A stretch of DNA of 64,000 nucleotides from an uncultured Spirochaetota bacterium (GTDB taxonomy: Bacteria; Spirochaetota; UBA4802; UBA5550), in the NCBI GenBank assembly GCA_963827275.1, contig CAWHAA010000005.1:448001-512000 (forward strand). Reading direction: 5' to 3'. Numbering within the stretch: position 1 is the stretch's first letter; every line of letters begins with the position of its first letter. The position numbers were made by a program, and so were the translations under genes. Of this stretch, positions 1-64,000 are shown one piece after another. Under the pieces are notes generated by a model, which saw nothing but the letters and a program-made list of their open reading frames with translations, made no database searches and was not told the origin of the DNA.

Positions 1-300
1 CGCTCCGGCGGCATCGCCGTCATCACCGCCGACCACGGGAACCTGGACGAGATGTTCGAGGTGAGCAAAAAGACCGGCGAGATCGAGCGCGACAAGAAGA
101 CCGGCCTGCCCAGGAACAAGACGTCTCACACGCTCAATCCGGTGCCCTTTATCGTTTACGACCCGAATTTCAAAAACGAGTACCGGCTCTCGACCGTCAC
201 GGACAGGCCGGGCCTGGCAAATGTGGCCTCGACGCTGTTATTGTTAATGGGCTACACGCCCCCCGTCGACTATCTGCCGCCGATTATAGAACTCGCGTAA
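1..300 (+). CDS. gpmI: 2,3-bisphosphoglycerate-independent phosphoglycerate mutase, 3' part (runs off window start)
   Basis: Frame open from base 1: ITADHGNLDEM...KTSHTLNPVPF...GLANVASTLL, the metal-binding C-terminal motifs of iPGM. Confidence 0.9.
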   Translation, partial: RSGGIAVITADHGNLDEMFEVSKKTGEIERDKKTGLPRNKTSHTLNPVPFIVYDPNFKNEYRLSTVTDRPGLANVASTLLLLMGYTPPVDYLPPIIELA

Positions 301-400
301 TAGTGCCGCTGACAGCAGCGGGATTATGACCCGGGGCTGGACAGGCGGATTGAAATTTACTATTCCATGGACAGGCAGTACGTCAATCAGGTCCCGAAAC

Positions 401-1177
401 ATGTATAAATATAAACTCATCATAGAATATGACGGCTCCGGCTTACACGGGTGGCAGGCGCAGAAGAACGCGAAAACCGTCCAGGGGACGCTCGCTGCCG
501 CGGCGGAACGGCTCCTGGGCGCGCCCGCGGACATACAGGGAGCGGGCAGGACCGACGCCGGCGTGCACGCGCTGGGACAGGCGGCCCATCTGGAAACCTC
601 GCAACAGATCGATCCCGGGGCCCTGCGCAACGGGCTCAATGACATCCTGCCGGAGAGCATAAACATTCTCTCGATAGAGAACGCGGCCCCGCGCTTCCAC
701 GCCCGCCACCACGCGCTGGCCAGAAGCTATCTGTATCTTATTTCAAGAAGGCGCACCGCCTTCGGCAGGAAATACGCCTGGCGGGTACAAGACGCGCTCG
801 ACTGCGACAGGATGCGGGAAACACTCGCCATTTTCAGAGGGTTTCACGATTTCGCTTCCTTCGCCGACAAGCGAATGGAAAAAGGAAATTCAACAACGGT
901 CAGTGTCGAGGAAGTGTTGCTCGGGGAATTTGGCGACATCATCGCCATACGGGTCGTCGGCTCCCATTTTCTCTGGAAAATGGTGCGGCGCATAACGGGA
1001 GTGACCGTGGAGGCCGGCCGGGGCGCCATCTCATCACGCGATGTCGGGCAGATGCTTCTTTCTTTTTCCGAAGAGCCGAAAAAATACACCGCCCCTCCCC
1101 ACGGTCTTTATCTCGAGAAGGTATTGTACGAAGGCGACACGCTGCCGGAAATCAAGCCGCCGATTTCCCTCTCGTAG
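401..1177 (+). CDS. truA: tRNA pseudouridine(38-40) synthase
   Basis: YKLIIEYDGSGLHGWQ, catalytic GRTDAGVHA, GFHDFASF, FLWKMVR, TAPPHGLYL; ATG at 401 preferred to 326. Confidence 0.93.
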   Translation: MYKYKLIIEYDGSGLHGWQAQKNAKTVQGTLAAAAERLLGAPADIQGAGRTDAGVHALGQAAHLETSQQIDPGALRNGLNDILPESINILSIENAAPRFHARHHALARSYLYLISRRRTAFGRKYAWRVQDALDCDRMRETLAIFRGFHDFASFADKRMEKGNSTTVSVEEVLLGEFGDIIAIRVVGSHFLWKMVRRITGVTVEAGRGAISSRDVGQMLLSFSEEPKKYTAPPHGLYLEKVLYEGDTLPEIKPPISLS

Positions 1178-1207
1178 CGGATACAGTTCACTCCAGGGGA
1201 CAGGCCC

Positions 1208-2287
1208 ATGTACAAACAGCTGGTAATCTATTATCTTACCGGGACGGGGAACGCGCTCAAAGCCGCGCGATGGCTCGAAGAGCTGGCCAGGGCGCGCGGG
1301 ATGGCGGCCGAGCTGGTCCCGATAGACCGCTTCAGGCGCCCCATCGCCCCGCCGCCGCCCGGGAACATTCTGGTCGGCTTCCTGTATCCCACCCACGGGT
1401 TCTGCCTCCCCTGGTATATGCTGAAATTCATGCTGGCCTTCCCGCGCGGGCGCGCCCGCCTGTTCTGCCTGAACACGTTCGCCGGCACCACGCTCGGCAG
1501 GGTCCCCCTCCCCGGCCTCTCCGGGATCGCGCTCATCCTCCCGGCGATCGTGCTCGCGCTGAAGGGATACCGGGTCCGCGGCCTCGTATCGCTCAACCTC
1601 CCGTCCAACTGGATATCCCTCCACCCGGGATTGACGGAACACGCGGTCTCGGTCCTCGTGGAGCACTGCAGGAAAAAAACGGAACGGTACGCGGCGGCGC
1701 TCTTCTCAGGCAGGAGGGCATACCACGGGCTCATTGCCCTTCCCTTCGACCTCGCGGTGTCACCCATAGCGATCGGCTATCTTTTCATAGGGCATTTCTG
1801 GCTGGCGAAAATGTACATGGCGAACTCGGACTGCGACGGCTGCGCGATCTGCTCGAACAACTGTCCCATGAACGCCCTCCTCATGAAAAACGGGCGTCCC
1901 TACTGGACGTTCCATTGCGAGAGCTGCATGCGCTGCATGAACATCTGTCCCAAAAGGGCGATCCAGGTCTCGTATGTATTCGCCGCGGTGAGCGCGTATC
2001 TATTGTACGGGCTCCTGCTCCCCGGCATTGTCATGCTGGCGCTCCGCTACAATGAAACCGCCGCATCCATTATCTCGTCGGAATCAACGGTAATCGGTGT
2101 TATCAGGGCATGGGTCATCCTGGGCATCATGTTCCTCTGCTACCGGCTTGTCGTGCGTCTCACGCGCTTCAGGCCTGTCGATCTTATTTTTGCCAGGGTC
2201 ACCCCCACGAGCCTCCGTTTCTGGCGCAGGTACCTGGCGCCGGGGATCGGGGTGAAGGACTTCAGGCAGTTGAATAAGCAAAAGTGA
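1208..2287 (+). CDS. EFR1-type flavodoxin-ferredoxin fusion with hydrophobic C-terminal segments
   Basis: N-terminal YYLTGTGNA flavodoxin loop; CDGCAICSNNCP and CESCMRCMNICP 4Fe-4S motifs; hydrophobic helices at the end. Confidence 0.8.
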   Translation: MYKQLVIYYLTGTGNALKAARWLEELARARGMAAELVPIDRFRRPIAPPPPGNILVGFLYPTHGFCLPWYMLKFMLAFPRGRARLFCLNTFAGTTLGRVPLPGLSGIALILPAIVLALKGYRVRGLVSLNLPSNWISLHPGLTEHAVSVLVEHCRKKTERYAAALFSGRRAYHGLIALPFDLAVSPIAIGYLFIGHFWLAKMYMANSDCDGCAICSNNCPMNALLMKNGRPYWTFHCESCMRCMNICPKRAIQVSYVFAAVSAYLLYGLLLPGIVMLALRYNETAASIISSESTVIGVIRAWVILGIMFLCYRLVVRLTRFRPVDLIFARVTPTSLRFWRRYLAPGIGVKDFRQLNKQK

Positions 2288-2447
2288 AATGATATACGGC
2301 AATACCGCGTCCGAAAGGTGAAAAAACGCACAATGCGCAGAAGTTTACATGTTGGTAACAATTGAACAGCGTATCTTTTCTTAAAATACTTTACATATAT
2401 ATTGGGAGGACCAATCACTATTCGCAAATATTTGATATATTGACTGT

Positions 2448-3902
2448 ATGAAACATATATACATCCCCGCCGGCGGCAACGGCAAACCAAAAGACGAATG
2501 CGGAATATTCGGCATCTACGGCACCCCGAAGGCGGCGAACCTCGCCTACCTGGGCCTGTACGCGCTCCAGCACCGCGGGCCAGGAATCAGCCGGCATCGC
2601 CTCGTCCGACGGCCACCACATCTACCGCTACGCCGGCATGGGCAAGGTCGTGGACATCTTCAAGGAAGAGCACATCGACAACCTGCAGGGCCACATGGCA
2701 ATCGGCCACAACCGGTACTCCACCACCGGGTCGTCGTTCCTCAGGAACGCCCAGCCGTTCCGCTCCGAATCGATCCTGGGGCCCATCGTGCTGGCGCACA
2801 ACGGCAACCTGACCAACGCCGGCTCGCCCTCCGCTACGAACTCGAGAAAAAGGGACACATCTTCCAGACCACCATCGATTCCGAGGTGATCGTCCACCTG
2901 ATGGCCAAATCGGGGATCGAGGACTTCCTGGACGCGCTGGTATTCGCGCTCAAGCAGGTGAAGGGGCGCCTACTCGCTTCTGGTCATGAACCGGGAAAAG
3001 ATCTACGCGGTGCGCGATCCCTACGGCTTCCGGCCGCTGGTGATCGGGAAGGTCGGCGACACGCACCGTCGTCGCCTCGGAGACCTGCGCCTTCGACATC
3101 ATCGACGCGAAGTACGTCCGCGAGGTCGAGGCCGGCGAGCTGGTGGAGATTTCCGCGGCGGGCATCAAGTCATACCGCCCGTTCGAGAAGAAGGAGCAGT
3201 CGCTCTGCGTGTTCGAGTACATCTACTTTTCCCGGCCGGACAGCATCATCTTCAACAGGTCGGTGTACGACATGCGGATCAGGCTGGGCCGGCATGCTCG
3301 CGCGGCAGGCGCCGGTCGAGGCCGACATCGTGGTCCCCATACCGGACTCGTCGGTGTGCGCCGCCATCGGCTATTCCCGGGAGTCCGGCATCCCCTACGA
3401 GCTCGGGCTCATCCGCAGCCACTACATCGGCCGCACCTTCATCGAGCCGTCGCAGAAGATACGCGACTTCGGGGCAAAGATCAAGTACAACGTGGTGCGC
3501 GCCTCGGTGGCGGGAAAGCGGATCGTCGTGGTGGACGACTCCATCATGCGCGGCACCACCATGCGCAAGATCATCAAGATGTTCCGCACCGCCGGCGCCA
3601 CGGAGATCCACGTGCGCATATCGGCGCCCCCCACGAAATTCCCCTGCTTCTACGGCATCGACATCCCCACCCGCAAGGAGCTCATCGCCTCAACGCACTC
3701 GATCGAGGAGATACGCAAATACCTCCGCGTGGATTCGATCGAGTACATGAGCGTGGAAACAATGCTCCAGGCCCTGGACGAGCCGGACATGCATTTCTGC
3801 ACCGCCTGCTTCGACGGCACGTACCCCTGCGAGCTTGACGAGACGTGCGAGGACAACCAGAAATACCTGTTCGAAGATTCAGGAAATAATGAATATTATT
3901 AA
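2448..3902 (+). CDS. purF: Amidophosphoribosyltransferase, split over three frames by about 5 single-base frameshifts (probably sequence errors)
   Basis: Propeptide then CGIFG, ALQHRG(QE), GHNRYSTTG, AHNGNLTN, RDPYGFRPL, CVFEYIYFSRPDS, VVVDDSIMRGTT, PCFYGID, CTACF; frame switches near 2578, 2825, 2965, 3066, 3292. Confidence 0.92.
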   Translation: MKHIYIPAGGNGKPKDECGIFGIYGTPKAANLAYLGLYALQHRGPGISRHRLVRRPPHLPLRRHGQGRGHLQGRAHRQPAGPHGNRPQPVLHHRVVVPQERPAVPLRIDPGAHRAGAQRQPDQRRLALRYELEKKGHIFQTTIDSEVIVHLMAKSGIEDFLDALVFALKQVKGRLLASGHEPGKDLRGARSLRLPAAGDREGRRHAPSSPRRPAPSTSSTRSTSARSRPASWWRFPRRASSHTARSRRRSSRSACSSTSTFPGRTASSSTGRCTTCGSGWAGMLARQAPVEADIVVPIPDSSVCAAIGYSRESGIPYELGLIRSHYIGRTFIEPSQKIRDFGAKIKYNVVRASVAGKRIVVVDDSIMRGTTMRKIIKMFRTAGATEIHVRISAPPTKFPCFYGIDIPTRKELIASTHSIEEIRKYLRVDSIEYMSVETMLQALDEPDMHFCTACFDGTYPCELDETCEDNQKYLFEDSGNNEYY

Positions 3903-3956
3903 GCCGGACCGATCTCCGGCAGGCTGAAAAATAACAGAGCAAAAAACGATTTTTTC

Positions 3957-3985
3957 TTGATAATAGATATAACTTCTGTTATATT
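3957..3985 (+). promoter_or_regulatory. Sigma70-type promoter for the small membrane protein gene
   Basis: TTGATA (3957-3962), 17 bp spacer, TGn-TATATT (3980-3985). Confidence 0.55.
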
Positions 3986-4121
3986 ATACAGAGGCCCGCT
4001 CCTGCATGCGGTCATCGCATGAAAGAGCGGGCCATTTCGGACAACAGGTCTTCCATCCCGTGTGCGTATGCCGTCCATGAAGCTCTTTGCCGGACGGCAA
4101 AATAAAAATCTGGAGGTTTGT

Positions 4122-4292
4122 ATGCAAACAAACGCGCCGAAATTCGTTACGTGGGTCGTGGGGGTAGTTATCGGTTGTCTGGGCATCCTGGGAACGCTGG
4201 TTGTGATACCCTTCATATCAACGTATCCATTCTGGATCCTGGCAGTCGGGTTCGCGATTCTCGCCCTTGGAAGCGTGATCAAGGGCATGTAA
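4122..4292 (+). CDS. Small (56 aa) two-helix membrane protein
   Basis: GGAGG RBS at 4112-4116, ATG at 4122, two hydrophobic segments, followed by a terminator. Confidence 0.75.
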   Translation: MQTNAPKFVTWVVGVVIGCLGILGTLVVIPFISTYPFWILAVGFAILALGSVIKGM

Positions 4293-4300
4293 GGCCGCAT

Positions 4301-4342
4301 AAAAAAAGCGGTCTGGCCTCTCCGGGCCAGATCGCTTTTTTA
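4301..4342. terminator. Bidirectional intrinsic terminator between convergent genes
   Basis: A7-GCGGTCTGGCC-loop-GGCCAGATCGC-T6. Confidence 0.8.
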
Positions 4343-4370
4343 TTCTCTGCTATAAAATTTTCCGCCTCTT

Positions 4371-6827
4371 TCAATTGCCCCCGCGCACCGGCCAGACATA
4401 CCGCTCTGAACCTGTTGTGCCGGTTTTTTCCCATGTTCCTGTCTCGGTGCCATACGGGACGTTCATTAAATACGCTCTTGAAGCACTGGTCATGGCAGTG
4501 GTTGATGACCAGTGACACTGTGTCACATAATTTGCAAATCCCGTGCTGAACTGCTGCCCGAATGTCTTTTCGTACTGCTGAAGGCTCGACAATTCAAGGA
4601 TATTGGGCAGACGCCAGTCGTTATATCCCGCATAGTTATCCGTATTGAGCTGGTCAACAAAAGCAAGGGCATTCTCCCAGTATACCCCGCCGTTTCCGGC
4701 CGTTTGATCCGCATCAAAAGTGGGATAACTGGTCAGCATCAGGTTCAGGTCGGTCGTCCACATGAGTCCGGTAAGGTTATCGGTCGTGGTGCCGTCGCCG
4801 TTAATGGTGAACCTCGGGTCAGGTCTGGCGATCCCCGCCTGGTATTCTCCATCCTGTCCCGTACCCGGGCAGGCGACCACGGCGCCGGCGGTATCATAAC
4901 ACGTTGCCTGGCCTGTCTTCGGGAGTATCGTCGTGGTGCCTGCGACTGCCCACACATTGAATATAGTAGACTTGGGCGTAGCGTACTTTTCCCCTGAGGA
5001 AAAATCGACAGGCCATGCCTGTGCATGATTGGAGGCATTATCGTATGCCGTGTATGTGGTGGATGACCAGTAATACGTGCCGACATTGGCGAACCCGTTA
5101 GAGGTGAGCCATGCAGCCGTACTCGTGGCCCCGTAATTCATCAGGCTCTTCAGCTCAATAATGTTCGGGATCCGCCAGTCCGTCTGTCCGGCGTAGGTTT
5201 CAGCCCTGAGCTGGGCCGCAAAATCAAGGGCGGATTGCCAGTCTGTCCGTCCATCAACCGTGCCGTCGGTATCAAGATATGAATAGGTTGGGCTGTTCAT
5301 TAATTTCGCGTCAGTGGTCCAGATGAGGCCGGTAAGGTTGTCCGTGATAGTGCCGTTGAAATTATCGGTGAACCTCATGGTCGGCCATGTGGCTCCGTAC
5401 TGGTATTCGCCGTCCTGGCCGGTGCCCGAGCAGGCAACGGCGGCGCCGGCCGCGTCGTAGCAGTTGGTCTGCCCGGTCCGGGGCACCTGCACCGGATACG
5501 CGGGCAGCTGGTAATTGATTGTCAGGGTCGATGCGGGGCTGACCACGCTTATGTTTCCGGCGGCGTCCTTGAGCCACAGGTAGAGAACATGCGCGCCCGG
5601 GATCGCCTTCAGAAGGCAGGTTGCCGGCGCGGCAGCGAGCCATCCGGGATCCGCCGCGGCAGGCGAAGTCGGCGATTCGGTTATCATGTAGCCGGTGACC
5701 GCCGTGTTGTCCCAGACGGTCATGGTTACCGGGATCTGCTGGCTGGTGGTCGGGTCCACAGAGCTGGTGGAAAACGACACGACCGTCGGCGCCACAGTGT
5801 CGAGGTAAACGACCGAAAAATGCGTGCCGGTGGCCGCCGCGCTCACGTTGCCGGCGGCGTCTTTCACCCAGAGGTACACCTCGTAGGTGCCGCAGCCGCC
5901 CGACAGGCTGTATGCTGTCGGCTCTGAAGCCAGCCATCCCGCGTCTCCCGCTCCGGGCTGCACGCCCGTCTCGTTGATCATCCAGCCCGTGATACCCACA
6001 TCGTCGGACGCGCTGATGCTCACGCTTATGCCGTCCGTACCCGTTGCCGTCGGTCCGGTGAAGGAAGCGACCACCGGCGCCGTCATGTCATTGTACACGA
6101 TCTGGAAATGCGAGGGCGTCATCATAGCGCTCACGTTGCCGGCGGCGTCCATCGCCCAGGCGTAGAGTTCATACGTGCCGTATCCCCCCGTCAGCGTGTA
6201 GGCCGACGGCTGGGCAGTCTGCCACCCGAGGTCGGTCGGCAGGGGGGACGTTGCCGTCTCGGTGATCATCCACCCCGTGACCCCGATATTGTCCGATGTC
6301 GTCATGTCAACCGATATCACCGGATCGACCGTCGGGTTCGTGGTCGGCGACATGTATGAAAAATATGATACCACGGGCGGCTCGCCGTCGCCCGGGCCGG
6401 AGTAATCGACCGTGAAATGCGAATCCGCGCTCAGGGCGCTGACGTTGCCGGCGGCGTCCCTCGCCCAGACATAGAGCTCATGCGTGCCGAATCCGGAAGT
6501 GATGGTATAGGTTGCCGGCTGGGTCGCCAGCCATCCCGAATCGGTAGGCAGCGGCGCCGCGGCGATTTCGTTGATCATCCACCCGGTGATCCCGACATCA
6601 TCGGTTGCCGTCAGGTCTATATTTATTAATGCATCCGTTGTCGGATTAATGGGTGTCGAAAAAAGCGTGATGACCGGCGCCTGGGTATCAGCCGGGGCAG
6701 CCGGACCGCTGTCGATGCCAAAAAATGACATCATGGATTCATTGGAAGAATTATCCTCGAGGTCGTTTCGTTCGCAGGACAGCAGAAAAAATGCTGCAAA
6801 AAAAACCACAAAAAAATATCTCTTCAT
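4371..6827 (-). CDS. Surface lipoprotein: four Ig-like repeats plus two DUF1566 (Lcl C-terminal) domains
   Basis: Lipobox MKRYFFVVFFAAFFLLSC; four ~100-aa repeats D.xAPV...D.VG.TGWMI.E...GW...LY.W..DAAGN.S; two copies of P(R/K)TGQ..CY...GQDG...RFT.N..GT.TDNLTGL.W...DWR.PNI.EL.SL...WSSTT. Confidence 0.85.
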   Translation of the reverse strand: MKRYFFVVFFAAFFLLSCERNDLEDNSSNESMMSFFGIDSGPAAPADTQAPVITLFSTPINPTTDALINIDLTATDDVGITGWMINEIAAAPLPTDSGWLATQPATYTITSGFGTHELYVWARDAAGNVSALSADSHFTVDYSGPGDGEPPVVSYFSYMSPTTNPTVDPVISVDMTTSDNIGVTGWMITETATSPLPTDLGWQTAQPSAYTLTGGYGTYELYAWAMDAAGNVSAMMTPSHFQIVYNDMTAPVVASFTGPTATGTDGISVSISASDDVGITGWMINETGVQPGAGDAGWLASEPTAYSLSGGCGTYEVYLWVKDAAGNVSAAATGTHFSVVYLDTVAPTVVSFSTSSVDPTTSQQIPVTMTVWDNTAVTGYMITESPTSPAAADPGWLAAAPATCLLKAIPGAHVLYLWLKDAAGNISVVSPASTLTINYQLPAYPVQVPRTGQTNCYDAAGAAVACSGTGQDGEYQYGATWPTMRFTDNFNGTITDNLTGLIWTTDAKLMNSPTYSYLDTDGTVDGRTDWQSALDFAAQLRAETYAGQTDWRIPNIIELKSLMNYGATSTAAWLTSNGFANVGTYYWSSTTYTAYDNASNHAQAWPVDFSSGEKYATPKSTIFNVWAVAGTTTILPKTGQATCYDTAGAVVACPGTGQDGEYQAGIARPDPRFTINGDGTTTDNLTGLMWTTDLNLMLTSYPTFDADQTAGNGGVYWENALAFVDQLNTDNYAGYNDWRLPNILELSSLQQYEKTFGQQFSTGFANYVTQCHWSSTTAMTSASRAYLMNVPYGTETGTWEKTGTTGSERYVWPVRGGN

Positions 6828-7134
6828 TTTTATTACTCCATGCCCATAACTGTATACAATATACGATAGATGAGTCATAACGTCAAATTCAATATAATAA
6901 TTTAATTTAAGATATTAATTAAAATATAAGTTTTATATTTATTTGATTACTTTTTAAATCGAAAACAACGACATATTGTGATTAAAATTTGATCCTTATA
7001 TGAATTAGTCGGAACAACGACCAACCACAATAAGCAAAATGAGAGAATTCACAAAAACAGTTCCAACGGACCATAGTATGCCGTATCCCGTAAATTCCGG
7101 TAAACAAGAATTCCTCATTGACACACGCCGCCAG

Positions 7135-7162
7135 ATTAGTTAATGATCGTTCATTAACTAAT
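7135..7162. promoter_or_regulatory. Perfect 12-bp inverted repeat, TetR-like operator, downstream of a TTGACA box
   Basis: ATTAGTTAATGA-TCGT-TCATTAACTAAT; TTGACA at 7118-7123. Confidence 0.65.
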
Positions 7163-7360
7163 ATCATCCCGCCCACTGGTGAAGCTTGCCGACTGGTTCT
7201 GTACCGAGATCGGCAACACCTTCATCATCAAAAAATACCAGCTCGATTTTCTTTTAGCGAACTACCGGGACACGACCCCGGTGCTGTTCAACATGTACGA
7301 CGGCCTGCTGTACAAGAACGGCAGGGGCGCTCTGTTCATCTGCAATTACGCCCTCTTCTC
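7161..7360 (+). pseudogene. Orphan coding-like fragment without RBS or clear start
   Basis: Host-like GC3-rich codons encoding VKLADWFCTEIGNTFIIKKYQLDFLLANYRDTTPVLFNMYDGLLYKNGRG; in-frame TAA at 7155; runs into the convergent M20 gene. Confidence 0.35.
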
Positions 7361-7378
7361 CCCTGCCCGTCCCGCCGG

Positions 7379-8847
7379 TCACATGCCGTCCGCGTTCCGG
7401 ACAAGCTGTATATTGAAGCGTATGATGTCAGCGTAGTTTTCGACCGCGATGCGCTCGTTGGTGCCGTGCACGCGGTCAAGGTCTTCCTGCGCGTAGCGCA
7501 GCGGGCAGAACCTGAATATGCTGTCGCTGATCGGTATGTAGAAGCGCGAATCCGTGGCCGCCACAAACAGGAACGGGCGTGACGATGACGCCGGGGAACA
7601 CCTCCCTGATCGTTTTGCTGCAGCATGCCGTACGCCGGCAGCCCCGTGTCGGTCACCGGGGACGGGTCCCGCCCGTCGGGCAGGGGGGCAATCGTCACCC
7701 GCGCATCATCCACCGTCACCCGCGCCCGGTCTGCCACGCCGCGCATGGTATCGCCCGGAAAGATGCGGAAGTTCACCACCGCGGTCGCCCGCTGCGGGAG
7801 CACGTTGTCCCGCGTGCTCCCCCGGAGCATGGTCGGGGCGATGGTAGTGCGGAGCGCGGCGGACATCGACGGGGACGCGCCCAGCTGCGTGCTGACAACG
7901 GCCCCCAGCAGCCAGAGGTTCGAGAGGGCCAGCCGGTTCCCGAGCCCCATGTGCGGGCCGACCGTCTCGAGCATCTGGCGGGTCACGCCCCGGACCCGCA
8001 GCGGGTACTGGCGATTCTCAAGACGGCTCACCGCGGCGCAGAGTATGCCGACAGCGGTCTCCTCGGGCGGCATGGACGAATGGCCCCCGGCGCCCGCGAC
8101 AGAAAGCTCCAGGGAGAGGTAGCCCTTCTCGGCCGTGCCCACCAGCGCGACCGGCTCCTTCACGCCGGCGACCATGCCGCTGGAGATGAAGCCGCCCTCG
8201 TCCACGACCATCCCGAACCGGACGCCGCGCGATGCGAGCATTGCCGCGATTTTCCCGTTCCCATCGACACCGCGGACCTCCTCCGTGTGCCCCACCGCGA
8301 GGCAGACAGTGCGCCGCGGCCGGAAGCCCCGGGCGAGCAGGTACTCAAACGCCTCGAGCGTGCCCATCAGGCTTGACTTGATGTCCTGCGTGCCCCTGCC
8401 CCAGACATACCCGCCCGCGAGGGCGCCGGAAAAGGGCGGATGCGTCCAGTCCCTGACCGTGCCGGGCTCAACAGGCACCACGTCGCTGTGCGCCATCAAT
8501 AAAACGGGCTTCAACGTCGGGTCGCTCCCCTTCCAGGTGTAGAGGAGGCTGTAGCCGTTAACGGTCTCGCGTTTCAGGCGGGCCCGCACCAGGGGAAAGG
8601 CGCGGTCGAGGTAGGCGTTGAACTCCGCAAACGGCCTCCTGTCGAAGCGCCCCGGGTCCATGCTCGATACTGTCTGATAGCGGACCGCTTCCGCCAGCCG
8701 CTCCAGCGCCCCGCGCATGTTGATGTCCGCTTTCGCAGCGGGAGTTACCGCAAGCTGTTTCGAGGTGAAACGCGCCGTTCGGACGAGCACGATCCCCGCG
8801 AGCAAAATAACGATGGCGGCAATACCGATACTGATTTTTTTCATCAT
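7379..8847 (-). CDS. M20 family peptidase/amidohydrolase (CPS1/PM20D1-like, N-terminal membrane anchor), frameshifted near the 3' end
   Basis: AHSDVVP, WGRGTQDIK, GHTEE, VDEGG, GGHSSMPP; C-terminus ATDSRFY...RVHGTNERI lies in the 7379..7564 frame. Confidence 0.88.
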
Positions 8848-9097
8848 GGCTCCCCCCTGTCAATGAAGGCTACGTGTGGCATCTGCCATGAATGTATACA
8901 GGGTCCCGGGGCATGTCAATTGTATTAATTCCATGCTCCACACGCATGACCATCACGCCTGCTGCGATCGACCGTTGCTTGTTTTCCTGTCTGGAAACCA
9001 TCAGGAAGGGGGCTTTCCCGGCAAAAAGAGTTTTTATATGCTGAAATAAAAATACTTGACGAATATCCCGCATGCATCTTTCATACAAATACCTTAT

Positions 9098-9170
9098 AGG
9101 TGACTAGCTCAATTGGTAGAGCAGCGGTCTCCAAAACCGCAGGTTGGGGGTTCGATTCCCTCGTCACCTG
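9098..9170 (+). tRNA. trnW: tRNA-Trp (CCA anticodon); 3' CCA not encoded
   Basis: Acceptor AGGTGAC/GTCACCT, D arm GCTC-AATTGGTA-GAGC, anticodon arm GCGGT-CTCCAAA-ACCGC, T loop GTTCGATTC. Confidence 0.97.
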
Positions 9171-9183
9171 CATGCTAGTACGC

Positions 9184-9216
9184 AAAAAGGCGGGGTTGAA
9201 CGACCCCGCCTTTTTT
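9184..9216. terminator. Bidirectional terminator after tRNA-Trp (left end of islet 1)
   Basis: AAAAAGGCGGGGT-TGAACG-ACCCCGCCTTTTTT. Confidence 0.85.
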
Positions 9217-9249
9217 ATTTGTATACTGAAGCATTAAAATATGGCATAT

Positions 9250-9666
9250 TTATTTTTTCTTGAATGGATTAACAACTCTCAGTTTCTTGTCAATAACCTG
9301 TCCGTCACTCATATCCTCTGAATAGAGAAGTGTGCATTTGTTTTCCAATGCACTGCTGATAATCATGCTGTCATAATATGAAAATCCATATTGATCGACG
9401 ATATTCAATGCTGATTGTATTGTCTTAGGAGTAATATTCTTTACAACGCAAATCCTGGAAAGGAATTCTACGGCAATCTTTATATCACTGACCTTAAGAT
9501 TCAGTTTTCTATATAAGACATTCGATATCTCATTGAGGACCTGAGTGGAAATAACGGGATTCTTCTTCAGCAATTCATTTGCGATTACTTTCTTATAATC
9601 CTCAGCACCAAAGGAATAAATAATCACATTGGAATCGAGAAATATCTTATCTCTGGTTGGCTTCAT
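9250..9666 (-). CDS. PIN-domain (VapC-like) toxin
   Basis: IFLDSNVIIY, ISTQVLNE, FSYYDSMII, LLYSEDM: the acidic PIN residues. Confidence 0.9.
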   Translation of the reverse strand: MKPTRDKIFLDSNVIIYSFGAEDYKKVIANELLKKNPVISTQVLNEISNVLYRKLNLKVSDIKIAVEFLSRICVVKNITPKTIQSALNIVDQYGFSYYDSMIISSALENKCTLLYSEDMSDGQVIDKKLRVVNPFKKK

Positions 9667-9880
9667 CTCTGTTGAATGTGAATCCGCTTAAATCAAACCG
9701 AAAATTATTGAAAAAGGCGTCGATTTCATTTTCTCTAATATTCTTCCTTGCTTTGGCTTTTGCCGCTATTTCTTTATAATGCAAGGTTACTTCAACAGGA
9801 TTGGTTATCTTCTGCTGATATTTCTTAGGAATGACTATAATGCCATTCCTTGTTTTTGTTGAAAATTTTATTGATTTCAT
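9647..9880 (-). CDS. Putative antitoxin (AbrB-like N-terminus)
   Basis: 77 aa, NGIIVIPK, C-terminal FTFNRDEANQR; overlaps the PIN gene start. Confidence 0.75.
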   Translation of the reverse strand: MKSIKFSTKTRNGIIVIPKKYQQKITNPVEVTLHYKEIAAKAKARKNIRENEIDAFFNNFRFDLSGFTFNRDEANQR

Positions 9881-10271
9881 ATTCCCGAATAATTCAAAGT
9901 TCAATTCAATTTATATGTCTATATTTACATTTTTATTGAAAATTGTACAACAAATTTTTCCAATATATTGATATATTATTATGATTTTATCAGCCTTATG
10001 ATTGGTTTATGAATGAAAAATCAATTATTCCTGCCCTTTTCCACCTCCCAGATCATGAAATCGAGTATAATCTCATCAATAACCGGGTTCGAAAATCGTC
10101 CCTGATTGCCTGCAGAACGGGACTTACACTTTTCAGGCAGATGGTTGACCTGGGCCATGACTTTTGGATCGAGCAGGAAGGAAAAGGGCTTGATCCAGTC
10201 GATTCTTACACCGAATATACCATCACAATAAATATCCGAAGTTATTATTTTAAGCCTTACAATTAGGGAAA

Positions 10272-11171
10272 TCAAGAAAGCATTGCGCCGATATTGGAAA
10301 TCCTGAACCCGGAATTTACCTTTCCCCTCGGTATCATGTATCTATAATGATATTTTGGATAACCCACCATGATTCCACCGTAAACGCGCCTGGTTTTATC
10401 GATGCCCAATAAAGTGTTGATAGTTTTCGGTTTCTTTAAAGCCGCCGTAATCATATAGCCTGTCCAACAAGTGCCAAGACCCATTGCGGGCGCTAATAAT
10501 TCCATCCCACGTAAAGCAACTGCGCAGTTGATAGCGCCCAAAGGATTGTGCGCCAGATCATGCGCCAGAATCACAGACGGAGCATTCCGAAAGACCGCGC
10601 CTGGTATTTCATTATTTTCACGCCGATGCCGGAAGATATCATGGTAAGACGTGAGCCAGGAAGTAATTTCCGGACCGAATTTCCCAGCAAGGAGGTCGAA
10701 GATAAGGCCTTTTCCCGTGAAAAATTTCAAACCGGCATTCCAGCATATTTCATAAACTGTTTTTTCAATACTTCTGAGTTGTTCAATATCAGTGATGAGC
10801 ATAAATCGGACAGACTGAGTATTGGCCCCTGTTCCTCCGTAAGCGCCGACTTCAATCAGGTTATTCAAAGATTGTTCATCAACGGCCTTATCCTTGTATG
10901 ACCGAATCGACCGCCGCTGAACAATGTATTCCTTGAGTTTATCAGGCGGGATCTCGATCTTGTTTGATTCAATAAAATCCTTACGCGGCAGTTCCCTATG
11001 ATCAATTGCCGCTGCCGGACAAACAGCAACACAATGCCCACAGGACCTGCATTGATCCGGGTAGCGGACAAAGACCCTGGCACTCATTTTCTCCTTCCCA
11101 ATAACGTAATAGGGGCATACATCATAGCAGGCCAGGCAGTTGGTGCATAGATTTTCATTAATCGTTAACAT
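10272..11171 (-). CDS. Ferredoxin-nitroreductase fusion protein
   Basis: CTNCLACYDVCP, CRSCGHCVAVCP, RRSIRSY, GLGTCW, VGYP; GGAGG RBS before ATG 11171. Confidence 0.9.
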   Translation of the reverse strand: MLTINENLCTNCLACYDVCPYYVIGKEKMSARVFVRYPDQCRSCGHCVAVCPAAAIDHRELPRKDFIESNKIEIPPDKLKEYIVQRRSIRSYKDKAVDEQSLNNLIEVGAYGGTGANTQSVRFMLITDIEQLRSIEKTVYEICWNAGLKFFTGKGLIFDLLAGKFGPEITSWLTSYHDIFRHRRENNEIPGAVFRNAPSVILAHDLAHNPLGAINCAVALRGMELLAPAMGLGTCWTGYMITAALKKPKTINTLLGIDKTRRVYGGIMVGYPKYHYRYMIPRGKVNSGFRISNIGAMLS

Positions 11172-11230
11172 GGTTTTTCCTCCTGCGATCGAATTACGTT
11201 CCCAATGGAGCATGCGTCCCTATTCTGACC

Positions 11231-11620
11231 TCAACTTTTCTTTCTGCCCGGCGAGGCCTTGACGATATCAGGTCGTGAGGCTTCGCCAACATTCATGCGT
11301 CCGGCCCATCGCTCGGCCCAGGCGTTGAGCATCAGAATGATTTTACCCAGTGCGATTCCTTCCTCCGTGATGACGTACCCTTCCTTATCACGCTGAGCAA
11401 TGATCCCGGTCTCGCGTAATTCCGACAAACGCGTATTGAGAACCGTAGGGGAGATGTCCCCACAAAGCTTTTGCAGATCCCGGAAGCTGCTGGCTCCGTT
11501 TTGATTGAGTTCCCAGAGGATCCTCAGCGCCCATCGTCTTCCCAGAAGATCGAGCGCCGCCATGATCGGGCGTCCGGTGTTTGAGCTTCCGAGCTTTGCT
11601 CCCGGTTTTGGCGCAGCCAT
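11231..11620 (-). CDS. HxlR-family winged-helix regulator
   Basis: ALDLLGRRWALRILWEL, FRDLQ, ISPTVLNTRLSELRE; GGAGG RBS. Confidence 0.88.
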   Translation of the reverse strand: MAAPKPGAKLGSSNTGRPIMAALDLLGRRWALRILWELNQNGASSFRDLQKLCGDISPTVLNTRLSELRETGIIAQRDKEGYVITEEGIALGKIILMLNAWAERWAGRMNVGEASRPDIVKASPGRKKS

Positions 11621-11653
11621 AGCACCTCCATGAATTGATACTATTTGTGTAGC

Positions 11654-11691
11654 GCTACTATAATAGTAGCATACTGTCATCAATAAGTCAA
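11654..11691 (-). promoter_or_regulatory. Promoter of hxlR-nitroreductase with palindromic operator over the -10 box
   Basis: Minus strand TTGACT-17 bp-TACTAT; palindrome GCTACTAT-A-ATAGTAGC at 11654-11670. Confidence 0.65.
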
Positions 11692-11803
11692 GCGCGGGAT
11701 ACTATTTTTTAAAATTTCATGCAGGTGCAGAGCAAAAGGTGTGATTGCGGGACAACTGCCGGTGTGGTGTAAATGTTAAAAGCTCTCTGTCCAGTACTCT
11801 TTG

Positions 11804-11879
11804 TTATGTCGCTTTTCTGTACCAAATCATTACATTAAGCAGACAAGTGTCCAATAGTTTAAGTCCCATCTCACCTGCA
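11804..11879. repeat. Islet right-end repeat, copy 1 (att-like; includes antisense 21-codon ORF 11869->11804)
   Basis: Ungapped homology with 17158-17233; last 29 bp identical (CCAATAGTTTAAGTCCCATCTCACCTGCA). Confidence 0.9.
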
Positions 11880-12069
11880 TGCACAGAAAAGGCGGGGTTG
11901 CACGACCCCCGCCTGTATATTTGACCTTACCAACATGTATTCGCACAACTTATTGAACCTTCGCATATCCTGCATTTAGAAAAAATGAAATTTTTAACAA
12001 AATTTTAACGCATAACCGACCCATTCTTACATCACCAAAATAGTCAAATGCTGAAAATAATATTAGTAT

Positions 12070-12441
12070 TTGCATATGGCTATTAGTGAGCACTACTCTG
12101 ATAATAAATTTAGACTATCACATTTTGTGATAACAATTACCATAAGCGGGATAACCGCCAGCGAATATATCTATTATGAAAAAGAAAACATTATACGAGA
12201 GACCACACATCCGACAACAATTGATAAAAATGAGCGATCACTAATAATACAAATGAATTATATGCAAGGTAAAAACATTAGTCTTACATTGGATGATTTT
12301 ATAAACTTTTTCGAAAACCTGCCGGAATGGATCATGACCAGATATTATCAATTATATGATCACCACGATAATAGTAAATATATCAGTAAAATCAATTTAT
12401 TGAGTAAATATTCAACAATGAACATAGAGATGCGTAAATAA
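12070..12441 (+). CDS. Hypothetical protein (start uncertain)
   Basis: 123-codon ORF in AT-rich DNA, stop 1 bp before the ktrB start; no motif recognised. Confidence 0.4.
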   Translation: MHMAISEHYSDNKFRLSHFVITITISGITASEYIYYEKENIIRETTHPTTIDKNERSLIIQMNYMQGKNISLTLDDFINFFENLPEWIMTRYYQLYDHHDNSKYISKINLLSKYSTMNIEMRK

Positions 12442-12442
12442 C

Positions 12443-13789
12443 ATGAAGAAAAAGCATGTTACCCATAAAACATCTCCAATAACACTACTATCATCAGGAT
12501 ATGCAATTCTCATAGTGATAAGCGCCGGCATTCTCTCACTACCGTTTTCTTCGACAAAATCTGTTTTTACACCCTATCTTGATTCACTTTTTACCGCGAC
12601 ATCGGCGATTACAACAACCGGATTGATAGTATTTGATACGGGAACATATTATAATATGTTCGGGCAGATTATTATTCTATTATTATTTCAGATTGGTGGT
12701 CTGGGATATATGCTCTTTGTAATTCTGATATTTATTGTCTTTCAACAAAGAATATCCATACAAAGCAATCTCATGCTTCAGGAATCGATTAAAAAACCCC
12801 TCAAGGTAGATATTCTATACTTTTTAAAAATGATTATCCTGTTTACGATATTTATTGAAATTATTGGGGCAATAATTTTATCGCTTCTATTGTATCAATA
12901 TTTTCCCTTAAGCCATTCAATATATTCAGGAATATTTCATTCCATATCCGCTTTTAATACCGCTGGTTTTTCGATTTATCAGGATAGTTTCTGCAAATTC
13001 AGCGATAATATTTCCCTGAATATAGCCATAATTTGCATCAGCACTCTCGGCTCTCTTGGATTTTTTGTACTCTTTGATATTTATAAATATTACATGGAAA
13101 GATCAAAAGGAATAAAGAATATAAAATTATCAGTCCATTCACGGATAATACTTATTTGTACTATAACAATCCTGATAGCGGGGTCATTTCTTGTATTCAT
13201 TATTGAATATTACAGCAACAGTGCTCCGCTCAAATTCAAACTGTTATCCTCATTATTCCAGGTTTCCTCCGCGTCAACAACAACGGGTTTCAATTCAATT
13301 GATATAGGAAAGATGAATGAAAGCACACTGTTTTTAATTGTAATAATGATGTTCATCGGTGCCGGTTCAGGAGGAACAGGCGGAGGAATAAAAATGACCA
13401 CCCTGGTTGTCACGCTATTATCGGTTTATGCCATAATACGGAATAAGAATACCGTGAATATTTTTAAAAGAAGGTTGCCTTTTGAAATCATCAGAAACTC
13501 ATTCGCCATTTTCATATTATCAATATCATGGGTAACACTCATAACATATATTCTATCAATTACGGAAAACAAGGGATTTGTCAGTTTATTATTCGAGACA
13601 GGATCTGCGTTGGGGACTGTAGGATTATCTACCGGTATAACAGCCGATTTAAGCAGCATTGGTAAAGTATTGATTACTCTATCCATGTTTATCGGACGTA
13701 TAGGTCCCCTGGGTATTGGAATATCATTGCTTACAAGCGCCGAAGAACCCGGTTACAAATATTCCACTACTGACGTCTTTATTGGGTGA
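12443..13789 (+). CDS. ktrB: KtrB/TrkH-type K+ uptake membrane subunit
   Basis: Four pore-loop glycine motifs TTTGL, NTAGF, TTTGF, GTVGLSTG; MFIG..GGTGGGIK; MFIGRIG. Confidence 0.9.
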   Translation: MKKKHVTHKTSPITLLSSGYAILIVISAGILSLPFSSTKSVFTPYLDSLFTATSAITTTGLIVFDTGTYYNMFGQIIILLLFQIGGLGYMLFVILIFIVFQQRISIQSNLMLQESIKKPLKVDILYFLKMIILFTIFIEIIGAIILSLLLYQYFPLSHSIYSGIFHSISAFNTAGFSIYQDSFCKFSDNISLNIAIICISTLGSLGFFVLFDIYKYYMERSKGIKNIKLSVHSRIILICTITILIAGSFLVFIIEYYSNSAPLKFKLLSSLFQVSSASTTTGFNSIDIGKMNESTLFLIVIMMFIGAGSGGTGGGIKMTTLVVTLLSVYAIIRNKNTVNIFKRRLPFEIIRNSFAIFILSISWVTLITYILSITENKGFVSLLFETGSALGTVGLSTGITADLSSIGKVLITLSMFIGRIGPLGIGISLLTSAEEPGYKYSTTDVFIG

Positions 13790-13798
13790 GGATTATTC

Positions 13799-14452
13799 AT
13801 GAAACAGTTTTTAATTATTGGACTCGGGAATTTTGGGTATAATCTTGCCTGTGAACTATTTAAAATAGGCAATGAAGTAATCGTCGTTGACAGCAATGAA
13901 ACGCTGATCAATAAGATAAAGGAAAATGTTTCACACGCGATAATCGCAGACGCAAAGCAGGTTGATAATATCAAGGATTTCATCGGCAAAAAAACCGATG
14001 CCGTTATTTTAAACCTGGGCGAATCACTCGAAGAGACCGTTTTGGTAACACTTGCGGTGAAAAACCTTGGGGCAAAAAACATAATCGTGAAAGTGACAAA
14101 CGAGGAACACGGTATGATCGCAAAGAAACTCGGCGCAACGGAAATAATTATCCCGGAAAGGGATTATGCCAAACAAATGTCAAAAAAATTGACAAGCGAG
14201 AATTTACTTGATTATCTTCCTCTGTCGCCTGAATATGGGATCTATGAGATAGCCGTGCCGGATCATTTTACCGGTAAAAGGTTAAATGAATTGAATATTC
14301 GGAAAAAATATAATGTAAATGTAGTCGCGATAAAGGACATATTAAAAGACATTACTATTATCAATCCGGAACCTGATTTTAAATTTATACCGGATATGGT
14401 ACTATATTTATTAGGTAAAAGTGATGATATCATCAATTTGAAAAAAATGTAG
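13799..14452 (+). CDS. ktrA: KtrA/TrkA-type RCK regulatory subunit
   Basis: IIGLGNFG Rossmann motif, IIPE, RCK_C GKRLNELNIRKKYNVNVVAI. Confidence 0.9.
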   Translation: MKQFLIIGLGNFGYNLACELFKIGNEVIVVDSNETLINKIKENVSHAIIADAKQVDNIKDFIGKKTDAVILNLGESLEETVLVTLAVKNLGAKNIIVKVTNEEHGMIAKKLGATEIIIPERDYAKQMSKKLTSENLLDYLPLSPEYGIYEIAVPDHFTGKRLNELNIRKKYNVNVVAIKDILKDITIINPEPDFKFIPDMVLYLLGKSDDIINLKKM

Positions 14453-14492
14453 CTCCATAGAAAAAAATAATAACATTAAATGGAGTAAATCA

Positions 14493-16436
14493 TTGAAGGC
14501 TTCACCAGGTTTTATAGTTGCCATAAGCCCAAGCCCCTATTCCCAGCATCTGATCAAATGGACGCAGAAAACCGCCGTTGAGCAAAATCTCCCCTGGGTG
14601 GCGGTATATATTCAAACCAGCAAAGAACTTACGAATGAAGAGAATACCCTGCTTAAAAAAAACATACAGCTGGTCAAAGACCTTGGAGGGGAATTATTAT
14701 CGTCAATGGATGACAATGTCCCGCTGGCAATCATGCGCATAGCAAGGCAGCGTACTATTTCACACATAGTAGTAGGTAAACCGCTTGGTTATAAATCTTC
14801 TGGAATAATGAACAAAACGAATATTATTGACACACTAATAAGTATTAGCGGCGAAATTGATATATTTGTCATTTCCGAACAGAGTGTCAGACCGGAAAAG
14901 AGAAAAAGTGTATCTGTTTTTATTCGTAATTTATTATCAGGAAACAAGATTGAATATTTCCATGTTATTTTATGGCTGCTCATCATCATTATAATCAATC
15001 TGTATTTAATCAGATATATAAGCTATCTGTCGGTTGGTTTTATCTTTCTGGCCGCCGTTGCCGTTGTCTCCTCATATTACAAAAAAGGCCCTGTATTATT
15101 ATTCGCCAGTATCAGTGCAGTATTATGGAATTTTTTATTTATCAAACCACGATTTACCATTTATATAGACCATCTCGAAGATCTCTTTATGTTTCTTATG
15201 TATTTTATTACAGCATTTATTATTGGCAATCTTACAACAAAGCTACGCCTCAAAGAAATATTCCTGAGAAAGAGGGAAAAGAATCTTGAAGAACTGTACA
15301 TGATGGGTAAAATTCTCAATGAGTCCAACAATCTGGATGAGATTTTAGATAAATCAACAGCTTTGCTCAGAAATATTTTTAATGCTAAAATTTCGGTATT
15401 TCTAATACCTGATAACGATACTCTTTCATTACTGCCGCGCAGGGGAAACGACTTTACCTTTCCGGAGAATGAACGAGAAGCAATTCTCTATTGTTTTGAA
15501 AACAAAAAACCTTCAGGTAAAAACACCAGTATCATGAGTGGATCGAAATACCATTATATCCCCCTGCACAATCACAGCATTCAGGCGGGCGTTTTGGCCA
15601 TTGATTATAATGACAAAAGCGGATTATCAATTGAACAGGAAAACCTGTTGTTTGCCCTTGTGTCTCAAATAACATCTGCCCTGGAGAGAGACGAGTTTAT
15701 TAAAACACAGCAAAAAATAAAATTAGCGGAAGAATCAGAACGATTATACCAGATATTGCTCAATTCAGTATCGCATGAACTTCGGACGCCCATCACAACA
15801 ATATCAACATCGGCCAATGGCCTGGTAGATGAAAAACTTGCTCAAAATGAGGAGGTACGAAAAATTTTCGCGACCGATATTATTGAATCATCGGACCGTT
15901 TAAATCGAATAGTCGACAATCTTCTTGGTTCATTGCGGATTAAAAGTGAAAAGATTATACTCAATCTTGAATGGTATGATATATCCGAACTGGCGAGTCA
16001 TGTTCAGGGGAAACTTCACAATCTACTTAAGAATCATAATTTTATCGTAAAAATAGACAATTCAATACCCACGTTAAAATTTGATTTCACGCTTATGGAG
16101 CAACTATTGACAAACCTGATTTACAATGCCATACTATATACGCCGCAGGGCAGCGAGATACAATTGAATATTGAGGCGGATCAAAATATGATATACATAT
16201 CAGTTATTGATAATGGACCTGGAATACCCGACGATGAAAAAGATAAAGTATTTCAGAAGTTCTATCGGGTAAAATCAATTAAAAAAGGCGGCCTTGGGCT
16301 TGGACTATCTATTTGCAAAGAAATCGCCGAAATCCACAAGGGCTCAATTAACGTTACGACAGGTTCAGCCGGAGGAGCGCATTTTACTGTCACATTGCCC
16401 CTGCAACAAAGCACTGTACATGGTGAATTACAATGA
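14493..16436 (+). CDS. kdpD: KdpD-like sensor histidine kinase lacking the N-terminal KdpD domain
   Basis: TTG start; Usp-like domain, 4 TM helices (WNFLFIKPRFT), GAF-like region, SVSHELRTP, DNGPGI, GLGLGLSIC. Confidence 0.82.
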   Translation: MKASPGFIVAISPSPYSQHLIKWTQKTAVEQNLPWVAVYIQTSKELTNEENTLLKKNIQLVKDLGGELLSSMDDNVPLAIMRIARQRTISHIVVGKPLGYKSSGIMNKTNIIDTLISISGEIDIFVISEQSVRPEKRKSVSVFIRNLLSGNKIEYFHVILWLLIIIIINLYLIRYISYLSVGFIFLAAVAVVSSYYKKGPVLLFASISAVLWNFLFIKPRFTIYIDHLEDLFMFLMYFITAFIIGNLTTKLRLKEIFLRKREKNLEELYMMGKILNESNNLDEILDKSTALLRNIFNAKISVFLIPDNDTLSLLPRRGNDFTFPENEREAILYCFENKKPSGKNTSIMSGSKYHYIPLHNHSIQAGVLAIDYNDKSGLSIEQENLLFALVSQITSALERDEFIKTQQKIKLAEESERLYQILLNSVSHELRTPITTISTSANGLVDEKLAQNEEVRKIFATDIIESSDRLNRIVDNLLGSLRIKSEKIILNLEWYDISELASHVQGKLHNLLKNHNFIVKIDNSIPTLKFDFTLMEQLLTNLIYNAILYTPQGSEIQLNIEADQNMIYISVIDNGPGIPDDEKDKVFQKFYRVKSIKKGGLGLGLSICKEIAEIHKGSINVTTGSAGGAHFTVTLPLQQSTVHGELQ

Positions 16437-17125
16437 AAGAAGGCGGTCTCATTCTTGTTGTTGACGACGAAACTCAAATCCGGAGATTTTTAAAAATCAG
16501 CCTGGAATCAAATGGTTATAAAGTTATTGAAGCTGACACCGGTGAAGAAGGAATAACCCAAACCGCCACAATTACTCCTGATATAATAATACTCGATCTC
16601 GGCCTGCCTGACATGGATGGACTTGATTTTGTAAAAAGAGTCCGGGAGTGGAGCACCATTCCAATTATAATATTAACGGTGAAGGATTCAGAAAAAGACA
16701 AAGTGATTCTTCTTGATAACGGCGCTGACGATTATCTGACCAAACCATTCAGCCTGAATGAACTTATGGCAAGAATACGGGTCGCATTCAGGCACAAACA
16801 CTCTGACAAGGGCACTCAGGTTTTCAAATCGGGAAAAATATCTATCGATTTTGATAAACGCATCGTAAAGGTAAATGATGAAAAGATAAAACTTACCCCG
16901 AAGGAATATGCTGTTTTAACCCTGCTTGCGAGAAACGCCGGTAAAGTTCTGACCCAGAATTATATACTTAAAGAATTATGGGGACCGTATTATCAAGAAG
17001 AATCACAATATTTAAGAATCTATATAATGCAAATCAGAAAGAAAATTGAAGATAATCCAAGTAATCCGACAATTATCATAACTGAACCGGGGATTGGTTA
17101 TAGATTTGTTGCTGACTATGATTGA
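16433..17125 (+). CDS. kdpE: KdpE-like OmpR-family response regulator
   Basis: VVDDETQIRRFL, LDLGLPDMDG, GADDYLTKPF, YLRIYIMQIRKKIEDNPSNP..IITEPGIGYRF; ATGA overlap with kdpD. Confidence 0.88.
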   Translation: MKEGGLILVVDDETQIRRFLKISLESNGYKVIEADTGEEGITQTATITPDIIILDLGLPDMDGLDFVKRVREWSTIPIIILTVKDSEKDKVILLDNGADDYLTKPFSLNELMARIRVAFRHKHSDKGTQVFKSGKISIDFDKRIVKVNDEKIKLTPKEYAVLTLLARNAGKVLTQNYILKELWGPYYQEESQYLRIYIMQIRKKIEDNPSNPTIIITEPGIGYRFVADYD

Positions 17126-17157
17126 TTTCATCATTTGGATAATCAGCAAACTCAATA

Positions 17158-17233
17158 TCAAGCCGCTTTCCTGTACCAGATAATGACATTCAGCAACGAA
17201 ATGCCCAATAGTTTAAGTCCCATCTCACCTGCA
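17158..17233. repeat. Islet right-end repeat, copy 2 (att-like; includes antisense 21-codon ORF 17223->17158)
   Basis: Homologous to 11804-11879; ends in TCACCTGCA like tRNA-Trp. Confidence 0.9.
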
Positions 17234-17241
17234 GACGAAAC

Positions 17242-17267
17242 CAGGAGGCGGGAGTTCCCGCCTCCTG
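17242..17267. terminator. GC hairpin downstream of katG (possibly the pre-insertion tRNA terminator)
   Basis: CAGGAGGCGGGA-GT-TCCCGCCTCCTG. Confidence 0.7.
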
Positions 17268-17299
17268 TCATTTTCAGAAAGATTGTCGACCCGCGCATG

Positions 17300-19489
<2,190 letters not shown>

Positions 19490-19960
19490 TTATTCCTTTA
19501 CCTGCGTTGTCAAAAAAACCTGGATCGACATCTGTTCTATCTGGCTCTGCAGCTCCTCGATGCCGTCCATGTGCGCGTCTTCGTCATTCAGTATCTGCTG
19601 GAGAAAATCGCGGGTCGCGAAATCCTTTACCTCGCCGGCAAGAATGATGGCCTCATTATATGCTTTTATGGCCCCCTCCTCAGCGGCGTGGTCGTTGGCC
19701 AGCTGCTTGTCCACCTTGTCCCCGATCATGATCTTGTTCAGCAGGCTGACCGTCGGCGTGCCTTCAAGGAACAGGATGCGGCCGATGAGCTTCTCCGCGT
19801 GCTTCATCTCGTCGATGGCGCGCTTCTCGAAATGCTTGTGGAGCTTTTCGTACCCCCAGTCGTCGCACATCTCCGAATGGACCATGTACTGGTTGATCGC
19901 CGTCAGCTCGTCAGCCAGCAGCGTATTGAGAGTAGTTAATAATTTTTCGTTGCCTTTCAT
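19490..19960 (-). CDS. bfr: Bacterioferritin
   Basis: MKGNEK..LADELTAINQY.VH, DEMKHA (haem-ligand Met), RILFLEG, DEDAH; GGGAGGGAG RBS. Confidence 0.93.
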   Translation of the reverse strand: MKGNEKLLTTLNTLLADELTAINQYMVHSEMCDDWGYEKLHKHFEKRAIDEMKHAEKLIGRILFLEGTPTVSLLNKIMIGDKVDKQLANDHAAEEGAIKAYNEAIILAGEVKDFATRDFLQQILNDEDAHMDGIEELQSQIEQMSIQVFLTTQVKE

Positions 19961-20019
19961 CACTCCCTCCCATTGATTGGTTTTAATTATAATAAGTCCG
20001 GATGGCCGTCGCCGAATGG

Positions 20020-20418
20020 TCAGCCTTTTTTTCTCTTCATGCATTTATCGCACGTGCCGTGAAATTGGATCGTATGGCCCGAAATGCTGTGCCGCGACAT
20101 TCCACGGGCCTTTTTCATTATGATATCCAGGGGCTGCATGGGAAAATCGGTCACGGTTTTACAGGTGTCACATATAAAGTGATAATGCAATCCCGGGATG
20201 GCATCGTAATGCTCAATACCGTCGTTGAACTCCCTGCGGGTTACGCGCCCCTCCTCAACCAGAATGTTGATATTGCGATACACGTTGCCGAGGCTGATGG
20301 ACGGCATCTCCTTTTTCAGGGCCTCGTATACGCTGCGCGCGGTCGGATGGTCCATCCGGGACCGTATGAACTCATAGATCCTTTCGCGCTGTATGCTTTT
20401 GCGACGGACGGATTTCAT
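20020..20418 (-). CDS. perR: Fur-family regulator, probably PerR-like
   Basis: HPTA..VY, ISLGNVYRN, HYHFICDTC, C-terminal CDKC; first gene of the fur-bfr-katG unit. Confidence 0.8.
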   Translation of the reverse strand: MKSVRRKSIQRERIYEFIRSRMDHPTARSVYEALKKEMPSISLGNVYRNINILVEEGRVTRREFNDGIEHYDAIPGLHYHFICDTCKTVTDFPMQPLDIIMKKARGMSRHSISGHTIQFHGTCDKCMKRKKG

Positions 20419-20420
20419 AT

Positions 20421-20435
20421 TAATAATGATTCTTA
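20421..20435. promoter_or_regulatory. Per/Fur box-like 7-1-7 inverted repeat at the perR start
   Basis: TAATAAT-G-ATTCTTA, similar to the TTATAAT-n-ATTATAA Per box. Confidence 0.55.
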
Positions 20436-20852
20436 ATATTAAGAAATTTAATATTAAATGTCAATTGAATCAGGAAAAAAAATACCCGGCGTCTGTTTTT
20501 TTATTTGAAATTATGACCTGCATTAAAATCTTATCAATTGATATTGTGGTGCCTATAAAAATAGATATTATTTAATCATGTAACAATTGTTTTTGATTTT
20601 TCAGCTGTTAATCTTTGATTATAGTAGCACCTGATAAATGCGCAGTTTTCAATATTGGCCAATGAAATTTAAGGCCTCCGCCCGGTGCCGGCAAAGATGC
20701 GGTATTTTCCTCAAATTCTTCATCAAACGTGTCCCGAGATAATGAAATCACACATTGCCATTTCCCAGATATAAAAAATAATCAGATGAACAACTATGAT
20801 CTTCGGGTGCATTTACAAATTTATCAGAGTCTATTTTAATTCTTATTTCATA

Positions 20853-23800
20853 CTATGCGGTTACGCGTCCAGATGCAGCGCCTATTCTCACTTCCGCAGA
20901 GTGTTCCCGGCGATCGTCAACAAGGGGGATGGCGGTGCTCGCTTATTGGAACGCCGTCGAGGGTTATGCCTGCAACGCCGCCGGCCGTCGTACGCACTAT
21001 GGTGATATGGTAGATCGTTTCCCGGTACCGGTAGTGGATCGTGAACGAGTCCCAATCATCGGGAAGGCACGGTTCAAAACGCAGCTTGTCCGTTTCAAGC
21101 CGGAGTCCCAGCAGTGATTCCAGAACAAGCCGGTACATCCATCCGGCCGATCCCGTGTACCATGTCCATCCGCCGCGACCGATATGGGGTGAAAGCGCGT
21201 ATACGTCGGCTGCGACAACATACGGTTCCACCTTGTAGGTCGCGACCCCCTGCGGGGTCGTGGCATGGTTCACCGGATTGATCATGGCCGTCAGTTCCCA
21301 TGCGCGCTGGCTGTCGCCTGATTTGGCGAAGGCCATTGCGGCCCATATCGCGGCATGAGTGTACTGGCCGCCGTTCTCCCTCACGCCGGGGACGTACCCC
21401 TTTATGTAGCCGGGGTTCAAATCCGATGCGTCGAGCGGCGGGTCCAGGAGCTGTATCAGCGCGTGGTCCCTGCGGACAAGGCGTTCATCCACCGCTTCCA
21501 TCGCCATGTGCGAGCGGCCGGCGTCCCCGGCCCCGGACAAAACCGACCAGCTTTGCGCGACCGAATCAATCTGGCATTCAGGATTGGCCGCCGAGCCGAG
21601 AGGCGACCCGTCGTCGAAATATGCGCGGCAATACCATCCGCCGTCCCAGGCGTTCTGCTCGATTTTTTGACGCAGCATGGACGCTTCGTTCCGGCAATGT
21701 TCGACGAAGGCCGTGTCGCCCTTCACGTTCGCGATTGCCGTGAACCCCATGAGCACCTCGTAAAAAAAGAATCCCAGCCATACGCTTTCGCCTTTTCCCT
21801 GTTCGCCGACGGTATTCATGCCGTCGTTCCAGTCACCCGAACCGATGAGCGGCAGGCCATGCGCGCCGTAGCGTTCGCCTCTTAAAATGGCGCGCACGCA
21901 GTGCTCGTAGAGGCTGGCCTCCTGCCGTGAGCGGTTCGGAAGATCGTAATAGGAGTCTTCGTCCGCATTTACCTGGCGGCCCTCGAGAAAGGCGACCGTT
22001 TCATCCAGCACGCCGGTGTCCCCGGTGGAGAGGACGTACCGGGCAGTCGCCATCGGCAGCCAGAGAAAGTCGTCCGAACAATGCGTGCGCACGCCCCGGC
22101 CCGTGGGAGGATGCCACCAGTGCTGGACATCGCCCTCCGTGAACTGGCGGGACGCGCACAACAGGATGTGTTCGCGGACAAGGCGCGGTTCCGCATGAAT
22201 GAGCGCCATGACGTCCTGCAGCTGGTCACGGAAACCGAAGGCCCCGCCGGACTGGTAATATCCGCTCCGGGCCCACATGCGGCACGCGAGGGTCTGGTAC
22301 AGGAGCCATCCGTTCGTCAGTACATCCAGGGAATGATCGGGCGTTTCCACGTGCACCGCGCCAAGGGTGCGGTTCCAGTATTGCCACACCCCTTCAAGGG
22401 CGCCCCGCGCCGCATACGCTCCCCGGAAGCGTCGCACCAGGCTGCCGGCATCATTGGCATCACGGCCGGCGCCGAGCCTGAAGATGATCTCGCGCTCCTG
22501 CCCGTCAGCCAGATCGAAAGGGACCTGTATGGCGGCGCAGGGATCCAGGGCGGCGCCTACCCTGCCGGACAGGCCCGACTCTGGTCATGGCGGCAGGGTT
22601 CCGGAGCGTGCCGTTGCGGCCGATGAACTCGGTGCGGTCGCCGCACAGGGACCGGGTCGTATCGTCCGTATCAAAGAAAGCGACCCGCCCGGCAAAATCC
22701 ATGCTGTAGCCGTTACGCGCCAGGAGAGCGCCGCTCGCCGGGTCCAGTTCCGTTACCACGTGCATCGCCGATTTGGAACGCAGGTCTCCCAGCACCCATT
22801 CCGCGTACCCCGTGGCCGACAGCCGCCGCGGACGGCCGGAAATGTTTTTTATTTTTAACACCGTAAACTTGACGCTTGCGTCCGGGGCCACGTACACCCA
22901 TGCCTCCGAGCTGATGCCGCGCTCGGTATGTTCGAATACGCTGTATCCGAATCCGTGCCGGGTCACATAGGGCGTCGCTCCGCGGCTCGGAAGCGGCATG
23001 GGAGACCAGTAGTGGCCGCGCTCTTCATCGCGGATGTAAAAGGCTTCCCCGCCTGAATCGCTTACCGGGTCGTTATGCCAGGGCGTGAGGCGGAATTCAT
23101 GGGCGTTCTCCGCCCAGGTATAGGCAAGGCCGCTCTCCGATACGACCGTTCCGAAATGCGGATTCGCCAGCACGTTCACCCAGGGCGCGGGGGTCACCTG
23201 CCCGTGCGCGGTCGTTATGATATACTCCCGTCCGTCGGGGGTGAATCCGCCGTAGCCGTTGAAGAACATGAGATCGGGACGGGGCTGCGCGGCCACTGCC
23301 GGGGGTTCGGGGCGGATGCTCCTGGCCGGCATGAGCTGCGGAACGGGTTTTCTCGCGCCGCCGCGGCGGCTGATCTGGTCCGCCAGCGTCCCCCGCCTGT
23401 CGGTTATTATGACGCGGGCGGCGGTCTGGATCAGTATGCGGTCCTCGTCGGATATCTGGTCGGAAGACCGCACGAAAATGCCCCCGGGCCGATCGATCAC
23501 ATTGGTTTCCGCCCCGGTGGCGAGGAGACCCATGATCTGGTCGTGCAGAAGCTGCCGGTACCCGGCATGGTCCTCGTTCCAGATCACCAGGTCGACCGCG
23601 AGCCCTTTCAGGTGCCAGTAATTGTGGGCCTGTATGAGCTGCCGCGCCAGGTTGATATTGGCCGGATCTTCAATCTGCAGCAGAACGATGGGCATATCGC
23701 CGGATATCGAGTAGCCCCACAGACCGGACTGACCGCGGCGGTTCCGCGCGATGATGCCGGGATCGGCGCGCAGGGAAGAGTGCGCGTAGATGATGGAGCC

Positions 23801-26800
23801 TGCGAGGCGCCCGTACAGCTGCGCGTCGGCCTCGGTCGCGTTGAGCTGCCGGAGCACCACCTGGCTGTGGGTCCATGCCAGATCGAAGACGCGGTCCGCG
23901 AGGCGCCGGTCCTGGTATTTCCCGATGAGGCTTCGGCCGCGGAGCGGTCCTCGCCGATGCCGGAAACGATATCGATCGTCGCCGACTCCTCCGGAGCGAG
24001 CGTTATCCGGTACCGGATCGCGACAACAGGGTCCAGCACCGAGCCCTCGCTTCCCGAAAGCGCCCCGGGTTCGTTCATGGCGCGGGGAGCGGCCGCGGTG
24101 TTCCAGCGTCCGATGAACCGCGCCCGGTCCGTCTCATAGGATATTCCTCCGGGATCCGCCCCGTACGCGGTCATCAGGTGAAAAAAACATGGCGTTTTTT
24201 CGGTGAGGGAGCGCGGACGGCGATGGCAGAGTATCGCATGCCGCTCCCGGTCGATTTCGGTCTGGACAAAAAGATTGCTGAAAGCCGGATGCAGGGCGTC
24301 CGCGGCAGCCGGCGCGATGACCACTTCCGCGTAGCTGGTTACATCGATCTCCCTGCGGGTCCGGGTCCGGTTGGTGATGCGGGTACGCCGCAGTTCGATG
24401 TCATCCTCGGGGGAAACGACGATCGTCGTATGCGCATCGATGCCGTGGTCCCGCCGGCGGAATTCGGCGCGCCCCTCGGAGAAAATCACTTCGTAATATT
24501 TCGGCTGCGCGAGCGTCGGTTGATACGCGGTCGACCAGAATTCGCCGCTTGATACGTCCCTGATGTAGCAGAACGAGCCCCAGTTGTCGCAGGTCCCGTC
24601 TTCGCGCCAGCGCGTGAGTGCGATGTCGTTCCAGCGGCTGTAACCCCCTCCCGCGTTCGTGACCATCACGTTGTATCTGCCGTTCGACAGCAGCTGCACC
24701 TCCGGCATCGGGGTGTCGGGGCCGTTGAATACGCGCACCGGCATGTCCGGGCCGGTGAAATTAGCGTGAATTTCGGGAAGCTCGGTGGTATGCGAATAAA
24801 ATGCCGTGGCCTTCGGGATCCGCTCTTGAAGAAGCAATGCCGTCGCCTGGAAGATCGGTTCCGCGTTGAATCGCTTCTGCATCGGACGGTCAAGGATCAC
24901 ATAGGCCAGCGCGAGAAAGCTCATGCCCTCATGGTGCGCCATGAAGGACCGGACAACGGCGTTCGATTCACCGTGCGGAAGCCTGGACGCGGTGTAGTCG
25001 ATCGCCTCATATAAGCCATACCTCCCCGCAAATCCCTCGGCCGCAAGCCGCTGAAGATTCACGCACGCCTCCTCGGGCGCCACCATGAGCGCCAGCACCG
25101 AGGCATAGGGCGCGATGACACAATCGTCGGCGAGTCCGCGCTTGAGCCCCAGGCCGGGCACGCCAAATGCCCGGTACTGGTAGTTGAGACTGGCATCGAT
25201 AAGGAAGTAGCCGGATTCCGACATGCCCCACGGTACGCCGCGCTGCCTCCCGTATTCGATCTGCCTGGCCACGGCCGCCTTATAGGTCTGGTCGAGCAGC
25301 GAGTATTCGTACGTCGGCATCACGAGAAGCGGCATCAGGTACTCGAACATCGATCCGCTCCATGACAGGAGCACCGGCCTACCGCCGGCCGTGGTGAGCT
25401 GCCGCCCGAGGGCGAACCAGTTTTCCTGTGGCAGCTGTCCCTGCGCTATCGCCACAAAACTGCACAGCCGCGCTTCCGACGCCAGCAGATCGTAGTAGCT
25501 CGCGTCCCTGCGGCGATCATTGACATTGTAGCCGATGGCCAGGAGGTGACGTTCCCTGTCGTAAAGGAAATCATATTCCATTCGGGCGAGCTCGCCCGCG
25601 TGCATGCGCCAGGCGTTCAATAATCGCAATCCTCTCGGCGGCGCGGTTGCCCGCCTCCCTGATGAGCCGCCGCATCTCATCATGCCCCTCGTTCTCAACG
25701 GGCGTCGCATCGGCGCCCGGCCTTTGATCGGATGCCGGCATGAGTTTCTCCATGCGGGAAAGCCAGTTGTCGCAGCGTCGGGATTTCGTCGATATCCGGA
25801 AACTCGCGGAGCAATTCGGATAAAACCGGCGATCCCGCCCACGGGGCGAGAAGGTCCAACTCGTCACGAGGCGGCCTTGCATTGCCGGGCCAGCGCCTGC
25901 GCCCACCACGATACCTGGTTATCGGGTCCGGAAAGTACGGCATCGGCCATGGCGGCGGCGGAGGCCGCAAGGCGATCAAGGCACAGCCGCGCGGACACGA
26001 GCGTTGCCGGCTTGTCACGGCAGGCGGCATCTATCTCCAGCTGGATATCCGCGAGCCGGGCCGGCGGCGCTCCCCCGGCCGTTGTTTCCACGAGGACACG
26101 GAGCGTGTCCCGGAGACCGTCAAATAACCGCGGTCCTACTATCTTTTTATCGGGAATTTCAAGCAGGCCCGACCGCAGTGTCAGCAGATAGGCCGCGAGG
26201 TTACCGCTGTCAACCGTTGAAATGTAGTTGGGCGGCAGCGGCTCCAGGGATTGTGTATCGTACCAGTTATAGAAATGTCCCCGGTACCGCTCCAGACTGT
26301 CCAGCGTGTCAAGCGTACGCGCCGTGCGATCGATACATTCACCCGCCGTCACGTAGCCGAAATCATAGGCGGTCAAATTCGCGAGGAGGGCAAGACCAAT
26401 GTTGGTCGGCGATGTCCGATGGGCGACAGCGGCGACCGGATGCTCCTGATAGTTATCGGGCGGCAGCCAGTTATCTTCCGGGCCGACAAATGTCTCGAAG
26501 AACGCCCAGATTTTACGGGAACAATTAAGGAGGAAGTCGGTCTGCCCGGCTGAAAGGCGCTTTTCCCTGCGGTCGAACGGCAGGCTGAGCCACCAGGCGA
26601 CAGCCGGTGAGGCAAACCAGAGTCCCAGTACCGGCAAGGCAATCAAAACAGAGGCCGGCGCGTACAGCGCGAGAACTACCGCCGCGGCTGCCGCTGAGAC
26701 CGGGGCGATCCACATGGTCAGATAGGAACCGGCGAGGCTTGTGCGGCTGTTGCGCTTCGAGTCGGCGGCCGTATTCCACTCGAGCAGACGTTTATGAGTG

Positions 26801-29586
26801 ATCAGCATCCGCCAGAAGGAGCGTAGAATCGCGCCCAGGCTGTAAAACGCCTCATAGGGCATGCACGCGATTGAAAATGCCAATTCCGCCAATCTTCTTC
26901 CGGCTGAATTCGTTGCCGCCGAAAGGTGCTGGCCCCAATGCACATCGTCCGGTTTCCTAAACACATCAACAAAGGAAATGATTACCGATGACAAAACGAT
27001 GATTCCGATCGTCACCGCGGTCCAGAGCCATGCCGGCGACAGGATCGTCCATCCCAGGAGAAGCATGAGTGATAGTGCGGGCGGGACGAGACTCCGCCTG
27101 AGGTTGTCGAATATCTTCCAGCGGGACAATCCCGAAAGCGGGTTCCTGCGCAGTCGGCCGCCAGGTCCGGGAACGACCGGGAGCAGCCACCGGACCAGCT
27201 GCCAGTCGCCGCGGATCCATCGGCGCCGGCGGTTGACGTCGGCGCTGTAGCGGGTCGGATATTCCTCGAGGAGCTGCACATCGCTCAAAAGCCCGGACCG
27301 CGCATGGCACCCTTCCAGAAGATCGTGGCTGAGGACCAGGTTTTCCGGCAGGCGTCCCTTGAGCGCCCGCTCGAATGCGTCAACGTCGTAGATCCCCTTG
27401 CCGATGAAGGAGCCTTCACGGAACAGGTCCTGGTAGACGTCGGAGACGGTGCGCGTATACGGGTCGATGCCCGGCTCGCTCCCGCACAACTGCGCGTACC
27501 GTGAACGGTTTGTGCCCTGAAGAATAACGGCCACGCGCGGCTGAATGATGCCGTATCCTTCGGTGACGCGATGCCTGGCGTCATCGTACTGCGCGCGGTT
27601 CAGCGGGTGCGCCATGGCGCCCGCGAACTGCCGGGCGGAGTCGCGCGGCAGGCGCGTATCCGTGTCGAGGGTGATAACATACTTGACGTTCAACAGCCGG
27701 TCCGTGTCCCCGACGACAAGAGAGAAGCTCTCCCGTGCCCCGCCCCGAAGATAGGAATTCAAATCAGCGAGCTTCCCCCGCTTGCGCTCATAGCCCATCC
27801 AGAGCTTTTCACGGGGATTCCAGCGGCGCGGGCGATGGAAAAGAAAAAACCTGCCGCCATCCGGATCGCGATACTTGTCATTCAACTCTTCAATTTTTCG
27901 CCGTGCCAGCCCCACGAACTGATCGTCTTCAGGCATGACTTCTTTGCCGGCGTCCTGGAAATCGGTCAGCAGGGCGAAGAACAGGTTTTGGTCCTGGTTC
28001 GCCAGAAATCTCACTTCCAGCGCCTCGGCCAGGTCCTCGATATTTTTATCGCTCGTGAGCATGGCGGGGACCACACCCAGGGTCTTCGCTTCCGGTGGAA
28101 TCCCTTCGGAGAAATCAAGACGCGGAAGGGGATGCGGCGTCACAAGCAGTGTCACCGTCCAGTTCACAAGCGCGACCGACAGGTGCGATGCGCATAGCAA
28201 TGCGATGACAATGAACAGTCCGAATGGCCATCCCTGCAGCCCGCTTTCACGGGCCATCAACAGAAGTCCGCAGGTGAACATCGCCAAGAGCAGCATGATT
28301 GAGCCGGCGTACATGAGCAGAGGAAACCGGCGGATTGCTTTTTGCAGAGCTTTTGAAGCGGTCAGGCGCACCCCGGCCGATCGTTCGAGCCGTGCCAATC
28401 CATTATCGACCAGGTAATAACCGACATGTGCCGTCCGATCGCCGCTTCCCCTTTCCGCCCCGCTTTCCTGCGATAAAAGGATCGTTTTACGCGCCACTTC
28501 GGCTTCGGACAGCCCGCTGCCCTTTGCGATCTCTTCTATTACGTGCCTATAGCGGTCACGGGTTGTAAAATCCATTCTGCGGTAAAACCCGCCGGTGTCC
28601 TCACCAAGGGTCTGATCGACAACGCTCATCGTTTCGACGAACTCATGCCAATCCATCGCGCCCAGGAACCGTAGACTGCCGAAGCTGTTGCTCATCGACA
28701 CCTGGTCGGCGGCCTGCTGCTGGACCTCCGAATGCACCAGCTGCTGGATTGTCGAACCTGATTCAGAGAGGTGCTGCTCGATCCAGGTCAGCGGCATCGC
28801 CAGGTTGGAGCTCTGTCCCTGCAGCCGGCGCGTAAGTTCGGCGACAAAAGCGCTGACCATGGGAGGGTCCGAACGCACCATCTCCGCGATCACCAGAATA
28901 AGGTTCTTCGGGTCCTTCTCCGAAGTCTCGATCATCCGGTCCGCCCAATGATCCGCGCGGATCTGTTCGGCCATGTCCGATGCGATCCGCGACGCGACGC
29001 GACGGAGATTTTCGATCAGCGCCAGGCGCAGCATGATCGGGATCGCCCACAATTCACCCAGCTTAAGGATGCTGACAGACTGGTAGGCCGCGACAAAACT
29101 GCTGAGATTCTCCGGGTCCACCCGCCCGTCACCGTGTGAAATCGTTTCCAGGGCGATATCATATACGCGCGGCAGGCCGGCCGACGGTCCGTTCCGGAGG
29201 CGGGGCAATTCCCGGCTGTAGCCCTTCGGCAAATGCCTCCGCGCCGTGCGAATCTGCTCTTCGATCAGATAAAAATTGTCAAGCAGCCATTCTCCGGCCG
29301 GGGTAATCCTTCGATTCACCTTGATCGCTTCTGCAAGCATGGTGCGGACTTTCAGCAGGACGACCTCATTCTCCGCCAGTCGCGTCATCAGGAGAATACG
29401 GCCTGAAACACGTTTCAGTCCCACCTCGTGGGATCCCGCAAGGATCCTGCCGTGCTCCCGCATCTGTTCGGCGCTGAATAACACCGACCGAAGCGGCTCC
29501 TCCACGCCATCATATTGCCGCATCCGTCCGCCGCGAAGGCGTGAAATTTTGCCGGTCAGGGACCAGCGATGTTTGGTACCGCTCAT
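20853..29586 (-). CDS. cgs: Cyclic beta-1,2-glucan synthase (Cgs/NdvB-like, with C-terminal GH94 phosphorylase region), split by several frameshifts
   Basis: [88 protein letters not shown]; pieces 25864-29586, ~23900-25600, ~22570-23900, ~20935-22570; shifted tail [16 protein letters not shown] ends at 20853. Confidence 0.9.
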
Positions 29587-29719
29587 TTTTTTAATGTGAG
29601 ATTTCCTTATTTAAAAAACTAATCAGCAAAGCATATGCACCCGGAATGGCATATGCGACAGTCATCAGACTTGTTGCATAATTCATTTATGTTATCGGGG
29701 TTAAGGAGCAGAGCCCCTT

Positions 29720-29742
29720 AAAAAGCCCCCCGCAGGGGCTTT
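29720..29742 (-). terminator. Terminator-like hairpin upstream of cgs
   Basis: Minus strand AAAGCCCC-TGCGG-GGGGCTTTTT. Confidence 0.6.
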
Positions 29743-30208
29743 GTTATTGCCGTATTGCATGAGAATTTTTGATAGTTGTCTGAGAAAGAGAATTGAAGAA
29801 AGGATCGTTGTCTGAATCTAATTATACGGGATACGCATGATTTCACGAAGGTATGAAACATCCTCCCCGGCGGCATCCCGAACCTGTTGCAATCGCCGTG
29901 ATTCCATACAGTTAAATGCGATAGTGCCGGTTATGACCTGACATTCATGCGCCGATTGCTTGCTATAAAGTAAATCAAAAATATTAAGTATGTCAACAAA
30001 TTTATATGCCGGTGTATTTGCGCCCAACCCAGACCCTTGTATTGTTCGCGACACCGTTTCCGGGAAGATTTGTAGTTCTTTTTTTATACCAACCGGACGC
30101 TTGCATTTTTCATTCTCACTCTTTTGTCTGGACGTCAGGACGGATCTGTATATTTAAATTAAAGCGCTTCGCTCCGATTAATATCCCCGCGGATCAAAAA
30201 AAACTTGA

Positions 30209-30228
30209 ATATATCTGGATAGATATAT
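30209..30228. promoter_or_regulatory. Palindromic operator upstream of the FAD oxidoreductase (candidate PadR site)
   Basis: ATATATCT-GGAT-AGATATAT next to TTGAAT; a degenerate second copy near 30237-30256. Confidence 0.55.
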
Positions 30229-30273
30229 ATATTATTATATATCATATGTTTTATATTCACGGGAGGTAATCAT

Positions 30274-31617
30274 ATGAGTGGAAAAAAAGTAGTGGTTGTC
30301 GGCGCCGGATGCGCCGGTCTGTCCGCGACCTATACCCTTAAAAAACAGGGGATCAACGTAGTCGCCCTGGAAGCCGCCAGCGTGGCGGGCGGCAGGTGCC
30401 GGAACGTCAGGAAAGACGGGTTCAATCTTTCACTGGGAGCGGGATTTACCGAGCCGCAATGGGCCACGACATTCAGCTACCTGAAGGAATTAGGCATGCT
30501 TGACCAGGTAATCGACAACACGGTCCAGCGGTACGCGTTCTGGAGAAACGGGAAAAAGCACTACATTCTGACAGGCGGCGCCAAAGAGATGATCAAATCT
30601 CTCCCTGAAACGCTGGCCTTCCGCGGGCTTCCGCTGAAAGCATACCCGCAGCTTGTAAAGCTGGGGATGGCGATCAAGAAGTACCAGGGTAAAATGGACA
30701 ATGAGAGCCAGGACTTCGATTCCCTGCTTGAGCTCGGCAACACGAGCTCGGCTGAATTCACCCTGGAGCACGGCGGGCCCGAGGCGCTGGACCGGGTCAT
30801 CAGCCCGTTTCTCGGAACGATGGTGCTGGCGCGCCCCACGGACGTCACCATAGCCCACATCATCGCGCTGACCCACCTGATGAAAGGGATGTGCGTTATG
30901 AGAGACGGCATGGGATCAATCACCGCGGCACTGTACGAAAAGGTTAAGGATTCCGTCCGGCTTGCCACCCCGGTGAAAAAAATTGTTATCGAGAACAAGA
31001 AGGTTGTCGGGGTTGAAACCGGGAAAGGATTTATCGAAGCCGACCAGGTAATATGCGCGACGGACGCGGTCCTTGCGCGCACGCTGATGCCGGACCTGCC
31101 CGACACCATGAGAAAACCGCTTGAGACCTGTAAATACAGCTCAACCTATTCCTACATCTTCCCCATCGAAAAGAAAGTGACGCCGGAGCATTTCCTGTCA
31201 GTCATGATCCCCGGCAGTGAAAACTCGATACTCACGACAATTTTCGATGAGGCCGGTCTCATGAACGCCGCCCCTCCGGGAGCGGGGCTGATGCATTGTT
31301 TCACCGCCGGATGGCATGACGCGGAGCTGGCCAAGCTCTCCGAGAAAGAGCGCCGGCGTAGAGTGATACAGGAAACGCAAAAATTCTTCCCTGAGTTTCC
31401 GGACGAGCCGCTTATGACGGAAATGATACGCTATGACAGGGCGATAAACCTTGAGGCCCCGGGCCAGTTTCCCGCCATTCATGAGCTGTTGAAAAATCAT
31501 ATGCGCGATGTCAGGGGACTCTATCTTTCCGGCGAATACCTGTTTCTTATCGCCTGCACGGAAGGGGCCCTTGCTACCGGCAAAAAAGCGGCCGAGATGG
31601 CGATGGAAGACATGTAG
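30274..31617 (+). CDS. Flavin-dependent oxidoreductase (amine oxidase/protoporphyrinogen oxidase superfamily)
   Basis: VVVGAGCAGL, LEA...GGR, GLYLSGEY, EGALATG; GGAGG RBS. Confidence 0.82.
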   Translation: MSGKKVVVVGAGCAGLSATYTLKKQGINVVALEAASVAGGRCRNVRKDGFNLSLGAGFTEPQWATTFSYLKELGMLDQVIDNTVQRYAFWRNGKKHYILTGGAKEMIKSLPETLAFRGLPLKAYPQLVKLGMAIKKYQGKMDNESQDFDSLLELGNTSSAEFTLEHGGPEALDRVISPFLGTMVLARPTDVTIAHIIALTHLMKGMCVMRDGMGSITAALYEKVKDSVRLATPVKKIVIENKKVVGVETGKGFIEADQVICATDAVLARTLMPDLPDTMRKPLETCKYSSTYSYIFPIEKKVTPEHFLSVMIPGSENSILTTIFDEAGLMNAAPPGAGLMHCFTAGWHDAELAKLSEKERRRRVIQETQKFFPEFPDEPLMTEMIRYDRAINLEAPGQFPAIHELLKNHMRDVRGLYLSGEYLFLIACTEGALATGKKAAEMAMEDM

Positions 31618-31859
31618 CGGCATGCCGCTGCATGCCGGCCGCGCCATGGTTCCCTCAATATAATGACGGACATGGCGCGGCCGTTTTATCGCGGACGGAC
31701 AGCGTTATGCGGCATTGTCAACAATGGCGGACCGGCCGCGTTCCGCATGCCCGGAGCATTTTAAGGAAAAAGGGTTTGACCCCCATGGGCCATGTTGAAT
31801 AATTCATGAGATGCCGCCGGCGGAGACGGCTTCAGAAAATCCACTTCAAAGAGCGAGAC

Positions 31860-32429
31860 ATGCTGCTACAATATGTTCTTCTGGGATTGATCAGGCTCAG
31901 GCCTTCGGTATCAGGATACGAGCTTAAATCCATTATCGACAAATCGACGGGATATTTTTTTTCAGCGTCGTTGAGCCAGATTTATCCGGCCCTGAAATAC
32001 CTGCACGGAAAGGGATTTGTCACTTTCAAAGAGGAGCCCCTGACAGGAAAGCAGGACCGCAAGGTCTATACCATAACCAGAAAGGGGAAAGAGGAATTAC
32101 AGGCATGGCTGACGGAGCCCCTTGAGTTTACCTTTTCCATGACGAGCTTCCAGAAATTTTTATTAAAACTTACGTTCATGGGCTCGGTCGATAAAGAACG
32201 GATCCTGACGTATTTGCGCGCCGGACTTGAGCATTATACCAGGGAAAAAAATGAATTTACCGCAGAGAACCTCTCCGTCGAAGAAAATTACATCGACAAG
32301 GACCAGGAAGACAGCAAAAAGCACCTTGCACTATGGCAGCACGAGTTCGAATATATATTGAAAGAAATCAATTTGAGGATCAACTGGATTAAAAACACGA
32401 TTGAAAGCATTGAAAACGAAACATTTTAA
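31860..32429 (+). CDS. PadR-family transcriptional regulator
   Basis: LLGLI...SGYEL, SLSQIYPAL..L, RKVYTIT.KGKEELQAWL. Confidence 0.9.
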   Translation: MLLQYVLLGLIRLRPSVSGYELKSIIDKSTGYFFSASLSQIYPALKYLHGKGFVTFKEEPLTGKQDRKVYTITRKGKEELQAWLTEPLEFTFSMTSFQKFLLKLTFMGSVDKERILTYLRAGLEHYTREKNEFTAENLSVEENYIDKDQEDSKKHLALWQHEFEYILKEINLRINWIKNTIESIENETF

Positions 32430-32570
32430 CACGCTGCATGAATAATCCACCTGAATTACCCCGCCATCCAAACAGCACGTATGGTCCGATTTACAAAGCC
32501 GCATTTCCATGCCGGGTCATGACGTCCCCGGGCGTTGCGTCCGGCAGTCAACGTCCCGTCCCGCCTCCGG

Positions 32571-34988
32571 TCATGAACCGGCCGCGCGCCCGATGACATT
32601 CAGGGTGCCGCGGCGGCCGTCGATTTCCACGATATCGCCGTTCGAAAGGGCGCTCATTGCCCCCGGCACTCCCGTGATCATGGGCAGCCCGTATTCCCGG
32701 GCCACGACAGCGCCATGCGAAAGCATGCACCCGGTCTCCGTCACGAGGCCCCCCGCGATGCTGTAATAGGGGGTCCACCCGATATCGGTGAAGGAGGCGA
32801 CCATGATTTCCCCGCTCCGCAGGGACTCCGCGTCATTCACGCTGAATACCAGGCGGACGGCGCCGCGCACGATCCCGGCGCTCACGGGCATGCCCTGCAT
32901 GACCGTGCCGCTCCGGCCGGATGCGGACATGTCGAGGGGCACGGCAGCGCCGCGAAAGACATCGGGGTAGCGCCGGCACATCTGCTCGGGAAGCAGCCGC
33001 CGCCGCTTCGCGGCCTTCCGCACCAGGGACGGATTCCCGGTCCGCACAACATCGCCAAGCTCGCTGCGCGTAAAAAAGAAAATGAGGTCCCCGTCGGGGA
33101 TGACGCCCCGCTCGGCCAGGAGCGCGGCGAGCCTCCGGTAGGCGTGCTTGAACCTGCCCTGGATTTTTATTACCAGGGACTTGCAATGCTCGCGGCCGAA
33201 CACGCCGCTGCGGGCCTGCCTCACGGCCCAGCGGAACGCGCGGCCCGACAGGACCGGGTTGTCCGCGGGCAGAGTGACGGCCGCCGCCGCTTCCCTCTCC
33301 CGTCCGGCCGCGCCGCCTGCGGCCATGCGCTGGAGCATGACAACCAGTTGGGAAGGGTCCTCTCCCCAATCCTTTTCCCTGAGCTCCGCCTCGCGGATGC
33401 AGCGGTGGCCATGGCGCGCAAGGAGCGCCCGGAAGGCGACGCCATGCGTCCCGCTTGCCGCGCCGGCCAGCCACCGGGCCGCCGCGTCCGGGTCCATGGC
33501 CGCGAATGCATCGCGGACGGCGGCGTCGCACGCCATGCCGGCGGCGATCTCCTCCAGGGACCGCACCACGGCGGCGCTCTCGATCCCCTCGATAGCGCTG
33601 AGGAGGGAGGTCAGCGCGCCGTCAAGCTCCTCCGCCGGCACGCCCCCCTTCCGAAGGATCTCCTGCACGATCCCGTTCATGACCCCCGAATGGATGCTTA
33701 CGCAGAGATGCCGGGCGTAGGCCCGGTTCAGGACGGTGATGCGGCGCTCAATGGCTTCGTAGAGACGCAGCGGGTCGCTCTCCGACAGATCGATCGCGAA
33801 GGCCGCGGCCGTTTTCTCCAGGCGGCGGAGTGACACTCCCTTCTGCATCACATACCAGGCCATGCGGAAGCTGTTTACGAGCCGCACCGCGAAGGGGGCC
33901 GGGCCGCCCGCCGGGCCCTCGTCGAGGGCATGGCCGAGAAGGTTCTGCTCGTAGCTCTTCCGCGTCGTGCCCAGGACGCGGTCCGCCATGAGCAGCATCA
34001 GGTCCAGGTTGAAGAAGAGGTGCCCGCCGAACGAGACAACGAACCGCTCGTCCCGGTTCGCGCGCGTAAGGGCGCCGGCGGTGCGGTAAAAATAGCGCAC
34101 GCAGAAATCGATGGCATCGCCGAACACGTTCATGGTAAGGGGCGTGACCGCCCCGGGCATCATCTCGCCGATGTTGGCGCGCGTGAAGAACTGGCCGTCC
34201 CGCGCCGGGTAGTCAAACTCGTCCGCGCCGGGGCCCTCGAGGGTCGTAATCGGCCGCGCCTGGAGCCAGTAGAGGCTTCCCGAATCGTCCACGGCCCATT
34301 CAAGGTCCAGGTGCCGCTTCATCTGTTCCGCGGCGATGCGGGACTGGCGCGCCAGCTCCCGCGCGAGATCAGCGCCGATCAGGGGGCCGCCCGGGGCCGG
34401 CTCCTCACTGACGGTCCTGCCGCCGCCGTCGACGCGATAGCGGCTGGCAAGCCGTTCGCCGCTCACCAGGGATTCGCCGAGCCCGTGGACCGCTTCGATG
34501 AGCGCGCACTCCGTGTCTCCCGTAACCGGATCGGCCGTAAAAATGACGCCGGCATAGCGCGGAGCGACCATGCGCTGGACCACCACTGCCATGGGCGCGG
34601 CGGCTCCTTCCGTCATCGTGCCGCGGTACGCGGCGACGCGGTCCGACCCGGCGGACATGGCGCATGACCTGACCGCGTCCCTGAGGCCGGTCAGTGAATC
34701 GATATTGAGGTGCGTGGCGAACTGCCCCGCGAAGGAGGCCCCTTCCCCGTCCTCGTCGCAAGCGGATGACCGCACCGCCCACGGACCGGGGCCGATAAGC
34801 CCGGGCACCGCGGCGACCGCCTCCTCCGTTACGCGGGCCGGGTCACGTATCACCAGGGCCGGGGGAACATTAAGCCCTGCGCTCATCAACGCCCGGAGAC
34901 CCGCTGCCTTGCCGCCGCCTTCACCTTCAGCAAGATCGCAGAGCCGCACCAGGGCCGGCGCGCCCTCTATTTTTTCAATGAAGGTCAT
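32571..34988 (-). CDS. PEP-synthase-like phosphotransferase (RPH/PigC domain order)
   Basis: GGKAAGL, AVRSSACDED..SFAGQF, MAVVVQRM, GLGESLVSG, DLEWA, LQARPITT; C-terminal swivel domain MLSHGAVVAREYGLP. Confidence 0.85.
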   Translation of the reverse strand: MTFIEKIEGAPALVRLCDLAEGEGGGKAAGLRALMSAGLNVPPALVIRDPARVTEEAVAAVPGLIGPGPWAVRSSACDEDGEGASFAGQFATHLNIDSLTGLRDAVRSCAMSAGSDRVAAYRGTMTEGAAAPMAVVVQRMVAPRYAGVIFTADPVTGDTECALIEAVHGLGESLVSGERLASRYRVDGGGRTVSEEPAPGGPLIGADLARELARQSRIAAEQMKRHLDLEWAVDDSGSLYWLQARPITTLEGPGADEFDYPARDGQFFTRANIGEMMPGAVTPLTMNVFGDAIDFCVRYFYRTAGALTRANRDERFVVSFGGHLFFNLDLMLLMADRVLGTTRKSYEQNLLGHALDEGPAGGPAPFAVRLVNSFRMAWYVMQKGVSLRRLEKTAAAFAIDLSESDPLRLYEAIERRITVLNRAYARHLCVSIHSGVMNGIVQEILRKGGVPAEELDGALTSLLSAIEGIESAAVVRSLEEIAAGMACDAAVRDAFAAMDPDAAARWLAGAASGTHGVAFRALLARHGHRCIREAELREKDWGEDPSQLVVMLQRMAAGGAAGREREAAAAVTLPADNPVLSGRAFRWAVRQARSGVFGREHCKSLVIKIQGRFKHAYRRLAALLAERGVIPDGDLIFFFTRSELGDVVRTGNPSLVRKAAKRRRLLPEQMCRRYPDVFRGAAVPLDMSASGRSGTVMQGMPVSAGIVRGAVRLVFSVNDAESLRSGEIMVASFTDIGWTPYYSIAGGLVTETGCMLSHGAVVAREYGLPMITGVPGAMSALSNGDIVEIDGRRGTLNVIGRAAGS

Positions 34989-35997
34989 AATCGAAGCGGC
35001 GCACGTTGTAGCCGAATTCGCAGATGCCCCTGCCGGGGACGCCGTCCAGGGTAAAGGCGGATACCCATTCGCAGACGCGGTACACGTCATCCATGAGCCA
35101 TCTGAATTCCGGCCCCCTGACGCATGATGCCGTAAGCCGCCGCCCGTCGGCCAGGTCCAGGTTGAAACGGAACGAAGCAGGCGGTCCTTCGCCGGGGGCA
35201 ATCCCGGCGAAGGGCGTGGACTCGGCAACGGGCGTGTAGCGGCCGTCCTTAGCGTAAAAACCCGCCTTTATCCTGATAAACGGATATTCGGGCAGGCTCA
35301 GGTTCACGAAGGAGCCGTCGTCGAGGCAGAGGCAGAGCCAGACGTGACGGTCCAGGGCGTCCCAGGAGCGGGGCCCGAAGGAATGGTCGCGAATATACTT
35401 CATGGCGAGCGCGCGCGTTTCCCCGTCGACGGACAGCGAGCCGGTGAGGTCGCCGCCCTGCTCGTAGTGGTGCTGGTGCATGCCGCGCAGCGTAAGAAAA
35501 AATTCCTTCGACCATCTCTCCGCCGCCATGGCGCGCGCCATCGGCGCGGGGCCCATGTCGTTGGTAAAGTGGAAAATCGGGAATGCGGAGGTGAGCCCGG
35601 CATTGAACCTGACCCTTGCCGGCCGCCCCTTCTCATCCATCATCGTGCCCGCAAAGGAAAGCTCGAATTTTTTTTCCGGCTCGCGGCAGATTATTGTAAG
35701 CGGGCTGCCCTCGAAACCCGTGATCGATTGCTGCAGCACTTCGGGAACGGAGAGGCGTCCGCGCCCCGGGAGGCTCAGGGAGAACCAGAGCTCGAACGCG
35801 CCCGTGCCGCGGCCCGCCAGCCGCAGGATAACGGCGGTGCCGTCCGGCGCATGGCCCGTGAAATAGTAGCTGTTGTTGTATTCCGGCACCGACCGGTCAA
35901 CAGACAGGTCCCGTTCCGCCGCGGCGGCATCAAAATCAGAGCCGCGAATGCTCCGCCCGACCATGGCTTTCGCCAGGCAGTATTTAATGGGATTCAC
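34975..35997 (-). CDS. Uncharacterised beta-rich protein coupled to the phosphotransferase
   Basis: NSYYF, HYEQGG, RDHSFGPRSW, G.GICEF motifs; GGAGG RBS and GTG start; 14-bp overlap with the downstream gene. Confidence 0.75.
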   Translation of the reverse strand: MNPIKYCLAKAMVGRSIRGSDFDAAAAERDLSVDRSVPEYNNSYYFTGHAPDGTAVILRLAGRGTGAFELWFSLSLPGRGRLSVPEVLQQSITGFEGSPLTIICREPEKKFELSFAGTMMDEKGRPARVRFNAGLTSAFPIFHFTNDMGPAPMARAMAAERWSKEFFLTLRGMHQHHYEQGGDLTGSLSVDGETRALAMKYIRDHSFGPRSWDALDRHVWLCLCLDDGSFVNLSLPEYPFIRIKAGFYAKDGRYTPVAESTPFAGIAPGEGPPASFRFNLDLADGRRLTASCVRGPEFRWLMDDVYRVCEWVSAFTLDGVPGRGICEFGYNVRRFDYDLH

Positions 35998-36232
35998 GAG
36001 AGGTAAACCTCCTATTTCAGCTCGAGGAGAGACAGGGCCCCCCTCTGACGCGGCCTGATGGGCGCGAAGCCCACTCTTATATATTTCAGGAGCGCGTCTT
36101 GTACGGTAATGGGGTAGTATATTGCAGAATCCGCTCGTCCTGTAAAGAAGAATTTTAAGAACGGGAAAACCGGCGCGGTTGTCTCAACAATGACGGCGCT
36201 TAAAACTCGTCCCCGGCCGCATCCTTATTCCG

Positions 36233-37531
36233 CTACTTTATTTTTTTCACCAGCACTTTATCGATCCTGTTGCCATCCATATCGACAACCTCGAAAGAAT
36301 GGCCCCCGTGCCTGAGCGTTTCACCCGTCTTCGGGATCCGACCGGCATGTTCCATGATAAATCCGGCGAGGGTATTATACGCGCCGTCCCCGGAAATATC
36401 CAGATTGAAATGCTCCATGAAATCATCCACCGATATCATCCCGTCGACAAGAAAGCTCCCGTCCCTGCGCCGCGTGATTTTCCGGCTCTCTTCCTCAGGC
36501 ACTTCCGGCACATCACCCACAATTTCCTCGATGACGTCATGCAAAGTAACGATGCCGGTCACTCCCCCGTACTCGTCGATGGCGAAGGCGATATGGGATT
36601 TGTTCGCCTTGAACAGCTCCAGCAGCTTGAGGGGGCTGATGCTCTCGGGCGCATACATCGGCTTTTCAATATGCCGCGCAAGCGACCTGTATTCGCCCCG
36701 GACGATCTTTCTTAAAACGTCCCGTGTCTTGATCACGCCGATGACATGGTCCAGCCCGTTTCTGCACACGGGCAGGTACGGATAATCCCCGAACTCGATT
36801 ATCCTTTCCCTGATTTTCTTCGCGGCTTCCGTTATCTCGATGTATTTAATGTCCGGCCTCGGTGTCATGATGGAGGCGATCCTGTTCCCATGAAGATCGA
36901 ACACTCCTTCGACCATCTCGGCCTGCTGCTTTTTGATCAGGCCGAACGCCTCCCCCTCCTTGATGAGCACCTTGATCTCCTCCTCCGTGACAGGAGGCTC
37001 CTCCTTGTGAACGCTTTTTGACCCAAGGAGATTCATGATAACATTGGTAATGACGGTAAACAGACGGACCAGCGGCATCAATATGATGGACACCATTTTC
37101 ATGGGGTACACGACAATAGACGCTATACGCTCGGGCCTGCCCAGGGCAATGCGCTTGGGGATGAGCTCGCCAAGGAGTATTGTGATGAACGTTATCGAAA
37201 CAACCAGTATCGCGGTACTGAGGAAATCGCCGTACCGGGCAATCGCCGGCACCGTCACAAAATACGCCCGGAGGCTCTCCGCGATTGTCTCCTCGCCATA
37301 CGCCCCGGCGAGGATGCCGATAAGGGTTATCCCGATCTGGATCGTTGACAGAAAAGAGGTGGGCGATTCCACCAGCGCCAGCACCGCGCGGTAGGATGCG
37401 CGCCCCTCATCAGCCTTGGCTTTCAGACGCAGCTTCCGTGACGAAACCACCGCCATTTCCGACATTGAGAACAACCCGTTCAGGAGCACCATGGAAAAAA
37501 TCACCAGTATAGCAAACAGTTCATTTGACAT
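36233..37531 (-). CDS. HlyC/CorC (CNNM) family protein: TM domain, CBS pair, CorC domain
   Basis: NGLFSMSEMAVVS, FLSTIQIGIT, GELIPK, IMTPR, DEYGG..GIVTLHD.IEEIVG, YNTLAG. Confidence 0.9.
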   Translation of the reverse strand: MSNELFAILVIFSMVLLNGLFSMSEMAVVSSRKLRLKAKADEGRASYRAVLALVESPTSFLSTIQIGITLIGILAGAYGEETIAESLRAYFVTVPAIARYGDFLSTAILVVSITFITILLGELIPKRIALGRPERIASIVVYPMKMVSIILMPLVRLFTVITNVIMNLLGSKSVHKEEPPVTEEEIKVLIKEGEAFGLIKKQQAEMVEGVFDLHGNRIASIMTPRPDIKYIEITEAAKKIRERIIEFGDYPYLPVCRNGLDHVIGVIKTRDVLRKIVRGEYRSLARHIEKPMYAPESISPLKLLELFKANKSHIAFAIDEYGGVTGIVTLHDVIEEIVGDVPEVPEEESRKITRRRDGSFLVDGMISVDDFMEHFNLDISGDGAYNTLAGFIMEHAGRIPKTGETLRHGGHSFEVVDMDGNRIDKVLVKKIK

Positions 37532-37784
37532 AACCGTACACCCCTGTCCTCTCTTACAGAATCCATAGTCAAATCATGCGGATTATCTTCATTAATTATA
37601 ATGTATCGTAAAGAATAAAATCAACCGGAAAAACATCAGGGCAGGAAATATAGGGGCATCAGGATACAATTTCTTAAAATAAAATAATCACCATGGCCGG
37701 CGGGGCGTTCGTCATGGCGTTGTCTCCGACATCATATACGCTGACCGGGGTGTGTACTGTTCTCATGCGCGCCGCGGTGCAGCA

Positions 37785-38684
37785 TCACCGTGACCTGAAC
37801 AACCCGTTCTTCATGACCTCCTGTCCGGCGCTGTTAAAAACGGCAAAGGGCTGCTCACCCGGGGCTGAAGGCGCATAGCCGACGAGTGTCAGCGACTGCC
37901 CGGGAAGGACGAACCCCGAAAACCGGCCCCTGACAGACTTCAGCCGGGAGAGGTCGTCCGCCAGTTGCCGCCGGGTCAGCGACGAGCAGCACATGGCCAT
38001 GAAGCATACCCCGTGGAGGATCGTGCGCGGAAGGCCGGACATCCTCGCCAGCACGTGGCTTGTATGGATAAAATTATTATCCCCCGAGACCGCGGCATAG
38101 GCGAGCTGTTGTCCCTCCCAGGTGCTGATTTCGGCGCGGAAACTCTCCCCCCTTGCCGGCCGCGTGCCGGCCGCGCGCTTCTCACGGACCGGCCTCGTTC
38201 CGCCGCCCCTGACCAGGAACCCCATCAGGGCCTCCACGGCGAGGGCGTCCCCGATAAAACCCTGCGCGCTGACGGTCATCATCTCACCGGCGGGAGTGTC
38301 ATGGATGTCTTTGACAAAGACCCTTCCCCGGACGCGGTCGCCGATACGCACCGGGACATGCCAGGCCACCTCCTGTTCGCCATGCACCATCTTCAGGAGA
38401 TTCAGCCCCAGGTCCCTGTGGGTGAGAACGCGTATCAGCTGATCATGGACCAGGCCCGAGAGGAAAAAAGGAGGAACGATCGCCCGCTCCTTTGCGTATT
38501 CGGGATTGGTGTCGCCGGTGGCCCGCGCATACGACAGCACCCTGTCGCGCTCCACCGTGACCTCGCACTCATCGATGGCGTAGCCGATCATCTCCCGGTT
38601 CAACGCCCGTGAATTGATGTTCCTCATGAGGGCAGTGAAAAGCCCCATGGTCCCGGGTCTGCCCGCCTGTTTTGTTCTGTTCAT
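37785..38684 (-). CDS. MaoC-like double hot-dog (R)-hydratase/dehydratase
   Basis: YARATGDTNP, VHGEQE, hydratase-2 motif YAAVSGDNNFIH, ILHG. Confidence 0.82.
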   Translation of the reverse strand: MNRTKQAGRPGTMGLFTALMRNINSRALNREMIGYAIDECEVTVERDRVLSYARATGDTNPEYAKERAIVPPFFLSGLVHDQLIRVLTHRDLGLNLLKMVHGEQEVAWHVPVRIGDRVRGRVFVKDIHDTPAGEMMTVSAQGFIGDALAVEALMGFLVRGGGTRPVREKRAAGTRPARGESFRAEISTWEGQQLAYAAVSGDNNFIHTSHVLARMSGLPRTILHGVCFMAMCCSSLTRRQLADDLSRLKSVRGRFSGFVLPGQSLTLVGYAPSAPGEQPFAVFNSAGQEVMKNGLFRSR

Positions 38685-38793
38685 AACGTCCTCGCCATTA
38701 CGGGAATGGCCGCGCCGAAGCAGGATTATCCCGTATTTCTGTCTGCTGTTATAAATGAAAGTACACCACACGGCGGGGATTAATCTTCCTCTA

Positions 38794-38871
38794 TCATGAT
38801 TTTAAAGGTAATGCCTATTTAAAAATCATGATTTCGGAAGGCGGAACGGTTCAATTCTTCATGATTTCGGA
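38794..38871. promoter_or_regulatory. Three phased TCATGATTT(CGGA) direct repeats between the divergent maoC-like and araC-like genes
   Basis: Copies start at 38794, 38826 and 38859 (spacing 32 and 33 bp). Confidence 0.65.
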
Positions 38872-38988
38872 GTCACCGACTGATAAAAATTTGACAAACA
38901 CGATGCTCCTGTTATATATTCCCCACACGGTGTCGGCAGGTTCTCAGAACAGGTGCGCCCGCACTGGAAAATTGGACCAGGTCAACCC

Positions 38989-40110
38989 ATGAACGTTACT
39001 CTTCAGGAACTCATTATTTTTTTCAGCGGAGTGCTGTACCTGCTCAGCGCCGTGATTTATCTGTTCGAAAAAGGCAAAACGGCGGCCCATTTCGTGCTTA
39101 TCGTCCTGTTATTCGCCGTGGGGATATGGCAGCTGTACCATGGCTGCATGGTGTCCGGCCTGCTGATGCGATACCCCCACCTCGCGCTCGTCCACGTGCC
39201 GGCCCTCTACCTCACCGCGCCGTTGCTCTATTTTTTCTTCAAGACCCTTGCCGGTGACAACCTTGAATTTACCTGGAAATCGGGCCTCCACCTGCTCCCG
39301 TGCATTTTCCTGACCATACTGTTGCTCCCTTTTTACCTTGAAACGCCGGGCGTAAAGCGCGAGCTGATACAGAACCCGCTCAACAAATCACTTGAATACC
39401 CCTTTTATCCGGTGATCATATTTATCTTCATCATCGCCATCAGCGCGTATGCCGCGATTTTTATCGTGCGCGGCCTGCCGCTTTTCAGGAAAAAAACGCT
39501 CTCCATAAAAAACATGACCTTCTTCTCCCTGCTCGTCATAGCCCTTAACTATTTCCTGATAATATTCTACCTCTTCGGGTTCACCATGGTAAAGCTGTTC
39601 AATGCCACCCAGACCTTTTACCTCTCCGTCATAAAAACGATCTCACTGGTCCAGGCGCTCCAGATCTGCCTGTTCATGATCATAAAAACGAGATATCCCG
39701 ACTATTTCAAGCAGATCAGGGAGGAGGGACAGCGGATACGCTACGCCGCTTCACGGATCGAGGGACTCGACGTGCGGGACGTCCTGGACAGGCTTGCCCA
39801 GCTGATGGAGGTAGAGAAGATTTTCTGCGATGAAGACCTGTCCCTGGTGGGGCTGGCAAACCAGCTCGACATCTCGCACTACCAGCTGTCGCAGATCCTG
39901 AACGAGCGCCTCGGGAAAAATTTCAACGCCTACATCAACGAATACCGGATACGGGAGGCGGAAAAACTGCTGATGGAGGAACCGGACCGCTCCGTCACCA
40001 GCATCTCGTACGCCGTCGGTTTTAACACGATTTCGTCGTTTTACAATGCCTTTTCAAAAACACATAACATGTCACCGGCGGCGTTCAGGAAAAACGCGGG
40101 GAACGAATAG
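38989..40110 (+). CDS. Membrane-anchored AraC-family regulator
   Basis: About 6-7 TM helices, then YQLSQILNERLGKNFNAYINEYRI...AVGFNTISSFYNAF. Confidence 0.88.
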   Translation: MNVTLQELIIFFSGVLYLLSAVIYLFEKGKTAAHFVLIVLLFAVGIWQLYHGCMVSGLLMRYPHLALVHVPALYLTAPLLYFFFKTLAGDNLEFTWKSGLHLLPCIFLTILLLPFYLETPGVKRELIQNPLNKSLEYPFYPVIIFIFIIAISAYAAIFIVRGLPLFRKKTLSIKNMTFFSLLVIALNYFLIIFYLFGFTMVKLFNATQTFYLSVIKTISLVQALQICLFMIIKTRYPDYFKQIREEGQRIRYAASRIEGLDVRDVLDRLAQLMEVEKIFCDEDLSLVGLANQLDISHYQLSQILNERLGKNFNAYINEYRIREAEKLLMEEPDRSVTSISYAVGFNTISSFYNAFSKTHNMSPAAFRKNAGNE

Positions 40111-40160
40111 CCCTCCCGCCAGGGGCGCCGGTGAATTTTAATACCAGGGGGCATATCACC

Positions 40161-41750
40161 ATGAAAAAAATCGGGATGACGGCGACTGCGCAACAAAAAA
40201 CAGCGGCCGGCCCCATACCGGGACATACCCTGCTGCTGGCGCTGCTGTTGTGCGCCTGCCTCTCCGGCTGCGGCAGCTGCAAGAAGGGAAGCAGCGGCAT
40301 TGACAACATCGTCTGGTTCCCTTTCGAGCACCGCCTGGCGCAGGACTCCCCCTGGCCGATGTTTCAGCATGACGCTTCGCACACCGGCCGCTCGCCCCGC
40401 AGCGGCCCCGACAGCGTATCTTCCATAGAAGAAATCGACCTGTGCTGCTTCGGCTTTTTCGGGTCGCCGGTGGTAGACGCTGATTCAAATGTCTATATCG
40501 GATCGATCCGCTCCGCAGAATTTGAACTCACTGCGAACACCTGGCCGATCCCGTGGCAGGCGCCTCCGGCATATTCCATGCGATCGGCCCCGCCGGCACG
40601 CCGCTGGCCGGCTTTCCCTTCGATTCCGGGCGCGGGAGCGTGCTGGCGACTGCGATCGAGTGCGCGCCCCTTCTGCTCGATGACGGCAGCATCCTGTTCG
40701 GGAAGGACGACGGGTACATGTACCGCCTCGGGCCCGGCGGCGCGCCGGTATGGGAAGCCGCGTCGGATGACCCGTTCAACCCGCTCAGCCCCACCGACGA
40801 CAACGAGCAGATGATCCCGTCGCCGCTCCTGGGCCCCGGCAACACGGTATTCTTCCTCAGCCACTTTGCCGACGTGTACGGGCCCGGGCCTGTAGAAGAC
40901 GTAGTCGCCACGCATGCCCCTCGATCGATTACTTTAAAATCACCGCGACCCCCTGGTATTCCAAGCTTTACGCCCTCGATGTCGCAAGCGGCGGGCGCCG
41001 GTGGGTCTTTGACCCGGAGGCGGAGGGCTACGATCCCATGGTGGGATGGGGATCGCCCGCGCTGGGTGCAGACGGCTCCTGCATCATCGGGCTCATGCGT
41101 ACCACCCTGGTGGCGATGGACCACTACGTGCCGACCACGGGCCGGGTGTTGGCCATAGGCCCTGACGGGAGGCCCAGGTGGGTCTTCCCTTCGGGAGAGG
41201 ATCTGGATTATTCAATCTGGGCTTCCCCGGTCATCGCCCCTTCCGGCGACATCTATATCGGGGCAAGCGACTATCTCTATAATGGAAGCGCATGCCTCTA
41301 CTCGCTCACCGCCGAAGGCGTGGAGCGCTGGCATTATGATTTTCCCGCGGATGAAAACACGATCGCGGCCACTCCCGCGCTCCGCTCGGACGGGAGCATC
41401 ATCGTCGCCACGCAAAGGCGCAATACGACAGATCCGGTCGAACGCTACGGCGCGGTCTATGCCCTTGACGACCAGGGCGCCCTCCTGTGGCGCTACCCGG
41501 CGGCAGGGACGGTCCCGGCCGGCTTCTATTCCTCGCCGCTGGTCGATGCTTCCGACCGCGTGTATATCGCAAACGAGCCGTTCCCCTGGGTGTCGGGCAC
41601 GGGCCTTCTCCTGTGCCTGGACAGCACGGGCGATCTCCTGTTCGAGCGAGAGCGCTGGGCGACTATGTGCACGGCAGCCTGGCGCTCGGTCCTGACGGGG
41701 CGCTCTACGTTCCCCTGCGCAGCCCGTCCCGTCTTCTTATAATCAGGTGA
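40161..41750 (+). CDS. PQQ-like/BamB-like beta-propeller (lipo)protein, split by several frameshifts
   Basis: Signal with LSGC, SPWPMFQHDASHTGRS, repeated SP.....G.IY.G...G..RW blades across frames 40131, 40553, 41038 and 41487. Confidence 0.7.
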
Positions 41751-41878
41751 TTGTTCGCCGCGCCGCGAACCTGCCCGGGTCATTTCCGCAACAACGCCAG
41801 AAAGCACGGCTTATAAACCGGCACGACCCCGGCACGGCGTCCCCGGGGACCCGCGGCGCCGTGCCGATAAAAAACAAT

Positions 41879-41975
41879 TTGACAAAAAACCCGGCGAAAC
41901 TATCATTTTATTATAGTGATTAAACATACATATCTTTTCATACTTAATTTAATTCTTAATTAATGTAATTAAGAA
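41879..41975 (+). promoter_or_regulatory. Promoter and palindromic operator of the steroid-type dehydrogenase operon
   Basis: TTGACA (41879)-16 bp-TATCAT; inverted repeat TTCTTAATTA-ATG-TAATTAAGAA at 41953-41975. Confidence 0.55.
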
Positions 41976-41999
41976 AACTATCATTAAAGAGTCATTCCA

Positions 42000-43043
42000 A
42001 TGGCAAAAACTAAACCTGCGTTTGGTCCCGCATGCCTTGTTACGGGCGGATCGGGATTTCTTGGCCGCGCCCTCACAAAAGCCCTGCTCGAACGGGGCTG
42101 TACCGTGCATTCCTTCGACATACGGCCCGGCACGGACCATCACCCCCGCGTCAACTATTTTACCGGGGACATCAGGGACTACGGCGCGGTCCGCGCCGCG
42201 ACCGAGGGGTGCGCCACGGTCTTCCACTGCGCCGCCGTGATGAACTTTCTCGGCATCTGCCGTCCGTCGGTGCGCCGCGAGGTGTACGGCATCAACGTCG
42301 CCGGCACGGAAAACGTCATCAGGGCCTGCCGGAAAGCCGGCGTGAAAGCGCTGGTCTACACGAGCTCGCATTGCGTCTGCTTCGATACGAGGCCGGTCAT
42401 CGCCGGCGACGAGTCGAAGCCCTACGCGAGGCGCTATCTCGACCTGTACGGGGAGACGAAGAGCGCCGCGGAGAAGCTCGTCCTTGCCGCGGACGATGAG
42501 GGCGGGCTGCGGACCGCATCGCTGCGCCCCGGCGGCCTGTGGGGCTCTTCCGACGACTGCTACATGTTCGCCAAGTTCATACAGCAGCTGGTGAATGGAA
42601 AGCTCGTTGCCACCATCGGCTCCGCCGACGCCGTCATCGACAACACCCATGTCGACAACCTCGTCCAGGCCGAGGTCCTCGCCGCCGAGGCCCTGGTGAA
42701 AAAACCGGGGGTCGCCGGCGGACAGGCCTATTTCATCGTCGATGACGAGCCGATGAACCTGATGCAATGGTTCCGGCCCCTCATCGAGGGACTCGGCTAC
42801 CGGTTCCCGAAGCGCTCCATTCCGGCCCTGCCGATGTACGCCCTCGGGTTTCTTTCGGAATGCCTGCATTTCATCGGCGGCCCCCGTCCCTTCATTACGC
42901 GGCTCGAGGTGCACAACCTCACCGCGAAATTCACCTTCCGGCAGGACAAGGCGCGCCGCGATCTCGGTTTCAAGCCGATCATCGGCTGTGAGAAAGGGAT
43001 GAAGGAATGCATCGAGTTTTATAAAAAGTATATTACCAATTAA
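42000..43043 (+). CDS. 3-beta-hydroxysteroid dehydrogenase/isomerase-family extended SDR
   Basis: TGGSGFLG, VFHCAA, INVAGTENVI.AC, VYTSS, YGETK, LRPGGLWG, HVDNL, GQAYFIVDDEP. Confidence 0.8.
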   Translation: MAKTKPAFGPACLVTGGSGFLGRALTKALLERGCTVHSFDIRPGTDHHPRVNYFTGDIRDYGAVRAATEGCATVFHCAAVMNFLGICRPSVRREVYGINVAGTENVIRACRKAGVKALVYTSSHCVCFDTRPVIAGDESKPYARRYLDLYGETKSAAEKLVLAADDEGGLRTASLRPGGLWGSSDDCYMFAKFIQQLVNGKLVATIGSADAVIDNTHVDNLVQAEVLAAEALVKKPGVAGGQAYFIVDDEPMNLMQWFRPLIEGLGYRFPKRSIPALPMYALGFLSECLHFIGGPRPFITRLEVHNLTAKFTFRQDKARRDLGFKPIIGCEKGMKECIEFYKKYITN

Positions 43044-43150
43044 GAAAAGACCGGGGATGAACGTCCGCTCGTATTGGAATCAGCTGGCCCGATGATCAGA
43101 GGGCCTGACGGCGCGGCACAACGGCCGCACAGGAAGAGGAGCAAGCCATC

Positions 43151-44851
43151 GTGAACGTAAAACAACCAGGCAGCACCAACCAGCAGTGGGACGAGGAATT
43201 TGACGTGGTCGTGGCGGGGTTCGGCGGCGCCGGTGCCTGCGCCGCCATTGAGGCGGCCGACCGGGGGGCGCGGGTCCTCGCTATTGACCGCTTCGCGGGC
43301 GGGGGCGCCACGAAAATGAGCGGCGGGGTGATATACTCCGGCGGGGGAACGAGGCACCAGAAGGCGGCGGGCTTCCGCGACACCCCGGAAAAGATGTACC
43401 GCTACATGATGCGGGAAATGGCGAGCAATCCCGCCTCCTCCCGTGTCGATGATATCGACCCCGCGGCCGTCAGGACCTTCTGCGAGAGGAGCGCCGAAAA
43501 CATCGACTGGCTCGAACGGCTGGGCCTGGTGATCCCCGAGACCTATTTCCCCGGCAAGACCAACCAGCCGCCGGGCGGCTTCGGCCTTTATTTTTCAGGA
43601 AACGAAAAACAGTATTCAGATAAACATTCCCACATCCCGCGGGGCCACGTCCCCATGGGGAAGGGCATGTCGGGCGGCTTTCTGTATTCGACCCTGCACA
43701 GGGCGGCGCTCGACCGCGGCGTGACCGTGCGCACCCGGTGGCGCTGCGAAAAGCTCGTGACAGACGGCAGCGGCGCGGTGACCGGCATCGAGGCCCTGGC
43801 ATTGAGCCAGTCGGCATTCGCCGGGGCGCTGCACGGGCTCCTGTACAATCTCGGCTTCATCAGCGGCGCCGCCCGGAAGCTCCTGGGCCTCGTGGAAAAG
43901 AGGTTCGGCACAACGGTCCGCATACGGGCCCGGGGGGGCGTGGTAATCGCCGCCGGCGGGTTCGTATATAACAGGCGGAAATTCAGGGAATACGCCCCCG
44001 CCTACGGCGGGTGCCTCCCCCTCGGCACCGCGGGCGACGACGGCAGCGGCATGGAGCTCGGCCTGGGCGCCGGCGGGGTGCTGAGCTCCGTCGACGTGTG
44101 CGCCGCCTCGCGCTTCATCTATCCCCCGGTCGCCTTTGTCTCAGGGCTGCTCGCGAACATTGAAGGGAGGCGCTTCTGCGACGAAAGCCTCTACGGCGCG
44201 AGCATAAGCCGCGCGGTAACGCAGCAGCCGGGGCGCCGCGCGTACCTCGTCATCGATTCATCGGTCCACCGGGACGGCGCGTCGCAGACAAGCAGGGAAG
44301 AACGGCTCGGCACCTCCATAAAAAGCATCCTCATGGGCGAGATGAACCATATCATATACCGCAAGCTCACCACCTTCGTGAACCTCCACCTGAACCGCAA
44401 AAAATCACGGACGATTGCCGGCCTCGCACAAAAATGCGGGATCCCCCCGGAAGCGCTGGTGCGTACCGTTGAATCGTACAACGCGCAGTGCGCCGCGGGA
44501 GCGGACCGGGCGTTCGGGAAGGCGCCCGGCCTTCTCCGCACCATCGGGACGCCCCCCTATTACGCCATAGACTGCGGGATCGAAACGCTGATGTTTCCCA
44601 GCCCCTGCCTCACCATGGGCGGCCTGAAGGTGAAGGGACTCACCTCGCAGGCGGTCAGGGCCGACGGCTCGGTCATCCCCGGGTTGTACGCGGCAGGACG
44701 GAGCGCCGCCGGCATCTGTTCCCGCTCCTACGTGAGCGGGTTTTCCCTTGCGGACTGCGTTTTTTCCGGCAGAAACGCCGGGGCCCATGCCGCGGCGCAG
44801 GCGCGCAAAAAGGCCGCTGCGCCGGGCCGGAAAAAAAAGAGGCCCTCATGA
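43151..44851 (+). CDS. FAD-dependent 3-ketosteroid dehydrogenase-like protein (Delta4-5alpha-KSTD/TesI-like)
   Basis: DVVVAGFGGAGACAAIEA, GGGATKMSGGVIYSGGGT, AAGGF, RFCDESLYG, TMGGL, GLYAAGR, YVSGFSLADC.FSGR. Confidence 0.78.
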   Translation: MNVKQPGSTNQQWDEEFDVVVAGFGGAGACAAIEAADRGARVLAIDRFAGGGATKMSGGVIYSGGGTRHQKAAGFRDTPEKMYRYMMREMASNPASSRVDDIDPAAVRTFCERSAENIDWLERLGLVIPETYFPGKTNQPPGGFGLYFSGNEKQYSDKHSHIPRGHVPMGKGMSGGFLYSTLHRAALDRGVTVRTRWRCEKLVTDGSGAVTGIEALALSQSAFAGALHGLLYNLGFISGAARKLLGLVEKRFGTTVRIRARGGVVIAAGGFVYNRRKFREYAPAYGGCLPLGTAGDDGSGMELGLGAGGVLSSVDVCAASRFIYPPVAFVSGLLANIEGRRFCDESLYGASISRAVTQQPGRRAYLVIDSSVHRDGASQTSREERLGTSIKSILMGEMNHIIYRKLTTFVNLHLNRKKSRTIAGLAQKCGIPPEALVRTVESYNAQCAAGADRAFGKAPGLLRTIGTPPYYAIDCGIETLMFPSPCLTMGGLKVKGLTSQAVRADGSVIPGLYAAGRSAAGICSRSYVSGFSLADCVFSGRNAGAHAAAQARKKAAAPGRKKKRPS

Positions 44852-45684
44852 AACTGCAGGGAAAAGTCGTACTGGTCACCGGCGCCTCGACCGGCATCGG
44901 CAGGGCGGCCGCTCTGGAATTCGGCAGGGAGGGCGCCCGCGTCGCGATAGCGGCCCGGCGCAAGGAGCTCCTCGACGGGCTCGCATCGTCAATGGACGGC
45001 GCCCTTGTCCTGAAAACGGACCTCGCGGATGAACGCCAGGCCCGCGCCATGGTGGATGCAACCGTGCGGCATTTCGGCAGGATCGACATACTGGTGAACA
45101 ACGCCGCGACGAGCATCGTAGAAAGCTCGGACCGCGTCACGAGAGAGGACCTCGCCCGCGCTTTCACGGTAAACCTCCTCGGCCCCGTCACCGCCTGCCA
45201 GCAGGCCTATACCTACATGAGGAAACAGGGAAGCGGCCACATCATCAATATCGGCACCCCCGGATTCATGATCGGCGTTCCCTTTTACGCGCCCTATGTA
45301 TGCTCCAAGGCGGCGTTCTCGGCCTGGACGAGGACCATCCAGGGGGAATGGGCCGACGCGGGAATCGTCGTGAGCGAATATTTCCCCGGCTATACGGAGA
45401 CCGGGGCCGTGGCCGAGTCCGCGCGCGGCCCCGTACCCATGGACCTCGTCATGAACCGGGGCAAAGGCTTTCTCGCGCGGTACTTCTCGGGCGCGCGGAA
45501 CGGCGCGGACATAGCCAGGGACCTTGTGGCCCTGGCGAAGCGGCCCCGGCCGCTCATGTTCTCGACCTTCATGGAGCGCATCGCCGCCTTCGTGGCCAAC
45601 GTGCCCGCCGTCAGGCTGCCGGTAACGAGGCGCATGGCCGCGACGGCCAGGAAGAAACTCGCTGAAGGGGATAGCCATGTGTGA
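44848..45684 (+). CDS. Classical short-chain dehydrogenase/reductase
   Basis: TGASTGIG, DILVNNA, YVCSK; ATGA overlap with the upstream gene. Confidence 0.88.
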   Translation: MKLQGKVVLVTGASTGIGRAAALEFGREGARVAIAARRKELLDGLASSMDGALVLKTDLADERQARAMVDATVRHFGRIDILVNNAATSIVESSDRVTREDLARAFTVNLLGPVTACQQAYTYMRKQGSGHIINIGTPGFMIGVPFYAPYVCSKAAFSAWTRTIQGEWADAGIVVSEYFPGYTETGAVAESARGPVPMDLVMNRGKGFLARYFSGARNGADIARDLVALAKRPRPLMFSTFMERIAAFVANVPAVRLPVTRRMAATARKKLAEGDSHV

Positions 45685-46546
45685 CCTCTGCATGAAACAC
45701 GGGGCCGGCGGCAAGTGGTACCTGAACGCCGAGCACTATTCCAATGAGATCGTGGAGAAGTACAACCTGCGGGACTTCCTCATGGAGCAGTACAAGAATT
45801 TCGAGCAGATATCAGTGCGCAAGATCCACGGCTTCAACGCGGTGGGGATGGGATACAAGCTGCGCATACCCCTGATCGGGCGGATCGTGAAACATACCGC
45901 GGAAAAGATGCTCCACAGCACCAACCCCCCGACGAACCCTTTCAAGGCGGAAGGGCATATCGGCCAGGTGATCCCGCTTGAGGACGCCATAGCGATCCTG
46001 GAAACCTGCGCCGCGGAGCCGATCATCGAAAAAAACTGCATGTGCCGCTACATGTCCCGCGGGGTCAAGGACGCCTGCTGCATCAATTTCGGCGTCATGT
46101 CCGAGATCGTCGACAAGCTGCCGCGCTTCATCCCGGAAAAGGACAGGTATTTCCTCACCCGGAAGCAGGCGGTCGAGCGCTTCCGCGAGCACAACAGGAA
46201 AGGCTACATCGGCACCATCTGGTTCGGGCCGTACCCTTACATCAACAACCTCTGCTCCTGCGCGAACCCGGAGTGCGCGGGCCTCAGGCCCCGGCTCGAT
46301 TACGGGATCAAGTCCATCTTCAAGGCGGAATACATCGTCCACCACCACGAAGAGGAGTGCGCCGGGTGCGGCGCCTGCGTCAGGTTCTGCCAGTTTGGCG
46401 CCATCGAGCTCGACGCCGTACGGAAAAAGATTACCATTAACATGGACAAGTGCTTCGGCTGCGGCCTCTGCAGGCATGCCTGCAAGCACGACGCCATACA
46501 CCTGGTGCCGCGCGACGAGGTCCCCGGGCATGAAAAGGACTACTAG
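45677..46546 (+). CDS. 4Fe-4S dicluster protein
   Basis: CMCR, LCSCANPEC, CAGCGACVRFCQF, CFGCGLCRHAC. Confidence 0.82.
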   Translation: MCDLCMKHGAGGKWYLNAEHYSNEIVEKYNLRDFLMEQYKNFEQISVRKIHGFNAVGMGYKLRIPLIGRIVKHTAEKMLHSTNPPTNPFKAEGHIGQVIPLEDAIAILETCAAEPIIEKNCMCRYMSRGVKDACCINFGVMSEIVDKLPRFIPEKDRYFLTRKQAVERFREHNRKGYIGTIWFGPYPYINNLCSCANPECAGLRPRLDYGIKSIFKAEYIVHHHEEECAGCGACVRFCQFGAIELDAVRKKITINMDKCFGCGLCRHACKHDAIHLVPRDEVPGHEKDY

Positions 46547-46561
46547 ATTACGCCCCCCGTC

Positions 46562-46584
46562 CCCTTCGACAGGCTCAGGGCACC
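46562..46584. repeat. Single REP-like intergenic element
   Basis: CCCTTCGACAGGCTCAGGGCACC, recalled as a widespread short intergenic repeat; only one copy seen here. Confidence 0.4.
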
Positions 46585-46641
46585 GCCCCGATGGGGGCAC
46601 GTATGAAAAAACGACAGGAAAGCAGCTGACAGGTGCGTGAC

Positions 46642-46914
46642 ATGAAGGAAACCATAAAGGGAAAGACGAAGATCACCATAGATTACAAAAAATGCGGCGA
46701 TGGCGTCGGCGTCGATCCCCGGGAATGCTGCGCCTGCCTGCGCCAATGCGAGCCCGCGGTCTTCCTGCTGCACCAGACCCTCGGCGCCGTCGAAGAAAAT
46801 CCCCATGACCCGAAGCGGTGGCGCGTCACCGCACTCTGGCTTGATCTCTGCACCCGCTGCATGAAATGCGTCGAAGGATGCCCCGCCGGGGCCGTTACGG
46901 TGACATGGCGTTGA
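46642..46914 (+). CDS. Small ferredoxin-like protein
   Basis: C...CCACLRQC and CTRCMKCVEGCP. Confidence 0.75.
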   Translation: MKETIKGKTKITIDYKKCGDGVGVDPRECCACLRQCEPAVFLLHQTLGAVEENPHDPKRWRVTALWLDLCTRCMKCVEGCPAGAVTVTWR

Positions 46915-46951
46915 CGCACCGACGGAAGGTGCGGCGCGGCGGGCATGATGC

Positions 46952-48088
46952 TTATTCAGTTGTATGTATGGTGCGAAATTTTTTCGGAGAGACCCCGGTA
47001 AGCCTGTTGAACCAGTCATAGAAAACAGTGGTGGAATTGAAGCCAACGGCAAAGGCGACCGAAATGACGGTGCGGTCCTTCTCCGAAAGAAGCATTTTCT
47101 TCGCCTCTTCTATCCGGTATTCATTGACGAATGAATTGAAGTTCTTATTGAAATTCTCATTGATGATCTGGGAAAGCTGGTAGGGCTCTATTGAAATCTC
47201 CCTGGCCAGGTCGTTCACCGAAAGGTTCTCGTCAAAGAATATTTTTTTCTCCTCCATGAGCGACTTTAAATTCGAGATCACGTTCGCGATATCGAGGTTC
47301 TTGATCTTTGAAATTTCATAGCGCCTTTCTTCTATCTGCGTATGCAGCAGCTTGAAGAAATTGATGTTCTTTTTTTCCATGATAAAAACGACAAGGGTAA
47401 GAAAAAAGGAGATCAAGGTCAGGGCCTGGATACTCCTGTAAAAATAGTCCCCCGGATTATCCATCATGGTAATGGCGATCATGCTCGCGAAGAAGATGAT
47501 CTCAAGCGGAAAGCTGATAAGTATGATTACCAGGAGATAGGGCGACACCTTTTTTTCCCTGATCAGCGTGATATCCAGCATGAAAAAGCATTCCCGTATA
47601 AAATATGCCATGTATCCCATGAGGCATAGTATCACCGCCACGAGCAACCCGGAATAATATCTGAACAGCATGGTATCGCTGGTAAAATCAGGGGTGCTCG
47701 TGATGAACGACAGTTTCACGGCGGGATCCATCGCAATCAGCGGGATCAGGAGCGGGACTATTAGTATTCCGCAGGCGAAATGGAGGTAATCCACCGGCCT
47801 GAGCCTGAAAGAGTCATTATTTGCCGATTTGAACGTCAGAAAAAAAAGCGGTCCCATCCAGGCCAGAAACGGGAGGTGCCAGAAAACAAGCCAGGAATAA
47901 TAATATGAGCTGAGCCTCAGGACGATGAAGAGACCGTCCAGCAGCTGGAGTATGCCGAGGCAGAACATGAGCCCGGCGAACACATAGTGGTACGTCTGCT
48001 TGTCATTCTCAAGGACCAGTCCGAGGGCAATGGTCAAGGACATGAACCCGCCGAAAAATATGAAAAAAATGCTTACCTGGTCGAACAT
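46952..48088 (-). CDS. Membrane-anchored AraC-family regulator (paralogue of 38989..40110)
   Basis: TM-rich N-terminus; YQLSQIINENFNKNFNSFVNEYRI..AVGFNS. Confidence 0.88.
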   Translation of the reverse strand: MFDQVSIFFIFFGGFMSLTIALGLVLENDKQTYHYVFAGLMFCLGILQLLDGLFIVLRLSSYYYSWLVFWHLPFLAWMGPLFFLTFKSANNDSFRLRPVDYLHFACGILIVPLLIPLIAMDPAVKLSFITSTPDFTSDTMLFRYYSGLLVAVILCLMGYMAYFIRECFFMLDITLIREKKVSPYLLVIILISFPLEIIFFASMIAITMMDNPGDYFYRSIQALTLISFFLTLVVFIMEKKNINFFKLLHTQIEERRYEISKIKNLDIANVISNLKSLMEEKKIFFDENLSVNDLAREISIEPYQLSQIINENFNKNFNSFVNEYRIEEAKKMLLSEKDRTVISVAFAVGFNSTTVFYDWFNRLTGVSPKKFRTIHTTE

Positions 48089-48543
48089 GACGATATCCCT
48101 GCACCTGCCGCTTAGTCGCAAACGGTCACTATCATTATTATCTATAATAACAAATAAATCAATACCGCTCCATGGCGGACTATAAAAAAATCGCCGGGAC
48201 GGGCACCGGGGAAAGTATTTTTTCTGATATCAATTCTGTGCTTTTTTCTGCATCAAAAAAATACGCTCAATCATGAAAAATAATGACACAATGTCAGATT
48301 TGCATGAAGTACTGAATATGAAGATTACACATTCTATAAAATATCTTCTAAAACGCCCGGCATGTCTGTTCAAGGGCGGTGAAGGAACCGGGCCTGCCGC
48401 AAACGCCGGTCCGCACGGTCGTCAGGAAGGCACTCAACAGGTATGTCGAAAACGGGTTATATAAAAAGATAACGCGCTCTTATTTGAAACGCATGCGTCC
48501 CGTCTCGTCCGCATTACGGGACGCATACATCCCGCCATCGCAT

Positions 48544-49017
48544 CTATTTTCTGTACGATATCGTCTGGTCCTTCTTTACGCCGAACGCATTTACCTCCCG
48601 GTGCGATCCGAGAAGGATATTGATCATGTTCCCTTTTATGCTGCGGCCGGTATCCGCGACGACATACTCTTTGCCGTTATAGGTTACGATCGACCCCATG
48701 GGAATCACGCTGGGGTCGGCAGCGCAGATGTTTTTCCCTTCGGCCAGGAGCTTCTTCATCCGTTGCCCGGAGGACACCCTGCCTTTCCATTTCGCGGTAT
48801 TGCATTTTGCGCAGGGACAATAGGCATACACCGTGACATCCAGCGTCCCCCCGGAACGCACCAGGTCCGGCATCTTCGCATCGCAGCCGAGGATCCCGCC
48901 CTTTGCGTCCTTCCCGTCCTTTGAGCATCCCGAGCACCCGGAGGTCCCTGACGCGAAAAGCATGACAGCGGACAGCAGCGCGCACGCATACAAGGCCCTT
49001 TTATGTTCTCTTTTCAT
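48544..49017 (-). CDS. Secreted 3D-domain (MltA-like) protein
   Basis: Signal peptide; TVYAYCPCAKC, AADPSVIPMGS, VADTGRSIKGNMINI. Confidence 0.75.
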   Translation of the reverse strand: MKREHKRALYACALLSAVMLFASGTSGCSGCSKDGKDAKGGILGCDAKMPDLVRSGGTLDVTVYAYCPCAKCNTAKWKGRVSSGQRMKKLLAEGKNICAADPSVIPMGSIVTYNGKEYVVADTGRSIKGNMINILLGSHREVNAFGVKKDQTISYRK

Positions 49018-49346
49018 TCCATTCACCTCTCCCTGTTGTCCCCTCAAGGCACGGCATCTTCCCGCCGATGCCCGCCTGGCAATAATTTTTAATGGAAACC
49101 AGTATTTTCCTTCCCATACAGGCTTGATGGTTTTCCCCCGGTGAGTCAAGGAAATTTTCTATCCAACGGCGCCCCCGCCGTAGAACGCTCACGCATAAAA
49201 TACTTGCATCCCCGCATGGATCATGCCATACGTATCACAGGCGCCGGTCCTGAACAGCCATGGCCGCGCAGCGCGGGTCACGGTCGGGCGGCGGGGACAA
49301 CGGGACAGCGTACGCCCAGCGGCGGTTGACCAGAAGGGAGGGTACA

Positions 49347-49883
49347 ATGAAACATGTGGTCTTCATCCTCACGGCCATCGCGTTAGCGGCGGCCACACAA
49401 CGAGTATCGGCGGGGACCGGTGACAGCCCCGCATGGAACCCATCATACGGCATCACGCAGTCATCTTACGGCATGCCGGCCATGGCCGGCACCGATGCAT
49501 TAACGGGAACGGCGGCGCGGCCCCTCTCGGCGTCCACGGTCGGCCTGATGCATAAAATACTCGGCTACACGACCGCGGTGCTGGCCACCGCCAGCGCCAT
49601 AACCGGGTTCGCCGCTCCGCAACACCTGGCGCACTCCATCACCACCTATTCAACCGCGGGGCTGGCGACCCTCACTATGATAACAGGATACGCGGCCTAT
49701 GCCGACGTCATCACGTTCAGGGGAGGCGTTACCACGCAGAATTCGCACGTGGTCCTCGGCACCCTGTCCACGGTAGGCCTGATTACCAGCGCGATCATCG
49801 GCGGCATGAACGTGAAACACTGCGCGCCGGGCATCATCTCCGGCGTGGTCCTGTATGCCTCGGTGATCGTGGTGCATTTTTAG
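49347..49883 (+). CDS. Signal peptide plus four-helix membrane protein with one His per helix
   Basis: GGGAGG RBS; MHKILG, LAHSIT, NSHVVLG, VKHCAPG. Confidence 0.65.
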   Translation: MKHVVFILTAIALAAATQRVSAGTGDSPAWNPSYGITQSSYGMPAMAGTDALTGTAARPLSASTVGLMHKILGYTTAVLATASAITGFAAPQHLAHSITTYSTAGLATLTMITGYAAYADVITFRGGVTTQNSHVVLGTLSTVGLITSAIIGGMNVKHCAPGIISGVVLYASVIVVHF

Positions 49884-50158
49884 GTCCCCGCGCCATTAAT
49901 AAAATGACGCCTGTCGGGGCCAGTGCGCACCCCGCCGCCAGGGAGGCGAGCCAAAACGGGAGATCCCATGCGTGCGCGGCATAGACCTATACAATTATAT
50001 AGTATTTCCCAACATTAGTGTAACCTCGTCCCTGACGCATGCATCTAACCAATGAGCGTATGTTATATTATGTGATTTTTTTTCAAAAATGTATATGCGA
50101 AAAATACTAATATGTTGCACAACGGTATTGTTGAAAATTTATTCTCCCGGACGTAACG

Positions 50159-53100
50159 ATGAAAAGAGACTTTCGGTTCAGGGAAATACCCTATAATTAC
50201 ACCTCGTTTTCAGACAAAGAGATCATCCTGAAATACTTTGACGAGGAGATGCTGAATATTGTCGATACGCTGCGCTCGCACCGCGTGACCGGGAGGAGCG
50301 CCCGTCTCCTCTTCGAGATCATCGGCGACTATTTCATCATCGACCGGAACCCCTACGTCCACAACGACCTGCTCGATATTGAAAAAAAACGGCAGCGCCT
50401 GAAGATGAACCACGAGGCGCGCATCGATATCATCCTGAAGGGCGCGCACAGCAACCCGCTCGTGGTCAAGCTGGTGGAGAAGCTCCGGGATGTTGACCGG
50501 AAGTTTTTCGAAAACTTCGAGGAAGAGAAGGCGCTGCGCAACAAAACGCTGCGGGTCCTCAGGGGGATCACCAGGTCAAAGAACATACAGTATTCCGCCT
50601 TTCACAAGGTCGCCCACGCCACCGACGCGTCCGACTGGCGCGTTGAATGCCCCTTCATGGTCGTGTACCCGGACAGCGTCAGGGAGGTCCGGGACATTGT
50701 CGCCGCGGCGAAGAAGCTCGGCCTGGCCATCATCCCGCGCGGCGGGGGCACGGGCCTGACCGGCGGCGCGGTGCCGGTCAGGAAAAAGACCCTGGTCGTC
50801 AACACGGAGAAGCTCAACAGGATCGACGGCGTCAGGACGATCACCGACGAGGGACGGGAGCTGCCGGTCGTGCGCGTCCAGGCCGGCGCGGTGACCGATG
50901 ACGTCATCGAGTACTGCTCGCACAGGGGCTATATCTTCGCCACCGACCCCACCTCCGCCTGGGCGTCGACGATCGGGGGCAATATCGCGGAAAACGCCGG
51001 CGGCAAGAAATGCGTCATGTGGGGGACCGCCATCGACAACCTCTACTCGTACCGCATCGTCAACGCGCGGGGCGACCTGATCGAGGTACGGCGCAAGGCG
51101 CACCCCTACAAGAAGATAGAGGAAGAAGACACGGTATCCTTCGATGTCGGGACGGTCGTCCACGGGGAATTCGTCTATTCGAACACCATCACCCTGAGCG
51201 GCACCGACATCAGGAAAAAGGGGCTGGGCAAGGACATCACCAACAAGGCCCTGAAGGGGCTCCCGGGAGTGCAGAAGGAGGGGGGCGACGGCATCATCGT
51301 GTCCGCCGAGTTCGTCCTGTACCGGCCGTTCAAGTTCTGCCGCACCGTCTGCCTCGAGTTTTTCGGAAACAACCTCATCAACGCCTCGAAGGCGATCGTG
51401 GACATCAGGAACGCCTTCGAGGACAATGACAGCGTATATCTCACCGCCCTCGAGCACTTTGACGACAAGTACATCCTCGCCATCAACTACCGGAACAAGT
51501 CGGAGCGGATGGAGGTGCCGAAGGCGGTTCTGCTCATAGACATCGAGGGGAATGACCGCGACATCGTGGCAAAGGCCGCCGAGTCGATCGTGGAGACGGT
51601 CAGAAAATACAACACCGACGCCTTCATCGCCGAGAAGGAGGAGCAGCGGAACCTGTTCTGGAGCGACCGCAAGAACCTCGGCGCGATCGCCCGGCACACG
51701 AACGCGTTCAAGCTGAACGAGGACGTCGTCATCCCGCTCGAGCGGCTCCCCGATTTCGCGAACTACATAGACCGCCTGAACATGCGCAAGGACCTCTCCA
51801 ACTGCATCAACGCCATCGACGGGCTGCTTGCGCGCATTGACAAAATTGACCGTGCGGACACGGCGGACCCGGGCCCGGAAAAGACAGCAAGCTTCAGGCA
51901 GGCGCTCGACGAAAAGAGAAAATGGTACGCCATATGCCTGGAGAACATCGACAAGCTGGCCGCCGGCATCACGGGCAGCAACCTCTTCATGTACAACAGG
52001 TCCGTCTTCGACGCGCTCCAGAGCGGCGAGATCAGGTATGCCTTTGACGACGTGGTGGAATATTACCGGAAGTTCTTTCACGGGTACGACGAGATCCTGG
52101 CGCAGCTCGACGAGGTCGTGGAAAAGCAGCGGAGCAGGCGGATCATCGTGGCCACGCACATGCATGCCGGCGACGGCAACGTCCATGTCAACATACCGGT
52201 CCACTCGAACGATTACCTCATGCTCCAGGAGGCGGACGGCACGGCCGGCGACATCATGGAAGAGACCGTCAGGCTGGGGGGGGTCATATCCGGGGAGCAC
52301 GGCATCGGCCTCACCAAGCTGCGCTTCATAGACGACTCGGTCCTGTCGGACTACCAGTCATACAAGGAGACGGCGGACCCCGACGACCTGTTCAACCCGG
52401 GAAAGCTGAGCAGGTCCCTGCCCCTTTCCACGATCTACACGCCGTCCTTCAACCTGCTCGAGCTGGAGGCGTTCATCCTCGAGGCGACCGACCTGAAGGA
52501 CCTGTCCACGTCGATAGCGTCGTGCGTCAGGTGCGGCAAGTGCAAGGCCGTGTGCAACACGCACAACCCCGGCGGCGCGATGTTCTACAACCCGCGCAAC
52601 AAGATACTCGGGGTGGGGCTGGTCACGGAAGCGGTGCTCTACGACGCGCAGACGTCGAAAACGCTTTCGTTCAAGGATTTCAGCAAGCTCAAGGACATAT
52701 CGGACCACTGCACCATGTGCCACCGGTGCAAGGCCCCCTGCCCGGTGAAGATCGATTTCGGCGTCACCACGCTCGCGATGCGGACCCTGCTGGTATCGAG
52801 AAAAATGTCGCGGTCCCCGCTGATCACGCGCTTCGCGCTGTTTTACCTCTCCCTCAAGGGTTATTATACCAACCGGCTGTTCAAGGTGGCGCTCTTCAAG
52901 ATCGGCTACAGGGCGCAGCGGCTGGCCTTCACGCTCCTGAAGCCTGCCAGGAAGCTGCATATCGCCGCAAAATCGAAGCTCATGGCGATGGTCGCGGCGC
53001 CGCTCCCCGTCGCGGGGACGGCCTCCCTGCGTGAGCGCCTCGGGCTGACCGACACTAACATGTTCTACGTGTTCGAGAACCCGGACATGCCCGTGAAAAA

Positions 53101-53866
53101 AAGCGTTCTCTATTTTCCCGGGTGCGGCTCGGAGCGGATGTTCCCGGACATCAGCTACGCCGTCATGGCGCTCCTGTACCATGCCGGCGTCCGCGTCGTC
53201 CTGCCGCCCGAGTACCTCTGCTGCGGCTACCCGATGCAGGCGAACGGCAGGCAGGAGATCGCCGACCTGAAGAGCTACGAGAACCGCGTGGTGCTGCACC
53301 GTATATCGGAGACGGTCCAGTACATGGAGATAAAGGACATCATCGTTTCGTGCGGCACCTGCTTCGAGATGCTCGAGAAATACGACATGGAAAATATCTT
53401 CAGCGGCGCGCGGGTATGCGACATCCACGAGTTTCTGGTCGATGAGCACGCCTACCCCGCCACCGCGCCGGCCGGCCCCCTCGTCTACCACGAACCGTGC
53501 CACTCGCCCCTGCGCGCCCACGGCGCCGGGAAGGTGTTTTCAGCGATGTTCGCGTCAGACCCGCTGCTCGTGCCCAACTGCTGCGGTGAGGGCGGGACCA
53601 TGTCGCTGTCGACCCCCGAAATATCGAACGCGCTCAGGGAGCGGAAGATAAAGAACATCGTCGACTGCAACGCGGCTTCCGCCGGCATCATCCTGACCAC
53701 CTGCCCGAGCTGCGTGCAGGGCCTGTCGAAAATCCACGGGGCGCTGCCGCTCACCGGGCAGCACCTGTCGGTATACGCCGCCCGCGTCCTGATAGGCGCG
53801 GACTGGAAGGAACGGTTCGTCCGCTCACTGCAAAGCGGCAAGGCGGTGGAAAAAGTCCTGTATTGA
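50159..53866 (+). CDS. Large FAD-linked oxidase / 4Fe-4S / CCG-domain oxidoreductase (DUF3683-type GlcD-GlcF-like fusion)
   Basis: REIPYNYTSFSD, PRGGGTGLTGGAVP, HMHAGDGNVH, SGEHGIG, CVRCGKCK, CTMCHRC..PCP, CCG motifs, CPSC. Confidence 0.88.
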   Translation: MKRDFRFREIPYNYTSFSDKEIILKYFDEEMLNIVDTLRSHRVTGRSARLLFEIIGDYFIIDRNPYVHNDLLDIEKKRQRLKMNHEARIDIILKGAHSNPLVVKLVEKLRDVDRKFFENFEEEKALRNKTLRVLRGITRSKNIQYSAFHKVAHATDASDWRVECPFMVVYPDSVREVRDIVAAAKKLGLAIIPRGGGTGLTGGAVPVRKKTLVVNTEKLNRIDGVRTITDEGRELPVVRVQAGAVTDDVIEYCSHRGYIFATDPTSAWASTIGGNIAENAGGKKCVMWGTAIDNLYSYRIVNARGDLIEVRRKAHPYKKIEEEDTVSFDVGTVVHGEFVYSNTITLSGTDIRKKGLGKDITNKALKGLPGVQKEGGDGIIVSAEFVLYRPFKFCRTVCLEFFGNNLINASKAIVDIRNAFEDNDSVYLTALEHFDDKYILAINYRNKSERMEVPKAVLLIDIEGNDRDIVAKAAESIVETVRKYNTDAFIAEKEEQRNLFWSDRKNLGAIARHTNAFKLNEDVVIPLERLPDFANYIDRLNMRKDLSNCINAIDGLLARIDKIDRADTADPGPEKTASFRQALDEKRKWYAICLENIDKLAAGITGSNLFMYNRSVFDALQSGEIRYAFDDVVEYYRKFFHGYDEILAQLDEVVEKQRSRRIIVATHMHAGDGNVHVNIPVHSNDYLMLQEADGTAGDIMEETVRLGGVISGEHGIGLTKLRFIDDSVLSDYQSYKETADPDDLFNPGKLSRSLPLSTIYTPSFNLLELEAFILEATDLKDLSTSIASCVRCGKCKAVCNTHNPGGAMFYNPRNKILGVGLVTEAVLYDAQTSKTLSFKDFSKLKDISDHCTMCHRCKAPCPVKIDFGVTTLAMRTLLVSRKMSRSPLITRFALFYLSLKGYYTNRLFKVALFKIGYRAQRLAFTLLKPARKLHIAAKSKLMAMVAAPLPVAGTASLRERLGLTDTNMFYVFENPDMPVKKSVLYFPGCGSERMFPDISYAVMALLYHAGVRVVLPPEYLCCGYPMQANGRQEIADLKSYENRVVLHRISETVQYMEIKDIIVSCGTCFEMLEKYDMENIFSGARVCDIHEFLVDEHAYPATAPAGPLVYHEPCHSPLRAHGAGKVFSAMFASDPLLVPNCCGEGGTMSLSTPEISNALRERKIKNIVDCNAASAGIILTTCPSCVQGLSKIHGALPLTGQHLSVYAARVLIGADWKERFVRSLQSGKAVEKVLY

Positions 53867-53911
53867 CACGCCGGCCCCGCCGGGCGGCGCACATCACGGG
53901 AGGCATGGAAC

Positions 53912-54394
53912 ATGCGCACCACCGAGGATGAAAAATTCATGCGCCTCGCCATCGACAAGGCGCGCGAGGGCGTACGCTGCGGACAGACGCCGTTCGGCGC
54001 CTGCATCGTGTCCCCCGACGGTATCGTGCTCGCGTGTGACCACAATACCGTGTGGCACGCGACGGACATCACCGCCCACGGCGAGGTCGGCGCGATACGC
54101 TCCGCGTGCAGGGCGCTCGGGTCGATAGACCTCTCCGGCTGCACCATCTACTCGACGACGGAGCCCTGCCCCATGTGCTTCAGCGCCATCCACTGGGCGA
54201 AGATCAGGCGCATCGTGTACGGCGCGTCGATCGCGGACGCGCAGGCCGCGGGGTTCAACGAGCTTTCCATCGCCACTACCGTCATGAAGGAGACCGGGGG
54301 GAGTCCGGTCGAAGTGGAGGGAGGGTGCCTGCGCGAGGAGTGCGCCGCCCTCTTCGCCGAGTGGAAGGACTCGGGCAACGCCAGGCCCTACTAG
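53912..54394 (+). CDS. Zinc-dependent nucleoside/guanine deaminase (CDA fold)
   Basis: PFGACIV, TAHGE, EPCPMC. Confidence 0.88.
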   Translation: MRTTEDEKFMRLAIDKAREGVRCGQTPFGACIVSPDGIVLACDHNTVWHATDITAHGEVGAIRSACRALGSIDLSGCTIYSTTEPCPMCFSAIHWAKIRRIVYGASIADAQAAGFNELSIATTVMKETGGSPVEVEGGCLREECAALFAEWKDSGNARPY

Positions 54395-54431
54395 GCCGGC
54401 GCCCGGCAGTGCAAAGACGCGGGGCAGACCC

Positions 54432-55010
54432 ATGGTATACCTGATCGGCGTTGACCACCTGGTCCAGTACAGCGGCCCGGTCCCCGAGCCGCTCCGGCTG
54501 GAGTTCCAGCGCTTCCTCGTGGAGAGCGCGCGCGGTTTCGGCGCCTCCCTGATCGCCGAGGAGTTCAGCCGCGAGGCGCTCGAGGAGGTCTACCACGCGG
54601 CGATCGGCACCGCCCGGGAGGCGGCCCGGGCACTCGGCATTTCCCACCGCTACTGCGACCCGGAGGAGCCGGACATGAGGAGGCTGGGCATCCCCTATTT
54701 CACGGAGCTCGTCGACCGGGTGAAGGAGCGCCGCGGCATTTCGGACCGCTTCATCCTTGACCGGGACCTCAGGGAGAGCGTACGGCGGGAGGCGGCCGGC
54801 CTCGCGCGGTCATACTGGCCGGTGCGGGAAGCATTCTGGTACGACAGGATCGCGCCGGATACCGGCTCGAACATCCTGTTCATTTGCGGGCACGAGCATG
54901 TCCCGCGCTTCCAGTCCCTCGTCCGGGAGCGGGGGCACGGGTGCACGGTCCTTGATCCGTTCTGGCGCGGTGAGATCTTCAGTGATTACGCGAATTTTAA
55001 TCTTGATTGA
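54432..55010 (+). CDS. Hypothetical protein
   Basis: Co-oriented ORF with host codon usage; LIGVDH, IAEE, RE..W, ICGHEH suggest a metal-binding fold. Confidence 0.65.
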   Translation: MVYLIGVDHLVQYSGPVPEPLRLEFQRFLVESARGFGASLIAEEFSREALEEVYHAAIGTAREAARALGISHRYCDPEEPDMRRLGIPYFTELVDRVKERRGISDRFILDRDLRESVRREAAGLARSYWPVREAFWYDRIAPDTGSNILFICGHEHVPRFQSLVRERGHGCTVLDPFWRGEIFSDYANFNLD

Positions 55011-55053
55011 ACCGGCGCCGTTTCACATAATCAATTAAAGGAAAGGAACAGGG

Positions 55054-55500
55054 ATGAAAGCACGGACATTAAAAAAGATCTTCACGCTGTGGCCGCCGTA
55101 CAGGGGGGCCGGCATACGCGTGAAGCATATCGCTGACGACTATTCGGAAGTGATCGTCACCATGGCGCTGCACTGGTACAACAGGAATTACGTCAGCACC
55201 CATTTCGGCGGGAGCCTCTACTCGATGGTCGACCCCTTCTACATGCTGATGATCATGAATATTCTCGGGAACGATTATATCGTGTGGGACAAATCCGCCG
55301 CGATAGAGTTCGTCGCTCCGGGCAAGGGAACGGTGTCCGCGCATTTCAGGATGGGCGCCGGCCAGGTCGCGGAGATCAGGGAAAAGACCGCGGGGGGAGA
55401 GACCTTCCTGCCCGAGTACGAGGTCGATGTCATCGACGGGCAGGGGGAAGTGGTCGCAAAGGTGAAGAAAAAGCTCTACATACGCAGGAAAAACAGGTGA
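55054..55500 (+). CDS. Hot-dog fold thioesterase-like protein (DUF4442-like)
   Basis: WPPYRGAGI, NRNYVSTHFGGSLYSMVDPF, YIVWDKSA.I.F..PG. Confidence 0.82.
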   Translation: MKARTLKKIFTLWPPYRGAGIRVKHIADDYSEVIVTMALHWYNRNYVSTHFGGSLYSMVDPFYMLMIMNILGNDYIVWDKSAAIEFVAPGKGTVSAHFRMGAGQVAEIREKTAGGETFLPEYEVDVIDGQGEVVAKVKKKLYIRRKNR

Positions 55501-55533
55501 TCGTCCCGCCCTGTCAGAAGCCGGGCATCCACC

Positions 55534-56001
55534 CTACCCGGCGATGACCCAGAATTCCCCGTTGAATGCAACCGTAACCTCGCCCGGTCCGTCAGCATCA
55601 AAATAGCTGAAAATCACCTCGGGGCGGTTTTGCCTCATGAACTCCGATGCCTCGGTTTCCGAGGTAATTTCAAACGCCCACCACACGGCCAGCTCCGCGG
55701 TGCTTTCATTTATCTTGCCGTCCCAGCCGAACGGCATGTTTGTCGCGAGGGGCTCTATGCCGCTCCCCGTCGCGGGCACCGTTACAAGGATCAGGTCATC
55801 TTTTGAAAACAGGTACCTGCCCGGCCCGGCAGTGAACAGCGCGGCGCGCCGCAGGCTCATTGACCATCCGCCCGACATGTTCCCCTCTTTGCTCGTGCCG
55901 AAAGGCGTGCGGACAAACGGGTCGCCCCCTGTTTCTCTTTCAATCTCAGCCACAACATCATCCAGGCGATTACTGGCGGAGCCGGAGAGTCTCATCTGCA
56001 T
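55534..56001 (-). CDS. Hypothetical protein
   Basis: 155-codon ORF filling the gap downstream of the hemerythrin gene; no motif recognised. Confidence 0.55.
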   Translation of the reverse strand: MQMRLSGSASNRLDDVVAEIERETGGDPFVRTPFGTSKEGNMSGGWSMSLRRAALFTAGPGRYLFSKDDLILVTVPATGSGIEPLATNMPFGWDGKINESTAELAVWWAFEITSETEASEFMRQNRPEVIFSYFDADGPGEVTVAFNGEFWVIAG

Positions 56002-56080
56002 CTATCCTGCCTGATATACGTTTCGCCGCCTCACGGAAAGGACTTCCGGAACCGGCGGTGCGGGCCGCATACGGCCTGTT

Positions 56081-56488
56081 TCAGGCGACGCCCTTCCCGA
56101 TGAAGAAGTCGCGGTACTTCATGTCAGTGCCCTTGATGTGGTTGACCAGCCAGTCCTTCAGGAAGAGCATCAGCTCAAGCGAAAATGAGGCCTTCCCCTC
56201 GGAAAGGCGGGTTTTAAATTCACCCACCCGCCTGATCAGCTCCTGATGCTCGCGGCGGTGGACCTCGATCGCGGGGTACGCGAATTCCTTCATCAGGTCC
56301 TCCTCGCGCGCGAAATGCCCCTTCGTGTAATCGATCAGGCCGTCAAGAATATAGGTCATCTGTGATATCCCGATTCCCGAGACGATACCGCCATGGAGGT
56401 CGTTGATAAAACCGACCAGCCGGCGGTGATCTTCGTTGAAAATGGAAACACCGACATCCAGGGTATCGTCCCACGTCACATATGGCAT
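56081..56488 (-). CDS. Bacteriohemerythrin
   Basis: W....VG....EDH, HFAREE.LM, H...H, WL..HI...D di-iron ligands. Confidence 0.92.
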   Translation of the reverse strand: MPYVTWDDTLDVGVSIFNEDHRRLVGFINDLHGGIVSGIGISQMTYILDGLIDYTKGHFAREEDLMKEFAYPAIEVHRREHQELIRRVGEFKTRLSEGKASFSLELMLFLKDWLVNHIKGTDMKYRDFFIGKGVA

Positions 56489-56617
56489 ATCCGCATCCTC
56501 CGAGGTATCATTACATGGTATAGTTCAAGTATGTGCGCCCTTATCAGCACACTACCCGGGCACAGCGGGCCGCATACGCCCCCGCCCGGCTTAATTGAGC
56601 CCTGCAACATACACCTG

Positions 56618-57700
56618 CTACGTATTCCCCTTTGCCGCATCAACGTCGGACTGGAAGTCGAGGGACGACCGCATGAAGGTGTATCTCTCCGGCGCAGGGG
56701 GCCGGCGGACCCTGTCATCAGGCTTCAGCTCCATCGCGACGGCGCCGGCAGGGCATCCGGTGACGCAGATGCCGCAGCCGATGCAGCGTTCACGGTTGAT
56801 ATCGACCGCGTCGCCCACGGCAATCGCTTTCATGGGACACCGGTCGGCGCAGACACCGCATGCGGTGCAGCTGTCATTATCAAAGACCGGCGTATAATTG
56901 GATGATAAATACCGCCCCGGATTCGGGAGACGGGCGAGCATGCGCAGGATCCCGCAGCAGTCAGCGCAGCAGTTGCAGATGCACTCAACGTTGCGCGAAT
57001 CGCCCCCGGCCTGATGCACCAGCCCCTGCTCCCTGGCCAGCTCCAGTACCCCGAGCGCCTCCTCGCGGGTGATCCACCTGCCGAAACCCCGCTCGATGGG
57101 ATATTCCGCGTAAAAATCGAAAGCGATGCACACTTCGCTGGGCTTGCCGCATTTCGAACCGAGCGCCTTCACATGGTGATTGCACGCGCACTCGAAAAGA
57201 CCGATGCGCTCCTTGCTCATGATTATGGCGCGCACATTGTCGTACGGGAGAACGCTCTTACGGTCGGACAATTCCACCTCTACCGGCACCACGCGCAGGG
57301 CCCTCGATTTCGGGATAAAACCGCCCATGATGTAGTCCTCCATGAGCTTCGGCAATTCCGGGTCCGGGTCCTTCCGGTAGACCTGATGCTCGAAAAACCC
57401 GTGCATGAACGGCGCGGCGGCATAGAACGGCCGCCCCTCCACCATCTTCGGAAAGACATGCCCCTTTCCGCACATCCGCGCCAGCACGGCACCCGCTTCT
57501 TCCCCGGGAATGCCGAGCCGGGCGGCAATTACCTCCACCGGTTCAAGAGCGCGCGTCAACGCCAGGTAATACCGCGCCTCTTCCCCTGTAAACAGCTGGC
57601 GGAGCAGCGCAAGCTCCTTGCCGGTCCCGGTGGCATTCATCCCTATAGAGTACTGGTCAATGCGTTCCCGTAGTTTTTCATATATGTCGTCTTCTGTCAT
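56618..57700 (-). CDS. 4Fe-4S dicluster protein
   Basis: CAC, ICNCCADCC, CTACGVCADRCP, CIGCGICVTGCP. Confidence 0.85.
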   Translation of the reverse strand: MTEDDIYEKLRERIDQYSIGMNATGTGKELALLRQLFTGEEARYYLALTRALEPVEVIAARLGIPGEEAGAVLARMCGKGHVFPKMVEGRPFYAAAPFMHGFFEHQVYRKDPDPELPKLMEDYIMGGFIPKSRALRVVPVEVELSDRKSVLPYDNVRAIIMSKERIGLFECACNHHVKALGSKCGKPSEVCIAFDFYAEYPIERGFGRWITREEALGVLELAREQGLVHQAGGDSRNVECICNCCADCCGILRMLARLPNPGRYLSSNYTPVFDNDSCTACGVCADRCPMKAIAVGDAVDINRERCIGCGICVTGCPAGAVAMELKPDDRVRRPPAPERYTFMRSSLDFQSDVDAAKGNT

Positions 57701-57763
57701 TCCCCTTCCTCCCGCCGGTCTTCTTCCATTATATAATCCGCCTCGCGACGGAGTGCCGGTATG

Positions 57764-58486
57764 TCACGCAACGCCCTGCGTGCCGCCCTGGCCCCCTGCC
57801 GGGGGCCATAGTACCGAGGACGGGTCGCCGCCCTTCAGCCGCGTGTATGCCGCGGCGTAGGCAATCATGGACACCGGGATGGCGACCAGCAGTCCCACGA
57901 AGAGAAGCAACACCCCGGCAAGGAGGATAAGCGCGTTGACGAGGCCCAGGAGGAACAGCGTTCCCACAAAGCCCTTCGTGATACGCGCGCTCTCCCGGTA
58001 CGCATCGATCACGGGCAGCCCGTCGGCAACGAGATAAAACACCATGGAAAAGCGCAGCAGCGCGATGACCATGACAGCAAAGCTCACAACGCCAAGGGCG
58101 ATGGTGCAATAGGGAACGAAGCCCGTCAGGCCGCCGTTGATCGCCACGTCGATGCCGAAGCCGATCGCGGCGGGGATGCAGGCCGCCAGGACAACGCAGG
58201 CATAGAGCCAGTAGGCGCCGATGAAGCTCCCGAGCTTTTTGAACCCCTGGAACAGGTCATCGACCCTGCCCTCGTCGCCCCGCAGAATTTTCAGGACGAA
58301 AATCGCCAGGCCTCCGGTCAGCACGGGGGTCACCACCACGGCGACCGCGACATTTATCACCGGGATGGCCCCGCCGGCCGTTGTTATGACGGCGTAAATC
58401 AATATGATTCCTATCGATATGCCGGCATTTTTCTTGAAGCAGCTCCATCCGTCATTGATGCATGCGCCTATGGTCAACCGGGTCAT
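57764..58486 (-). CDS. Integral membrane protein
   Basis: Several TM helices; DLFQGF, ESARITKG, GLLVAIPV. Confidence 0.75.
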   Translation of the reverse strand: MTRLTIGACINDGWSCFKKNAGISIGIILIYAVITTAGGAIPVINVAVAVVVTPVLTGGLAIFVLKILRGDEGRVDDLFQGFKKLGSFIGAYWLYACVVLAACIPAAIGFGIDVAINGGLTGFVPYCTIALGVVSFAVMVIALLRFSMVFYLVADGLPVIDAYRESARITKGFVGTLFLLGLVNALILLAGVLLLFVGLLVAIPVSMIAYAAAYTRLKGGDPSSVLWPPAGGQGGTQGVA

Positions 58487-58674
58487 GTCAGTTGCCCCCT
58501 TATTTTAGATGTAACTACAATATATCACCGGACCTATAAATTGTCGAGAAAATTACTGGCATAACTACTCCCGGCAGGGGACCATATATTATGTTTGACG
58601 AATACCCCGCCGGGGAGTAGAAAAAGCATAGATGCCGGCAATGCCGCATAGTTTTTTCACCGAGGACAGGCGCC

Positions 58675-59862
58675 ATGAAAATTTTTTCCCCAGCTATTGT
58701 CACACTACTGGCCGCGCTTTTCATTTCAGCCGCCGTGCATGCGAACGACACCGTGTCGGTGCTCTATTTCGACAACAGTGCCAGGAACCAGGAATACGCA
58801 TGGCTCTCCAAGGGGATCGCCGACATGCTCATCTCTGACATCGCGGGCCGCGGCGCGGTCGATGTCATTGAAAGGGAAAACCTTAAAAAGGTGCTCGACG
58901 AGCAGCAGCTCTCGCTCTCCGGACTTGTTGACGACAAAAAGGCCCTCGAGCTCGGGAAGCTGTTAAGCGCGGGCAGGCTCATCTACGGCTCCTTCATCAT
59001 AAAGGGCAACGCCCTGATCATCAACGGAAAGCTCACCGAGACGCAGACGGGGAAGATTACCGCCGCCTTCACATCGCAGGGCACCGTCAATGGCCTCCTC
59101 GCGGTGAAAGATGACTTTTCAATCAAGGTGCGGAAGGCCCTCGGTATCGAAATAACCGGATCGCCCGGGACGGAGCGGGCAACGCCCCTCCAGGCGATAA
59201 AAAACTACTACCAGGGCCTTGACCTGCTGGACAGGGGAGCGGTGGATGACGCGCGAAAAAAATTCGAGGAGGCCAGCACCATAGACCCCTATTATCTGAA
59301 GCCGTACCAGGGGATCGAGGAGTCGTATAAATACCTGAAAGATTTCATCAAGATGCGCCACCAGAGGGAAATCGCCGTCCTGTACGACAATATAGCGAAG
59401 ATCCAGGCCCGTCTGAAGGAGAGCCCGTGGCGCACCTTTGCCGACATCGTGAACGACCCCCGGTATGCGAAACTGCGCCAGCAGGACGAGGCGCGCTATA
59501 ACCGGGAGGTGTACGCCTACTACCAGGGCGAAACGCCCGCGGTATGCACCTGGAATTTACAGAACAACCTCTTCGAGCTCGCCGACCTGTACGAGGAGCA
59601 CTTCAACGACAGGGCCAGGGCCGATGCCCTCAACAAAGAGGTGATCTCCGTCACGGAAAAGTCGAGGAAGCTTTTCGCCAGGGACCCTTTCCTCCCGGAG
59701 ATACTCTACGCGGGCCTCCGCGCGGGCGTCTATTTCGAGGACTGGAAGGACGTCAAGAAGCGGTGCGAGGAGCTGATGTCGGGCTATCCCGACTACCGCA
59801 TGATGTGGGCCATCGAGGATTTCTACAAGCGCGCGCTCGAGAAGCTCTCTGACAAGAAGTGA
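58675..59862 (+). CDS. Secreted CsgG/FlgO-like domain plus TPR-like protein
   Basis: Signal peptide; VLYFDN, VIERENLKKVLDEQQLSLSGLVD..ALELGKLL.A; helical YYQGL...A...F..A..IDP. Confidence 0.75.
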   Translation: MKIFSPAIVTLLAALFISAAVHANDTVSVLYFDNSARNQEYAWLSKGIADMLISDIAGRGAVDVIERENLKKVLDEQQLSLSGLVDDKKALELGKLLSAGRLIYGSFIIKGNALIINGKLTETQTGKITAAFTSQGTVNGLLAVKDDFSIKVRKALGIEITGSPGTERATPLQAIKNYYQGLDLLDRGAVDDARKKFEEASTIDPYYLKPYQGIEESYKYLKDFIKMRHQREIAVLYDNIAKIQARLKESPWRTFADIVNDPRYAKLRQQDEARYNREVYAYYQGETPAVCTWNLQNNLFELADLYEEHFNDRARADALNKEVISVTEKSRKLFARDPFLPEILYAGLRAGVYFEDWKDVKKRCEELMSGYPDYRMMWAIEDFYKRALEKLSDKK

Positions 59863-59883
59863 GGGACTGGCCCGCGCCCCGCG

Positions 59884-61191
59884 TTACAGCTTGAGGATGT
59901 ACCTGGCGCCCCTCATGATGCGGTTCAGCGCGCTGCCGCTAAGGGAGATGGCGCCGCGCGGACAGTATGATTCGCAGCAATAGCAGCGTATGCAGGCCCC
60001 GTAATCGATGACCGGCAGCCGATCCCCGTCGTAGCTGATCGCCTTCACGGCGCACGCGTCCACGCAGGCGTCGCACCGCGTGCACGCGCCGCGGTCGACA
60101 ACCGGCGTCATAATGAAGGCGTCGAAGACATAGTCATCGAGCGTGCGCAGGAACCCCTCTTTCCCCCGGGTATCAGGAAGCCTGGCATAGGGCACCGAGG
60201 GGAGCGCGCCCCTGACGGTAATGTCGCCGGGGGAAACGAGTCCCCGCGCGATCGCCTCACGCACGGCCGGCACCCATTCCGGGTCGAAGCCGATCATCCG
60301 GCACGCGGTCACGTCAAGCGCGGGCCCTGAGGTTGAGGCCAGGATAACGCCGGTGAAGCGCGGCTCGCCGTTTGCCGCGGGCCCGTCCCTGTCCAGTCCC
60401 ATGACCGCGTCCATTACCGTGAGCCCGGGCGCGACCGCCTCGTACACGTCCACCAGCGGCTTGCCCCAGTACTCCTGGTAATCATGCCGGTGCTGGAACG
60501 GCTTGTGATACAACTGCTTCGACCCTCCGACGACGCACCCGTACATGTTCTTGATCGCGCCCGAGTACCGCGCCAGGCGGTGGAGCTTCAGCTTCGGCAG
60601 GTTGACCACCAGGTCATGCCCGAACACCGCTTCGGTGACATAGAAAGGATTAAGGTGCAAACCCGACGTTATCTTCCTGAGGCGTGTTGTCTCGAACGGG
60701 AGAAGGGACGCGCCGTACCGTTTTGCAACGGCGGCGATCCCGGAGGTGACCAGCGCCCCGGCCGTGCCGCCGCCCTGGTAAAATGCGGATGAATCGCCGA
60801 TGCTGATGCGGCAGTCATGCTCGGAAAAGAACCTGCACACAGCCTCCACCACTGATGGGTGCGTCGTGGTTGCCTGCCCGGGGGTGTTCTGCCCGATGAG
60901 GTTCGGCTTCAATAAAACCCGCTTCCCCGCCGGCGGCCTGAACCGCACCGCCCCGAGGGCCTTCACGACAGCGCGGTACACCTCGCCGTGATCGTAGGAA
61001 CCGCACGGCTCGACCGCAACCTCGTCGCGGGACGTCGTTTCCCGCATCTTTTTTTTCAGCGGGTGTATTTTTTTCCCCGGCGCGGCAACCGGCATATGGC
61101 CCCCCTTCCCGAACGTCCCTGCCACGAACAGCAGGAACGCCGCGAAAACCAGAGAGAATCTCCCGATAAAATCCCTGCGCGATAATGGCAT
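59884..61191 (-). CDS. DUF362-domain protein with C-terminal 4Fe-4S dicluster (start uncertain)
   Basis: VLLKPN, TTHP, IGDS, NLPKLKLH, GAIKNMYG, CTRCDACVDAC, CIRCYCCESYCP. Confidence 0.82.
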   Translation of the reverse strand: MPLSRRDFIGRFSLVFAAFLLFVAGTFGKGGHMPVAAPGKKIHPLKKKMRETTSRDEVAVEPCGSYDHGEVYRAVVKALGAVRFRPPAGKRVLLKPNLIGQNTPGQATTTHPSVVEAVCRFFSEHDCRISIGDSSAFYQGGGTAGALVTSGIAAVAKRYGASLLPFETTRLRKITSGLHLNPFYVTEAVFGHDLVVNLPKLKLHRLARYSGAIKNMYGCVVGGSKQLYHKPFQHRHDYQEYWGKPLVDVYEAVAPGLTVMDAVMGLDRDGPAANGEPRFTGVILASTSGPALDVTACRMIGFDPEWVPAVREAIARGLVSPGDITVRGALPSVPYARLPDTRGKEGFLRTLDDYVFDAFIMTPVVDRGACTRCDACVDACAVKAISYDGDRLPVIDYGACIRCYCCESYCPRGAISLSGSALNRIMRGARYILKL

Positions 61192-61539
61192 GGCGCAGCC
61201 CCCGTCACGGTTTCTCCCGGCCGCCCGTTATCCTGTCAATTGCGTCATCGATGATCATCCGGGACTCGGCGGCCTGGTCCCGCCCCTCGCGGTATGGTGA
61301 TTCCATTGAGCCGACCGCGCCGGGGACAGTCGGATGCACGATATTCGGGCGCGTCAAAGGGCCGCGACGGTTACGCGCCGGCCCGGGGATCTGCGGTGAG
61401 GTATCTTTCATAGTATGAATATACTACAAAATTCATCCCTGTCATATATTTCCAGCGGTTGATCAGTATTTTTTATCGAGGCGGTGATTTCGGATCGCAA
61501 TACCCATGTTGTTCCCGCGGGGAAACTGTCCGCGGGCCG

Positions 61540-62556
61540 TCATTTTATCCGTGTATAAAAATTTGTCCGGTACGCCTTTTCCAGGTCGCGCATCTCAGTC
61601 GCCTTGCCCCAGAGCAGCAGCGTCCTGTTGCCCTCCGGCCCCATGGAGACCGGTTCCTTCCCCTTCATACAGGCATCAAGCGCCATCCTGAAGCTGTCGA
61701 GGAGCTTGCCCGGCGTATCTATCCCCTTCGGGGCCAGGTCTTCCCTGACGGAGTTGAAGATGATTTTTTCGAAATGGTCGTTGATCCGCGGCACCCCGTA
61801 GAGGCCGTCGAAATCCAGCCCGTAAAACCCGGCGATGAAACGATACGCGTTTTCCACCTCCTGGCGGTCGTCCTCGGACTGTGTCATCATCCACCCCGCT
61901 ATCGCGTTCCCGAGGAGCGTCGACGTGGTATTGAGGAGCGAGAGGTCCCACAGGTTCTGGTACAGGGCGACTTCGGATTCAAGGTCGGCATGGTATTCCA
62001 GCTCGGCGATGGACCGCGCCGCCGGGATTTTCTCGCTCATCTTCTCGTGATAATTCATCATCACGGGCAGCGACATCTTTTCGGCGTTCTCCCTCAGTCC
62101 CTCCTGTTTCTCCATCATCGGGACCGCGCTCATCTTCAGGTAGAGGCCCTCCTCGGCCATGGCCCGCGTGAAGACCAGCGCGTTCTCGGAGCTCTTTTCT
62201 ATTTCGAAAATGCGTTCGTACACCCCGCGGGTCCTGTGCAGCTCTTTCGGGAGCTGTTCGCAGGCCAGGTGATACCCCCCCGCCGCCGCCGACGCCGCCG
62301 GCACCGTCCTGATGCCCCGCACCGGCTTCTCCTTCGCAAGCGCGGCCAGAAGCGCCGAGAGGTCGGCCATCAGCGCGGTCACCTCCGGCTTCGCGTAAAA
62401 CGACAGCATGTCACGGGCCGAGTCGGCGTGGCCGCAGAGCTGACGGTACGCGTCCATAGCTTTTTCAAGCACCGCGCTGGATTCGCCCAGCCGCTCCATG
62501 TAGGCGGTCAGCCCCAGCTCATAGCCCGACAGCACCTGTTTTACCGTTTCATCCAT
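61540..62556 (-). CDS. Hypothetical helical protein
   Basis: 338-codon ORF with host codon usage; TAATG overlap with the upstream gene. Confidence 0.7.
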   Translation of the reverse strand: MDETVKQVLSGYELGLTAYMERLGESSAVLEKAMDAYRQLCGHADSARDMLSFYAKPEVTALMADLSALLAALAKEKPVRGIRTVPAASAAAGGYHLACEQLPKELHRTRGVYERIFEIEKSSENALVFTRAMAEEGLYLKMSAVPMMEKQEGLRENAEKMSLPVMMNYHEKMSEKIPAARSIAELEYHADLESEVALYQNLWDLSLLNTTSTLLGNAIAGWMMTQSEDDRQEVENAYRFIAGFYGLDFDGLYGVPRINDHFEKIIFNSVREDLAPKGIDTPGKLLDSFRMALDACMKGKEPVSMGPEGNRTLLLWGKATEMRDLEKAYRTNFYTRIK

Positions 62557-63170
62557 TACCGCAGCACCTCACTGAGCCATGGCTCCATTTTTCTGAGCCG
62601 CGCGTCATCAAACGGAAGGACCGCGCGGTAGGGCCCGTAGGACATTATTTTTTCAAAGGTGATATCAGGATCGATGCTTTTGAGATTTTCCCAGATGGCA
62701 CGGGCGTCGGCTTTTTTCCCGGATTTCCTCGCCTCGCATGCGGTCCGGTAAAAGACCAGGGCGGTGAACAGGTTCATTACCTGTTCGACGGCCTGGCGGG
62801 ACATGTTGATGATGTCATTTACCCTGTCTGAAACACCGGAAAGGGCATCGTAGAGGTCGGCGTGGCCGGTCGACTGTTTCACCGCGTCGATCCTGACCTG
62901 TTCGGCCGCGGCGCCCTTCTCGTCCCCGAACAGAATTTTTATTTTCCGGATGTTCCCGTAGCGGTCCAGCTGCTCTGCCTGCGACAGCGAGAACATATCG
63001 CCGGTTGACGCGATTTTATCAGCGTACTCAGCCGCATCCTTCGACGATGCGAGCATATCGAGATAGTGCCGGTATTCCGCTATCTGGCTCCCGTTCAGCT
63101 CCGGAGCGGATTCGCATTCAGCGAGCCGGGCTTCGAGGTACCGTTTCTGTTCATTGACAAGGTCGGTCAT
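62556..63170 (-). CDS. Hypothetical protein
   Basis: 204-codon ORF, GGAGG RBS, coupled to the downstream ORF. Confidence 0.7.
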   Translation of the reverse strand: MTDLVNEQKRYLEARLAECESAPELNGSQIAEYRHYLDMLASSKDAAEYADKIASTGDMFSLSQAEQLDRYGNIRKIKILFGDEKGAAAEQVRIDAVKQSTGHADLYDALSGVSDRVNDIINMSRQAVEQVMNLFTALVFYRTACEARKSGKKADARAIWENLKSIDPDITFEKIMSYGPYRAVLPFDDARLRKMEPWLSEVLR

Positions 63171-63318
63171 GGCGCCTCCGCGTGTCTTTTATCTGGAAGG
63201 ATAAACCGGCGTTTGTCAATAGTATTTTGCCCCGCCGCGCACCAGCACGGCGTGACGGTCCATGAAGGACCATGCACAAAAAACGGCCCCTGTCAGGGGG
63301 CCGTTTTACCGTTCAGTA

Positions 63319-63999
63319 TTAAGCGGTCTTTCTTCGCAGGATGTTTATTCCCACCACGATGCCCAGGAGCACGAACAGCGCCGCCGCGATGAGAGGGGTC
63401 GAGCGGTGCTTGATCTTCAAGAGGTAGGCGGTAAGCGCCGAATCATTGATGTGCACATTGATCTTCGCTTTAGTCGTTGCGGTTATATCGGCGCCCTTTT
63501 CATCGATCACCTGGAATTCGATATAGGCATATTTATAATTCGCGCCGCCCACGATGACCCATTTCGTCTCATCGACCTCCAGCTCTTTCATCGGGTGCTG
63601 GTTGACCGTGTACTGATAGAAGACCTCGTTGTCCCTGCCCGGATACACCCCGTACATCGTGACGAGGACCTTTGCCCGCGGCTCTATGCTTTGCACCTTG
63701 ATGGTAAACGACGGGGGAAATTCCCAGCCGAAAACGGCCCTGTCTCCCTCGTATAGCTCCCTGATCCAGTAGATGCCGGCCGAATCATACACCTTGTATT
63801 TTGAGAATTGGGAATTATTTTTTGCAAGATCATCCACCGGGTCAACATCCGGGATCTGTTGTGATTCCCCTGAAGACCCCTGGTCTCCCTGACCACCCTG
63901 GTCGCCTTGGCCGCTCTGGTTGCCGGTATCAGGAGACTGGTTTGCCTGAGTGTCATCCTGGCCTGAATCGCCCGAACCCGTCCCGCCGTTTCCTGCGCC
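63319..63999 (-). CDS. C-terminal part of a membrane-anchored protein (runs off window end)
   Basis: Frame open to the window edge; G/Q/D/S-rich linker, globular domain, final TM helix and basic tail RRKTA. Confidence 0.7.
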   Translation of the reverse strand, partial: GAGNGGTGSGDSGQDDTQANQSPDTGNQSGQGDQGGQGDQGSSGESQQIPDVDPVDDLAKNNSQFSKYKVYDSAGIYWIRELYEGDRAVFGWEFPPSFTIKVQSIEPRAKVLVTMYGVYPGRDNEVFYQYTVNQHPMKELEVDETKWVIVGGANYKYAYIEFQVIDEKGADITATTKAKINVHINDSALTAYLLKIKHRSTPLIAAALFVLLGIVVGINILRRKTA

Positions 64000-64000
64000 C

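Follow-up and report, generated by a model that had tools for sequence, protein, structure and literature searches.

Recombinase-less cassettes stacked behind tRNA-Trp in an uncultured Spirochaetota bacterium, a row likely built by a large serine recombinase

Behind the tRNA-Trp gene of an uncultured Spirochaetota bacterium, toxin-antitoxin, nitroreductase and potassium-uptake genes are stacked between repeats of the tRNA 3' end, with no working recombinase among them. How was such a row assembled? We analysed the 64,000-nucleotide stretch of DNA that carries it (the window), and consider with moderate confidence that it is a tandem array of at least three cassettes lacking a working recombinase, joined at a 9-bp tRNA-Trp core and built by accretion and co-excision through a large serine recombinase (LSR).

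The repeats noted at tRNA-Trp in a preliminary description of this DNA are real. The core TCACCTGCA is present in three exact copies (Table 1); the 9-mer occurs 43 times in the 4.13-Mb genome (both strands), an expectation of 0.04 per 8.1 kb on one strand. The 76 bp up to cores 2 and 3 are identical at 63 positions, the final 29 without mismatch (repeat family D1, 84 nt at 81%), and a profile of this arm run on the genome matched only at these two places. The hairpins that follow cores 1 and 2 (9185-9221 and 11887-11923) are 84% identical across 37 nt, a match that is weak by itself because similar GGCGGGG-type hairpins are dispersed across the genome. Where two islets had been described, the window array is three delimited units, since a fourth, degenerate core, TTGCCTGCA, and a second kind of right arm (Q), homologous to arms in an array at tRNA-Asn, split 'islet 1'. 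The outer units are AT-rich as described (33% and 36% GC), whereas the middle one, at 47%, is only mildly so relative to the 61% of upstream DNA. A promoter scan was uninformative (38 sites versus 29.6 ± 6.1 in shuffled sequence).

Table 1. Features at and behind tRNA-Trp (window positions)
Feature	Position	Strand	Remarks
tRNA-Trp(CCA)	9098-9171	+	3' end holds core TCACCTGCA at 9164-9172; target half-site (B)
Unit 1a	9173-10114		PIN toxin-antitoxin cargo
Unit 1a left end, T type	9173-9215	+	short spacer and terminator-like hairpin
PIN-domain toxin	9250-9666	-	unit 1a
Small partner upstream of PIN toxin	9647-9904	-	without Pfam match
Unit 1a right end, Q arm	10029-10114	+	core TTGCCTGCA at 10106-10114; minus strand encodes LSR-type tail AGNQGRFSNPVIDEIILDFMIW...
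Unit 1b	10115-11879		recombinase stump, nitroreductase, HxlR
Unit 1b left end (P')	10115-10275	-	3' stump of LSR gene
4Fe-4S ferredoxin-nitroreductase fusion	10272-11213	-	unit 1b
HxlR-family regulator	11231-11683	-	unit 1b
Unit 1b right end, P arm	11804-11879	-	detached LSR C-terminal tail AGEMGLKLLDTCLLNVMIWYRKAT (then stop); core 11871-11879
Islet 2	11880-17233		Trk/Ktr and KdpDE cargo
Islet 2 left end, T type	11880-11923	+	imperfect hairpin
123-aa ORF	12070-12441	+	no Pfam, NCBIfam or atlas match
TrkH/KtrB-type and TrkA/KtrA-type potassium uptake pair	12443-13789, 13799-14452	+	islet 2
KdpD-like kinase	14493-16436	+	without N-terminal ~250 profile positions
KdpE-like regulator	16433-17125	+	islet 2
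Islet 2 right end, P arm	17158-17233	-	tail AGEMGLKLLGISLLNVIIWYRKAA (then stop); core 17225-17233
Second LSR 3' stump	17234-17295	-	stump sequence 17234-17293; hairpin retained, inverted repeat gone
katG, bacterioferritin (bfr), PerR/Fur	17300-20418	-	joints on its flanks in relative G011

The statement that no recombinase is encoded holds for intact LSRs, but 'islet 1' includes the 3' stump of an LSR gene (10099-10254; 62% over 63 aa, E 1.5e-17), in frame with the Q tail as an 84-aa ORF (10021-10275) with 11 codons lost. The DNA from 17234, taken as plain chromosome, also begins with such a stump, probably the left end of an older fourth unit made up of katG, bfr and perR; no right arm for it was found in the window, and katG-perR is an array unit also in G011, G016, G007 and G015. 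The PIN module shares 77-83% identity with the same module in the G011 and G008 arrays, and its small partner is presumably the antitoxin; the 123-aa ORF of islet 2 may be no real gene. Among crude ORFs of at least 150 aa, 54 of 73 face the tRNA, with islet 2 and G010 arranged oppositely.

The recombinase-bearing element with the same ends, proposed as something to look for, exists in relatives and is an LSR element. An LSR gene lies immediately behind tRNA-Trp in G012 and G007 (open), G011 (one TGA) and G044 (59%). The helper proteins (L049/L050) have the Resolvase, Recombinase and Zn-ribbon domains, the ~500-600 aa and the invariant catalytic serine of large serine recombinases (S34, invariant among 117 aligned homologues), with A118 integrase as best PDB match; the window has stumps only, and no intact LSR is present in this 92%-complete genome. 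In the integrated form the reading frame continues through the 9-bp core into the antisense tRNA, so that attP is located within the LSR gene and the terminal peptide is read from the antisense tRNA; P' holds the P arm's inverted repeat about a central CT. Ends left behind by two LSR lineages, which are 34% identical, are found at one core, and sister LSRs target tRNA-Asn, His and Arg. The helper stands before the arrays in G011 and behind a unit in L131. Among chosen ORFs (28 in G011, 36 in G044), the G011 helper encodes the LSR, HTH_17, an AEP primase-helicase and nuclease fragments, and that of G044 Prim-Pol, D5 and CBASS. Viral contigs contained neither a P/Q joint nor an LSR, and the best matches in a phage collection were at 24-26%. 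We also considered T ends as stumps of a sister LSR and rejected this: only 5 of 39 go on into TTTTCAG-like LSR sequence, and no such LSR was found.

The conserved right ends of the cassettes are the LSR gene's own C-terminal coding tail, detached and kept under coding constraint. Codon 25 is the stop in 22 of 29 distinct P arms, against 7.9% per codon beyond (the search pattern behind this set excluded arms with a 1-nt insertion, and 3 of the 29 have internal stops). Tail pN/pS is 0.44 for P and 0.50 for Q (15 arms), and the synonymous share exceeds that of 298 (P) and 300 (Q) of 300 column shuffles, counts that overstate significance as the arms are related. A 1-nt tRNA-like insertion truncates the tail in 4 of 19 P arms, including the right end of the G011 helper itself. 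Intact or near-intact LSRs read into P tails in L131, L126 and P0151; that of L131 is a natural 552-aa ORF, preceded by a cassette right arm. An Ala-Ala ending is found in 25 of 121 full-length LSR homologues versus 6 of 1315 long ORFs of this genome, and in 12 of the 29 P tails, with none among Q/N tails.

As the preliminary description proposed, this is a non-autonomous family with conserved ends and exchangeable cargo, and its arrays stand at tRNA-Trp genus-wide. By profiles trained partly on these same arms, 8 of 13 relatives' tRNA-Trp stretches hold 1-10 P/Q arms, in varying order. The 74 distinct joints draw on three left halves (tRNA, P, Q) and four right halves (P', P'-derived, Q', T), combined mostly freely with the switch at the core; most internal joints are P.T (attR-like) rather than P.P', and a T end directly follows tRNA-Trp in 10 of 13. 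Whole cassettes recur end to end at other array positions in other species (G008_u2 and G001_u1, 84% over 910/917 bp; G011_u6 and G010_u3, 85% over 776/778 bp), and the left 664 bp of the latter lie immediately behind tRNA-Trp in another family. Cassette ends are not tied to cargo, because the PIN cassette closes with Q in this genome, with P in G011 and without any arm in G008. The second array of this genome, at tRNA-Asn, consists of toxin-antitoxin units of ~850-1000 bp, and LSRs at tRNA-Asn in G016, G009, G007 and G014 accompany a design like that of the tRNA-Trp arrays. No array was evident at further tRNAs of this genome in an 8-mer count, which diverged cores would escape. Neither conserved syntenic DNA devoid of an empty site nor repeats scattered without a tRNA link was encountered. 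Behind tRNA-Trp, the 18-38 kb examined in G013, G019, G037 and G055 show a T end without any arm, but these four share no downstream gene that would define a native empty site.

In serine integrases, the ZD motif of attP lies 5 bp further out than in attB, according to the part of PMC3783163 consulted. With motif and centre picked by eye, the T-loop motif of the tRNA, TCGAAC, is shifted outwards by 5 bp in Q/N arms relative to its place in the tRNA (18 versus 13; partner arms 16-17). P and P' have it at position 13, in the tRNA register, which leaves the Trp LSR without evident canonical attP/attB directionality. In 19 long T ends, positions 8-12 read AGAAC with 84-95% conservation, which would suit a role as B'.

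Strain-level differences were sought in the contigs, and contigs only, of 4 of the 24 listed runs. In run X2, of the same species, one contig joins 11850 to 17205, skipping 5354 bp at a depth of 34 that matches the flanks; islet 2 is exactly missing. The empty site anticipated earlier, tRNA-Trp followed directly by the 17234+ sequence and katG, was not found in the 13 relatives' stretches. As the unit is internal, a RecA deletion across the 29-bp perfect repeat explains its loss equally well. Unit 1a shows 0 differences over 903 bp between X2 and the window, against 26 over 2143 bp upstream; in X2 a Q arm precedes it and the tRNA adjoins another left end. The X2 joint 10108->9167 (depth 32.6) has the form of a cassette circle and, at its chromosome-level depth, is better read as a further Q-ended cassette before unit 1a. 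Of the circular junctions predicted earlier, 11870->9164 appeared in X7 at a depth of only 2.7, a joint type common in the genus, and 17233->11880 in none of the run contigs. We set aside as circles this X7 joint and 9166->10109 and 11909->9227 in X5, which could derive from other genus members, as well as G016 contig C1, which matches part of the C2 array at 95% and terminates away from any joint. In X5, islet 2 is uncovered, yet no contig bridges it.

In the reading we favour, an LSR would insert its helper island at tRNA-Trp. Every P.T or Q.T joint would act as attR, the helper attL could pair with any downstream joint, and the helper would likely excise jointly with neighbouring cassettes and, on excising alone, leave them in the next host. 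The last cassette carried along would provide the recombinase's tail, which would explain why the tails of recombinase-less cassettes stay in frame; this tail, often ending in Ala-Ala, is predicted to be a protease tag on the excised-form enzyme. Decay of helpers (unit 1b, the katG unit) is a probable source of new cassettes, and so are deletions that bring the left end of one unit up against the right end of another further along. The anatomy of the joints seems to fit an adjacent helper acting in cis no less well than the mobilisation in trans first proposed. More tentatively, the system may be an integron-like capture platform run by LSRs, with tRNA-Trp and tRNA-Asn as attI, in which ~1-kb toxin-antitoxin and stress cassettes are loaded and reshuffled by transient helpers drawn from two or more LSR lineages, each right end is a spare recombinase C-terminus, the circle-closing cassette decides the Ala-Ala protease tag, and untagged enzyme comes only from the tRNA-adjacent helper.

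We consider it unlikely that the row is instead a graveyard of autonomous LSR islands that integrated serially, decayed, were fused by deletion and are now immobile, with strains differing through RecA at repeated ends. LSR stumps do open unit 1b, the katG unit and the first unit of G006, the first unit of G008 is the PIN module fused to a fragment of a helper's primase gene, the PIN cassette has three right ends in three species, some arms are frameshifted or stop-bearing, and the unit lost in X2 was internal with 29 identical bp at its bounds. Decay sits poorly, however, with small cassettes that recur with both ends at varied positions and in several species, once in another family, with half-site switching at the core in 74 joints, with tails mostly in frame and fixed in their stop, with a unit 1a identical between strains that differ by ~1% in its flanks, and with tRNA-Asn units too regular for random decay.

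tRNA 3' ends are the usual targets of tyrosine integrases, and the genome has four PF00589 matches, one XerA/IntI-like; that such an enzyme, phage-type or integron integrase, uses the 9-bp core is nonetheless very improbable. None of the four matches lies near either array, two of them resemble XerD/XerC and one is broken. The arms themselves consist of LSR coding sequence, and in relatives it is LSRs that occupy this core. We give little credence, too, to integron-like mobilisation in trans, in which an LSR from elsewhere would excise single cassettes between neighbouring joints as circles and reinsert them at the tRNA, regenerating the target. The precise, internal loss of islet 2, the circle-form joints of X2 and X7, the common motif register of B, P and P', which could relax directionality, and the T ends behind 10 of 13 tRNA-Trp genes agree with it. 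It would require attR x attR and attR x attB reactions, not normally performed by serine integrases according to the consulted part of PMC3783163. The readings of the X2 and X7 joints given above and the lack of a 17233->11880 joint in the run contigs weigh against it, and it leaves selection on the tails unexplained.

CIME examples from Streptococcus thermophilus involve tyrosine integrases and conjugation modules; SCC composites (CcrA/B/C) are LSR-driven, with internal att sites and recombinase-less segments; and Mx8 IntP has attP inside a tyrosine integrase gene. Unlike those CIMEs, the present arrays involve a serine recombinase and mostly P.T joints, and no relaxase or conjugation gene was seen in the annotated helper stretches. 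Unlike SCC, they have a tRNA target, attP inside the recombinase gene and LSRs that score 52-75 bits where the Ccr cut-offs are 700-900. Toxin-antitoxin and stress cassettes in rows recall integrons, but no IntI lies close to the arrays (the XerA/IntI-like gene, located at C5:39.5 kb, reaches a score of 214 versus 265), and no attC sites were seen, the arms being LSR coding sequence. Tycheposons likewise integrate serially at tRNAs, with transient helpers that leave material, yet in the available part of bioRxiv 10.1101/2020.12.28.424599, 910 of 937 use tyrosine recombinases, against an LSR here. In mycobacteriophage integration-dependent immunity, attP lies inside the repressor gene and integration exchanges its C-terminus (PMC9934374, in part). 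The parallel extends to attP in a gene and a swapped C-terminus, and perhaps to the attR remnant, which ends in Ala-Ala in many arms; here, unlike there or in Mx8, the split gene encodes a serine recombinase.

The closest published system, judged from part of McMurdie et al. 2011 (PMC3146451), is the Dehalococcoides ssrA islands, whose ~540-aa LSR, DsiB, has a reverse-strand gene that overlaps attL at its 3' end, as does the gene of the tRNA-Trp LSR. That text counts 15 integrase-less islands, interpreted as cis-mobilisable, likens DsiB to Ccr, summarises the CIME concept and accretion by ICEs/IMEs, and leaves undecided whether DsiB is complete only on the circle or behind a neighbouring island. 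Both systems place tandem units with att ends and no intact integrase behind a structural-RNA gene; like CIMEs, units without integrase or transfer genes are stacked with autonomous elements at one site. The integration site here is tRNA-Trp; the tmRNA 3' 8-mer has no copy within 40 kb downstream in this genome. Of the six-gene module described there (DsiB, DsiA, RecF, ParB, Mom, polymerase-like), no DsiA, RecF, ParB or Mom was found among the scanned G011 helper ORFs. Our units are as small as ~0.8-1 kb toxin-antitoxin cassettes, ends left by two LSR lineages share one core, and the tail is constrained and in frame on intact genes. A literature search, covering few subscription papers, returned no LSR-built miniature cassette arrays at tRNAs and no LSR tail degron.

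The architecture is thus known in outline, and the gain lies in mechanism and reach rather than in a new class. The point left undecided in PMC3146451, where an LSR with a gene overlapping attL becomes complete, is made testable, with both natural forms of the enzyme in hand (L049 with the tRNA-coded tail, L131 with the P tail), together with three left and four right kinds of half-site. An LSR likely built this cassette row and likely lets strains gain and lose its cassettes, a concrete way in which uncultured, strictly anaerobic Spirochaetota from digesters and sediments would acquire or shed oxidative-stress, potassium and toxin-antitoxin modules.

At tRNA-Trp, the three cores, the right ends and the hairpins that follow the cores all lie where the preliminary description had placed them. 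The two 76-bp right ends are alike at 63 positions and identical over the last 29, and the core 9-mer has an expected count of 0.04 per 8.1 kb. A profile of these right ends, run against the rest of the source genome as had been suggested, matched nowhere beyond the two window sites; the post-core hairpin, taken alone, is frequent across the whole genome. Tandem units are present as claimed, but not two of them: comparison with relatives revealed a second kind of right end (the Q arm, distinct from the P arms), and the window therefore holds three delimited units (1a, 1b and 2). Likewise, the islets lack an intact recombinase gene but are not free of recombinase DNA, since unit 1b opens with what is left of a large serine recombinase (LSR) gene, its 3' stump; the DNA after core 3 begins in the same way. 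Joints flank katG-perR on both sides in G011 and precede it in three other relatives (G016, G007 and G015), so this is probably a fourth, older unit that has lost its right end in the window.

Features of the tRNA-Trp and tRNA-Asn arrays and of other loci in the source genome (G000)
Feature	Position	Size or composition	Content or remark
Unit 1a		942 bp	PIN toxin and partner
Q arm ending unit 1a	window 10029-10114		
Unit 1b		1765 bp	Nitroreductase and HxlR
Unit 2		5354 bp	TrkH/TrkA and KdpD/KdpE-like genes
Trk/Ktr-KdpDE cargo	window 12443-17125		Kinase without N-terminal part
Motif CTCTGTCCAG..CT(C/T)TTTGT	window 11785-11805	~21 bp	Also at C2:262806, C5:308519, C5:705766, C8:76482, C10:454482
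M20 peptidase gene	window 7336-8847		1-base indels in three runs at 7578 and 7620
Large glycoside-phosphorylase-like gene	window 20917-25842		1-base indels in four runs at 20937
tRNA-Asn array (L150, L151)	G000:C6:307876-312300 and C10:1-2600		~90-bp cargo-less mini-units between some arms
Partial tRNA-Asn copies	G000:C6:307700-308310		Tandem copies of the 5' part, with inserted hairpin
Contig end after tRNA-Asn array	G000:C6:312300-313143	~73% GC	Unlike the genome
XerA/IntI-like gene (L002)	G000:C5:39542-40744		214 bits; integron-integrase cut-off 265
AT-rich island (L004)	G000:C5:290000-316000	25-39% GC	Broken tyrosine integrase

Several features of the window stand apart from its unit structure. 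The KdpD/KdpE-like pair is coupled to a Trk/Ktr transporter, not to KdpFABC, and G014 (L144) has an 85-92% copy of this cargo that bears an internal deletion and terminates in an incomplete P arm. The ~21-bp motif immediately ahead of the first P arm is found again at five further intergenic positions and is possibly a dispersed repeat or a regulator site. The M20 peptidase and glycoside-phosphorylase-like genes look frameshifted, which may reflect assembly errors in the window, as metagenome runs show 1-base indels there.

The recombinase-bearing element that had been sought was found in relatives. An open LSR gene lies directly 3' of tRNA-Trp in G012 and G007, and its 3' end (P') mirrors the P arm, bearing that arm's inverted repeat around a central CT; at the same place G011 has an LSR gene with one TGA, and G044 a 59% relative. 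The gene is oriented toward the tRNA, and its reading frame crosses the core into antisense tRNA. LSR homologues (E <= 1e-10) occupy 29 loci in 19 of 64 genomes, 22 of these loci being beside tRNA-Trp, -Asn, -His or -Arg. The recombinase was also found in records titled Spirochaetota MAGs, and the metagenome runs containing the stretch are mainly from bioreactor, sediment and manure. The source genome (92% complete) gave no Resolvase or Recombinase match and holds the stump alone. Profile scores for Ccr ruled out a Ccr (SCC) identity for the LSR, and an integron identity was also ruled out, the genome's four tyrosine-recombinase matches lying far from the array. One tyrosine recombinase gene, L002, marks the beginning of AT-rich DNA. 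Besides its LSR gene, the G011 helper has an HTH_17 gene and there is a small upstream ORF. The G044 LSR island (L087) holds Prim-Pol/D5 genes and, as a CBASS-like set, a DncV-like cyclase and SAVED-HNH.

Of 64 family genomes, 14 had matches to the junction DNA, among them 11 of 16 other genus members, although some of these matches cover only the tRNA-adjacent end. P or Q arms were detected in 8 of 13 relatives' tRNA-Trp stretches (10 in G011, 7 in G016, 6 each in G010 and G008, 2 each in G006 and G021, and 1 each in G015 and G001), using profiles trained partly on the same arms. Entire cassettes are found again in other species at differing array positions; one joint, on contig C4 of G008, lies outside tRNA arrays, in a 1.7-kb duplicate adjoining repeated IS-like ends. 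A metagenome scan contributed 28 further stretches, several of them redundant. Among 74 distinct joints the left half comes from the tRNA (13), P (45) or Q (16), the right half is P', P'-derived, Q', T (spacer and terminator-like hairpin) or other, and the halves switch at the core. The commonest joint is P.T (23 by script, of which one, by eye, has another hairpin).

Strain-level variation within the array was captured in metagenome run X2, where one contig, with depth equal to that of its flanks, links 11850 to 17205, so that islet 2 (5354 bp) is precisely missing. Site-specific and homologous routes to this loss are indistinguishable, because the crossover falls within 29 identical bases, and the data are assembled contigs, which cannot reveal circles. 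The same run has a Q arm preceding unit 1a and a different left end adjoining the tRNA, an arrangement best read as one more cassette ahead of unit 1a; unit 1a itself shows 0 differences over 903 bp, against 26 over 2143 bp upstream.

The source genome has another array at tRNA-Asn, with six arms homologous to Q spaced 835-1021 bp apart; it spans two contig ends whose joining is an assumption. Its toxin-antitoxin cargo comprises MqsR/A, MazF/E (twice, alike at 768 of 847 columns), HigB/A, HepT/nucleotidyltransferase and one unassigned pair. Of the 16 other genomes of the genus, 9 have arms of this type, and the same arm forms the far end of tRNA-Asn LSR islands in G016 and G014. A second LSR lineage at tRNA-Trp (P0013; 34% to L131 but 56-57% to LSRs at tRNA-Asn) ends in DNA of the Q' type and likely explains the resemblance of Q arms to tRNA-Asn arms. 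Upstream of the tRNA-Asn gene lie its tandem partial copies, and a GIY-YIG nuclease gene sits between the tRNA and a further one; these could be a separate element or an assembly artefact. The GC-rich contig end directly after the array is possibly chimeric.

By their sequence, the cassette right ends encode the C-terminal tail of the LSR. Translated in frame with the LSR, P arms specify a tail of 24 residues; in 22 of the 29 distinct arms the stop falls at codon 25, and beyond it the stop rate is 7.9% per codon. The pN/pS ratio is 0.44 for P arms (n=29) and 0.50 for Q arms (n=15); their synonymous share was reached by 2 of 300 and 0 of 300 column shuffles, respectively, a significance that is overstated because the arms are kin. 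A frameshifting tRNA-like base was seen in 4 of 19 P arms of another set; these four are absent from the 29 tested, three of which have internal stops. Natural LSR genes read across the P.P' joint into the tail in L131 (552 aa), L126 (a contig-edge piece) and P0151; the LSR of L049 has its tail encoded by the tRNA. A C-terminal AA ends 25 of 121 full-length LSR homologues versus 6 of 1315 long ORFs of the source genome, as well as 12 of 29 P tails, and a rough pattern finds tRNA-like peptide ends in 32 of the 121. Mycobacteriophage repressors are described as having a C-terminal AA that acts like an ssrA tag and is lost on integration (PMC9934374); by analogy, the AA of the LSR tail is predicted to be such a tag, similarly removed.

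Neither miniature LSR cassette arrays at tRNAs nor a tag on an LSR tail turned up in our literature search, which covered work outside subscription papers. Among the systems in print, the nearest is that of the Dehalococcoides ssrA islands and their LSR DsiB: the islands are tandem, the LSR overlaps attL, some members are integrase-less, and the tail question is left open (PMC3146451). The tRNA-Trp array resembles it in all three features and is alike in working, but has another target and another gene module and is not a member.

The LSR identity, the location of attP within the LSR gene, the core-aligned mixing of half-sites, the recurrence of cassettes and one exact presence/absence are observed, and the array is very likely of LSR origin. 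Serine integrases follow a 5-bp attP/attB offset rule (PMC3783163); with motif and centre placed by eye, the offset appears in Q and tRNA-Asn arms and not in P/P'. That the array is now an immobile graveyard of islands seems unlikely, and mobility of single cassettes in trans, as first proposed, less likely still. We favour, as the probable route, accretion through an LSR helper (an island carrying the whole gene) that excises and integrates with neighbouring cassettes. T ends would serve as B', so that P.T and Q.T joints would function as attR. A helper sitting at the tRNA would excise together with its neighbours, integrate with them elsewhere and then depart alone. New units would arise from decayed helpers and from deletion fusions; the PIN module has three different right ends across three species.

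Follow-up and report, generated by a model that had tools for sequence, protein, structure and literature searches.

The closest published case to the locus described here is that of the ssrA islands of Dehalococcoides, in which DsiB, a serine recombinase of about 540 residues, is encoded on the reverse strand beside attL (McMurdie et al., 2011; PMC3146451). According to the published description, the 3′ end of its gene always overlaps attL, with the stop codon lying within either the RNA gene or the neighbouring island; the islands occur in tandem, and 15 of them lack an integration module (PMC3146451). McMurdie et al. proposed that the DsiB gene has full function only when carried on the circle or placed downstream of an island with the 3′ fragment (PMC3146451), a proposal that sets a precedent in print for the tail-swap design considered below.

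We analysed a 64-kb window (the whole stretch of DNA under study) of a spirochaete genome that is 92% complete. Two 21-codon frames within it are read here, with a probability of roughly 85%, as orphan tails of a split integrase at the right ends of stacked integrase-less cassettes, the swap of tails likely switching the enzyme between two forms, one complete and probably short-lived, the other without its tail. As in published accounts of the DsiB islands, the integrase 3′ end lies over attL, with its stop in the RNA gene or the adjacent island, and the units are arranged in tandem, some of them without an integrase. Unlike those islands, the units described here target tRNA-Trp (tRNA-Asn and tRNA-His for relatives) instead of ssrA/tmRNA, and some are as small as about 0.9 kb. 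Neither DsiA, ParB nor Mom of the six-gene DsiB module (DsiA, RecF-like, ParBc, Mom) was detected beside the integrase among seven genes scanned; its neighbours there are an AAA ATPase, an HTH protein and, upstream, a gene of 124-131 aa with no Pfam match. Whereas DsiB C-termini are published as divergent, the attP-side tail here is a predicted helix that is conserved by purifying selection and in many cases terminates in Ala-Ala. DsiB is compared through its published description; here, natural pairs bearing both tails exist.

Other elements share parts of this design. In streptococcal ICEs at rumA, the att site lies inside the serine integrase gene, and integration alters the length and C-terminus of the enzyme, as it does here (Ambroset et al., 2016; PMC4701971); they differ in being conjugative, in targeting a protein gene and in changing frame, and no cassette arrays are described in that account. 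Myxophage Mx8 likewise has attP inside int, and its integrated form carries a short foreign tail with altered activity (PMC4701971, PMC6070905). Its enzyme, however, is a phage tyrosine recombinase in which 112 residues are replaced by 13, compared with 22 replaced by 17-18 here. In mycobacteriophage BPs, an ssrA-like C-terminal tag is lost when the phage integrates at a tRNA, which resembles the present swap, but attP lies in the repressor gene and the integrase is a tyrosine enzyme with a constant tag (PMC9262239).

The 21-codon frames as the end of an integrase gene

The two minus-strand frames (11869->11804, copy 1; 17223->17158, copy 2) have the translations given in a preliminary description of this DNA and align without gaps. 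They differ synonymously at codons 10, 11, 13, 15 and 18, non-synonymously at codons 7, 8, 9, 14 and 21, and in their stop codon (TAA in copy 1 vs TGA in copy 2). The 84-nt block containing them is 81% identical between its two places in the window (pair E 1e-16), and a whole-genome search found no third full copy in the window's genome. Because the block is strongly matched in 10 of 60 relatives (9 of 16 within the genus), often several times per contig, it is not a product of chance. The earlier claim that the frame overlaps the att site holds for codons 1-6, which fall within the recombination arm; the frame does no more than abut the 9-bp core common to the tRNA end (9164-9172), 11871-11879 and 17225-17233.

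By sequence, both frames correspond to the last 21 residues (532-552) of a large serine recombinase (LSR) of 552 aa and are not stand-alone genes; copies 1 and 2 share 18/21 and 19/21 residues, respectively, with the tail of protein P0030. The LSR gene is oriented towards the tRNA and continues across the core onto the antisense strand of tRNA-Trp, keeping the frame of the 21-codon peptide. Where it adjoins the tRNA, its last 17-18 residues are encoded by the tRNA antisense strand; where it adjoins the right end of a cassette, it terminates in the peptide itself. Two public proteins, P0032 and P0034, show 0 differences over 530 residues and differ in their tails alone, which are tRNA-Trp antisense in P0032 and the 21-codon peptide in P0034. 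Among the 15 members listed of a 90% cluster (30 members), eight have the 21-codon tail and seven the tRNA tail, and in the nine of 15 metagenome LSR loci where the C-terminus was reached, the split is three to six. The tRNA-antisense frame terminates P0031, P0032, P0041 and these six loci, and both tail types are paired in 4/10 further clusters looked up. In six full-length proteins, tails are 72% and bodies 94% identical, as expected if neighbours supply the tails. The proposed in-frame exchange for a tRNA-antisense tail on integration is thus borne out by near-identical LSRs carrying either tail.

The P0034 protein has a resolvase catalytic domain (PF00239, E 3e-20) with the Y-x-R-x-S serine, R32 and S34 being nearly invariant, and a Recombinase domain (PF07508, E 8.5e-17), each scoring over its cut-off; its zinc-ribbon match (PF13408, E 2.3e-4) is below that domain's cut-off. 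Proteins viewed, 120 of 297, are mostly distant. The structural model of the integrase contains helices at 357-404 and 410-461, a coiled coil inserted in the zinc-ribbon domain, and matches the solved serine integrases 9dxf, 9iu2 and 4kis (E 2e-20). A tyrosine integrase was rejected as the enzyme: none of 37 PF00589 matches in five genomes lies at a mapped tRNA-Trp junction, and it is a serine enzyme that crosses the site. The tyrosine reading had taken the site for an 8-bp spacer flanked by arms of 15-16 bp.

The preliminary description had also proposed looking for full-length proteins ending in this peptide; those found are all recombinases. Its view of the frame as the C-terminal tail of a gene spanning attP is therefore retained, with a serine integrase, not a BPs-like repressor, as the split gene. 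A repressor divided by attP would have the same polarity, tagged when free and untagged when integrated, as in the published account of BPs (PMC9262239), but every full-length protein found with the 21-codon tail is a serine recombinase, and searches of viral contigs with the arm and the integrase found neither matches nor relatives. The fused integrase proteins rule out this arrangement, leaving the repressor a negligible chance.

Conservation of the tail and its Ala-Ala end

Protein-level selection had been suggested from the codon pattern of the two window copies. These cannot by themselves pick a frame, because a plus-strand frame sharing third positions is nearly as biased (pN/pS 0.60 vs 0.54); the latter value is that of the tail frame over 29 ungapped copies. 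Frames without shared third positions have pN/pS of 0.76-2.27. The plus-strand frame, rejected as the coding frame, is open and biased but simply shares its third positions with the tail frame, and it contains more stops (5 and 8 of 29). The reading frame of the tail is decided by the fused full-length proteins, not by the codon bias of two copies. A stop stands at codon 22 in 24/29 copies, although codon 21 takes 17 forms. Two further tail families occur in the same genus, one of them with 22 copies in the regions searched, and the three families have pN/pS values of 0.54, 0.44 (on 18 copies) and 0.18. Permutation gave p 0.013 and 0.015, but the copies are kin, so these codon statistics overstate. 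Of 40 unique junctions, 12 are out of frame, stopped or diverged and nine lack the core; the 19 flagged intact include one (G004C140) that is diverged. Confidence in the predicted tail helix is low (pLDDT about 33-51 and 51-65 in two predictions), and a disordered linker precedes it; a D-x-x-L-L-x-x-M-I-W helix is common to the 21-codon tails and a family 2 tail in the window (10021..10107). In homologue searches and further clusters, none of the full-length integrases found carried the tail of family 2 or of family 3.

The preliminary description had offered, as an alternative, an independent peptide of 21 residues translated from the ATG, for instance a type I toxin. Both window copies do start with ATG, and the peptide combines moderate hydrophobicity (mean hydropathy of the best 17 residues, 1.2 and 1.6) with a basic end. 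Across the 29 copies, however, the first codon is ATG in just 18, ACG in eight, AGG in two and ATA in one; P0040 has Thr at this position inside a full-length integrase; no start codon occurs in families 2 and 3; and the Shine-Dalgarno-like word, 1 nt from the ATG, is the crossover core. A free peptide is accordingly very improbable.

More serious is the possibility that the block is conserved mainly as DNA, be it an extended attachment arm, the site of an accessory protein or a promoter that faces inward, with a neutral read-through peptide. Codons 1-6 form a 12-bp inverted repeat of the opposite arm, and orphan cassettes retain the block without the gene body; the published divergence of DsiB C-termini (PMC3146451) would also fit. 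Codons 7-21 nevertheless lie outside the inverted repeat, family 3 shows 0 second-position vs 35 third-position changes, and the stop is kept as TAA or TGA alike. Helix-plus-AA tails, moreover, recur in integrases of ~30% identity on unrelated DNA. For a promoter in particular, copy 1 has a promoter-like site (TGGACA-16-AATGAT with TG) and the nearest cargo frame points inward in 52/81 junction rows, duplicates included, but a scan returned 38 sites against 30 +/- 6 expected, with none on the copy 2 minus strand; with a count not above chance, the promoter was rejected. Conservation chiefly as DNA thus seems unlikely, and conservation as an integrase tail is preferred.

An ssrA-like ClpXP degron in the tail is plausible, as an Ala-Ala end is enriched family-wide in such tails. 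Copy 2 has this end, whereas copy 1 ends in AT. It occurs in nine of the 21 copies that stay open as far as codon 22 and first stop there; in 8/16 helix-type vs 0/22 tRNA-type tails, classed by eye; and in 23/136 further family members vs 16/2644 long frames of the window's genome. The tails of families 2 and 3 are not AA-ended. The gene clpX is present, and the host tag ends in LAA.

Tail exchange as a proposed switch

On an excised circle, or with a cassette lodged between an autonomous element and the tRNA, the integrase would acquire a C-terminal amphipathic helix, which may be needed for full activity. In many family members, the free Ala-Ala end would hand the enzyme over to ClpXP, making its activity brief. 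That the helix-tailed enzyme is fully active on the circle or behind a wedged cassette, and that Ala-Ala and ClpXP shorten this activity, is in our view an even bet. Cassettes would derive from autonomous elements through loss of the gene body, retaining the arm because it is the recombination site; given a supply of integrase, they would insert at the junction nearest the tRNA, and slow decay of their tails would follow. Both frames in the window's genome are most likely untranslated.

More speculatively, and with considerable doubt, these may be living integron-like arrays in which passengers license the engine: a cassette would bring the missing helix through an attL x attR-type exchange at the tRNA-proximal junction, rebuilding attB at the tRNA and completing the neighbouring integrase gene, with the helix as a built-in directionality or activity switch and ClpXP as its timer; two 33%-identical integrases would share the same tails.

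A 2021 study by Abe et al. reportedly concerned the C-terminus of SprA. Literature searches found no paper testing the tail of a tRNA-targeting serine integrase, and the accessible parts of PMC12884075 and PMC11795197 do not treat it. P0032 and P0034 form a clean natural test pair (17- vs 22-residue tail), with which the 2011 proposal for DsiB becomes directly testable. The question bears on the control of serine integrases without a known directionality factor. Large serine recombinases join attP to attB in one direction only, and a directionality factor reverses the reaction. Such factors are described as binding where the zinc ribbon and the coiled coil hinge (PMC11795197, PMC11722253). It also concerns integrase mining: enzymes taken from the integrated state beside a tRNA have a foreign tail and may be scored wrongly.

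The cassette array behind tRNA-Trp

Integron cassette arrays consist of integrase-less units stacked by site-specific recombination, with tyrosine chemistry and an attC-type hairpin site. As in those arrays, the newest unit here apparently occupies the proximal site (Table 1). Cis-mobilisable elements (CIMEs), cited together with accretion in PMC3146451, are similarly stacked, but, unlike both, the present array relies on serine chemistry and every unit holds a piece of the integrase gene. In this genus, stress, redox, ion-transport and toxin-antitoxin cassettes dock at tRNA-Trp and tRNA-Asn.

Table 1. Features of the tRNA-Trp locus in window coordinates
Feature	Position	Strand	Remarks
tRNA-Trp(CCA), integration target	9098..9171	+	ARAGORN; crossover core at 3′ end, 9164-9172
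Antisense tRNA frame, tail source for LSR beside tRNA	9109..9171	-	upstream LSR body absent
Left arm, first cassette	9173..9215	+	short arm, GC hairpin, T run (tRNA terminator-like)
Cassette A	9173..10114		942 bp; PIN-domain gene and small upstream gene
Third tail, second family	10021..10107	-	28 codons; adjoins core ending at 10114
LSR 3′ remnant	10115..10254	-	last ~50 codons before core; in frame into tail at 10107
Cassette B	10115..11879		ferredoxin-nitroreductase and HxlR regulator
Tail copy 1	11804..11869	-	orphan LSR C-terminal 21 codons; AT end
attP-side arm and crossover core	11856..11879	+	12-bp motif 11856-11867; core 11871-11879
Cassette C	11880..17233		5354 bp; trkH, trkA, kdpD-like kinase, kdpE-like regulator
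Tail copy 2	17158..17223	-	orphan LSR C-terminal 21 codons; AA end
attP-side arm and crossover core	17210..17233	+	core 17225-17233
Eroded LSR 3′ remnant	17242..17291	-	88% identity over 50 nt

What had been described as a single first islet is in fact two cassettes, A and B, split by a missed junction at 10114. The TAG said to close the frame at its left end is present, and the predicted loss of the gene body agrees with the window's genome, in which no intact LSR was found (the missing part of this 92% complete genome could hide one) and whose LSR traces are tails and short 3′ remnants only. A terminator-like site lies at 9184-9215 within the left arm, and arms of this type follow 13/31 junctions with a recognisable core. 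This is likely the host-side attB arm, although no unoccupied tRNA-Trp site was identified. The third junction with a related tail spans 10021-10114; next to it, 10130-10209 has 97.5% DNA identity to the LSR of locus L105, and tblastn also matches the remnant. Across the natural L105 junction, the 12-bp motif 11856-11867 is matched 12/12 as an inverted repeat of the LSR-side arm. The eroded remnant downstream of cassette C marks the left end of another, older cassette that carries katG, bacterioferritin and fur and whose right end was not found.

In serine integrases, the distance from the centre to the outer binding motif is described as 5 bp shorter in attB than in attP (PMC3783163). A T-loop-like word, a putative binding motif, lies 5 bp further out in the family 2 arm than in the tRNA, and in the same register in the arm of the 21-codon tail.

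Public contigs contain the joints 9166/10109 and 10108/9167 at cassette A; for 10108/9167, a second family 2 arm is a more convincing explanation than a circle. Joints that extend for only 18-29 letters on one side were left out of the counts. In a near-identical strain (run X2), cassette C, the second islet, is missing exactly between its repeats, with a contig joining 11850 to 17205, and an extra element lies between the tRNA and cassette A, the pieces being assigned to one strain by equal depth (30-36) only.

Hidden frames and their copies

Both 21-codon minus-strand frames translate as in the preliminary description, and the five synonymous differences reported between them stand beside five non-synonymous ones and a change of stop (TAA vs TGA). 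They are housed in an 84-nt direct repeat ending in a 9-bp core, which also occurs at the 3' end of tRNA-Trp; the DNA from this tRNA to 17233 is largely AT-rich, unlike its GC-rich surroundings. The two copies are a real feature.

A repeat search over 61 genomes (E <= 0.1) gave matches in 19, strong in 10 relatives (9 of the 16 of the genus and 1 from another genus) and short and weak in the other 8. When a profile was run across 27 genome regions plus 15 metagenome loci, it gave 42 hits, at most 8 per contig, which sit behind tRNA-Trp wherever that tRNA is present on the stretch. Excluding 4 hits that lacked the anchor, 2 that were duplicates and 7 that had indels or diverged heavily left 29 copies. 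In 24 of these a stop occupies codon 22 (the first stop in 21), codon 21 takes 17 different forms, and the frame opens with ATG in 18, ACG in 8, AGG in 2 and ATA in 1; the end of the frame is therefore conserved and its start is not. On this ground the earlier suggestion of a stand-alone, toxin-like peptide is rejected.

Selection at the protein level had been proposed from two copies. Over codons 7-20 of the 29 copies, pN/pS is 0.54 in this frame, close to the 0.60 of the antisense frame with common third positions, and 0.85-1.12 in the remaining four. At a natural junction in locus L105, a 12-bp word in tail codons 1-5 forms a perfect inverted repeat with a word at the integrase 3' end, 16 bp away, and resembles the tRNA T-loop at equal distance from the core; DNA constraint therefore acts on codons 1-6, and the protein signal stems from codons 7-22. 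At four junctions in relatives, the tRNA-like stretch at the core is one base longer and the tail falls out of frame, which may reflect either conversion by the tRNA end or a shift of the crossover.

Coordinates of the features discussed (window positions unless a genome, contig or locus is named)
Feature	Position	Remark
Tail copy 1	minus 11869->11804	
Tail copy 2	minus 17223->17158	the 50 nt to its right are an integrase remnant
tRNA-Trp	9098-9171	
Integrase 3' end, second tail type	minus 10021-10254	about 50 codons of the integrase 3' end; core ends at 10114
Inverted repeat	11631-11680	between HxlR gene and tail copy 1, upstream of HxlR; looks operator-like
katG, bacterioferritin, fur	17234-20418	after eroded integrase remnant
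Second cassette array, tRNA-Asn	C6 307876-307949 (tRNA); G000 C6 309179, 310200, 311035; C10 848, 1691, 2590	in the window's genome (G000), behind the tRNA; small units, each ending in family 3 tail
Out-of-frame junctions	G006C1 115670; G010C17 268740; G011C1 214340, 224548	
Near-identical junctions	G008 C7 1197363; G008 C4 26598	each with adjoining 191-aa gene
TOTE-type primase-helicase, small HTH_17 protein	L022 12636-15713	integrase-bearing element of G011
purF-like	2448-3902	frameshifted in ORF list
M20 peptidase-like	7336-8847	frameshifted in ORF list
Predicted lipoprotein	4371-6878	835 aa; contains repeat units about 96-103 residues long

A serine integrase as parent gene

The frame had been proposed as the C-terminal tail of a gene spanning attP, swapped on integration. 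That view stands, with the correction that the gene encodes an integrase, not a repressor. In a relative (G011), one of 5 genomes searched for Recombinase domains, a frame is aimed at tRNA-Trp; its N-terminus is gone, and it crosses the core into the tRNA antisense strand in the same frame as the hidden tail. Full-length genes facing tRNA-Trp occur in G007, G012 and G062, and 22 of the 64 genomes of the family gave a match of some level. The protein combines a resolvase with a recombinase domain, and its structure model resembles solved serine integrases.

The 90% protein cluster has 30 members; of those listed (15), 8 have the hidden peptide as their C-terminus and 7 have the tRNA peptide. 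All full-length proteins recovered with the hidden peptide are serine recombinases. Residues 1-530 are the same in proteins P0032 and P0034, and the tail of P0030 shares 18 of 21 residues with copy 1 and 19 with copy 2. Three metagenome loci carry the integrase gene fused to the hidden tail where it adjoins other cargo (tRNA-Trp being absent from the available stretch), and six carry it fused to the tRNA. These fused proteins and loci show that integration swaps the tail. The window's genome (92% complete) contains no Recombinase-domain gene, only C-terminal remnants, and its copies are in the orphan state.

The cargo of the G011 element differs from the AAA ATPase and HTH module of loci L100 and L105.

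The helix tail and its candidate role

Relatives about 30% identical have C-termini that split into tRNA-antisense ends and short helices, with both forms present in 4 of 10 clusters looked up. When the classes were sorted by eye, 8 of the 16 tails of helix type had an Ala-Ala end, against 0 of the 22 of tRNA type. The Ala-Ala end recurs in 23 of 136 further proteins, drawn from the best 150 of 4946 matches (E <= 1e-30) to a profile that itself included Ala-Ala tails; the background is 0.6% of the genome's long frames. The ssrA-like degron proposed earlier is thereby a candidate; against it, only 9 of 21 copies here end in AA, copy 1 ends in AT, and tail families 2 and 3 (below) have other ends. 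The tail is modelled, with low confidence, as a helix following a disordered linker. ClpXP reads Ala-Ala ends; the host's own tag has LAA as its C-terminus, and the genome includes clpX. Such reading is also stated for BPs in PMC9262239.

The helix tail would complete the integrase on the circle or next to a cassette, and there is an even chance that the AA end would limit the enzyme's life. By analogy with the Mx8 tyrosine integrase, whose C-terminus is likewise altered by integration (PMC4701971, PMC6070905), the tRNA-adjacent form would be less active or otherwise directed. More speculatively, cassettes whose left arm is of host type and whose right arm bears the tail might enter via an attL x attR-type exchange, which would restore attB and complete the integrase gene.

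The serine integrases of rumA ICEs likewise have C-termini altered by integration (PMC4701971). The Dehalococcoides ssrA islands have the same layout as here, and their authors proposed gene completion via the circle or an adjoining island (PMC3146451); target and module set the present elements apart from the DsiB family described there, whereas the mode of working is alike. Our literature search found no paper testing the tail of a tRNA-targeting serine integrase.

Other tail families, mobility and decay

The junction with the second tail type had been overlooked. Across the regions searched, family 2 is represented by 22 copies, 18 of which give a pN/pS of 0.44. Family 3, at tRNA-Asn, has six copies in the window's genome, spaced about 0.85-1.7 kb (pN/pS 0.18 on 16/17 copies, second-position changes 0). 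Neither family has an AA end, and all three share the core D-x-x-L-L-x-x-[MI]-I-W. A second integrase clade (~33% identical) targets the same tRNA-Trp, with the first family's tail in 2 of 3 complete cluster members.

Nearly all tails of the tRNA-Asn array are in frame despite having no integrase body. Related integrases at tRNA-Asn or tRNA-His (L059-L069, L077, L078) read into their tRNA's antisense strand, some ending within a few codons of the crossover.

The tandem cassettes are bounded by core/tail sites and vary in presence at the repeat. In sequencing run X2, from a near-identical strain, one contig links 11850 to 17205 within the repeat; cassette C (11880..17233) is therefore absent there. 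Also in X2, the tRNA is followed by an integrase-type arm of clade 2, and another arm of family 2 lies ahead of cassette A (9173..10114). This can be read as an extra element in the tRNA-proximal position, its pieces linked by depth 30-36 only. Of 40 unique junctions, 19 were flagged as keeping the frame onward from the core (one in error), 12 are broken and 9 lack a core; orphan tails thus decay.

The integrase remnant right of copy 2 marks the katG block as another, older cassette. Genes of this cluster lie within or directly after arrays in G001, G011, G015 and G016, and the oxidative-stress block seems to move as cargo. For the near-identical G008 junctions, one of them on a stretch that yielded no tRNA-Trp, a secondary site, duplication and binning are candidates. 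The purF-like and peptidase-like frameshifts are probably assembly errors. A relative of the lipoprotein gene lies directly upstream of tRNA-Trp in G011 and locus L103.
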